The notes under the pieces: model-generated
The model's input: only the letters and a program-made list of their open reading frames with translations
The model's database searches: none
What the model was told of the DNA's origin: nothing
Translations under genes and position numbers: made by a program
Shown here: positions 1 through 64,000 of the stretch, in pieces
How positions within the stretch are numbered: the first letter of the stretch is position 1
Layout of the letters: each line of letters begins with the position of its first letter
Source: Octopus vulgaris
Taxonomy: Eukaryota
Direction: 5' to 3'
Length of the DNA stretch: 64,000 nucleotides
Assembly: GCA_951406725.2 (NCBI GenBank)
Contig: OX597817.1
Span: 20,274,001-20,338,000, forward strand

Positions 1-206
1 TTGTGAATTTTTGGCAGCTTTAATAAGAAAGTATATGTATATAGGCACAGGAGTGGCTGCGTGGTAAGTAGCTTGCTTACCAAACACGTGGTTACGGGTT
101 CGGTCCCACTGCGTAGCACCTTGGTCAAGTGACTTCTACTATAGCCTCGGGCCGATCAAAGCCTTGTGAGTGGATTTGGTAGACGGGAAACTGAAAGAAA
201 CACGCC

Positions 207-244
<38 letters not shown>

Positions 245-248
<4 letters not shown>

Positions 249-515
249 AATTGCAGCGTGGAAGGTGTTTGTAAGCCATTTAAGAAATACACAAAAGCCG
301 TTCGATTCACTTTAACATATGAGTTTAATTTGTCAAAATATTTTCGTCGCTATAAGACCGAGACCTGTTCACTGACAAAAATCCGTGCAGCACGGATTTT
401 TGTCTTATTGCGACGAAAATATTTTGAGAAATTAAACTTATATGTTGAAGTGAATCGATTGGCTTTTGTGTGTTTCTTAAATGGCTTACAAACACCTTCC
501 ACGCTGCAATTGTTT
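245..515. repeat. ~270-bp palindrome centred at 389; probable inverted PLE terminal repeats
   Basis: AAACAATTGCAGCGTGGAAGGTGTTTGTAAGCC… is mirrored by …GGCTTACAAACACCTTCCACGCTGCAATTGTTT. The centre is GACAAAAATCCGTGC-A-GCACGGATTTTTGTC. Confidence 0.9.
329..379 (-). ncRNA. putative minimal type-I hammerhead ribozyme, G3-C8 core variant
   Basis: Minus strand reads TTTGTCA-GTGAACA-G-GTCTC..GCGAC-GAA-AATATT-T-TGACAAA: 7-bp stem I, stem II with one mismatch, palindromic stem III. Confidence 0.6.
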
Positions 516-561
516 TCGTTCCAGCATACGATCTCAGATCAAATCACTTGCTATGCAAGTA

Positions 562-602
<41 letters not shown>

Positions 603-1330
603 ATATATATATATACATACATACATACATATATATTTATGTGTGTGCGTTTGTCTCACCAACATCGCTAGACAACCGATGCTGGTGTGTATACGTCCCC
701 GTAACTTAGAGGTTCGGCAAAGAGACCGATAGAATAAATGTTAGGCTTATAACGAAGAAGTCCTGAGGTCGATTAGCTCGGTTGAAGGCGGTGCACTAGC
801 ATGGCTGCAGTCAAATGACTGAAACAAATAGAAGAATAAAAGAATATATATATGCTTCAACTCCATCGTTCATTGCACAGTGATAACAGAACTCCTAGGG
901 CTTTCTTCAATAATGCACTCCCAGATACACATAGACACGCTAACAAACACGGTTACTCTCTGCTCAAAGCTATCCAATCACTTACCCCGTGTTTGGCAAC
1001 CGTAACGAGTTATATTGTTAGGAGGAGAACAATTTACAACACGAAGATCACAAAATATTGAATTTGTCTGTATAATCGAAAGATAAAACTGCCTTTACAT
1101 ATATTGTATTGATCTCGAATTCATAAAATATGTGAGTATGTATAAACACACCTAAACCTATGAATATAGATATATATCTATGCGTGCGTGTATGAATGCG
1201 TTCGAGTCGGTGTATGAATGTAAATATGTCTGTGCGTGCATGATGTGTGATGTACGTGTGTGTGTGTGAGAGTGTAAGTGAGGGAGATAGAGAGATAAAG
1301 AGAGAGAGAGAGAGAGAAAGAAAAAGAGAA

Positions 1331-1361
<31 letters not shown>

Positions 1362-2110
1362 AAGAGAGAGAGATAGAGCATGTGTGTATGTATGAATATG
1401 TAAGTATGAACTTAAATTAAGTTTAGTTTTAGGTTGATATGAAGAGATTTAAAATAAATAATTTTACTCATATATGCATTACAAAAATATTGTGCATTAC
1501 ATTGCATGTCTAGTTCGGAAATTCTGTTATGGAACCAATATAAATTTGATATTTATTAGAATGTATGACATATTCTTGACACTAAATCAATATTTTAGCG
1601 AACTGTAGTTGAAAAATATTTGAAAAATATATCAATCAAGTAGTCTTTTATCTCTTCGAAGAAATATATTTAAAACTATAAAAGGAGATTATCAAGTAAG
1701 GTAAAGTGATTTTGATGAAAAAAACACGATTTGTAGACACGTAAAATATTTTCAGTATGAACATATACTAAATTATTGAGAAGCGAGTGCAAACAAGAAT
1801 ATATAAGCATACACTTATGCTACATATATATTGACATACTTGTTTGTGCCTATGAACATATGAAAAGATCTCGCTCTGACTTTGTATATACGTATACACT
1901 CGCTTATTCAATTATATCACAATATAATTTCATATATGCATTAGATCGTCAAGTTTTGTAGCCCTACTTTCAAGGTTTTGCATCTTTTCAAAGCTGTTCT
2001 AAGTAGGTGGCTGAAGCTTAAATCTGATATTCCACTTATGTTATGTCTCCGACCATCTTAGAAATACACTCCACGCTACTGCATAATGTAAATGGTATAA
2101 GTAAGTAGTT

Positions 2111-2346
2111 AAGGCGGCGAGCTGGCAGAAACTCTAGCACGCCGGGCCAAATGCTTAGCAGTATTTCGTCTGCCGCTACGTTGTAAGTTCAAATTCCGCC
2201 GAGGTCGACTTTGCCTTTCATCCTTTCGGGGTCGATTAAATAAGTACCAGTTAGGCACTGGGGTCGCTGTAATCGACTTAATCCGTTTGTCTGCCCTTGT
2301 TTGTCCCCTCTGTATTTAGTCCCTTGTGGGTAGTAAAGAAATAGGT
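2111..2346 (+). mobile_element. SINE family B
   Basis: AAGGCGGCGAGCTGGCAGAA head and GAGGTCGACTTTGCCTTTCATCCTTTCGGGGTCGAT core. GGTATAAGTAAGT occurs on both sides (2094 and 2344). Homolog at 56125-56535. Confidence 0.85.
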
Positions 2347-2586
2347 ATAAGTAAGTTGTGGGTTGTCATTTCTTTGATATGATACTTGTATTGTGTATAG
2401 ATGGGGTATGTTGACTATCTTCTGTTAATATTCTAACACGAATTAATATCTGTACAGTACAGTTACAATTGCTACAGAGGTTTATTAAAACAGAATACAT
2501 AATTAACTTCAGAATGCTTAATTGCTGTATTTTGCCAATAGTTGTCATGATCAATACACGAGTGCATGTGTGCGTGCACACACCCA

Positions 2587-2690
<104 letters not shown>

Positions 2691-2714
2691 TAGCTAGATA
2701 GCTATATATCTGTC

Positions 2715-5700
2715 TCCACGTTCCACAACACATCATGGGAAGCCAAAAAAAAAAAACGACAAAAAAAAAACAAAACAATTATATACAAAGTTATCATCAT
2801 CAAGACAAGACGACCGGAAAGTAACCCGCAGCAAAAAATAGGAAAATACCTTCACCCTGTATGGGCTCACATGGAATACGTCAAATGGTGGCATAAATTT
2901 GGTAAGTTCAATAAGTTTCCACAATTAAAATCTAGTGAAACGATTTTCCACATTGGCTCTGCATACAGATGACTTGGTCATGATACCGACTGGTTTAGAT
3001 CAGCGGGTGACGAAAGTCACAATAAAATGCGCCACCAAAAGTAGAGACACAATGTCTAGTCTCTGCCATCTATTTGGAAATGGCAGAAACAAGCATTCTC
3101 GAAATCGCTGTTGTAGAACAGCATAACTGGGTGAGAAAAACAATTCAATTACTTCTTCAAATTGATGAACAACAACAGAGAAGATACCCACCACAATAGT
3201 ACTGCCAGAAGGCTACAAACTAAAGGTTCTGGTGGAGGGCAGGCAACTACGCTGCTATCTGTACGGCAGTGAAACACATTTGAAAAAGAAGTGTGCAACC
3301 GACGCAAAAGAAGAGCAACAACAACAACCACCACCAGAACCAAAACAATCCGAGAAAAAAGCACTAATACCCACAATACCATCAACAGAGAAGACGACAG
3401 AAGAAGTACACCTAGCAACATCCATCAACAATCGAAAATGATGCAACAACTGAGAAAATACCTGAGGAAATACCAACACCACCACCAACAGCAAGGACTA
3501 AAGGAACAGAAAAAGAAAAAAAATACAGAGGCGCAGGAGTGGCTGTGTGGTAAGTAGCTTGCTAACCAACCACATGGTTCCGGGTTCTGTCCCACTGCGT
3601 GGAATCTTGGGCAAGTGTCTTCTGCTATAGCCCTTGTGAGTGGATTTGGTAGACGGAAACTGAAAGAAGCCTGTCGCATATATGTATATATATTTATGTA
3701 TGTGTGTGTGTGTTTGTGTGTGTGTGTTTGTCCCCCTAGCATTGCTTGACAACCGATGCTGGTGTGTTTACGTCCCCGACACTTAACGGTTCGGCAAATG
3801 AGACCGATATAATAAGTACTGGGCTTACAAAAAGAATAAGTCACGGGCTCGAGTTGCTCGATTAAAGGCGGTGCTCCAGCATGGAGAGTGAAAAGAGAGT
3901 GAAAGAGAGCTACCCCATCCCCTATACCACGCATACAAACCCAAACAATCAACAACCCACATCAACGAAAACAACAACACAACCACTTACACAAACGTAC
4001 ATAGAAGCCTACGACATGCCCTTACCCCATTCTCATTCCTCAGAAATTCCGTCGGAAGACGAAAGCAGTGAGGAATGGCAAATAGCCAAAAAAAGGAACG
4101 AGGAAAGGGAGCAAAAAAGAACCAAACCAAATGCAAACGCGAACATCTCCCGAAGAGATTTCGAAACCTACAACAAACAACAGCAACAGAAACACCAACA
4201 CCACAAAAATATATGCAGCAAACATGCTCAATGCTATAGATACTAAAAACACAGAGTTGATGGAATACATCAAATCAAAAACAAACATAACAAAAGATGA
4301 CGTAAAAACAACCACCGATACACAACACCATCGGAGCACATCAAAATGCTACACATCTTACGAAGCCTACACCACACAATAAAATGCATTTTCCCCTGTG
4401 CGGTTAGTAAAGGCCAAAAATACCTTACGAAAAAACTGTATTGGAATCTCATCGATGACAAACCGAAGGAGGTGAAAGCAAAAACTTTCGAACAGTAAGT
4501 AACTCTCTGTTGCTTTCATTTGTGTTTCAACTCACTAGGAATATGGTCAAGATTGGCTGCATGAATGCGCGGGGCTTGGGTTCCACTTGGAAACAAGGAT
4601 ATTTCTTAAATGACATAAAGATACACACAAGTTAGAAATCATACCCATAAGTAAGATCAGACTTCATAATCCATGGGACCTAAAGTCCATGTTTGGCAGA
4701 AAGTTAAACATTTATTTTTCTCCCTGTCCGCCGAGAATGGGCGGTAGTGGCACCGCGGTACTTTTTCACAAGAGTCTGGATCTTGAAGTAAAGACAATAT
4801 TCATAGGCCCGGAAGGTAGACTAGTCATCCCGGATGTCGACAGCAGCAACGGGTGCGCTTTTCGACTAGTATCAGTCTACGCACCGCCTTTCGACGTCTA
4901 GAAGTATACCTAGGAACATCTCGTCCATTACTTTTAGTGGGGGATTTGAATGCTACCTTGGATACATATGTAGACTACGTCGGTAGAGATAGGATAGACG
5001 GGGATGCAAATGCCCCTGAGAAATGCTCAGACGCTTTCAACTGTCTGACAGGTACCGACTCGACCACCCGAATGCACCAACGTGGTCACGGAGTAACCGC
5101 ATCGGGTCGTCGATATCGTATCTAGATAGGATACAGTATAGGATAGTAGATAAAGATATCGTAGGGCGTCCACAAACCCACATAGTAAGCTAAACTGATC
5201 ACAAACTCGTAACGTGTAAGCTAGACTTAGATAAGACACATAGGCAGGGTCCCCGGTACTGGAAACTAAACGCCTCTTTCCTATCGAGACAGGTTTTCAG
5301 AGACCGGATTAGCATTAGAGGATCTTGACAGGAGCCATCATCAACAACAAATGGTGGTTTTCCCACAAGAGAGCAATAAAAGCAGAAGCGATTAGGCATA
5401 AAAAGCACTAGCCAAAGATAGAAACAGAGTAGAGGGCGACCTAGTTAAGAAGCTAGAAGAGGCGATTAAAAGTGGCATCGTATCCTACGTTTTGGCAATG
5501 AGTGTGTGTTGGCAGAGCTAGGATGAGTGCTCTAAGGAACGAAGGTGCTGGGTCCACGTGAGAGGCCCGGGTGGTGAAGGCGAAATATGGCAACATATTT
5601 ACCATTTGTTCTCTTGTAGATGAAGAGAATTGAGAATTACTCAAGCCAAGTAAAATGTGTGAGGCCTTTCAACAGGATTTTGCCCGACTATGATCGGAAT

Positions 5701-5787
5701 TCGACCCATGTTTTTTCCCCAAAAGAAAACCTCTACTTTATATTTTGTCCCCTCTGTGTTAAGCAATCTGTGCCCAATAAAGAAACA
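2715..5787 (+). mobile_element. degenerate Tx1-clade non-LTR retrotransposon (ORF1 and APE endonuclease; RT internally deleted; 3' end retained)
   Basis: ORF1 remnant with knuckle-like GRQLRCYLYGSETHLKKKC. ORF2 start MVKIGCMNARGLG near 4543, then LVSVYAP, LLLVGDLNATLD and YWKLNASFL motifs. Ends CCCAATAAAGAAACA-(TATC)n like the copy ending at 6955. Many stops and frameshifts. Confidence 0.85.
3529..3884 (+). mobile_element. SINE family A nested in Tx1 ORF1, lacking its 3' tail
   Basis: Closely matches the 52752 copy up to GTGCTCCAGCATGG. Confidence 0.9.
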
Positions 5788-5878
<91 letters not shown>

Positions 5879-6955
5879 GAGGGGAGGTACGACGACGAGC
5901 TCGGGGCGAACCTGGACGTCGACGAGGAGTACCTGACCCGCCTGTTCAGGACGACTTTCGGGCCAGGGCCCATGGACAACTTCCAGAGATCCCTGGCCTG
6001 GCAGTGTTACCGAGAAGCGCTACCCGTTCGGGATAAGCTCTACAGACACGGCTCGAGAAACACGGGGCCGACCTGCCCGAGATGCGGCCAGAGCGACGAA
6101 ACCGTTCTGCACGCACTCGTGCAGTGTCCAACAATTTCCGACCTGTGGGCTTGTGTCGAACAACTGCTGTCACGTGTGGGACGAGTCGGTTTATCAGCTG
6201 AGTCTATCGTCAATATTGTCACGCCTCCTTCCTTCAAACGGGAAGGAAGAGCTATTTTCATCATCCTTGTGGCTATGGCGAAAGAATGTATCTGGTGGAC
6301 GCGTCTGAAAGGATTGGAAACAAACACTTTCCTCTCTGGTCAATCTCTCATCAACTTCTTCAAGTACCACTTAAAAAGGAAAGTGAGAGTAGAGAGGCAA
6401 GTTTTGTCTAGCGAATGTTTTAAAAAAAGATGGGTGAATGTAGCAAGGATGGCACGTATGAATGACGAAGTCACCTTGAGCATAATCCTATGAACCCAGA
6501 AATTGAAAACAGAGGGTTACCCACTTGCAAACAGATGTGGTAACATATAACAATATTGACCAAGGTTACCGTGGTCTTTTTCGTAGGCTTTTCTTCCCAC
6601 GGATAAACCTTACTTGCTTTTCCCTTTACACCATATATCATAACACTGTGATACACGATCCCTATTGATCGTTCCTTTGTTTTTTTCCTCTTCCCCTTTT
6701 ATTTCCACTTTTTCTTCTTTTTTCATTTCTCTTTTCTTTTGTTCCTTTCCCTTTCTTTTTTTTCTTTTATTCTTTTTATTTTTTATTCTATTTTTTTTCT
6801 TCTTTTTTATTTTTTTTTGTTCTTTTCTTCCCTTTTACGATCCCTTTTGATCGAAAACCTACGCCACCCCCTTTTTTTCATCCCCCAAAAAGAAAAGCTC
6901 CACCTTGTAACTTGTCCCATCTGTGTGCAGCCCTGTGTGGCCAATAAAGAAACTT
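5879..6955 (+). mobile_element. 5'-truncated Tx1-clade LINE: ORF2 C-terminal zf-RVT region plus 3' UTR
   Basis: Open frame to 6493 with LPVRDKL…CPRCGQSDETVLHALVQC…AKECIWWTR. T-rich UTR, then AATAAA and (TATC)n; (TATC)n also lies upstream. Confidence 0.9.
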
Positions 6956-6983
6956 ATCTATCTATCTATTTATCTATCTATCT

Positions 6984-7014
<31 letters not shown>

Positions 7015-7034
7015 TATCTATCTATCTATCGATA

Positions 7035-7113
<79 letters not shown>

Positions 7114-8995
7114 ATACAGATTAACATCAGACAATATTTCTAAATACTGTGCAGGAGCAGCTAGGATTTGTACGTTCTTTCTTCATTATCAATAAGTATA
7201 TATCAAATTTTGTGCAATAAAATGTTATATCGTTAATACCAACTTTCCAGTAAAGAATATGAGTTTGTATAAGAGTTGTCTGTAAAGGAAACACACGTTG
7301 TTCAATATGGTATGCCTGTAGGGCTTGAAATTGATCCCTATCGTATTGCGTCTATGAAAAGTAGTAAATCGAAAATAAATTGAGGAATGACTTTAAACAC
7401 TATGTAAAGAATTCCATTTTATGGATAGTTCTTTCGATTGATTTTCTTGTGATACTTCTAGTTTATATTGCAGCGATCCTTAACATTTAATGTTAATTCC
7501 CAGTATCTTCAGCAGCAACAGCAGTTCAGTGTAGTGGAGAAAATCTGACGCTAATAATAATGAAAGCAGATAACCGAACATTATATAATCCAATTGCAGA
7601 ATGGTTGCAAGTATGTTAGTATGGAGATTTATTACCTTGCGAGTTCACTACGATATTTACAGAGATTATTCAATGCATATACTACAGGAATGATATGCTT
7701 TACGCATCCGCATGGTTACACAAAGATGTATGAAGATAAAGAGCACATTTAGATATCGAGACGATTATTCGCCTAGAAGAATTAGTGATACAAAGAAAGC
7801 TGCTACTATATTACCTGCCGATTTCTAGAAAACCAGATAAAACTCTCGGCATAAACAACGTTACGAGGCATATCTATGCATTTGTGATATCACACAGTAC
7901 AGAAATGAAACTAAATTGTGCAACAATTCATGAAGTATAAATAAATCGTTTTATATATTAAATATTCAACTTCACTAGAAATATATTTTAGCCTGAAATA
8001 CATTTCCCAAAATAAATATCCCTATTTCGACCAATATATTTTTGAAATTACTACTGCACGCATTACGTTGGCGAAACTGAAATTATATATTTACCAGTCT
8101 TCTTTAAAGATGAAAATCTATCAATAAACCTGTAAGGATATTTTACAAAATTTAGCTTATGATTTACGTAATTACTAATTAAATTAAATGATAAGGATAA
8201 AATTGGGTTGTTGCCAGATTGGAATAAATATCTTTCGAAGAACATAAAATATGATTTTTCACTTGTGAATGGATAGGTATTTAGCGGGTCATATTTCAGC
8301 TTCTACCTTATACCCTTCTATTAACATATTGAAAATAAATCGATGTGAACTAATGCGGTCGTCTCTGATTCTTTACTTAAACTTTTTACGGCTTGCAGCA
8401 AAATTTCTTAAACTGAACCACGCTTTACATTGTTTAAAACGGTTATGTATAAATTGGATAACATAGATACAAATTGTATACAGTAAACTAAAAAGATGAC
8501 TGAAAAGGCGAGTGGAAAAAATATCTTTCAGTTCTCATTGGGTCTGTCGAACTACAACTGGTATGTTATTGATAAAAAATAACGGCGTGGTCAAGGGACG
8601 ACATAATTTAGTGCTTAAAAATAAAGAAAATTATTTTAATTTCGTTAAGAACCCAGATCGTAATTCATGGATCGTAACACACAGACACCCAGAGACACAA
8701 GAACGCACACATGCACTCACACACATATATATAGTTAAGATGTGCATTGTGTGCAAGACAAACATACAGTTTACATAAGAGATCAACATACAAAATTCTC
8801 CTGATTTGAAGTATTCCTTGTTTTCTAAAGCTCGGTAGCTTAAAGGGAATTTTCCCGCTGAACTATGTTGCAGCCAATGGGCGCATAAATTTAACACATG
8901 CAGTAAGTATGTGACATCAACACAATAATGTTTGCATTATTACAGCTGCGTAAAATTCAAATTTGGCACTTAAATTCAATATATATATATATGCA

Positions 8996-9644
8996 CTAGC
9001 AGCTAAACCCGGTTTCACCCGGTCGTTTAGGATGTTGTGGCTGTAAAACCAGCTCTCTGTGAGCATTCGACTTGTTTGGGTACGCGACGGTTAAAAAACA
9101 AATTTAGATGATTTTTTCTGTCAAAACGCTAAAAATAACTGGGCAAAAAAAATATTCAACAAATCAGAAATAAACCTACGTAGAAAGCGAACAAAATTCA
9201 AAACAATAGAAACAAACATAAACAGTAAAACAAAAATTAAAAGAAATAAAAAAAATGGGTAAAAATACTTTAAAATTTTCAAAGGTAAAAAAACAACAAA
9301 AATAATAGCTAAACAATATTCGATGGCTCAACTTCAATGCGAAATATTACACAAAATTTAAAAACCAAAGTATAAAAAGCGGTCTCAAACTGGAAAACAA
9401 ATAACTGAAACACTACAAAGAACGACTTCACAAAACATCCCACTTCCATTGCGCGCCCACACGCACACAGACACGCACACACACATCCACATACCCTCGT
9501 TTACATCCACACACATATATTCACACAGCGTTGAAACGCTGTTTGATTTATTTTTTCGACGTACTATTTTCATCATTCCACTACTAAGTATGACATCACC
9601 CCCTTCTTTCTACTTCATAAACACAAGAGTATCATTATAGTAGA
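8996..9644 (-). mobile_element. non-autonomous Helitron
   Basis: On the minus strand it starts A|TCTACTATAAT and ends with a CCGG-GTGAAA-CCGG hairpin then CTAG|T. The 5' end is inferred. Confidence 0.6.
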
Positions 9645-9784
9645 TTCTCTCGGTAACCATGGCAGGTATGAAGAAAATACAAAGCCCAGTATCACGACCG
9701 GATCATTCCACACATCTGTGTACTTTATTGCGGAATAACACCCAGCCGTTTGACCATGAATCCCAACACAATAAAGATGTCGCC

Positions 9785-9853
<69 letters not shown>

Positions 9854-9888
9854 ATGTGTGTGTGTATGTGTGTGTGTGCGTGTGTGTG

Positions 9889-12540
9889 TATAGTTGAAAT
9901 TTATAGAAAAACAAAAGACGAAGACAGGCGTATGAACAAGCAATTTATTAGTTTTACGCTCGGGAAAATGAAAAAGTCCTTTATGTTTCGGGTCGACGCT
10001 CTTCAACAGAAAGGAATAAGAGAAAATAAAGGGAGTGAGAATGAAAAAGGATTTGTAGATGTTAGCTGTCCAGCATGATGAATGATTGGGGGAAATATAA
10101 AGAAAGGGAAAATAATACAAACAAAATAATTTTGAATAAAAGTGAGATAAAGTGCTGGTGATCCCAAGAAAAAGGTGCGTTTGCGAGTATGTATATATGA
10201 GAATCATATCTGTGAGTGAGTGTGTGTGTGAATAGGGGTGAGTGACGCTGACGTGTGTGATTGTGTATGTGTGTAACGTGTGTGTGTAGCTGTAGATGTG
10301 TGCTTTCTCACGTGGTGTGTGTGTATGTCTGTGACCATACGGTGTGTATGGTATATATATGTGGACGAAAGTTGTCTTTGCCTATGCAAGTTACGTGTTT
10401 TAATGCGTGTCCCGTGTGTATGTATATATAGCATCTTTTCAGGTATTATCTACTTGCTTGGGTATAGGAGTGTAGGTATGGGAGTGTGGTGTATGTTAAC
10501 TGAGTTAAACAATGCCTTTCGATGCTCATATAGTAGTATCTTATGTGACGCTATTGAATATTGTGGGTCGGTGATGATATGTGGCATAGGTGCTGGGAAG
10601 TGGTCAGTGTTAGTGTGTGTGGAGTGCTGTGGGGTTCTTATCAAATGAAGAGAGGATTTGAGGTTGGTGTCAAATGAAGAGAGGAGGTGAGTTGAGCTCA
10701 TGTGGCGCAAAGGAGCAAAGAGAAAAGATTAATTCCTATTCATATCACGCGTGCGCGTGTCCGTTTGGCCCCTGTGCAAAGACAGTCGGGAGAGAGACAG
10801 ATGTTCTAGTGAATGACAGGTAGAGCGGAAATATCGCGTGACCGGCGTGTCATTGCCGAGCCTGCTGCCTAGGAGATGCCAAGCGGCGTCCCGTTTGACA
10901 AATTTACAGGGAAGGACAGAGAGAGCAGGAGATGCTGCTGGTAGAAGTGCAGGTAATGGAGTTGGTGATATGAGAGGGACGATGATGGGTGCTTGGAGGA
11001 TGGTGGTGTTGGAGCGATCGGAGCAGGTGTGACAGCGGGGGCAGGGGGGCGAACGAGCCAGGCTGGTAGGTTAATTTAGGAAACAAACTATGTACAAGGG
11101 GGCTAGGCAGGTTATGGGCTCCTTTGAAGGTTGGGGAAGATGAGCGAGGTGAAGAGAGCGGACTGAAGTTGCCGGAAGGCTGACGTTGGTGCGTTGGAGG
11201 GGCAGTGTTGTGGGTTGGTAGCGTAGGGCACACTGAAGACGGCAACGGTAGGGCCGGTATGAGGCGAAAGAGTAGATGCATAGTCCACAGATCGTGCCTT
11301 GGCAAGGGAAGTGTGGATAGTGGTGAGAGAATATCCACTAAGGATGAAATGGTGAGCCATGAGTTGAGACTGAGTCTCAAAGTCATGGTTGTCACTGCAG
11401 AGCTTGCGCAGACGGAGGAATTGGGAGTAGCGAATGGAGAGCTTGCTATGGGTAAAGTAGTACGAGAAGTTACGGTAGGAGTGTCCGTCAGTGTGTTTGT
11501 AGTGGATTGAAGTAGTGAGGGCGGAATGGTGTATTCTAACAGAATTGACGAGAAATCCGATGGAAGAATTAGAAATAGTGCAGGAGAATTTGGGGGTAGG
11601 ATGGAAGGATTGGATAGAAGAGAAGAAGGAGTCTAGTTGTTCGACGGAGAGTGAGGGCACACCGATACACTCATCGATATAACGGTCGTATAGTTCGGGT
11701 TTGGGACTAGTGAATTGTGAGAACATTTGTGTTTCAAAGTAGTCAATGAAACGTTCGCATAGATGGGAACCATTTTCATTCCCGTGGCCACTCTCGAGCA
11801 TTGATGGTAAAAATCCCCCGCGAAAGAGACACACTTGAGGGAGAGAACAAGTTCGGCCAGACGAAGAAGTGTGGAGGTTGTGTGTGTGTGTGGGGGGGAT
11901 ATCAAGAGTGAAGAGAAACTTAGAGAGGCTTGAAGAGAAGGAGAAAGAGTTAAAAAAACGAACAGCATGATTAGTGCGTGGCTGTTGGAGTAGGGGGCAG
12001 CCTCCAGGAAGGTAATGACATGGTTGATGTATTTGGAGATACTTTTTGTGGGACAGTTGCAGGTGGAGAGGATAGGGCGGCCAGTGTTGTTGTGCTTGTG
12101 AATTTTGGGAAGTAAATAAATAGTAGGGACGCATGGAGTTCGGACAACGAGGTTGAAGGCGGCGGAGGCATACCGGAGGAGAAAATGAGGTCATGAATAT
12201 TGAAAGACACAGTTGGTATTTAGGCATGGGTTTGGAGTGTAGAGGGCAGTATGCATCACACCAACACAGTTCCACCATTGTCGGTTGGTTTTATGATGAT
12301 ACCTTTGCGGCGTCTGAGACATCTACGGGCTGAGATTTCGGGCGGAGAAATGTTAAAATGTCCAGGACGTCTACGAAAGCTGAACCAGTCCACAACACTT
12401 TAGCAGATGCTTGCAAAAGGATCAACTGCTTGGAACTGGCCAGGAGCTAGCGTCCATTGGGATGGTTGACAGTCTAGGTCGGTGAAGCAGTCCTCTTCCT
12501 TAGATGAATGTGGAGCGTTGTAGAATAGAGCATATTACCT
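9889..12540 (-). mobile_element. degenerate Penelope-like element (RT, GIY-YIG remnant, 3' terminal repeat)
   Basis: Motifs IIIKPTD (KPADKG-like), VATGMKMVPIYAN, YDRYIDE, TTSIHYKHTD, SIRYSQFLRLRKLCS, ISCSLCPSL and LIFSLCSFAPHELN. The terminal segment 9889-10020 is homologous to 51001-51110. Confidence 0.85.
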
Positions 12541-12757
12541 TATGCAGCGCACAAAGAGAAATTTAAAGGGGCCAGATGCTCGTCGACTCGGTTACAGAAA
12601 TCGACTTCCAGCCAGATTCTAGATGTGGCAAGAACGGTATGTCCGCTGCTTGGCTGCACAAGGTGACTATTACGAAGAAGATGATGTTACAACACAGGAA
12701 AATAAATTATTTTTCTATTAAGCTTAACTAGACAGGGAACATTCTTACACTACCTCG
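12530..12757 (+). mobile_element. mariner 3' remnant with TIR-like end
   Basis: MWQERYVRCLAAQGDYYEEDD is typical of a mariner transposase C-terminus. Ends …TACACTACCTCG|TA. Confidence 0.6.
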
Positions 12758-14681
12758 TACAAAGGTAAATATATGCATGCACACGACACTTTTGACGCAG
12801 CCGGAGCAGAGACCTCAAATTTGCATATCTGGAAGAGCTTTACATTATTATGGCAAGTTAGCTGACGGAAAGATGTATATGATATTTCCACAGATATCTA
12901 AAATATAATAGTTTTCACTGAACGTTTAGGATTTCTTCTCATCCATGAAATGGAATATACAATATGAACCTTTCGAATTATGTGCGGCATAAAATATAAA
13001 CTAAATAGATATTGTATCAAAGGAACGCATTAAACATAGCTATTCATTTCTGAACTTTGCAATGAATTAGAAAGAAATAAAAAATTTGCATAAATTCTAT
13101 ACATACAATTGTACTATTTTATTCACCAGAAAGTTTTCAAGTTGAACAGCATTTAAATCTGCTTTGAGTATAATATCAGATAAAATTAAAAGAAATAGCA
13201 TAAGCATAAATGTAATTTTAAGAGATTTACATTTTTACCTGTATGTATGAATGTCTCAGTATAACTGTGTGTATGTGTGTGTGTGTGTATGCTTGTATAT
13301 AGTATGATATGCTAGGATACGCACTATATGTATGCAACGATTTATCTATCTATTTATCATGTATGTATATCTGTGTGCGCGTATTTGTATGTGTATCATC
13401 CAGTAACTGTGCGCATACATGTGTTTGTGTGTGTATGTGTATGCGTGCACGCGTGTGTGTGCATGTGTGTGTGTGTTTGAGTGTGTGTATATGTAGATAT
13501 ACTTATAGTCACCACGCTAGGAAAGTATAATATATTCGATATCACATATAGAATGATATTTATTTGAAGAGGTGTCCAGAAAGCAAGTAAGTAAAACGTC
13601 ATCTTTCAGAGTGGTAGTTTGCAAATATTTCCGTGTATGCCTCATAAAATATGCACTACGCTAAATTCAAATATTGTAGTAAAACTGAACAACAAATATA
13701 AGTGGAAATCTTGTATTTTAATGTGCATAAAATGTTTGTTGCATTTCAAAGATATTCCTGGTGATTTCATTGAATTACAAGATGAGAGAGATAACTAAAG
13801 GGAAGTCAAATACGAAAAAAACACCGTATTTTCATTTCCGTCCATGATTTTTTTCTTATCTCTGTATCTCTTCCTCTTCTCAACATTAATATTTTGTTTC
13901 CTATAATACGTTTTTATTTATTCTTACTTAAGAATACTCTATTTTACCATTGTGACGATTGGTGCAGCAGCTGTGTTAGAAATTTCTTATGATTATCATC
14001 ATTGAAAAATGTGTTTTGTTGTCGTTGTAAATTCTTCTTTTTCTTCTTTATCTTCCTCCATCTTATAATAGCTCTTCTTCCTCCATCTTCTAGTTGCTTT
14101 CCTTACTTCTCCCCATTATCATCCTCATCGTCATAGTCGTCGTCGTCTTAACCATTACTATCATCTGCTCTTTCTCTTTTCTTTTTCATCCTCATCCTCC
14201 TCTTCTTCTTTCTTCATGGCATAAATGAGTTTAGTATTTCTTTCATTATCTTCAATCGAGTCTCTACTACACCACGCTCTTGCACCTACGCTTCTCTGAG
14301 GTGTGATGTACTGCTTTCGAAATTGTAAATGTGAGATGCAAATTGGTGTTTTGGTAATAAGTAGATATTGTTTGTTATTTGGATGTCGTCCTGTAGAGTA
14401 ACGAACCGAGATTGCGCATTTTTTTGTGTAGGTCCTTTTTATATTTGTAGGTGGCATACCCGGAAGTTAACCATATGATGAATGAGTGTGCGCATGTGCG
14501 TATGCACGTATTTATGCATACATAATTACATGTATACTTACATATACCTGTACTGAGAGACAGCGAGAGACAGGGAGAGAGAGAAAGCGAGATAGTAAGT
14601 GAGAGAGGGGGAGAGAGAGAAGGACAGAGATAGATATATAGAGACACAGACAAACAGGGAATAGATAGAGACAGAAAGACA

Positions 14682-14985
<304 letters not shown>

Positions 14986-16071
14986 GAGTAGAGTGAGTGT
15001 GTGTGTGTGAGAGGGAGTGAGAGAAAGAGAGATGTACACACACAGACAAACAAACATACAGACTAGCAGATAGAAAATCAGCGAACTATTGACAAGTTGC
15101 ATCTTTTATTCCTTTTTCAACTTCTTGCCTACGATCTATTTATCAACCAGTATGTATATTTAGGTTCTAATGGTTTAGCATCTAAAACCAATTAAGACAT
15201 CAAATGAGGACATCTTCGAAGGATTCAAGGATAACATATACGGATGCATGAGTGAGGAATACAAAACTGAAATAGATTAGATGTTACAGACTTGAAAATG
15301 AAGATAGTGACGCAATGATTTGTAGTTGTCTTAATTAGTCCGTTTTTAAAGTGTGACGTGATACATGTATTTATTTAAACGCAGCGAATACGTGTTTCTT
15401 GATCGAGGGATAGACACCACCTCTATTATATTACTTAAAATGTATTGTTTATCCTTATTTTTACGTACACAAATGGTGCGGGAGAATTGCAACACTTGTT
15501 GCAGTGTCAGAATCCTAAAGCTTTTTGTTACTTCAGGTTCTTTATAATCATCCCACCAGCTCTATAAAACAAAGTACCAGTCAAGTGTTCAGAGCAGACA
15601 TGCGCCTTATTTACTGCCACTGAACTGAACAATACCTGCTCTGGAGTTGGCGGTAAGTTTTCTCTCCACGAGCTGTATAAGCAAGAATGCATTTTACACC
15701 AAGAGCCAATGTTAGAGTTTCGCTCGGATGTCTACCGCGATGCAGTGTGTGGTGACGCAGTATCTACGACATGATAAATTTTACCTCTTCTGATAATTTA
15801 GTTTATATAACGTTTCAGTGAATTTTTAAACATTAGGGCATTTAGATTTACTTTTAAATGTATAATATTTTAAGCACGAAATGTCGCTATTGATTTTCAA
15901 ATAAATATTCTCAATTATTTCCATACACGAAAGAAAGAAACTTATGAAAGTTTAAATACAGTTGTACAGTAAAAGTTATTATATATTTTAATAGAAATAA
16001 TTAATGATATATCAGATAACACAGTTATATTCGACTCTATAAAACAAATGTTTATTCTTATTTATTACATA

Positions 16072-17580
16072 CTAGCGGTATTACCCGTCGTTGCCGGGTC
16101 ATAGTGCTAATGCATGTATATATGTGTATATATATATGTGTACATATTACATGTACATCTATATATATATATACATCTACCCATAAAATACAAAATACAA
16201 AGTTATATCTTCATATCGCTAGTGACAACAATACTCAAAATATATAACAGACTGGAATTGTAGGCCCGTCTCTTGCAATTTCGATCAATTGTATCTTGTC
16301 ATCTCTCTCGTTCAGAAGTGTGGCTACAATCCAGCCTACCTCTACTTTTGGGGTAAGATTTAATTTTTATCCGGGGCGTCCTATGTCTCAGATATAAAGG
16401 TAAAAATAAAATATTTCCACTTTGCAAGGTCCGAGTCGAGTACTCCTTTGACGCTCCGTTGACTCGAACTTTGCTTCCATTGTGGCGAATTTACCTCCTC
16501 TGGTTAGATATCTTTCATAGTCGCACCAAGACACTTTCGGTGGTGCTTTCCTCCAGGTGTTCAATTTTTTTTCTCTACATTGTATACTTTATAGACAACA
16601 GTCTTTTCTATAATATAGTTTTTTATTTCGTTTGATGGTGTTATCCTAGATTCACTGTCTTTGTCGGTGATCAGTCCGAAATAGGTTTGTATTTCTTCCA
16701 TTCTAATTTTAATGAGTTCGCGCCCGCCGACTGCTGCAGCGAAATTCCTTTTTGGACTTTCATCTCTCGAAGGCATTCTAACAAAGATGCTTCCGTGTAA
16801 ACGGTGAAAATATTGTCAATTTCCCCAAACAGGGACACAATTCAATTTTTAAACAATAACCAAAGCCCCTTCTCCGAAAGGGGGAGGGTTACAGTTTACA
16901 ATTACTTAACAAATGCAACACAACAACGTTTCCCTTACGAGGAACCAACAAACGTGATAACAGTAGTTAAACAGTAATAATAATAACAGTAGGAGCGCTG
17001 TTCGAGAAAACAGATATTACATACAGCCAAACTTCATATAGATACTTAATGCTTGCTAAATAGCAGATAATCGCATGTAAAAGCCGTGGTAAAGGGTATT
17101 GCACACCTCCATCAGGACTATTCCATATCTGCACGCTAATTTTATTTTTAATTTATTCCCATTCATGTGAAACCACTTATTCAAGTTCAAGTCATTGATG
17201 CAATTTTATACCAATTGCTATTTTTACTTTTGTTATGTTACGATTATATTATACTTTAGTTTGATTTTAATTACTACTTACTACATATAATTCCCTAATT
17301 TTTATTGTTAAAGCGAAAGTATCTGACATAAAATAGATAAATGTTTTTGTTTCAATTTTAACACGTAATACTGAAATAGTGGAGAAGATATGATATTGCT
17401 ATGGGCTCGCCCTAGGCAAGAAGTTGAACATTTTTTTGCCCATGAAACTACATGGACCCTAAGTAAGGCATGTGTAAAATTTGAATGAAATTGGTTGTGT
17501 AGTTCTCAAGTTTTAGGGAATCGTAATGGAGAGATATGATATTGCTGTTGGCTCGCCCTAGGCAAAAAGTTAAAATTTGC
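16072..17580 (-). mobile_element. non-autonomous Helitron-like element containing a Tx1 ORF1-like fragment; 5' boundary uncertain
   Basis: 3' hairpin ACCCG-GCAACGA-CGGGT followed by CTAG|T at 16072. The motif AAATTTGAATGAAATTGGTTGTGTAGTTCTCAAG near 17480 is shared with 29430-29461 on the opposite strand. Confidence 0.55.
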
Positions 17581-20007
17581 GCACACGTTATACTGTTAAG
17601 CATTTTACTTCTTTATTTGTATGTATTTTACATCTATATTTATGGGGTTAAATCCAGAACTGTAGTTCTGTTATGTTTTAAAATACTGGCATATATACAA
17701 GAATACTAATATTCTATTCGGTAAATTTCCCTGACCCCATAGCATCGACAGCGTGCTGACTCAGTGCACCTGAAGCTAAATCTTGTATTTTAATATTTAA
17801 ATTCGCCAAATGTTGCTGTTATGCAAGTAGCTTTACAAGGAATGTATGTCACCAGTGTCACTTTTTATCAGCGCTTCGGGACCCAAACTACTCCTGTAGT
17901 TACAATTTAATACATCGGTTCAATAACGAATACGTTGTTTATATGCTGTTGCAACAGATGTGCAAACGGTAACTTAAGTAACGAGATACGAATGAAAGTG
18001 TTTTATATGCTGCGAAAATTGATAAAGATGGCAAACCACCTTCAAATCTCACCTTCACATCATAAAAGAGCAATATCACATTGCTTAATGTAGTGTGGAT
18101 AGAGAGTTAAAAATAAAACCAATACACATTTTTCATCATTACATTGTTTTATATATACTTTTCAGTCAATTCGTATTATTTAGGTTACTTTTCACAACAA
18201 GCCGGCTCTTGCGTTTTAGAAACCGAAGCACATTTTATGTTTATGTCCATGGAAACGGCTATTTATGAAATCTGTATCATTTTCCATACCTACAAGAATC
18301 TCTGAATCCAAGTATATGTAATTCAACCAATGATTATTTTTATACTTCCAATATAATTTGCACACCATCACGTGAAAACTTTCGGCAATAACATGTCATG
18401 TCAATTGTCTTCATCGTATATTCATATCAAATGCTTCCTTTTTGTGTTGTAAAGTCTACTACTACTAAAAACGTTCCTGCGATCTTCAGAGTATCAGCAG
18501 TATGTCTGTAGCTATTCCTTTTCTCTCATTTCCCTGCCTGTCTACAAAACAAGTGGTTTCTATCATATTTTTTCTCTTTGAAACAATACATGGAAATATT
18601 TACATCCTACATGTTTTAAAATGCTTCATCTCTAGTAATTTCTGTTTTCTGCGCAATTTAGTAAATAAGGGATGTACTTCATTTAAGTTGAGATGAACAA
18701 ATATATTTAAGCCATATCTGCGGGAAAATCACTACATATTTCCCAAAATGGCTTTTTCTTAGCTTAGTCAACAGAGGACGTGTTTCTAAACAATGCGCTC
18801 CCTACCTCACTTTCAAGTAAAATATTAAGTGCTGAATCTGTTTATGCACTCCTTTCATGGCTACTGTTATTTTGTATGTTTCTCTCTACGTTATTTTTAG
18901 ACGTGGTATCATTTTTATCGTTTTACTTGTGTAGTCGAAGTTATTCATAAAATACTGACCTGAATAGTCTTAAAAAATTCAGACATTACTACCCACGTGT
19001 TTAACGTTACCCCTAGCTCCATATTTCAATATGCTTTCAGAATATTACAACATAATGTAATATTATTGTAGCAACTATTTTTTGTAGGGAATTAATTCCT
19101 GAATGGTCCGAAAACGAGAGAAGATTGTCGTCGCAATGATGTCAGTCTATGTTATAATATTAATTCTACAAACACACTTGTATCCGTTCACCCTTCAATT
19201 ATTGTTAAGCCACCACGCAGAAGATTTTCCTTTGGCTCAGATTTCTCCTGTTTCAAAATATGTCAAAAGGTCTGTCTTCATTGCAGCAAAGATTTTGTTT
19301 TTGTTGATGTTTTTCTTGTTATTACCAAGATTACCGCTCTTGTTGCAAGATATTCATCTCAAATAGGTGGATTCCTAAAAAATGTTACTCACGCGCCCTA
19401 CAGTTTTTCTTGTTTTTCTGTAAACAAGGCTTTCAGAAAAAGAGATTTTGAAATTTTTCAAAAAATTAATTGAGAAATATCGAGGTGAGAATGCATAATA
19501 GAATAGCTAAAAATAAATAAAATAGGAATAAAACTGCTTTCACGATGGCGAATACACTCAGATATATTGATTCAGACTTACATATATATAACAGCACAGA
19601 GATGTTACTTTAAGGAATATCATAATCTAATCACGCAGAACAATGTCCCAAGAGTGAGAGACTCTCGAGCTTGACAAAAGGAATCTTCATTACTAATATT
19701 ATTAGCAGCGGTGTTATTAGAAATACAGTTAATTATTAAACAAGGAAAAATCTAAAGTTTACCACCTTAACGTTTATCGGCACCTTTTCGCTTGCTAATC
19801 AAATATAGCTACCTGGACATTACAGTATTGATTTTAAGTTCTGAAGTAAGCCATCGGCAAACAACAAATGGAACAAATGCCATTGAAACAGGCAAACACA
19901 CTCAGTTCCTTTTGCCAATACTTTGAGATTTATTTTTCTATATATCCCTATGTATACAAAGATATCGAAGAAGATATGCGATATGGATATTTGGATTTTG
20001 TATAATA

Positions 20008-20401
20008 CTAGCAGTATCGGCCGGCGTTGCTCGGGTTTGTAAGGGAAATAACTTTTTAGGAATTTTTAGAGATGTAAAGTTTAATAGCCATCTCAATATG
20101 GCTAACCACAAAGGGGGGTATTACTGTAGCTTTTTACGTTCTGAGATTTAATAATACATTTTTAGAGAGTTACATCCCTTATATAATAGCAAAAAAATGC
20201 ATTAAAAATGGGAAAAAACGATGGTAATTCTTTTTAAAATCGTAGACTCATCGTAGACGCGCGTTAATACCCAGAAAGGCTCGATATGAATCACGACTAT
20301 AAGATACCCGCTTTTGGTTACACTGCACCGCAAAATGTGGGAGTAGTTAGGAATCTAAATTGTAGGAGACAGACACACAACTTCACTTTTATATATAAAG
20401 A
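20008..20401 (-). mobile_element. complete ~394-bp non-autonomous Helitron
   Basis: Minus strand reads A|TCTTTATATATAAAAG…CCCGAGCAACGCCGG…CTAG|T: canonical TC/CTRR termini, A|T insertion site and subterminal hairpin. Confidence 0.8.
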
Positions 20402-23400
20402 TATTGTTAACATTCATTCATGTTTGCGCCAGCGCTTATGTGCATCTCTCTCTCTCTCTCTCTTTCTGCATATACATGTGTGTGTGTATGTGCTTGTTTG
20501 TGCATGTGTGTGTGTGCGTATACATATGCGGGTAAGAAGATATATTGTTGTATAGGTAAGCACGCATTACTACTTACATTTTTACTCCTATTGTTACAGC
20601 TGATGCTATTGTTTACTGTTTTTACCGCTAATTTTGTACGTGTTACAACTGCTGTCGCCACTGCAGGTAGGCTGATATAGGACAAAATTACATTCTTACA
20701 TTGTTTTCCTTGCAATATGATGTAGTTGTCATATATGTGTTACAGAAGCTTCCGAGTTTTAGAGATATTTACCACACGTTTCTTTTCAGTTTCAGATAAT
20801 AAAAAAAAATAATAATTAAATTGCAGGAATATTTTACAACGAACTTTACATCAACGATGATTCTCTGATCATCAGTACCCTATTCCACGTTTTCTCTTTC
20901 ACTGCTTGCTTGGCATAAAATTCTACCCTGCAAAGCTTTGACAAATTTTCTCTAATCCCAACAACTTCAGTTTTGCTACGTATATAGATGCTAAATGAGA
21001 AAATATTGCATCTAACACGACAGACACTGATTCAGATTTCGTTGTTTTCCTTCCGCCTCAACCTTTTCCGATTCTACATCGGTTCCTCAGAATCTAAACA
21101 GTACCCTCTAAAATCCAAACTGTCTTCAAGAGCAGAAACCATTGATATATTCGCCAATGTAATATCTCAATCTTATTTCTTGAAACTGGAAGTACCCTTA
21201 AATCTTTTAGATACAGGAAAACAAATACACGATGTTTCTTCATCAGGAGGAGTCTTCCGCGTCACTCCAAATCTTTCACTCCCACAGAAGATTTCCATTA
21301 CAGAAAGCAAAATATGGTTCTAATATTTTGTTATTGAGGGATATGATTCGATTTACTCTCACTCTATGTGAATATTAACACACTTTATTCTAATGCTATT
21401 TCCATTGTATGAAGACAACTTCCGTTTGAAATATTTAGTGGTTAGCTTTTAAACGACACCAATTGAGAAAGACATTTGTTGAACTAAAAGGGGAAAATGC
21501 TTATTTGTTAAGTGATAAGGCAGATTTCTTCTTTTAGGCTTGTTTCGCGCGTTATATTGTGGCAGCGTTAGAAACATTGACGACGTCAATCCAGCTGATT
21601 TTGCAAAGCTTTCATATATATCATAGGCACTACTCAAAATTAAATTACCATTCAGAATTACAAGCTTTAAATCTAAAGGTATTTTCGAAAGAAGAAAGAA
21701 TACGTTTACAACGTAAGCATAGATTCTGTCGGCTCACTATCACTATAGTGGAGACGAGTGGGGGCACATAAATGAATGGAAAATGTAAGATTTGCATAAA
21801 CAGTTACTTACTTCCAAATGACACCAGAAAAGCACATAGCTAACCTGGGTCTCTACCACATTGAAATATAGAAGAAAAGAACATAATCTTTGGTGCATGG
21901 AAGACATCCAGAAAACTGTCAAGTATAGCGACAAAGAGCGGGTAATTTTAGATTTGATTGATATGAATGTTGATGAGGCTTCTATATTAGGGGACATGTA
22001 AATGAGAATTGTTATATGTTGCTCGACAATAAAGCCCGTGAGACGTGTGAGTGCCTTCGTGCTGTATGCACCTTCCCTATAAAAATACAGCAAGTTTTGA
22101 GGAAGTATAATGCAGATGACTTGACCAAAGATATCAAGTAGGAAATTGGCTTTAATTCCATCGGAAATTAACACAACAACAGTGCGATTTTCATTGCACT
22201 CTACTGAGGTGATATGAAAGATATCACCTCAGTGATATGGACCGGTGAATTTTGTATGCACATGAAGATCCAAACAAGCTTTACTAATAATGAAACCTGT
22301 TAAGTAATATTTGTCATCATTACTTCTGTGCTTCAAAAATTAACATTGATGACGTAACCAGGGACAATATCGAAAATATGACGAATTGTTTCACGATAGG
22401 TATGTACGTAACAAATAAAACATAGATATATCATTGCTTTGGTCTGATATATTGCAGCATCTATGCATTAGTCTTTAGATGCAAATACAACAATTATAAC
22501 CACCGGATGAATGATAATGCATTCAACAATGACTAGCTATATAAATACAAATATTGTATTTAACTGAAGATTTAAATACAGAAGAATTATTTTGAATAGC
22601 ATGTATAACATTTCCCTAACAATTTTGCAAGCAAACGTATTCCCTTTTGTGAAAGTTCAAGCTAGATCCTGACTACATTGGCAATCTCAGGTGAGACTGC
22701 ACTAATTTCCCAGCATATGCATGCGATTTGATAAAAACGTAATCTTTTCATATTATCTGCATATTATACGCCTTAATCTTTCCCAGAAAAATACTTCCAT
22801 ATTTTACACATTTAACTTACGGAAAGAACATAATCCTTATATAATAGTCAATTTAGTCTCGCCAAAGTAAGTAGTTGAAGAAGATTCTCAATGCCTTAAC
22901 AATAGGAGGTATAAAAATAGAGGAGTGCTTCCTAGAGAGCACGTATGCCAAAAGTACAAAGAGCATGAAAACGTCAACATAAATAATAAGTTGTAAGAAT
23001 ATAAACATTAAAACAATAAATAATGCGAACATAATACACCAGAGAAAAATCAATTATATGCAGCAACAATAGTTTAGCGGCGTTCATAGTAGATTCTTCC
23101 TCAAAGCTACTCATCTTAGAATATCCAATCTAAGGAAATAATGTAAACCGCAGTCATATGGGATATGATAAAAAGAATATATATGAATACATGATAAATT
23201 ACACAACTAAGAGCAATAAGAAAAAATTGCACACAAGAGTAATAAATACTGCAGAAACAATACGTGTCATACAAAATGTTTACGTAATACAAAGCCGCAT
23301 AAAACAAGATACCGTCAAGAAAATTGCAAATAATCCATTGCTATGAAAAGGAAAAAAAAAAAAAATTTCTTTGAGGAAGAGCATTATTGCAGGTGCTAGA

Positions 23401-25382
23401 TAAAATGAGATAGAAGAATATTGAAGACCACTATGCACATAAAGCTGATTATCTAAAGATGAGAATGTTCGAAAGTAGAAGTATCCCGTTTGAAAAATAT
23501 GGGAAACATTAACGATCTATGACGTACCACAAAGTCTGCAGATACTGAACAGCATTAAATCCCCAGAAAAATGTCAATTCAAGTTATTAGCCCTGATTAA
23601 GTAACCTTAAAAACAAAGAAATACATCAAGGTGTAAGGAGTGAATATGAAAAAGTGCTGCAGATAGAAATAAAGCTAGAATTACGTAAAGCCATTTTTAT
23701 TAAATGAAGAAACAACTAAACGCATTCCCTCCATTTAGTCTGTTTTGGTCTCGCTCTTACATCTTCAGCAGGAAATGAAAATATTTTGTATGAGGATGGT
23801 CTGAAGTTGTCAGCTACAAATGACAAATATTTCACGTAGAATACAGAAGCCTATAAAAGTAAGTGACGCTAATATCCTATTGGGAAATTGCATTTAGGGA
23901 ACCTTGAAGACAAGGACAAACTTAATTGAATTAACAATTACACGAAGATACAGTAGAGAGAAAACAAGACCAAAGAAAATACAGTTGGAAAGAGTTATGC
24001 AAAGTGCAATAAATATATTGAAGGGTGATTAAGAAACCATGATATAATCATACTAGAACGATACTGATTTCAAATTTTGGCACAATGTCAGCAATTTCAG
24101 GGGATGGAGGCAAGTAGATTACATCGATCCAAATCCTCAAATGATAGTTATTTTATCGATTTGGAAAATATATATATCCTCATAAATAATATATATTTGT
24201 ACGATTAATAAATCTTAAGATATTCTCCATCGAATAATAAGTTAATCTTTATGACTAGGTACAAAGGCTGTAAAATGTTGTAAATATAGTTTAAGAACAG
24301 GACTAAAAACCGACTCAATAATGTATTTGCCAAGAATATTTTAACATCTTTGCATGCAGCACAAGTAATAGAATTTTAGAATGTCTAAAAATTAAATGAA
24401 AAAAATATTGTATAAATTATATGGGATATAATGCAAATAACTGTTCTACTTTAAACCTCTATATATAAGCCAACAAATATAAGCAGTTGATGACGCAGCA
24501 TGCATCTGAACGAAGGATTTAAAATCTACAATACGAATTCCTAAAAATATGTCATTGCTGAAAATGGGATTATATGTCATGCTAAGATTTTGGCTAACAA
24601 CTCCTCTACAAGGACATTTATTGAAATAGCTATACGAAAGTCAATTTGATAAACGTATTCAAAGTTGAGTTCTGCGACACAACAAATAGAAAATTGACAA
24701 AAGTGTGTGATTTTGTTAGATTGCTACCAGACATAGGAACTGCAATGTATGAAAGGAAACAATAAGTTGCGGGTTTGCTGCCGATACAGTGTTAATGCAA
24801 ACCAAATTTATGCATATGCAAAGTCATAAGTTATTTTATGTTTCTTATAATAGACATTGCCAAAAATTAAGTGTATATAGCAAAATGCTTCCTTTTTATA
24901 TGCAAATGAAAAGTCCATCGGAAAGGAAAATGTGACCACTTTCTAAGCACACATAAACTTTAAACAAACCCGTTGAAATATGTATATTAAGAGTGAATGA
25001 GAACGAGAAACCTATTGTAATTAATGTATAAATTCGAACATGAGCAGAGGAAATATTAAAATAAAAACTAATAAGCAATCCCTATTATTCTAAGGCATAA
25101 AACGTACCCCACGAACAAAATACATGATGGCAACAGAAATAAGTAGCCCAGGTTCTGTAGCATAGTGTAAATACTGGTTTGCTCTTGTCATCCACTTTTA
25201 ATTGTTGTACATATGTGAAAGGATATGGCTACAGCATTAGATTTTCCAACACCGTCGGCATAACCACATAATAATATGAGACTTATTTTGATTTCGATTA
25301 ATCCTTTCTCGAACGCCCTGAATAACTGTCATCTTCAAAGTCTAAGATGTGTTTGTTTTGGGACGCTGTGCACTAACCCCAT

Positions 25383-25770
25383 GTGGAGGCGCAATGGTCC
25401 AGTGGTTAGGGCAGCGGACGCGCGGTCATAGGATCGCGATTTCGATTCCCAGACCGGGCGTTGTGAGTGTTTATTGAGTGAAAACACCAAAAAGCTCCAA
25501 GAGGCTCCGGCAGGGGATGGTGGTGATCCCTGCTGTACTCTTTCACCACAACTTTCTCTCACTCTTACTTCCTGTTTCTGTTGTACCTGTATTTCAAGGG
25601 GCCGGCCTTGTCACTCTTTGTGTCACGCTGAATATCCCCGAGAACTACGTTAAGGGTACACGTGTCTGTGGAGTGCTCAGCCATTTACACGTTAATTTCA
25701 CGAGCAGGCTGTTACGTTGATTCGGATCAATCGGAACCCTCGTCGTCGTAACCGACGGAGTGCTTCCATC
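25383..25770 (+). mobile_element. SINE family C (tRNA-derived) with TSD
   Basis: A-box-like TGGTCCAGTGG and B-box-like TTCGATTCC. TSD CACTAA(C/T)CCCAT. Near-identical copies at 52141 and 61365. Confidence 0.92.
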
Positions 25771-26356
25771 CACTAATCCCATAGAGCGCCACTTCTTAAC
25801 CAACATTCTCAACCACTTTTTAATAACTTACTTTGCCGAGTAAGACGTTACACGGAAACTTATTTTTCAAACATTTTACTCGTTTGCTTAACAGATGCCG
25901 TTCTGTCGTTCGTTTCTGCAATTTCCACTCTTTCCACTTTTGAGTACATACTCTTGCAGCAAAGGCTACATGTGTTCCATCAATGCAACCTTACAATCAA
26001 CTAATGTTGAGAAATTGAAAAACATTTGAGAAATTCAGAATCGAGCCAGAGAGCTGAGGAGACTGTGGAAGACAAAGACAACAAGTAACTTTGTAGTAAC
26101 TGGTGCATTCGAAAGAGATTGGAATTGAAACACACTAAACTCTTTCCGTTTGCCAGTGTCATTGTGTTACTTCGACCGCTTGTAACAGCCGGTCAAATAT
26201 GGCGTCCCAAAACAAACACATCTTAGACTTTGAAGTTGACAGTTACTCAGGGCGTTCGAGAAAGGATTAATCGAAATCCAAATGAGTCTCATATTATTAT
26301 GTGGTCATGCCGACGGTGTTGGAAACTATAATGTTGTAGCAAACAGTCGATTAATG

Positions 26357-28800
<2,444 letters not shown>

Positions 28801-29282
28801 CTTACAGCTCCTGCTTCATCAGATAATCTTTATTCCGTGAGTTGAAACGGAAAATTTTCTCTGAATTGATCATACATTCCTTGTCGGTAACTTCTAATAT
28901 GTTCACCATATTCGTCTACGGGGTTGCTCAGGTGGTAACACTCTATGGCCACAGCATCGACTTGTTTGTTCCATCTACGCTGTGTAAGCTGGTGCATTTC
29001 AGCATAAAGTCAAGCTGGAGCCGTTCCAGTACTTCTAAGGCTCTCGGATGCAATACTCTCACCATCGAGTGCTTTAGTATCTTTTCCACAATTATTCACA
29101 AGATTTTTTGTCATTGTCACTCATATCGGTTAGCAATTATCAGGTTGTGCAGTCACCAGTGTTTTCATTGTGACAACATCACTAGATGTATTATCGAATA
29201 GGACATGGAAGATGTCAACCGCTTCCTTTCATTATTTATATTATCATGACTGATAATATTACTTTCCCATTTTACAATTTGT

Positions 29283-29369
<87 letters not shown>

Positions 29370-29380
<11 letters not shown>

Positions 29381-29640
29381 CTGAGAATGTTGTGTGTATT
29401 TGTGTCTGTATGTGTAAATCAACAAACCTCAAGAACTACACGAAATATTTCATTCAAATTTGTCTTACTTAGTGTCATGGGCAATCTCATATCTCTTACA
29501 CTCATTCGGTATTGCGTTTCAAAAGTGTAACAATAAAATATATATTGGGATGTGGTATAATAGTTTCACTATTATATGGTTTCAATTTCAATTACTTTCT
29601 CTACAAATATATATTAATTTCATTTCTATTAGTTTCACTG
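29370..29640 (+). mobile_element. Helitron-like 5' fragment after (TA)n
   Basis: CTCAAGAACTACACGAAATATTTCATTCAAATTT resembles the reverse complement of ~17477-17510. Confidence 0.45.
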
Positions 29641-29646
29641 TGAATT

Positions 29647-29679
<33 letters not shown>

Positions 29680-30495
29680 GTATGTATGTATGTGTGTGTA
29701 TATATTTCTTTGTATATACCTATACATGTATATTTATATGTATACGTATACATATAAGTATATATATATATATATGAATGTATATATGTGTATATATGCA
29801 TGTATATATATATATATATATATGTTTGTATATGTATGTATATTCATATATACCTATGTATGTACGTATGTATGTATGTATGTATGATGTATGTATGTAT
29901 ATATATACGTGTATGTATATATGTATATATTTATCTATCAATTGTCCTTCACGCAGACTGCCCACAATTTATGGTCTCACCGTGGACCGTGCTGCATTGA
30001 TATTCTTCCCATTCTTCCTTGTGTTTGTGAAAGTTTTGTATCTCTGCCGCGAGTCTTCATTTCCACACACGCCATCTTAATTTAATTCGTCCCTAGTCGA
30101 AAGACACCTGTTGCTATGTCCTGTTATTATTATTTTTCTTATATTTATATTTGAATTATATTTTAGCAATATTATCAATTTCCCGTCCTTGTTTTTGTAT
30201 ACATTCGATGCTCTTAGATTAGGTTTTCCTTGCGGCTGGCCAAATTGGAACAATTTCAAGATTAATCAGCCAAAATTGCGAGGATGATATGGTTCTCGAC
30301 TGAGGACAGAAAGCTTCAAATAACCCGTCCTTGTTTTTTGCATCGTCTATATGGATTTGTTTTTGCCTCTTTTTGTATGACCTAGTTGTCAGGATGTTTT
30401 GCGTTCTTGTCCCATTTTGTATTATATATATATATATATATATATAGCGAAGTACGTACACTATGTTCTTTTATACGTATATATATAGATGTATT

Positions 30496-30556
<61 letters not shown>

Positions 30557-30595
30557 ATGTGTGTATGTGTGTGTGTGTATGTATATATATATGTT

Positions 30596-30637
<42 letters not shown>

Positions 30638-30711
30638 TGTGTGTGTGTGTGTGTGTGTCTGTGGAAAAAGGCAAGATAGAAAATGCTAAAAGAATTTTAT
30701 AAAAAACATAT

Positions 30712-30747
30712 CAGTACCGGTTCCAGTGATTGAGACTTTTTCAACTT
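30712..30747 (-). ncRNA. degenerate hammerhead-like motif, U3-A8 variant
   Basis: Minus strand reads AG-TTGAAAA-AGT..ACT-GGA-ACCGGT-A-CT. Stem III is palindromic, A13 is mutated and stem I is short. Confidence 0.35.
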
Positions 30748-30876
30748 TACGTATGGAAAAAAATTAAATTTGGAAAATTTTAAAGAATTAAAAAAAATAT
30801 ATATATGTTTGTATTTTCCTTGTTTCTGTCTCTGTCTCACTTGTGGGTTTGAGGTCGTTGGGAATACTTGGTAGGG

Positions 30877-30892
30877 AAGAAGAAGAAGAAAA

Positions 30893-30923
<31 letters not shown>

Positions 30924-31086
30924 TGAAGAAGAAGATGAAGAAGAAGAAGAAGAAGAAGAAGAAGAAGAAGAAGAAGAAGAAGAAGAAGATGAAGAAGAAG
31001 AAGAAGAAGAAGAAGAAGAAGAAGAAGAAGAAGAAGAAGAAGAAGAAGAAGAAGAAGAAGAAGAAGAAGAAGACGAAGAAGAAGAA
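30877..31086. repeat. (GAA)n tract
   Basis: Direct reading. Confidence 0.95.
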
Positions 31087-31792
31087 TGTCGGAGTGCCAT
31101 GACAGTAGTACGTTGAATGGTGAGCTGGGCTGCCCCGAAAATGACCCGCTGTCGATGGTAGTAGTCACCGTTCAATTCATGAAAATATCGCTTTTGAATG
31201 TTTTGGTTATAAAATTTGCGTAGGTGTTATTCTAAACAGCAATCGTGGTAAAATTAGTAAGGAAAATGAAGGAGACAAAATAAGCATGTGGGATTGAAAT
31301 ATATTCTGTCCATTTATTATTTTTTAAATTTTATTTGTGGGACGTGAAGAATAACGCCCGCTCCTTTACTTTGATGGTCATCATTTTCTTAGGGTACCGG
31401 CACGTTCATTTCTGGTTTTAAATGGTTTTGCAAATGTAGCATTTCGTACTTTTTCTGTAGTAAGTTTAAAGTACGTACTTACCGTTTGTTATCATTGGGT
31501 TCTACAATACAGCTATCACTTAATTTATCATTATTCTATTTGACTATTTTAGTTAGAGACGGAGATCGTCTGATGTTGATTGGACAGTAATATGGCGAGC
31601 GTGTTTACATCTGTTGTACGAGTGAGGGGGATGATACACAGTTCAAATATATATAGGTTCTAATGAATATTACTTACTCGGATATACTCCAATACATTGT
31701 CAGTTATTTTATGTTACATTCGTTGTCTTTATTCCCGATGTTTATGCATAGATTTCGGAGCAATGTTTCATCGCTCTCACTTGTTAACCATA

Positions 31793-31793
<1 letters not shown>

Positions 31794-31823
<30 letters not shown>

Positions 31824-32112
31824 CTTCTTCTTCTTCTTCTTCTTCTTCTTCTTCTTCTTCTTCTTCTTCTTCTTCTTCTCCCCTCCTCCTCCTCCTTCTT
31901 CTTCTTCTTCTTCTTCTTCTTCTTCTTCTTCTTCTTCTTCTTCTTCTTCTTCTTCTTGTTCTTCTCCTCCTCCTCCTTCTTCTTCTTGTTCTTGTTCTTC
32001 CTCTCCTCTCCCTCCTCCTCCTCCTCCTCCTTCTTCGTCTTCTTCGTCTTCCTCTTCCTCTCCTTCTTCTTCTTCTTTCTTCTTCTTCTTTTTCTTTAGC
32101 TTCTTTTTCTTC
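31794..32112. repeat. (TTC)n/(TCC)n polypyrimidine tract
   Basis: Direct reading. Confidence 0.95.
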
Positions 32113-32131
32113 TTTTTATTATTATTATTAT

Positions 32132-35100
32132 TCTATGTTTGACTTTTGCTTTATATTTGTACAAGTTGGCTCCAAGTCTCACCCAGAGACCTCAAGAGAC
32201 AACAGGGTTGGAAGTTCATGTTGTTGTTATGCCTAGTGTGCCATATATTTGGGGGGTGGGGATGTTGTACTAATGAATGTCTAAAAAAAAAAAAAAGTTT
32301 TTTTTTTTTTTTTTTTTTTTTAAACCGAAAATTATGTTTGTTTTAAACCTTGAGATTACATAGAGAGTATTTTGCGTAGGATATGAGCAGTTCCCATGAG
32401 CACTATCTTTTGAACTTCTGCCATTTTTGGGTTTCTTGGTATCTGAGTTAGGTAGCTATCAGCCCCTTTTGCTATCATTCCCAGGGCACCTATGACAACA
32501 GGTATTGTTTTAGTCTTCAGCTTCCACATTTTGCTGATTTCTATTTCAAGATCTTTATATTTGCTCAGTTTTTGGTAGGTCTTGACAGATACGTTTATAT
32601 CGATTGGGACAGTCATATCAATGAGGAGGCATGTTCTTTGTTTGAAGTTTTTCAATATGATGTCTGGCCTATTTGCATCTATCTTCCTGTCAGTTTGAAT
32701 GGTGAAGTTCCAGAGGAGTGAGATGTGGTCATTTTCAAGCACTGGGGGTGGTTTGTGTTCCCACCAGTTTTTTTCATGGGGCAAATCCAGGTTTTTACAG
32801 ATTACCCAGTGAATATATTGTGCAGCTCTATCGTGCCTGTTGAGATACTCTGTAGGCGCTAGAAGACTGCACTTGGAGACCACATGGTCAATGGTTTCAT
32901 TTTGTTGCTTGCATACACGACACGTTGGACTGCTTCTGATCTTTAATATGTTGGCCTGGTAGTTTCTTGTTGGTAGGCATTGATCTTGAGCTGCTATGAT
33001 AAACCCCTCTGTTTCAGATTTTAAGCCAGAGGCCATTAGCCATTGATGGGTCAGGGCTTTGTCGATATCTGCATTATTCGCTCTCTTTGGGTATTTGCCA
33101 TAGAGAGGTTTTTCTTGCCATTTATTATTCAGAATATCTAAGGCCGCAGTTTTGGCACGGGTTTTCATGCGCCTAGCTTTTTCTGTGCTTGTTTCTTGTA
33201 TATCTATCTCTAATTCCGAAATTGGTTGTATTCGGAGTTCACTTAGATATTCCTTTGCCTGTTTTGTGACTGAGTATGATGCTTTCTTGTTTTCATGTTT
33301 TGAGACAAGTTTTAGCATCCAGTCCTCAGAGTTTTTCAGGTAGGTGTCTAGGCCAATTGTAGCAATCTTCATTGTTATTGCCAGTTGCAAAAGACCACGG
33401 CCTCCTCTTTTCTTGGCAGATATAGTCGTTCTGTATCTGCCTTAGGGTGGTGCATTCTATGCATTGTCAACAGTTTCCTTATTTTTCTGTCGAGCTGACA
33501 TATTTCAGTAATTGACCAGTTAACAATATTGAAACTGTAAGTCACGACTGGTATAGCTAATGCATTGGTTGCTTCGATCCTGTTTCTTGCATTCAGCTCT
33601 GTCTTGAGTATTGCTCTCACTCTTCGATAGCATTCTCTCCTGATCCTTTCCTTCATCTCTGAATGCCTTATTCCGTTCCCTTCAATTATCCCTAGGTACT
33701 TGTAGCTCTCCGCTGGGTCTAGTTCTTTTATGACATTCTGTTGGTCAAGGTTAACGTTAGATGTTTCTGTCATTTTTCCTTTGATAAAGGTAGCCTTTGC
33801 ACATTTATCGAGGCCGAATTGCATTCTGATGTCGTCACTGAATTGTTTGACTATCGCTAGTAAGCCCTTGAGTTGTTGATCATTTTTTGCAAAAAGCTTT
33901 AAATCATCCATGTAAACGAGATGATTTATATTTTTATCAAACATTTTATACCCGTACTGCGCGTCATTGAGCAGCTTTGAGAGAGGTATTAAGGATAAAC
34001 AAAAGAGGAGTGGTGACAGTGAGTCACCCTGGAAAATGCCACACGAAATTTTTACATCACCAGCATTTAGGGATTCACTGTCACTGTTCAGAGTTAGTGT
34101 GGTTCTCCATGATCTCATACTTACAGTCAAGAAGTTTCGCAGAGTTGGTGCTATCTTATACATTTCAAGGCATTTCCTAATCCAGCTATGTGGTAGGCTA
34201 TCAAAAGCCTTTTTATAGTCTATCCAGGCTATTGATAAGTTTTTGTGTCGTTTGTGACAATCTTCTAAGATCATCTTATTGATGAGTAGTTGGTCTTTAC
34301 AGCCGTAGGATCCACGTTTACATCCTTTCTGTTCATTAGGGAATATGCTGCTGTCTGTTAAAAAACTATAGGTATATTCCGTCAGGACAGATGTTAGTGT
34401 TTTGTACATAGTTGTTAAGCAGGTTATGGGTCTATAGTTTTTTGGTTCATTTGTTTCTTCACTTTTTGGAAGCAGGAATGTTAACCCATTAACTAGCCAA
34501 GGAGGCATCCTACTAGGGTGTTTCAAAACATCATTGTACAGTTCTGTTAGCAGTTCATGGCTCTCTGGGAAGGCATTCAGCCAGAAGTTAGGAATTTTAT
34601 CCTTTCCTGGAGACTTCCATTTGCTTGACCTCCTGAGAGCAGATCTTATATCTTCTACCTTGACACCCTCCCACTTTTGCTCTTCTAAGGGGTCCAGTTC
34701 TGTAGATATTATGTCAATCCAGGGGGCCTTTTCGTTGTGTGTTTTTTCTTCTGCCCAGATTTTATTTCAAAATCTCTGCACTTCTTCTTTTGATGGTACA
34801 GACCCTGCAGTAAACGCTGTTTTTCCTATCTTCCTGTAAAAATTCTTGGTGTTATTTTTGAACATGTTGTTGTCCTTGAAAAATCTAACACGCTTTTCAT
34901 ACCTCGCTATGCGGGCAGCTTTGGCAGATACCTTTTGTTTGATGGTTTCTATGGTGGCATCAATATCAAGTATAGTTTTCATATTGTATTTTTTCAGTAA
35001 TTTTTGGGTTTTTGTAGGTTTGGTAATCTTGTGAGCCTTAAGGTTTTTCAAATATTCAATGTCAGATCTAAATATTTTAATTTGTTGTTGCAGACGCTCT

Positions 35101-35530
35101 TGCCAAGAAGGCTTTTGTGGGACTGTTGCCGTTTTCTAATCTTTACACCACATAGGATCGTTGAGATTTTCGCGGATGCATAGTATAGGTGGTTGAGGTT
35201 TGTGATATCAACATCATTAACTGAAATTATATCCTTAAGTGCAAGCCGGATTTTACCAATTATTTTCATGTTTTGGTTAGAGTTGCGGATTTTAGGAAGT
35301 GTATCACGCTCATCCATGCTGGTTTCTTTAATTTTCAGCCATTCAATCATGATTTGATTTTTTAGCTCATGTAGTTCTGTTGGGTCAATATTTGTGTGAC
35401 TTTCTTTATCTATTTGATGCTCATCTGTCTTAGTGTTTATGGTTGGTTCAGGGCGTATTTCACTTTGCCTATCACTTATACTAACTCTTTCAATCCTCTC
35501 TTCGTTTTTATCCGCCCTGGGCTGGTCTAT
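32132..35530 (-). mobile_element. R4-clade (Dong-like) non-LTR retrotransposon, 5'-truncated and frameshifted, in (TAA)n
   Basis: RT motifs NYRPITCL, WIDYKKAFDS, GIFQGDSLSP and YMDDLKL (33375-34526). CRVCKQQNETIDHVVSKC, RHD and RPDI…LIDMTVP…KLSKY restriction-like endonuclease (32356-33390). TAA repeats at both ends. Confidence 0.95.
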
Positions 35531-35712
<182 letters not shown>

Positions 35713-38700
35713 ATAGAAGCAGTAGCAGTATTAATAGTTGATCTTGCTGTTTATTTTTCTAGAAGTGGTAGATGTCGTTACTGTTGCCTTTGCAGTTACT
35801 TTAATCGCGTCTATAGAATAAATAATAGATCCAAGATCTTCTTACCGACTTCAGTCAATACCAAAACCAATTCCTTCCAATCAATATTCAACCTATTCTG
35901 TATACACGCATTATGATATAGGAATCAATTCACCGTTAACGTTTATTCCATGTAAAATATGTCGGCAATTCGTTAGTGATTTAGCACATTGCGTTACGTC
36001 AGTTACAAATGTCATATACACTAGTTAATTAGCAAATTAATATTTACTTCCATTGCGTGTTGATTAATATTCGATATATCGTTCATGAATATTAGTTGAA
36101 AATTTGTTCATAAATGTTATTCCGTTGCTAATGTAAAAGTCCAGTGTTAAGTAATTCATTACAGACGGGATAAAAACCTACCGTTTATATATATTTATTC
36201 TTTCCTGAGAAGAAAAGTAGAATTTTCTAATCGAATTGGTCTATGTTTTATTTGCTGTATTCCCAACGATGGTAACTTCTTAAAATATTTGAGATACTAG
36301 CTACCTACACAGCACACCGTTTGGAACACAACGTTGAGCTTTGAAAGTTTAAAATGTTTTAATGAAATAAATTTTAGGAACATAATTTTTCCTCAATGAC
36401 TATTACATTTAAAAAGTGTATTAGACTGTCTGAATTTCCGTTGTATTAGATAGTGAAAAATATGCATGACAGCAGTAATAGAATCATAATGATGTGCAAA
36501 ATTGGAGATAGGTATGCAAGAAACATTACGATAGGAAAATATAACATGACAGTATGTATAAAAGTATATGTGTGTAAGTAAAAACTAGAACAATAGACAC
36601 CATTTTTATGACAAACGCACAGTGTATTTTATCACATGGTACTGTTCATTTAGAATCATCACCAACGCTTATATTTCATCCTGAAGCCTTCTGTGGCAAA
36701 TAATGAGGCGTTTTTACGAACACATTACAGACTCCTATAGAGAATTTTTGTGGATACCAAAAATAGCAATATGCGACATATCTGTATAGGAATACAGTTA
36801 AAACACATAGTGTGTATGGATATTCTATTCTTGTAGAAGATAAAGATAAAGCCAAAATGTGCAAGATATTAGACATAAACGAATGTTAATAAAATAAACG
36901 ATGAGTAGAGGACTTATGAGGAATATATACAAGATAAAAGTTTCGATTATGAAACGCTACCTAATATGATGTATGTGACAAGTATATTTTCATATGGCTA
37001 TTGTATGTTGAAATCTTTGTAATCATAACAAGAAAATATGTTTTCATATGCGAGTAATATTTTAATGGGAGTATTATTTTATTGTCGGTGGACTTTGTTC
37101 TTCATTCGGTATTTGAAGAAATGATAAATTCAACAATATACAATGTAGAGTAGAGCGTTATATTATATGATAGCAAGTTGACAGTGGTTAGTATATAGCT
37201 CAGGCTACAAATATTATAATATCAAAAGTAAAGTAGCGTGAGTATCACCAACTAGAACATGACGATTTTGAGAGTAAATTTATTACATCTGGGACGTAGC
37301 AGTTATGATCATATACAAGAGAACATGAGATATAAAAGGATGGAAATACCAGTTCTGACGTTTAGATGAGACAATCCAGGTCATAAATCACTGAAGATTT
37401 GGAAAGCCGATAACATAAAATATTTAGTATTATTTATACTGAAACTATAGTAACAAAAGGAAATATAGCAGTCAGATATATAACATACCTGGACAATAAT
37501 TAATACTAACGCTGAATTTATCGTTAATAATATGTTCGAAATAATATCTTGATAATTAACGACCTGCGTTTTGAACACTAAAGCATTTGTTGCAGGATTA
37601 ATTAATACTTAAGGAGCAATTAATAATGGTAAAGACATTCTGCTCACCTGCACCCTTGGTCATATGTACCCATCTCTTTTAGCAACAGAACGGTTATCAC
37701 AATGGCGATTATTCCCTCTCAGATACTGTATCTTTCTCAGTTTCTTGACGAGGTTCGAAAAATTTTAAATCCTTTTTCTCCATCATAACCGGGGTTTTGT
37801 ATGTTCTTGTGAATTCAAATTGGATTTATTAGCGACTTCTTCAAGATCCAAAACCTCTTAATATATAGGTTATGGTAATTTGGTTACGTGTTAGATTTCC
37901 CGAAAAAAATTGGTGCAGTGTATCACTTCCTTAAACTTGTTACCTAAACATGACTAGTGAATATATTCTCTATCCAAAGCGCAAGTCCGGATATTGTGGG
38001 GGAGGGGGCTACTTGAATTGAACGATCTCAGTACGCAACTCGTACTTAATTCATCGACCCCGAAAGGATGAAAGGCAAAGGCCACCTCGCCGTGTGACTA
38101 CGGATTATATTGATACAAATTTAGGTAAGGTACTCATATTTTATGCATGATTTATCTACAATATTTTCTAAAAATAAGTTGAATGGCCTCATATGCAAAT
38201 ATAAATCAAAGTATCTACGTTTTGCCTAAATTATTTGATGTGCAATAAAGACTGCTTTCTTACTGAAGTAGTGAAAATGTTTCACCATTTCACAGGTTGC
38301 ACCTGTATGCTATAGACCTACTACCATTGTTATTACTAAATTGCATCTAAATATATTTGCTAAAATGTGTATCAGATGACAGCAAATAATCGATTACGTT
38401 TATAAATTCCAGGTAACATTCGGAGTCTTACGTGAATTATTAGATTTTTAATTAATTCATTAATTTTGGCAAGTTAATACATTGGTCTACTCGTTTGGAA
38501 TATTTAAGATATTAACAAACGTAAAAGGAAATGGTGAATCTTTCAAACAAATGTCTCTCCTAATCAAAATTTCACCAAAGAACGCTTGGTTGCAAGGGAA
38601 ATGAAATCCCATTGACCTTGCGCTCATCTCTAAATTGATTTGTGTTCTACTGTAAATGCCAAACATTTTCAGTCATGCTACAATCGAAGAATAATATTTT

Positions 38701-41685
38701 AGACAAATTATTTTCTGCGATATGCGTTTCTAGTTCTAATCTGCTGTCTGTAGTTTTCCTTTGATGAAATATATACGTAAAAGTCTATATTTATTAAGCA
38801 AAATGTTGCGCATACTATTGAAGGAAGGGGCGTAATTTTATTCGGTAATAAAGAAGATATATATGCTTTGTAACTTATATCACATCCACCCGTCTATCAA
38901 TTACATATTTACATCTCTTTCTTTCTTTCTCTCTCTGTCTCGTGACACACAAACACAGTGACAGACATGCACATGCATATTCATCCGCTATTATTTATTC
39001 TCATGATTACGTTGTTGTCTTTTCGACTTACCGCTTCAAATGTAATTTATATTTAGCTGTATCGCCTAAATATCAATGATGGTATATGCTAGCGGAACTA
39101 CATATTTGACGAATGTGATAAGGAAATAACGTAGAAAGAAAACATGAATACAAAGGAATTTTAAGGAAATGTTTAATATTCTAACTTTGGCTTAATATTT
39201 AGATGTAAAGATATTCATATTAGCAAAAATAATTCTACATATAGAGTTCATAACATAGGCAAAAGTCAGGTATATTAAAACTATGTATCTCTATGGCGAA
39301 CCAGTAATTATGTGAGGCTCTCTTATCGCCTTTGGAAATAATATATTATTAAATTTACACAAAATATTTTAACCGAGCGAAATGCACATACATATTAAAA
39401 ATTACATAATGTAGAAAGAGATATAATACCTTGCAGTACCAGATAGTGACGTGTATAAGTTTTGTAATCTATCGAGTTTAGAAAATAAAGGATAGACTCC
39501 TTTTTATATGCATTACGTTAAAAAGGAGCATGTTGCATCTACTTTTAGTAGAATGCTGGCTTGCTGTTTCACTGAGAAGGTGCAAAACACAAAGAACACA
39601 CAGGGAAAAAAAGTTCTATTCAATTTCGTAATGATAGAAATAAATAAAGAAAGAAGCAAGTCCCAAGTCTATGGGTAGAGATTGCGAGACACAGCAGTAC
39701 GGGAGAAGAAAAAATGTTCTTACCGCTTGTCATCCGCGACTGAATATAAGCTCACAAAAAAGATCGCTATATTGCGCACGAAAGCTATGGGTGGCGAAAG
39801 GTAAAATGTTGATGTTGACATACGATGGTAAAAATCCGACCAGAAGATAGATTACTTTTGAGTAATTCTCGCAAGCAGAAGTGCTACATAAATATTACAT
39901 CGAAAGAACCACTAAAGTAGTAATACAAGAAAAAGTATTTTTGACATCAGCGTGGCTGAAATTATGTGCCAATCTGTATTATATGCAAAATAAACTGTTT
40001 GAACATAGGTATTGTAGAAATGAAAAGGAGTGTTGAGAGAAGTTTGCAAGATCCCTAAGAACTGCATGATGTGGTTCAACCTTTCTAAGAAGTGGGGATT
40101 AAAATGCTTTGATGGGCTTGAAAGGTGACATAGAGGGGCCAAGTGGAAACGGCGGAAAAAAAGTAAGTTTGAAGGATGCAAGTTTGTAGACCGGTAGAAG
40201 CCTACACTTCAGGTACATTTATGCACTGATATAGAGGACGGTGTGCAGGAAATATTCGACATATTAAAAGAATTTATACGGTATGTAAATGTACAAGATC
40301 CAGTTAACATGCCGTTTTTCGATACAGAAACCACTGTATAGTGAAGTAACAAAGGTATAGAGTCATGTACTATGTACAGATAGAGGATGTCACAGAGTTA
40401 CTGCATTTGTTAGGGCAGAAGGACAAAAAGATAAGGACACAGAGAGTGGGGAGAAGCTTGTTGAAAGAGCTGAATTGAACCCGAGCTAACATCTTTGATA
40501 ACGCATCGTGGGATGTTAAAAATGAAATAGGTTTTAGAAGATTGCTAAAGAATATTAGCAACTATTGCTTGAAATACAGTATAACCTAAAAGAAAAACTG
40601 ATTTGTAAACTGTGGCAGAGGAAATAAAGAAGTAGGTCTCTAGCAGAATCGTACGAGTCAGGAGATCCTGCAAAAGAATCGCAGGATATCAGCAGAATAA
40701 TCTCTTAAACACTTGTATCATAATTTCAGTAGTGGAAATGGATATAATGTATCTCATTGTTCAGACGAAGAAACACAATTTGGACTGTTACAAAGTGTTG
40801 GCTTCTCAGCAGTAAAAGAGGAGTTTCTACGGGAGGAGTTTAATATCTTTCAACAGTTCTCTGTAACGTTTTCCAGTAACATCATGTGCATAGCTTCCTT
40901 TTGCGTAGAGAATTGTCTGGTATAAAATATTTTCTGAAGGAAATTCTGGATTGTGTTTTGGGTGTTTTGTCACCTTATTCCTGTCGTAATTTTAGTTTTA
41001 CCCGGATCATATGACGATGTAATTGTATTGTTGAGAGCTGTTTGCATTCTTTATTGATGCTGAGTTCCTTTGCTTCTTCTGAGTTCATTTTGCTTACATT
41101 TTTTGATACCTATTGGACCAGGTATTATTTGTAATTTTTTTCTTTAATGCCACATATTCTGCTAATTTTAAATCTAAGACTCTTCATTAACAATTATGCA
41201 AACAACAATTATTTATATAAATATATAGTGCGTGTGTTTTTATTGGCTAAACTGGCAATATGACCATTCCGAAATATAACAATAATTATACTGGAATTCT
41301 ATTAACGAGGATAATATAATTTAAATAGTAAATTAGTCGGGTCCGGTTTAGGATAAATATTATAATATAAAAGATTTTATAGGTTGAATACCAGAGAATT
41401 CTGAGAAACATGCCACTAGAAATAACCAAAGGCACCTATCCTAAAATATGCAAAGCAATCGTAATACGGTGAATCGTAAATGACCTTGAGTAATGGAAGC
41501 TATTTTTAGTGATATATAGCTTTGTGACAGAGCTCCATCGGATTCTTAATTGTGCCTTCAATAAATTAATATATTTTAATGCAACATCATTCAGTAGTCT
41601 TGTGAATGCACGTTGTTGCCCCCAAAATTCTATTGTTTCCTTTTCTGAAAACTTTTTTGCATGAATAGGTAAGGAATTTGTTGAA

Positions 41686-43535
41686 GTTAGTTAGTTAGTT
41701 AGTTAATTTGGCTCAAAAGCAAATAGCAAGGCCATGTAGGGGGACATGGAGTTAAGTACAGGGTGGTGTTCATGTAAAGAGTTCAGGCCACTTGAGGTCC
41801 AGGGAGGCTTTGAACAAAGCGGTCGTCGGCATCTTCACCATCTCGTCTGGCAGCTTGTTCCACGGATCCGCAACCCGGACGGAGAAAGCTCCTCTCCTTC
41901 GATTGAGATGGAATCGTCGCAGGTAGAGCTTTTCGGAATGACCCCGCAGCCGACGCTCTGGAGCAGGAGTGAAGAACAGCTCTTTCGAGAGGTTACACTT
42001 TCCGCTTATGATGTTGTGGGCGAGAATGAGATCGCCACGGCGGCGGCGTTTTTCAAGAGAATAAAGGTCGAGCGTCCTCAGCCTTTCTTCGTAGGACAAA
42101 TTTTTGAGACCATGAACCATGCGGGTAGCCAGCTTCTGGACTCTTTTGAGATGATGTATGTCTTTGAGGAGATAAGGAGAAGAGGCTCGAATCCCATACT
42201 CCAATATGGGTCTCACCAGCGTGACATAGAGTGGTAGGAATATGTCTGCTGTGAGCATTCCGAATGACCGTCGAATCAAGAACAGAGTTCCGCGTGCTTT
42301 GTTGGCAGCATGGACGCACTGGGCCGAAGGCGAAAAGGAGGAATCTACCAAGATACCCAGGTCCTTTACCTGATCGGTCCTCTCCAGCAGCAGACGACCC
42401 GGCTCGAAATCAAGTTGAGTTGCAGGAGTAGAGCCGACAGGCAGGTGACAGCACTTTGACACATTCAGACACAGGTCCCAATCGTTAGACCACTTCCAAA
42501 TTTGGTGGAGGCATCGACGAAGATCCTCTATATCACCGCGAGGAGGGACCAGTTTGATATCGTCGGCAAATAGAAGGGTGTGTTCCGTGAGGTCGTCGGG
42601 CAAGTCATTTATGAAGACTAAGAACAATAAGGGCCCAAGCACTGAACCTTGAGGCACGCCACTGCTCGCACTGGAGACGTCGGACCGCGAACCATTAACT
42701 TGGACTTGGAAGGAGCGATCTGAGAGGAAGGCACCAACCCATCGTACAATATCCGGATGGAAACTATATGCTTGAAGCTTCACAAGTAATAGGCGGTGGT
42801 TTACCGAGTCAAAAGCTTTGGCAAAGTCCAATAAAACGATGTCAACAGCATCACTATCATCGAGGATGCGCGTCACCAATTCTTCCATTACTAGTAAGTT
42901 GGTCAAGCATGATCTCTTCGGCACGAAGCCGTGTTGAGAATCAGAGATAGAGGCTGTGTTTAGGAGGTGGAGCATCGCACTTTTCTTAAGGATGGTTTCG
43001 AACATCTTGCTGATTATTGATGTAAGGGAAACCGGTCGGTAGTTAAGCGGGTCTTCGCGGCTCCCTTTCTTGAAAATTGGGCAGATTATCGCTGTTCTCC
43101 AGTCTGCAGGTATAACACCCGTCGCCAATGACATATTGAAAAGTCGTGTTAAGGTCTCGCAGATGGCCGGAGCCAACGCTTTGATAACCCGTGGGTGTAT
43201 GCCGTCAGGGCCGTGACCCTTGTTGACATCGAGGCCTTGAATAACACGTTTGACTTCGTCCCGCGTGATGACCAATCGAATCATTGGAGGTACCGATCTA
43301 TCAAATGGAGGGGGTTCACGACCATCATCTTGTTTGAAAATAGTTGAAAAAGCCTCGGCAAATAATTGACTCTGTTGATAAGGGTCCTCAATCGATACGC
43401 CTGTTGAGTCTACCAACGTTGCAATCTGGTTGTTCAAGCGGGAATTCCGCTGGACATGGGCAAAGAAGGTTTTTGGATTGCTACTGGCATTTGCCGCGAT
43501 TTTGTATTCATAACTGAAGCGTTCTTTCTTTACCC
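41686..43535 (-). mobile_element. 5'-truncated CR1-clade LINE with an uninterrupted 555-aa RT/C-terminal frame and (AACT)n tail
   Basis: ORF 41770-43437 has GPDGIHP, NYRPVSLTS, LDFAKAFDSV, GVPQGSVLGP, FADDIKL and RGHSEKL…FSVRVADPWNKLP. Short 3' UTR with hairpin CCATGT-CCCCCT-ACATGG. Confidence 0.95.
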
Positions 43536-46500
43536 CTCTGATGAGAAGATATATATGTACTTATTTTCTGACCTTATATTTTACGAGGATAGAAATAGGT
43601 GTCCATTAATTAATCTTTATTATCCTGTTGATGAATTACAATCGAGTGAGATGTTAAGATGTCAGATTTCATTTGATTTGATTATGCCGCCATATTCTTT
43701 AACATTCACGTACAATGAGTGATTCAAACATATAAAACGAAAGGCTGCTACTAATGTACTTATTACATGTAAATATCATTTACGTTTCTTGTAAACTTCC
43801 GTGAAGAAGAGTTAACATTTTATGAAACATAAAATTTCTACACTGTAGCTAAATTTACATACAGACCACCTTTTATATGAATTTTTTTTTCTACGAGTTT
43901 TATATTATGGCAATAAAACCACTATTAGTATTTTAATATTTGAAATAAGATTGAAGAGGCATATATGTCAACGTGTATGTTCCAGCATGGCATAATATGC
44001 ACACCTTTAAAAGAATGTATTTGTTGAAGTATTTATTAAGGGAAATGTAATTAAATGTAATAAAATATTAACACGAAAAGAGACATAAGAAATGGTAAAC
44101 CTCCAGAATGATGACTTTCCACATATCTGTGATTGTCTGTGAAAACCTGTGTGATATCGAACGATATTGTGAGAAAGCAGTATAAGATGAGGATGCAAAC
44201 AATATATCAAGAGAGACAAGAGGTGATAAATAATGAGTTCATATATATTCTCTCAAACAAAAATATAATGAAGAACAAAAATACAAAATGTTTATATACG
44301 AATGCATTCTGATGGATGCAAATAATTTTTTAATTTATATGATAATACATATAGTTACCTCTGTTAAATCAGAAACTTTAATCAACCAGTGACGGGCTTG
44401 ACAATACTACAAACATGATGAGGTTGCATAACATTTACTTCCATATTTTTTACAGCAGTTTTTGATTACAGTTTCCAATGCATATTCACCCGCTTGTTTT
44501 CATATCATTAATATTGTTTTAAGTAATGTTTTATTTCTTCTTCGACAGATAATTGTATATCTAGCACTATTACAATATTTGCTGTTGTCTGCCTTTGCGT
44601 TTCATTTATATACACACTTTCCAGAAGAATAGCAAATGAAGAACCTGTGCTTATTAAGAAATGTCAATGAACAATATTGCCTGGGCCACTCAAAAATCAT
44701 ATTCTGTTATATTAAAGCACATCTCTCTCAATCTCTCTCGATCTGTCTCTCTCACTTTGCTCTTTAATATGATTGTTCATCAATGTGTGTGTAGAAATGT
44801 ATACGGTGCATATAATTATAAACGTATACGCTGATTCATCGAGTTATTTTCTATTTCATAGTTGCACGGTATAGAATGTTATTGTTTTATTGTAATTATC
44901 ATGTTTCATCCTTGATCATGATTTGTTTTCTTCGTATTATGGTTATGCTCTTACATGAGTAGATTTCTGACCGATGCCCTCATTATTATTAGTTTTTTTC
45001 TTGTGTTTGTATTTAGAGGTATTGTTCTTCCTCATGTAAGGATTTTATACTTTATCTTTATTTTGACTGGGGTTCATTTTGCTTTATTTTGTTTGTAATT
45101 TGGTTCTCACTTCAGTTGGATATTTGATTATTCTTTCTATTCAGTCTTATCCTTGATGTTTTTCGATAGATCATTTTCCAGAATATGCTGCACATATAAA
45201 TACATAATGAAGTAAAATATGTTAAACATAGTAAAAGAGAGGAGCAAATAACGAAAAGAAACGTTGGCTTATATATTATTATTATTATTTTGTAAAGAAT
45301 GGTCGAAAAATGGAAAATAAATAAAACGTCCATATTTTGTTTCAGCAATCTCCTTGAAATATAATCACTATGTCTTCAAAATCGGTAGCCTTTACGGAAT
45401 CAATCCAGCTACCCCATAATAATAGCATCTTGTCTTTTAGATTATTTCGAACAACCGAATGGATGTATATCTACAAGGAAACAGAATCATCACCGCTGCA
45501 ACAACACGGGTCATTGAAATTAACACTGAGATAAGTGTAGGTTTTCAGTTTGACAGAGACATTACACCAGTGAGTACTCTGTTCAGTGGACGTTGCCAAT
45601 AGAAACGTCTCTGTAGAAAGGGAGATGTAATTTGTTTTCTTTATTGGATTCGCTCTTCTATCGACGTTGTTGTCGTCGTCGTCGTCGTCATCATCATTAT
45701 TTTCATTTCCTTGCTCATCATTAGCAATATATTTCCTGACTACTTCCACCTCACCATCCTCTATGAAAATTCTAAGTGATACTTGAATCTTCTATCAACA
45801 ATATGTATTTTGCTTTTTGACAAACTACATTATTCAACATTTCGGTCTAGATAAATATTTAGATATGAATAATAATTAGATTATTAGTGTCATCAAAGAA
45901 TAGGTAAATATATTGTATTTATCAATAAATCATTTAAATTGATCAAATCATCCGCAATAATAAATAAAACATAAAACATAGTTGGGCGCACAAAATGTAG
46001 CCAAGATAAATATAATACATTAAAATTAAAGCGAACCAACAAGTGTATACAATAAATTATATAACCATCACTCATTCAAGTAATATAAGTCATACCACAT
46101 AGAGTCCTGAGAAATACCCCTCGCCCGCCAGCAAACAAATGCCACATACCCTTACACAATCGGTCACACGATAATATAACTCTCATCCAATTCTTAGCAT
46201 ATATGCTGCGATAGATATCGCGACGAGGCCAACAAAGGAAATGGTAAATGAATACGAAATCTGATCAATAATTATCCGGACTTTTGCGATAGCAACGAAG
46301 CTACACCACGCAGTGAGAAGCCTCTTGCCACAAGTTGACCTTGACCTCCGTTGAGCATGTGCAGTAAGTTTATAGTTCTGGCTCACTTCTGCTGTTTACA
46401 GTGTACGTATTTGTATGCGGCTCATCCACTACACTCCATACACTTTCTGCAAATTTGTGTAGGCCTCTGGGCAAGTATCGCCATGACAACTTTCTCTGTC

Positions 46501-46829
46501 GTGGTCAATGCGACGAACAAACATTAAACACGTTAATTCCAAACAGTGCTGTAAACAGCAAAAATGAGCAAAGACAGGAAATCTTAGTGCGCGTGGACAA
46601 CAAAGTTTAAGGTCAATCTGTGCCAAGCAGCTTAACCTTGCCTGCTTTAGTTTCGTTCCTATGGCAACAGTCCGGATATTTATTGATAGATCACGTATGG
46701 TGAATCTTTCTAGACTCAATGATATATTGCACTCTTTTCAACTCAAATTGCTGCAAATTTGTGCAAATTTGCACACAGTACCTATTCGGCCTTACCAGCT
46801 CATGATATGGTGACAGAACATTTATGAAG

Positions 46830-47084
<255 letters not shown>

Positions 47085-48842
47085 GTTCTCCAAATATTGG
47101 CATTATGTTAGAAATTTCGGGGTGGGGTGAGGCATAAATCAATTACACCGACCCTAGAGATCAAACGCTTCATATTTTATTGAATCTAAAAAGAATTTCA
47201 GCAGAGAAGGTAAGGATGGAAGAGATTCCGCTAGATGCCCGGCGTACCTGCTACTGAGCCAACTGAGGCTCTCATACTTAATCCTGTTTTCCAGTGTTCC
47301 AAAATAGTTGTATGCTTTTCCTATTCTGAAGTAATTCACTTTCACTTAGATACATTCCGGGATAGATGAATTTTCTATGCTTTATAAATAGCTTTTTACA
47401 TGCTTGAAACCGTATATAATTACATTTGCAATACTAAATATACATATCAGTCAGCTGTGTATTGCATTTGTCATCCCGCTTTACATCTATACAAAAATAT
47501 ATCCACTTTTCTCAATTTTCCCATGACTCAACATACTGGGCAATAGAGGGTTTTGAAAGGTGCTCCGAAAGAAGAAATTTAATTCTCTAGAGCTTGAAAT
47601 AATAACTGAAATTTGAAACTGTAAAAAACTGGGAGTTATGCTTCGGGAACCAACAATATAATACAATAAAACGATCTGACAACAAATCAATTTGAATAAC
47701 AATAGAATTTCTAAAGCTGTATATACATCAGCGGTTTCTTTGGCGATGGGAAATAATCAACAAAATTGCATCACAGCCGATTATTTTAATGACCCCAGAG
47801 AAATTTAAATTACATGCAAATTGTTTTTGTTGATGATGACGAGGACGACGACGACGACGATGATGATGATAGTGGTGGTTGTTGTTGTTGTGGTTGAGGT
47901 GTTGATGATACTCAACTTGGTATTCATGATCTCCGGCATTGTCATACTGCAGAAGTTTTCTCTTCATATATTATCCAACTGCAAAAATATATAATTAAAT
48001 AGCTTACATATAACTTACCACAACAGTAGAATATAAATATCGCAAAACTTTAGACGTTTTATTCATATCAAATTTGCTCTCAGGTATTTATTAATTCAAA
48101 TATTTCAATAAAATTATGTTTGTTTATAATTAGCGTCTATTGTTTCACGTTCGTAAGAAAATATCATTTGCCAATAATATAAATAATTCCAGATTGACGC
48201 TTCTCATATTTTACTTTCTTTCGAAAATAACAAATAAACTCGTTATTGTGTTGTACATTATTTATCAGCATTGAATTGTCTTCAGTGCAAATCTTACCGT
48301 TTTTGGTTCGGACTCTTTTTTTAGTACTGGACAACATCAAGGATTCGAAAACAACATGGCGAATATTTACACCACTATTAATTTGAATCGTGATAATATC
48401 CAGTTATATCGACTATAAATTCATGATTATAATATAATGTAACATAACGTAATATAATATAATGTGGCATAACGTAATATACAACATAACGTAATATAAC
48501 ATGATATAATATTATATTATCTATATAAACATCTGCTTCATCGCTCGTCCAATATATTAGTTAGTAAGAGAAGGGGGGGTTGAGTGAATGAGAGGTGGAG
48601 CAAGAGTGAGAGTGAGAAAGGGGAGGAGTGACGAAAGAAAAGATTTGCAAAAAGGGGATTGAAATTGATACACTCAGTGCCAAAACGTCACATGGTCAGC
48701 TGAAGCTAGAGGCGAAGAACGAGGGAGAGAGAGTTGCTAACGATGTGTGGTGGGCCGGGGAATGAATACTTATTATGTGGTTAAAAATTTAGCTGAAGAG
48801 AAAGGTAAATATAGAGAGATGGACATGCGAAGCAATTATTTT

Positions 48843-48874
<32 letters not shown>

Positions 48875-49572
48875 ACAGAGGGGTCTGATAGATGTGGTGG
48901 TGGCGAGATGATAATGAATTTTTTTTTCAAATTAAATTACTCATACGCATAAATGGAATTATTTATCCTCTGCTCATTTTAAAAGAATGATATTTCTTTG
49001 TAAGGGTTAATTTAACCGAACCTCTGGATTCGCAAGCAACACGGTCGCATGTTGCCTGAGAATAGAATGCGCAGATACAGTGCATGGATCAGGGAGGAAC
49101 TGCGAGAAAATATGGTAAGGAGAAGAAAAAGAAAACATTTATGGAGGTGTGAGGAACTGAATGCAGACGAACGCCAAGAATATTTAAAGAAAGCTAAAGA
49201 ATGAATGCTATAAAAATTCAAATCATCTTTTCTTTCTTAAGTAGGTCCTCTTCATTTTTTCCATTCCATGGAATTTCCACGAGACCCACATATATTATAT
49301 TATATTGTAATATATTACATAATATGGAATATCAGATAATGTACGTAAGCAACACTCCAAAGTAGCAAGAGGCTAACTGGCTAGAATGAATAATGGAATT
49401 GAGTTATACTTTAGTACTAGTTAGAGCTTCTCCCTACGATCAACATTGAACGATCATATCTATGGCGTTTGTGTATTATATTTTCGTGCCATTCTATATA
49501 CAATATAACCATTACCTGCTATTGTACTGCATCCTGTTATACCACATTTGATTTATCTTATTTCCATTGTAC

Positions 49573-50480
49573 TATCAGACGGAATAAAAATTAAACAACG
49601 TTTTGAAAGATGAAATTCATCACAATATATTTCAACAAAGCGGGAATTTTTTTTGTCAAAGTAAGAAGCATTGTTATCATCACATTTTTGCAAACGAATT
49701 ACAATTTTGCTAATTCCGGTAATACAAAAATATAGAGTTCTGGAGCTGATGAACTCTTTGAACGCACTTTTAGCATCGGTTTGATTTTTGAACTCCTTCT
49801 GTCACAGGAAACCATCAAGGTGCTTGAAAAATTTGTAGTGAGCAGGTGAAAGGTCTGGGGGAATAAGCTAGTTGGGGAAGAACTTCGTAGCCAAGTTACC
49901 TCAACTTCTGGAGCGTCATTAGTGAAACGTGTGGTCGAGCATTGTCATGAAGAATGATGAGCCCTCTTTTGTTGACCAGTCTGGGACGGGGGAGCAGAAG
50001 TTTTTCGTTCATTTTGGAAATTTCATGGCAATATATTTCTGTAGTAGTGGTTTTTCTGGGTATTAAGAAGTTACAGAGGATGTGTCCAGCAGCACAACAC
50101 GAAACAGATTCCATAACCTTATTTTTGAAGAGCTCGGGTTTAGGGAAGATTTTCGGTGCATCATTCTGGTCCAACTACTGCGAAGAACGCTTTTTTTTGT
50201 AATTGTACAGCATCCGCTTTTCAACGCAAGTTACGTTACGGTCGAGAAATGGATCGTTCTCGTTACGGAGAGGAAGAGACGAGAAAATATTATACCTGCA
50301 CATTTTGTGATTTTCATTTACATCATATGGTACCCATTTGTCGAGCTTTTTCATTTTCCGATCGCATGCAAATGGATGTAGGCAGTTTTCTGGTTAGCCT
50401 GAAGTTCTTTTACCAGTTCTAGAGTGGTTTTACGAGGACCTTTCTGAATGGCGTTCTTTAACTGACCGTCATCGATGGTA
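49573..50480 (-). mobile_element. mariner transposase pseudogene
   Basis: KWVPY near 50330, ILHDNARPH, and YSPDLSP-like motif near 49850. Stops and frameshifts throughout. Confidence 0.9.
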
Positions 50481-51000
50481 TTTATCTCTCCATGAAACAT
50501 TACTATTAGTAATGAATTTATAAGTTAATGTGAATCCTGTATTTTCACTTAACCCCATAACTCTAGATGGATTGTATCATAAGATAAAAGGAACTATCTC
50601 TTTCTGAATTGTGGAGAGAAGCCTTTCGGCTGTCTGCTCTCTCCCAACCATACTATCTGACCCACTTCAAGACGTTGTATCTTAAAACACCTTTCCCACA
50701 TATGTTTTAGTGCCGTGAACTCCTACAAAACCACTTTAATTTGATATGTTTTGATTTGGCAAACTCGTTTTACGGGCAATGTTGATTGTGTAACCATGAC
50801 ATAAGCACATGTCGTTGTTTTAAAATTATTTCTAAGTGTCCTGAATTGTTAGTTCGTGTAGTCATCTCAAGAAGACGATTTTTATAATGATATAATGTAC
50901 TAATTAAGGAATTAAAGATTTCGTTGGAAACAGGTCGAATGAATTGACACCTATCCATCTTTATTTTACACACAAACACACACACACACACACATATGTA

Positions 51001-51106
51001 AAGATCGTAGGCTCGAAACGCAAACGACATTCTCACTTTCCCGAGCCTCAAACTAATAAATCTGCTTATTGTTCATACAACAATCTTTTGTTTTTCTGTA
51101 AATTTC

Positions 51107-51110
<4 letters not shown>
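51001..51110 (+). mobile_element. solo PLE terminal fragment between (CA)n runs
   Basis: Homologous to the reverse complement of 9889-10003. Retains GTAG-GCTC-GAAACG. Confidence 0.65.
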
Positions 51111-51147
<37 letters not shown>

Positions 51148-51424
51148 TACATGTATATATATATATATATTAATCAATATAAGGGTAGCAACAAAACAAA
51201 ATTCAAGAAAAATTCAAGAAAAAGTTTCTGCAACCAGCGGTCAAGTGAGAAAGTAGAAATACTCACAGACTATATAATATATTCAACAATAGTATTAAGG
51301 AATGACCCTGACAGGCCGTTCAACTCACTTGAAAGAGCAGCTAAACTCAAACCGCAAAATAGTAGTAATTCTGAAACTAAAGGAGAAATAAAAACATTTA
51401 TCCCCTTCAACTTTGCATTGTTGA

Positions 51425-51456
<32 letters not shown>

Positions 51457-51507
51457 ATATATGTATTCACACACACACACACACACACATACAGTGCATA
51501 CAGTCTA

Positions 51508-51546
<39 letters not shown>

Positions 51547-52140
51547 GTCATCGTCATAACATATGCTCAAATCCAAACTGGATGGAAAATGGTCATCACC
51601 AACAGTGACAAATTGCATAACCTGAGTCATTCTTCCCTGTGAACAAGAGTCTTTATTGTTTGCGCGCTGGAACGTACGGAATTAATTACAATTTACGGGG
51701 CTATATTGAACAGCTTTATATAATACAAATATGAAATATAAATTACGAAGTTGTAGTAACACATTAAATAACTATTTAAGAAGAAAAGACAAATAAAGCA
51801 TAGAATGTTAGCAGGTGATTCGCTTACGGTCAGAAGACATATACTTCTGTTCATATTCCAAGAAGTAAAATGGTTGGATTATACACAGCATCGCACCAGC
51901 AAACACACACTCACGCACACTACACAAGCGCACACATTCATTGACAAACACACATGCACGTACAGTTAACTGATTTATAAATGCTCATTGAAGATGAATC
52001 CGCATGCATGCATATTCTGCTATGGAAACAAGATAATTGTAAGCTATCTGCCAAATGATGATTTCAATAATTAACTGTAACAAATTGACAAAAATTTAAA
52101 TTCTTGTGTGCAACAGTAATGGTATGGAAAATATCAGAAT

Positions 52141-52526
52141 GTGGAGGCTCAATGGCCCAGTGGTTAGGGCAGCGGACTCGCGATCGTAGGATCGCGGTTT
52201 CGATTTCCAGACCGGGCGTTGCGAGTGTTTATTGAGCGAAAACACCTAAATCTCCACGAGGCTCCGGCAGGGGATGGTGGTGATCCCTGCTGTACTCTTT
52301 CACCACAACTTTCTCTCACTCTTACTTCCTGTTTCTGTTGTACCTGTATTTCAAAGGGCCGGCCTTGTCACTCTCTGTGTCATGCTGAATATCCCCGAGA
52401 ACTACGTTAAGGGTACACGTGTCTGTGGAGTGCACAGCCAGTTACACGTTAATTTCACGAGCAGGCTGTTCCGTTGATCGGATCAACCGGAACCCTCGTC
52501 GTCGTAACCGACGGAGTGCTTCCATC
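52141..52526 (+). mobile_element. SINE family C with 11-bp TSD
   Basis: AATATCAGAAT at 52130-52140 and 52527-52537. Confidence 0.93.
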
Positions 52527-52751
52527 AATATCAGAATAATTACACTGTAAATTTAAAGAAATTTATTCATTTCATATATCAGGTTTCAGTCACTGGACAT
52601 TCACGATGAGCATGTTATTAATATATATTTCATATATTGCTAATTTTTTCATCACTACCACTATCTTTTGTATGGCAACGAAACGAAGGCAATGTGACTG
52701 AACATACATAAGTTAGTAATAAAAAATTGTACTGAAATATTAGACAATATT

Positions 52752-53157
52752 AGGCGCAGGAGTGGCTGTGTGGTAAGTAGCTTGCTAACCAACCACATGG
52801 TTCCAGGTTCAGTCCCACTGCGTGGCATCTTGGGCAAGTGTCTTCTGCTATAGCCCCTGGCCGACCAATGCCTTGTGAGTGGATTTGGTAGACGGAAACT
52901 GAAAGAAGACTGTCGTATATATGTATATATATATATATATAGGTATGTGTGTGGTTGTGTGTCTGTGTTTGTCTCCCTAGCATTGCTTCACAACCGATGC
53001 TGGTGTGTTTACGTCCCCGCCACTTAGCGGATCGGCAAAAGAGACGATAGAATAAGTACTGGGCTTACAAAAGAATAAGACCCGGGGTCGATTTGATCGA
53101 CTAAAGTCGATGCTCCAGCATGGCCGCAGGTAAAATGACTGAAACAGGTAAAAGATA
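52752..53157 (+). mobile_element. SINE family A, full length
   Basis: Head, internal (TA)/(TG) tract and tail as in the other copies. Confidence 0.9.
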
Positions 53158-53768
53158 GTAATATATTCAAATGTTTCTAAATATTAATAATTGAGGAATA
53201 ATATATCTAGAACATATAAAAAAATGTAATTAGTAATGTTGATAATGCATGCTACGTATTAAAAGTCAAATCATGATTAATATGCTTAAGGTATTAATCA
53301 TTATTAAGATAATTAGAAATACATGTGCAATTAAAGAAAGCCGATATTATTCTATAGCATTTATTCATTTGATTACAGAGTTAATCACATTTCAGTAAAA
53401 TGAAACTTAAATTTTGAAGCAAGTATTTCACCGTACTTCAGATTTACGGAAGTCAGTTCTGAACAGAAGAGCAGAATCAAATTTAGAACAGATTAATCGT
53501 TATAAGTAGATCGAAATTTTCACTGGCATGTTATTGTGAATATGGTCCTTGTTTTCGTCGTCATATTGACATTCGTCCTCATTGTCGTTTTTGTGTCATC
53601 TTCATCGTCATCCTCATCCTCCTCATCATCATCATCATCATCATCATTGGAATTCCATAGCTTCATTATCATCTCCTGTTATTGGGTTTCACTCATGCGC
53701 ACATCTAACTACCTACCTACCTACCTACCTACCTACCTACCTACCTACCTACCTACCTACATATCTAC

Positions 53769-53819
<51 letters not shown>

Positions 53820-53840
53820 CCTACCTACCTACCTACCTAC

Positions 53841-53893
<53 letters not shown>

Positions 53894-53894
<1 letters not shown>

Positions 53895-54060
53895 GTGATA
53901 CATGATCCCTATTGATCATTTTCTTTTTTTCTTTTGTTATTTTTCTTTCCGTTTTACGATCCCTTTTGATCGAAAACCTACCCCACTTCCCTCCCCTCAG
54001 CTCTACTTTGTAATTTGTCCCGTCTGTGTTCAGCTCTGTGTCGCTAATAAAGAAAGATAT
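53894..54060 (+). mobile_element. Tx1 family 3'-UTR fragment inside (TATC)n
   Basis: Matches 6646-6955 (TGTGATAC.GATCCCTATTGATC; CGATCCCTTTTGATCGAAAACCTAC; AATAAAGAAA). TATC repeats on both sides. Confidence 0.85.
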
Positions 54061-56124
54061 CTATCTATCATAAAAGCGCCAAGATAATTGGTATTTTACA
54101 GAAAAACTAAGTAAATCTCGAACGCAAAATAGTTGTAGGTATCCTCAGAATACGGTAAAAAATAGCCAGTAGATAGTTAAAGGGAATCGAGCCCTCTATT
54201 TCTTAGATACTGGTTGAGCACAGTGAATCATTAAGTTAAGCGGCTCTTGAAAACAAGTACCCTCTATAATAACGTTAAATAATAGCATTTCAAATATGAG
54301 AACATTTAGAGACGCCGATATTTTATAGAATATAAAGTGTAACTCTAACATAGAATATCAGTCGGTATCTGAGAGGTATATGTTTCGATTTCCTATAGCC
54401 GCCCTTCGCTACTTATTCTGCTTTCTAAGTTTATTTACCCATTCTTGTAAGCTGGTTTATTGATTTTTTTTTGTAAAATACCAAATCACTCGGCGCTTCT
54501 AAATTCATTTATAAAAATGTTCTTATATTCCTACTGCTATTATTTAGCGTTATAATAGACGTTAAATGTTGTCCAGGGGCCGCTTCCCTAGATGACACAG
54601 CCGGTATCTGAGAGGTAGTTTGTTAGAATCTCTGTATCTGAATGGTAGTTAGAAGTTATTGAAAATGTTGAATAAGAAATCAGCTTTTTAAATAGATTTA
54701 TTTAAAAAAAAATATATAAGGTAGGGTTCTCAGGGCTGTTTCCTAAAATTTCAAGTAGGATTTCGTTGCTTTCAATAAACGGAGGGTTCTCAAGCATGGC
54801 GTAATTTCAGGGATCCAAGCATTTTAAAAATATAAAATAAATTAAGATTATTGAATTTCAACAATAAACCATCAAATAATTCAGTTCGAAAATTATAGCT
54901 GTTGACCTCCGCAAAGAAATTCATGACAATTAATTCATTATCAACAGTAGTTTGAGAAGCATGGTTCAGAATAGAAGCAAAACAACTAACACCTTCATAG
55001 AATCATTAGACTTCTGCTTCACCTTTGAATAGAAAAGTCTCTTCCCTTCGCATAATCGCCTACCCACAACCGAAACTGTTCAGTATAAAGCAAAACTTGA
55101 GCTTTTCGGCAGAGGTTTGCTACAATTTCCGAGGGTGCACATGGAAACAACTTCATCTGCAAGAAATATATGCATAATTATTTTTGCTCACTATATAGCA
55201 CAAGGCTTGCAGTAGCATGACTGCGGTTGAATGACTGAAACAAGTAAAAGATACGTGACAATTAGAAGGAAGATTAATCCGATTTAGTGATTACTTGAAA
55301 TTTTCTCTAAAGGCCGAGTCATATATAACGGAAAGCATCCGAAATTAGGTCTAATACCGTATAATCTTTCGAACAATATGGAAAGAAGCCTTAAAAAGTA
55401 ACTTATATTTAATTTGAACAGATGACGTTTTCCTTCCAGCCTTAACAGTAAGTAACGCTTTTCTTTTTCGTATAATCATTTACACCAATCAACTAAGAAG
55501 ACCATTGTAACATATGAAGCTATTATCATACACTGCATCTCTCTTAAATAATTTCCTTTACTTTTGGATGTCGAATGTCTGTAGATATGAGAGTTTTTTT
55601 TTTTTAGTTCTCTCTTCTGCTTAATATCAGACTTCACGTGTTCGATATTAGATATCCAATTATGTACACTGCAAGGAATAATTTACAAGGCAACCCTTTT
55701 CTTCACTTAATAAATGTCTCATCTCCTGAATATTCTCCACGTAACCTGTAGTTATGTTCCAGCAAATTGGTATTAAATAACTTGTAGTAAACCAGAAAGC
55801 ATTGATGCACAAGTCATTTCTACGAAGTAGCAAACGTGTGCGGCAGATTTCCATGTTGCATCAATCATAGGAGTATACAACATTAGAAATATATTGTCGT
55901 TCAAGATGGAGTAAAATAAAACTATAAATACACGCTTTGAGCGTAAATATAGGATAACTGAGAAGCAGATTATATAGTAGGAGCAGGCCTCTCGTAAGGA
56001 GTTGGAACACCTGCGTGAAAGTAGGATTATATTTTCCCATCAGTGTACTCGGTATTCAATGTGATATTACCGCAGAAAAATGGAAGGTAGGAATAAAACA
56101 GACTAGTTATTTAAAAACAAATTT

Positions 56125-56535
56125 CTATTGCCCACAAGGGGCTAAACATAGAGGGGACAAACAAGAACAGACAAAGGGACTAAGTCGATTTCATCGACCT
56201 CAGTGCGTAACTGGTAATTAATTTATTGACCCCGAAAGGATGAAATACAAAGCCGACCTCGGCAGAATTTGAACTCAGAACGTAGCGGCAGACGAAATAC
56301 TTATTTCTTTACTACCCACAAAGGGCTAAACACAGAGGGGACAAACAAGGACAGAGAAACGGAATAAGTCGATTACATCGACACCAGTGTGCAACTGGTA
56401 CTTAATTTATCGACCCCGAAAGGATGAAATGCAAAGCCGACCTCGGCAGAATTTGAACTCAGAACGTAGCGGCAGACGAATTACCGCTAAGCATTTCGCC
56501 CGGCATGCTAACGTTTCAGCTAATTCGCCGCCTTT
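56125..56535 (-). mobile_element. SINE family B with tandemly duplicated 3' ~180 bp
   Basis: Reverse complement of the 2111 family. 56125-56300 repeats 56303-56482. Confidence 0.88.
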
Positions 56536-57912
56536 TACAGACTAGTTACTTCTAATATAGCATTACTGATCAGATGAAATTTTGTAGAAGCACGAGTTGA
56601 TGAGTACTGAAAAGAGAAAGAAACATAATATACATGTATTATAATGGATGGTGTGTGTAATTACAGTTCATATTGTGACAATATACGACAAATCTTAGAA
56701 AGTAGGGTGAATAATCATCTTGAAATGTTTCGAGAATTTTTGGTATGGGAAAATAGGCATTTTCTGTGAAAATGGAAATCTCAGTTTCTAAGTTGAAGCT
56801 TAATAAATAGCCAAATAGGGAAAAAAAACTTATAAAAGTTTACATTTCACTTTAAAAGAACATTATGTGACAGAATGTTGCTGTGTTTCTTACAGTTACA
56901 CGAGTGAGAATATAGTTCGGTTGGATTAAATAACAAGTGCATGAGTTTACATTTCAATTTATACTCCAGGAGAACAAAATCATAAAATAGATGACATATC
57001 ATACTTTCAAAAAACGGTCGGTCTCTGTAACCTGAACTCCTTGCTTCAAACGTTTGTTTGATTTGTTTATAACTAAAAACACGTGCATTCCTTAGAACAT
57101 AGCCTGCATTTCCCTTGCAATCATTGGCTTCTGACATCAGTGCGAGTTATCTCCTTCTGAATGATATACATATGGACAGCTATCTAAACCTGCGATGTGC
57201 AGAATTATATCATGGAATGAATTTGATCGTGTGACTGTTTAATCAATAGCGCCATTACTAATTTACGTTCAATGCTATGCATTACTATAATTACAACTCA
57301 TATGCGTAGACAATTCTGCAATTAGTGAAGGATTAATTATATTCTCACACTGTAAAAGAACGGAAAGGTTTTATGAAGTTTTAATTATGGTATGTACGTG
57401 GAAATTCACGAGAGACGTAAATAATTGTAGGATCTGAAAAACTGAATGACACCAAGAAACATTCATAAGTTAGCAATAACATACGCATGCACACACACAC
57501 AGGCACATAGAAACAAGCAAGTACATATATATTCACAGTTTATGCAGTGTCTACCGAAGCTGGGATATTTACGTCTGTAGTTTGCAGGTTTTACAAGAGT
57601 GTGCTTCGGAGTATGTTGAGTGTTTAAGAAAAAAATGATATAAATAAAGACATTAGGGAGTGTGGAACGGATTGCGGGATTTATTAACTCTACTCGTATT
57701 TACCTTGTAAATGGAGTTAATTTAAATTATCGGTACAAGGTTGAATTATTGGTGTTGATCTTCTAGTGGTTTGAAGGACATCAGTTAATTGATATTACTA
57801 GAGAGAGTTTAAAATTTGGGGATAGGTCATTGCAGTAGCAGACAGGTCAAATGTCTACAAGTCTAAGTTTAGACACTTCTGTGTATTGGTGATGTAACTC
57901 CAAGTTTGCAAC

Positions 57913-58282
<370 letters not shown>

Positions 58283-58426
58283 AATATATATATATATGTA
58301 TATATATATATATGCAGAGAGATAGAGATAGAGATAGAAAGAGTGAGAGCGAAAGAGAGAGAAATAGGTTGATAGGCAGGTAGACACACACGTATATATA
58401 TGAAAATAACAGCATTTCTAGCAACT

Positions 58427-58462
<36 letters not shown>

Positions 58463-59829
58463 AAATAACATAAAATGACACAATTTGTTAGTTAATATAC
58501 ACCTGCTCACACAGATATTACATTGTCAATGTGTCCGTTGCATACCCACACCCACGTTCACGTATTCTCTGCAATTTAAGATTTATTTCGAAAAGTAAAT
58601 CATTGCTAAATATTTAATACGGAAATAATTCATTTCAACTCACAATCTTCTCATTCTTATTATACATACTTCCTCTCTTCATTTCATACAACCGCGCACA
58701 TATTCCTACTGAAAACACACGCAGACACACAAAGCAACATATATACTATATGCAGGGATCCACGCATATATAAAGAGGCATACTTCTATACAGACCTTTA
58801 TTTACATGATTGATTGAGTGGAAATTCTTGTTCGATATCATTTTCAAAACCTCAAGTTGATTTCCTATAGCCAGGGATCTTCAAGTGAATAAAAACATTC
58901 TTTAATTGAATGACACTTAATTCTGTAGTCATGATTGATCGTTCAGTTTACGGTCTGACCTCTCTTTTATTTCCTGTTATGTATATACGCATTGTAATCT
59001 GATATGGCGTTAGCTGTCACATCCTTTTGTTTTATTCATTCAGTTTGATTCTTGAATAAACCCTGCAGCATTGCCCCCATCCCTCTTCTTCTAAAATCTC
59101 TTCTGTCTCACCGATTTATTTCTCACGTTCATTCTACCAGTTTATTATTATGTTCCTCCTTCCGCCTGCCAATCTCCTCAGCTCTCCTTCTTGCTTGTAG
59201 TTGCATTGGAAGAATCATTTCTCAAGGCATCTCTCATCAACCTCAACGAAAATCTCTTTCTTAATCCCCCCTCTCTCTCTCTCAATCTCTACTTCTCTTT
59301 GCTTTAATGATATTGTGTCACTGATCTTAATACCTGCACGGAGAATGCATCAGTCTATCTGAATGAATAGCTGAGTGTGTATGCGGATAAAAAAAAAACA
59401 TGCACAATTCATTTTGAAGTCATCACCGTAAACAAAAGCTGATGACATATCGTAACAATTCTCTGCGAATGAGATTTGCAGAAAAAAAAATGTTCTTTTG
59501 CTGCATTATTAGAATCCCGCAAAACGACAGAGACAATGCAAATATGAATACTGTTAAAGGACGCAAATATTTTCTCTGTGTCTTTAGCTTCCATCGAGTA
59601 AACTAGTTATCTGGCTTCGGTCACAATAGATATGCAGTATTACTTAAAACACATGTATCAGTTTCCGAAAGGCAGTTTCCATGTGTTTTATGCTAATATT
59701 TTTATATCATTAAATGAACAAAAGAACTGCGCTACCTGAAACGAAGCGCACCCATGTGCATCTGTGAACTGTGAATGTATCTATGTACGTATGTTCATCT
59801 CTCTCTCTCTATTTCTCTCTCTCTCTCCC

Positions 59830-59866
<37 letters not shown>

Positions 59867-59896
59867 CTGTGTGTGTGTGTGTGCCCGCGTGTGTGT

Positions 59897-60235
59897 GTGA
59901 AAGCACATGTCTCAATGGTTAAAGCGTCGAGCTTACGATCATGAGGTGGTGAGTTCGATTCCCAGATCGGGCTGCGCGTTGTGTTCTTAAGCAAGACACT
60001 TTAATTCACGTTGCTCCCGTTCACTCACCTGTAGAAATGAGTTGCGACGTCAGTGGTGCCAGGCTGTATTGGCCTTTGCCTTTCCAAAACGTCGGTGGCG
60101 TGGAGAGGGGAGGCTGGTATGCATGGGTGACTGCAGGTCTTGTATAAAACAAACTTGTCCGGACTTGTGCATCAGAGAATAACTTTCTAGGTGCAATCCC
60201 ATGGTCACTGATGACCGAAGGAGGTCACTCTTTCC
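59897..60235 (+). mobile_element. tRNA-derived SINE with a head related to family C and a different body
   Basis: CTCAATGGTTAAAGCGTCG…GAGTTCGATTCCCAGA head. A decayed relative lies at ~61960-62075. Confidence 0.75.
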
Positions 60236-60274
<39 letters not shown>

Positions 60275-60309
60275 GTATGTGTGTGTATGTATATATGTAT
60301 ATATGTATG

Positions 60310-60394
<85 letters not shown>

Positions 60395-60559
60395 AAGAGA
60401 GAAAGAGAGAGAGACATGACAGAAATAAACATGCACCCTTATAATCGTTGAAATTGATTTAAATCTGAAATTATATACATTCAAATTACGTGTTAATTGA
60501 CATGATGCGAATATTTGTTATTTAGTAGACATGCCCCTTCCATGTTTAAATGCAATGAT

Positions 60560-60950
60560 CATATTATGATCATTGGAAGGATTCCATTTCTGCAATATGG
60601 ACATGTATTTATCTTATTTATGTTTCCTCACACAATCATTGCTCTCCAAATTGCTCCACAGACCATCACAGTCTAGCTGCCATGTTCCATTGTTGTTTGC
60701 AATCTTTTCGCTCTAATTCTTGATCACAGAATCGCCAGACCAGACCCACACTCAGCCACTGCTAGAAAATATTGCAAATCTGCAATTATTGGAGAATATG
60801 ACAGTGTCCCAAAATGCTAGTGACTTCCTTCTTGCTGCTCTGCTATAGTAACCAAGTTTCTTGAGATGCCTGACAGCTGTTCTGGGTCTGGCATCAAGGT
60901 GTTCAGATGCCTTACAACGAGGATTATCCTTCACACTACACTTAACAAAG
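60560..60950 (-). mobile_element. Tc1-like transposase fragment, internally deleted
   Basis: RTAVRHLKKLGYYSRAARRK and FWDTVIFSNNCRF (W..VIFSDE..F-like). Confidence 0.7.
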
Positions 60951-61282
60951 AGAAGGGTCCTGTGAAAGAGCCCTAGTCAGCCTGGGCGAGGTGATGTGGA
61001 CATCTTCCTCTCTCTGGGCAATTGCACACTCACTCTATTAACTGGAGAAAGAGGGATCCCAGGATTTCCTGCGATTTTACCTCTTCCCCACTTCAGATTA
61101 ACACAACATATGGCCCCATTGAAATTCAGAGAATGCCAAGGCTTCTTTTGTACATGGCATAATTAAACAGTCACGTATAGAACCTGAAACATTAAAATGT
61201 CCATTAATAAAACATATAAAACATTGCAAGTTACAATAAATATAAAACGATGTTTTATGGCGTGTCTGTTTACTCCTGTCAT

Positions 61283-61328
<46 letters not shown>

Positions 61329-61364
61329 CTATATATACATATATATATATATGTGTGTGTGTGT

Positions 61365-61750
61365 GTGGAGGCGCAATGGCCCAGTGGTTAGGGCAGCGGA
61401 CTCGCGGTCGTGGGATCGCGGTTTCGATTCCCAGACCGGGCGTTGTGAGTGTTTATTGAGCGAAAACACCTAAAAGCTCCACGAGGCTCCGGCAGGGGAT
61501 GGTGGTGATCCCTGCTGTACTCTTTCACCACAACTTTCTCTCACTCTTACTTCCTGTTTCTGTTGTACCTGTATTTCAAAGGGCCGGTCTTGTCACTCTC
61601 TGTGTCACGCTGAATGTCCCCGAGAACTACGTTAAGGGTACACGTGTCTGTGGAGTGCTCAGCCACTTACACGTTAATTTCACGAGCAGGCTGTTCCGTT
61701 GATCGGATCAACCGGAACCCTCGTCGTCGTAACCGACGGAGTGCTTCCAC
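61365..61750 (+). mobile_element. SINE family C
   Basis: Near-identical to 25383 and 52141. Confidence 0.93.
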
Positions 61751-61753
61751 CAA

Positions 61754-61784
<31 letters not shown>

Positions 61785-62202
61785 CACACACACAAGATTT
61801 ACGGAATGTAAATCATAAGATCCAGGCTACATATATTTCATAGCGAGCGGAACATCAGAAGTGGTAAATATCCAAGCGAAGTGTATACCGCATGCTCTAC
61901 TTCAGGCTAAAGATATCTTAATTAAATTAAATTTTTTCCTAGTCACAAGGGCATGCTAACGCATCGAAAGGTAAGTCACAATCTCGATCGCTAGATCGTG
62001 TGTTTGATTCCCTGACTGAGCTGTGCATTGGGTTCTTAAGCAAAACAATACATTTCACATTTCTCCAGTACACCTTTTGATCAGGGGAGATTGTTGGTTT
62101 GCTTGCTTAGCCAGCGGGTTGATGTTACTTCAAGGTTAAACAATGCAAAACGAATTCTCACATGCGATATGTAACATCTCATAAGCTGGTAAGTCACGTT
62201 TG

Positions 62203-62234
<32 letters not shown>

Positions 62235-62259
62235 TTGTGTGTATGTCATTATTTAGTTT

Positions 62260-62576
62260 TATATGACGATTTCTTGCCAAGAGAGAGTGGTTTTGGTTTG
62301 AGTCAAGTAAACAAGAACGTTTGAAGCTGCGTGAGTAACACGTAAGTTAGCTGGAAGATGAGACGCGTCTGGGTCACGCAGTGCAAGAAGCACAGCAGGG
62401 TCGGTGGCTGAATTAGGATGATGTCGAAAAGCTGAAGTTGATGTGGTCTGATAGGTGGCGGTTGAGTGAAGGGCATTTGAAAGATCTGATCCAGACTGCG
62501 TATGATGTGCATCCATCTCCAGCGAATCTCAAACAATGGGGTATCCTAGAGAGTCCACATTTCCACTTGTGTGGGA
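62260..62576 (+). mobile_element. fragment of an RLE-type non-LTR element (HERO/NeSL-like)
   Basis: QQGRW…LMWSDRW…LIQTAYDVHPSPANLKQWG…HLCG resembles the pre-zinc-knuckle region of these elements. Confidence 0.6.
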
Positions 62577-62714
62577 AGTATTTGTTTCCGGTATTTTGGC
62601 GCTCTATAATGAGGGCATTCGAATCATAACTGCGAATATAATAGACTGAATCACACGTGTGTTTGAGAAAATGTTAAAATCTGGCGTGCGGTTCAGTAAA
62701 TTGTATTCAAGACA

Positions 62715-62793
62715 AATTCTACTGAAGAGCTGCAGATATATTATGTAAGTAAAATTGCATATTCCATTAACAGCGAAACAATTGTCTACAATT
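62715..62793 (+). ncRNA. minimal type-I hammerhead ribozyme (copy 1)
   Basis: AATTCTA-CTGAAGA-GCTG…CAGC-GAA-ACAATTGT-C-TACAATT: intact core, GUC site, one stem I mismatch. Confidence 0.75.
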
Positions 62794-63220
62794 AATCTAC
62801 GTTTTTGTTATTTTTTCATTTGTCCTGCTCGTTTACGTTCATAGTTGTGGTAATTCTCCTTGGAAACAATTCTTGGTGGTTCATACCATAGCGGATCTAT
62901 CTTTAGCGCAAGAGACGACCACATAGTGGACATTCTCTTATATTTGTTTATTAATTTTAACTGTATCCCTGGTTTTTATGCGCTAAACAACTTCGTGTTA
63001 AATTGATATTATTATTCAATTAATATCCAATTTTTTCACCCTTATTTTTGATTTTAATTATACTTCAGTAAATTGTTTATGCAGTATTTGTTTCGGGAAT
63101 TTTGACGCACTATAACGAGGGCATTCGAATCATAACTGCGAATATAATAGACTGAACCACACGTGTGTTTGACGTTATGTTAAAATCTGGCGTGCGGTTG
63201 AGTAAAATGTTTTCAAGACA

Positions 63221-63299
63221 AATTCTACTGAAGTGCTGCAGATATATTATGTAAGTAAAATTGCATAATCAATTAACAGCGAAACAATTGTCTTGGATT
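63221..63299 (+). ncRNA. minimal type-I hammerhead ribozyme (copy 2, A9U mutated)
   Basis: AATTCTA-CTGAAGT-GCTG…CAGC-GAA-ACAATTGT-C-TTGGATT. Confidence 0.6.
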
Positions 63300-64000
63300 C
63301 ATCTACATTTTTGTTATTTTTCATTTGTCCTGCTCGTTTACGTTCGTAGTTGTGCTAATTCTGCTTGGAAACAATTCTTAGCGGATCTATTTTTAGCGCA
63401 AGAGTCGACAACATAGTGGAAACTCCCTTATATTTGTGTATATATATATATGTATACACACATATATATGTATATATATATTTCACCAAATCTTACCTTG
63501 TCTAAATTCAATATTTAATTTTAAAAAAAAAGATAATTTGTATAACTGCAAGATGTCATCTTCTGTTGAGTGCCTTAACGAATTTTCATTAGAGGTGTCG
63601 GATTTGCAACATTTTCAACAATTCAGTTGTTGCAAAGTTTTCAGTGATTAGACGTAAGTACATTATTGTGTACAATAATTTTGCTCCTCAAAAATACGCT
63701 CGTAAATATACATTTGAAAAATGGCTGTTAGGAAGATTTAATAAATTTCAACAGAAGTAAAGAAAAATTAAAAACTGGACACTGAAAACAATTTGAATTC
63801 CATTTAAAATGTTGGCCTTTCATTCAATTCCGTCGATGTTTTGTTTATGACATATGTTTTAATATTTGTGTGTTCGCGTCCTGGATTATGTTATTGGACT
63901 GTTATTGGAATTTCACTGTACAGGTTTTGATTATGCAACTCTTATATGAACTTATATGGGTGGGTAAGCGGTTATTTTCGTGTACGTGTGCTTGTATAAA

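Follow-up and report, generated by a model that had tools for sequence, protein, structure and literature searches.

A Penelope minimal hammerhead with a family-wide G3-C8 core in the Octopus vulgaris genome

INTRODUCTION

Penelope-like elements carry minimal hammerhead motifs whose consensus includes an extra nucleotide that separates position 9 from 10.1, a G10.1-C11.1 pair and a stem III that is a palindrome; the published alignment often shows U17 (Cervera and de la Peña 2014, PMC4209133). In the portion of that article compared here, the only core swap named is U3-A8, in Schistosoma. What minimal hammerheads do in Penelope-like elements has been described as still a mystery (PMC7761336), and Naiad elements are reported to proliferate without canonical hammerheads (PMC8557442).

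PAc, a Poseidon element of the green anole, has a hammerhead that cuts only in the presence of protein and in which the engineered double change C3G/G8C partly restores cleavage (PMC11167929). According to the same source uncut RNA is the main template of PAc, hammerhead mutants leave in vitro insertion unaffected and no RNA ends are seen at the cut. Engineered G3-C8 hammerheads with partial activity are also described in PMC8495972 and PMC3884650. Compensatory covariation of positions 3 and 8 exists among natural core variants (Perreault et al. 2011, PMC3088659), the core-variant section of that article, figures aside, giving U3-A8 and not the G3-C8 reported below. No natural G3-C8 hammerhead was found in the parts of the literature covered (including PMC6765202 and bioRxiv 2026.07.22.740005); the Lunse et al. 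2017 survey, Arkhipova et al. 2017, supplements and figures may list one.

Here we describe a G3-C8 motif in a 64,000-nucleotide stretch of Octopus vulgaris DNA (contig OX597817.1 of GCA_951406725.2, positions 20,274,001 to 20,338,000; hereafter the window), and the retroelement family to which it belongs.

RESULTS

A minimal hammerhead motif with a swapped core

An initial annotation had proposed a swapped hammerhead at 329..379 on the minus strand of the window, and base-by-base placement recovered every element of this minimal type I motif where it had been described. Stem I is formed by 379-373 and 335-329 (7 bp); the core runs from G3 at 372 through A9 at 366, with C8 at 367; an extra G at 365 stands between A9 and stem II, which is formed by 364-360 and 350-346 with a mismatch at 361; GAA (345-343), AATATT (342-337) and U17 (336) follow, and the cut is predicted at 336/335. 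AATATT, which corresponds to stem III, is a palindrome, a feature initially missed. Core residues U4, G5, A6, A9, G12, A13, A14, A15.1, U16.1 and H17 are all hammerhead-consistent, each being found in at least 49 of 51 aligned copies; C3 and G8 of the consensus are absent, and the Watson-Crick 3-8 pair is present as G-C. The motif has the extra nucleotide between 9 and 10.1, the G10.1-C11.1 pair and the palindromic stem III, all traits of the Penelope minimal hammerhead.

The comparison first offered was with viroid hammerheads, which we take to include forms with an extra nucleotide after A9. Those hammerheads (cited in PMC4209133) share with the present motif the single unpaired nucleotide 5' of stem II, whereas here the motif lies in a genomic retroelement repeat, is of type I, lacks a stable stem III and has a swapped core; Penelope minimal hammerheads fit instead. 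Two properties singled out as unusual are ordinary in that group, since the extra nucleotide after A9 is one of its conserved traits and, as to the UUU triplet that had been called atypical, U17 is frequent in its alignment (PMC4209133). Likeness to the group described in PMC4209133 extends to location in pseudo-LTRs, orientation in the sense of the ORF, a short stem III palindrome suited to dimers and thousands of dispersed solo copies. The differences are the core pair (G3-C8 here, C3-G8 there), the identity of the extra nucleotide (G here, H in the consensus) and the length of stem I (7 bp here, 4–5 in the Schistosoma families) (PMC4209133).

The MFE fold of the motif gives stems I and II of the three-way junction. 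Its stability did not exceed that of shuffled sequences (z = −0.17 and −0.71), and since these scores are near zero the folding energy gives no support to the hammerhead. As a monomer, stem III is modelled to cost about 5 kcal/mol; in the model a dimer (−25.4 kcal/mol) has roughly the stability of two monomers (−13.8 kcal/mol each), and no more. An Rfam scan of the window returned no match to a hammerhead model at E up to 1, and none was returned for three loci, one of them a copy with a canonical core (family B, see below; E up to 10). What supports the hammerhead is its copy number and its homology. In itself, the copy in the window is probably inert.

A solo inverted insertion in the window

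Positions 245-515 constitute an inverted pair of one repeat (245-358 versus 402-515, 94% complementary), which the initial annotation had overlooked; the window copy is a solo inverted insertion of a repeat that will be called family A. The minus-strand arm (245..388) is a pseudo-LTR copy without tail: of the two 3' ends seen in the family it has the shorter one, and (TA)n follows. The plus-strand arm (386..567) has a tail of roughly 55 nt (about 514-567) and a deletion, between 404 and 405, of 18 nt containing the hammerhead core. The first codons of the element's ORF, truncated here, occupy 245..279 on the minus strand, with the ATG at 279, 56 nt past the predicted cut; the plus arm carries the same ORF start at 481. 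The (TA)n microsatellite that adjoins the short arm (208..245, no strand) is likely the insertion target, and many other copies of the family also abut (TA)n.

No tandem array of hammerhead units exists at the window site, copies being solo, in inverted pairs or flanking an ORF; a non-LTR retrozyme, which would have head-to-tail arrays of short hammerhead-bearing units, does not fit. Neither the window nor the 6 kb upstream contains the family A ORF (tblastn, E 0.01).

Other repeats are also found in the window. A SINE-like repeat (50-200, plus strand) lies immediately to the left of the (TA)n and recurs beside other loci. A decayed RT frame on the minus strand (11112-12290), which does not match the family A ORF in tblastn, has motifs that we take to be Penelope-like. 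Two further RT frames on the minus strand resemble by eye those of non-LTR retrotransposons (32356-35530, 463 + 361 aa; 41770-43560, 596 aa).

The motif belongs to a recently amplified Penelope-like element

The repeat is the pseudo-LTR of a Penelope-like retroelement with a single ORF that comprises RT, zinc finger and GIY-YIG domains. GIY-YIG (residues 915-1005 of 1025) scores above the Pfam cutoff, while RT is assigned from its motifs and from homologues named or annotated as RT, searches with the ORF having given no match to Pfam RVT_1 or in PDB. Copies share a 5' boundary about 22 nt before G3 and have two 3' ends about 55 nt apart; many adjoin (TA)n, and inverted pairs are frequent. As in EN+ Penelope-like elements, there are tandem and inverted pseudo-LTRs and an optional tail. 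One locus (L314) is a complete 4.26-kb pLTR-ORF-pLTR unit whose frame is interrupted and whose two repeats both carry the G3-C8 motif, on the strand of the ORF; in this locus and in L292 both pseudo-LTRs have the motif in the sense of the ORF. The frame starts 56 nt past the predicted cut and reads through the tail. The G3-C8 motif is present downstream in 29 of the 30 best ORF loci (the remaining one has no motif inside the flank), and of the 406 pairs that 29 ORF ends make, 140 reach 99.5% identity or more; the swapped core therefore belongs to a recently amplified element.

Membership in the Naiad clade was ruled out, GIY-YIG being C-terminal here and N-terminal in Naiad. A cysteine linker between RT and endonuclease resembles, by description, that of the Neptune and Nematis clades (PMC8557442). 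The nearest named protein relatives are from Octopus vulgaris; outside relatives with DNA are a metagenome contig (L217, 42% identity), in which no hammerhead was seen by eye in the 880 bases past the match, and one weak viral match. A Penelope-like ORF beside copy L056 was rejected as the partner, as it belongs to another family (about 25% identity) and has its own repeat.

Hammerhead-like motifs were also noticed in other repeats. A different tandem Penelope-like element on the minus strand of L121 (G000:C1:27844500-27854400) has a 775-aa RT-endonuclease frame and an upstream frame, and its repeat shows by eye an apparent minimal hammerhead in which position 4 is C and stem III is a palindrome. 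With a relaxed descriptor, further motifs were found at L199, L205 and L208, one with a canonical CTGATGA core and the others with C at position 4.

The element shares with PAc a hammerhead placed where the ORF starts, a tail delimited by two 3' ends, and AT-rich targets, and its core pair is that of the engineered PAc double mutant (PMC11167929). It differs in its natural state (C3-G8 in PAc, G3-C8 in family A) and in the place of the cut, which is inside the ORF in PAc and predicted before the ATG in family A; the tail signature of PAc was mapped experimentally (PMC11167929).

The swapped core is the state of the whole family

A 19-nt pattern of the core gave 5,888 exact matches in the 2.8 Gb genome against 0 for the reversed control, and 6,567 when positions 3, 7 and 8 were left free. 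Copies displayed among the 30 best loci carry GTGAACAG together with a paired GTCGC/GCGAC stem II, the consensus that the initial annotation had expected. When copies were picked independently of the core, via the start of the downstream ORF, 104 of 109 had G3-C8; these 109 remain from 178 distinct anchors after removal of 69: a composite present in duplicate gave 23 truncated arms, a further 23 were duplicate arms, and 23 were copies either truncated or diverged. The mismatch in stem II is a private one of the window copy; T occurs at that position in 0 of the 109 others (104 G, 5 A). No core variant at 5% or above was present in four public runs under four organism labels.

G3-C8 is thus the family state and not decay. 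That a reciprocal change would rarely arise by random decay had been argued from one copy; the swap was inherited from the element.

Variation within family A spares the structure without setting it apart from the 3' flank. A shared variant occurs in 0 of 35 structural non-CpG columns versus 5 of 8 in loop 2 (P = 6e-5), and loop 2 differs between subfamilies while the stems are invariant; yet structural columns are not quieter than the 3' flank (0 of 35 versus 3 of 45, P = 0.25). In family A the other catalytic positions, G5, G12, A9, A13, A14 and A15.1-U16.1, are all intact.

Among the first 100 matches, a single inverted pseudo-LTR insertion with the same junction and flank appears 34 times (L036, L051-L055 and others, contig C1). 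Identity of junction and flank indicates that it was multiplied inside a larger repeat.

Sister families have the canonical pair at the same place

When the pattern carried C3 and G8 in an unchanged context, 13 matches were obtained, against 1 for the control. All 10 of these that were examined belong to older repeat families, B and C, and they were rejected as revertants of family A. The repeat downstream of the motif, which lay outside the search pattern, aligns with that of family A better than any of 100 shuffles in 28 of 30 loci of B and in 20 of 30 of C, and six B loci have tblastn matches of 37–55% to the family A endonuclease region. The comparison covers families B and C; the repeat of a 57%-identical protein (P0001) stands outside it.

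Base by base, the family A motif can be aligned with canonical hammerheads that occupy the corresponding place in these homologous repeats. Family B has C3-G8 in 29 of 29 aligned copies. Family C is decayed and mixed (26 aligned copies: C-A 9, C-G 5, T-G 5, other 7), so the 3-8 pair can be lost, C3-A8 being found in 9 of 26 copies and U3-G8 in 5; these two subgroups (L259-L288) are possible intermediates of the 3-8 change, or products of decay. The A, B and C repeats are clearly diverged and their stem III sequences differ; family A retains a perfect palindrome, a 7-bp stem I, a 5-bp stem II and every other core base. Out of about 11 core positions A differs from B only at 3 and 8, which stay complementary. 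This canonical sister and the G3-C8 copies picked via the ORF bear out the reciprocal swap in a hammerhead homologue that the initial annotation had proposed. By a rough estimate, such a pattern would arise by chance about once in 165, for what is one evolutionary event.

Across the 22 rows of an alignment, both partners have changed in 6 of 13 pairs (located in stems I and II, in the palindromic stem III and at 3-8), paired cells amount to 87% versus 28–47% in slid controls, and the 3-8 states are CG in 9 rows, GC in 8 and other in 5; the rows are hand-picked and related, some B and C rows having been found by the C3-G8 pattern, so no probability is attached to these values. As the sisters and hammerheads in general are C3-G8, the G3-C8 pair is most simply derived, and it is likely a compensatory change.

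Most insertions begin upstream of the predicted cut

The 5' ends of 67 independent copies (100 downstream-anchored copies after the 34-fold duplicated composite was collapsed) lie 46-63 nt upstream of the cut in 40 cases, further upstream in 8 and at the cut in 1. Among (TA)n-joined copies on the reverse strand, 96 begin at the 5' boundary versus 15 near the cut. By hand count, 14 of 33 near-cut loci are compatible with a start at the cut; starts also occur at neighbouring positions where microhomology is equal, and microhomology with (TA)n leaves no clear peak. Since most insertions begin upstream of the cut, the templates appear to have been mostly uncut, a pattern that matches that of the anole element.

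LINE-1 copies can have an extra 5' G that corresponds to a copied cap. In family A, 10 of the 13 copies whose start is exactly the boundary A have an extra untemplated G in front of it (P = 6e-6 versus 18% G; e.g. L011, L021, L039 and L066), and we infer that this G is probably likewise a copied cap, in which case the 5' boundary would be the transcription start, about 59 nt upstream of the cut. The boundary also resembles a branch point followed by a splice acceptor; given the extra G in 10 of 13 copies, a transcription start would be the better fit.

DISCUSSION

The G3-C8 form of the Penelope minimal hammerhead described here is real and extends across the family. We think it rather probable, judging from sequence, that the motif is the pseudo-LTR hammerhead of a recently amplified Penelope-like family in which G3-C8 is fixed, and that its RNA would cleave itself slowly, with the help of a second copy or of the element's protein; for family A as such, a slow, dimer- or protein-assisted ribozyme is the likely description. 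The swap would be derived, and then retained because the 3-8 pair matters. In a tandem transcript two hammerheads may pair via the palindromic stem III, and cutting would, in a minority of transcripts, take away the 5' end ahead of the ORF or separate tandem units. Solo copies such as that of the window would have been reverse-transcribed from uncut RNA, with priming at two sites a short way into the ORF and synthesis running to the 5' end of the RNA. A bolder version, about which we are more doubtful than convinced, has an active natural G3-C8 hammerhead fixed as a tuned-down ribozyme in an active Penelope-like family, with swapped cores recurring in Penelope-like elements.

The most serious rival keeps the fold and gives up the catalysis: the structure would serve binding of the element's protein or a promoter or 5' UTR function, with negligible cleavage, and the swap would preserve the fold while nearly abolishing cutting, to the possible benefit of the family's spread. 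Mostly uncut templates speak for it, and the anole data (hammerhead mutants without effect on in vitro insertion, no RNA ends at the cut; PMC11167929) and the spread of Naiad elements without canonical hammerheads (PMC8557442) agree with it. Against it stands the intactness of all other catalytic positions in family A, and a canonical-core element also shows uncut templates, so that G3-C8 is not singled out by them; we regard it as unlikely, though worth keeping in mind. If instead the ribozyme were dead, both core changes would have drifted in a master lineage and been carried along by its amplification, and their complementarity would be luck. Conservation within the family that is no higher than in the 3' flank (P = 0.25) and the unpaired 3-8 states of family C speak for such a history, and selection cannot be proven from one event; the retention by family A of palindrome, both stems and other core bases amid diverged repeats, and a loop 2 that varies between subfamilies while the stems do not, make it distinctly improbable. 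A chance likeness in an AT-rich repeat would explain why Rfam finds nothing in the window at E up to 1 and why folding z-scores are near 0. Rfam also misses the canonical-core copy of family B at E up to 10, and the base-for-base alignment with canonical hammerheads of homologous repeats, supplied by the sister family, largely refutes chance, to which we give almost no credence. The evidence thus favours a maintained fold, for which catalysis would be the likeliest reason.

Taken alone, the window copy matters little. A compensatory 3-8 flip in thousands of copies, beside a canonical sister, would be evolutionary evidence of selection on the active-site fold, even though most templates appear uncut; so far, the G3-C8 flip has served as a laboratory rescue mutant. 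Descriptors that require CUGANGA have a blind spot for swapped cores and, if the bolder version is true, some elements scored as lacking a hammerhead may carry swapped cores invisible to surveys based on CUGANGA. Families A and B would then be a natural pair in which the role of the ribozyme in retrotransposition could be tested.
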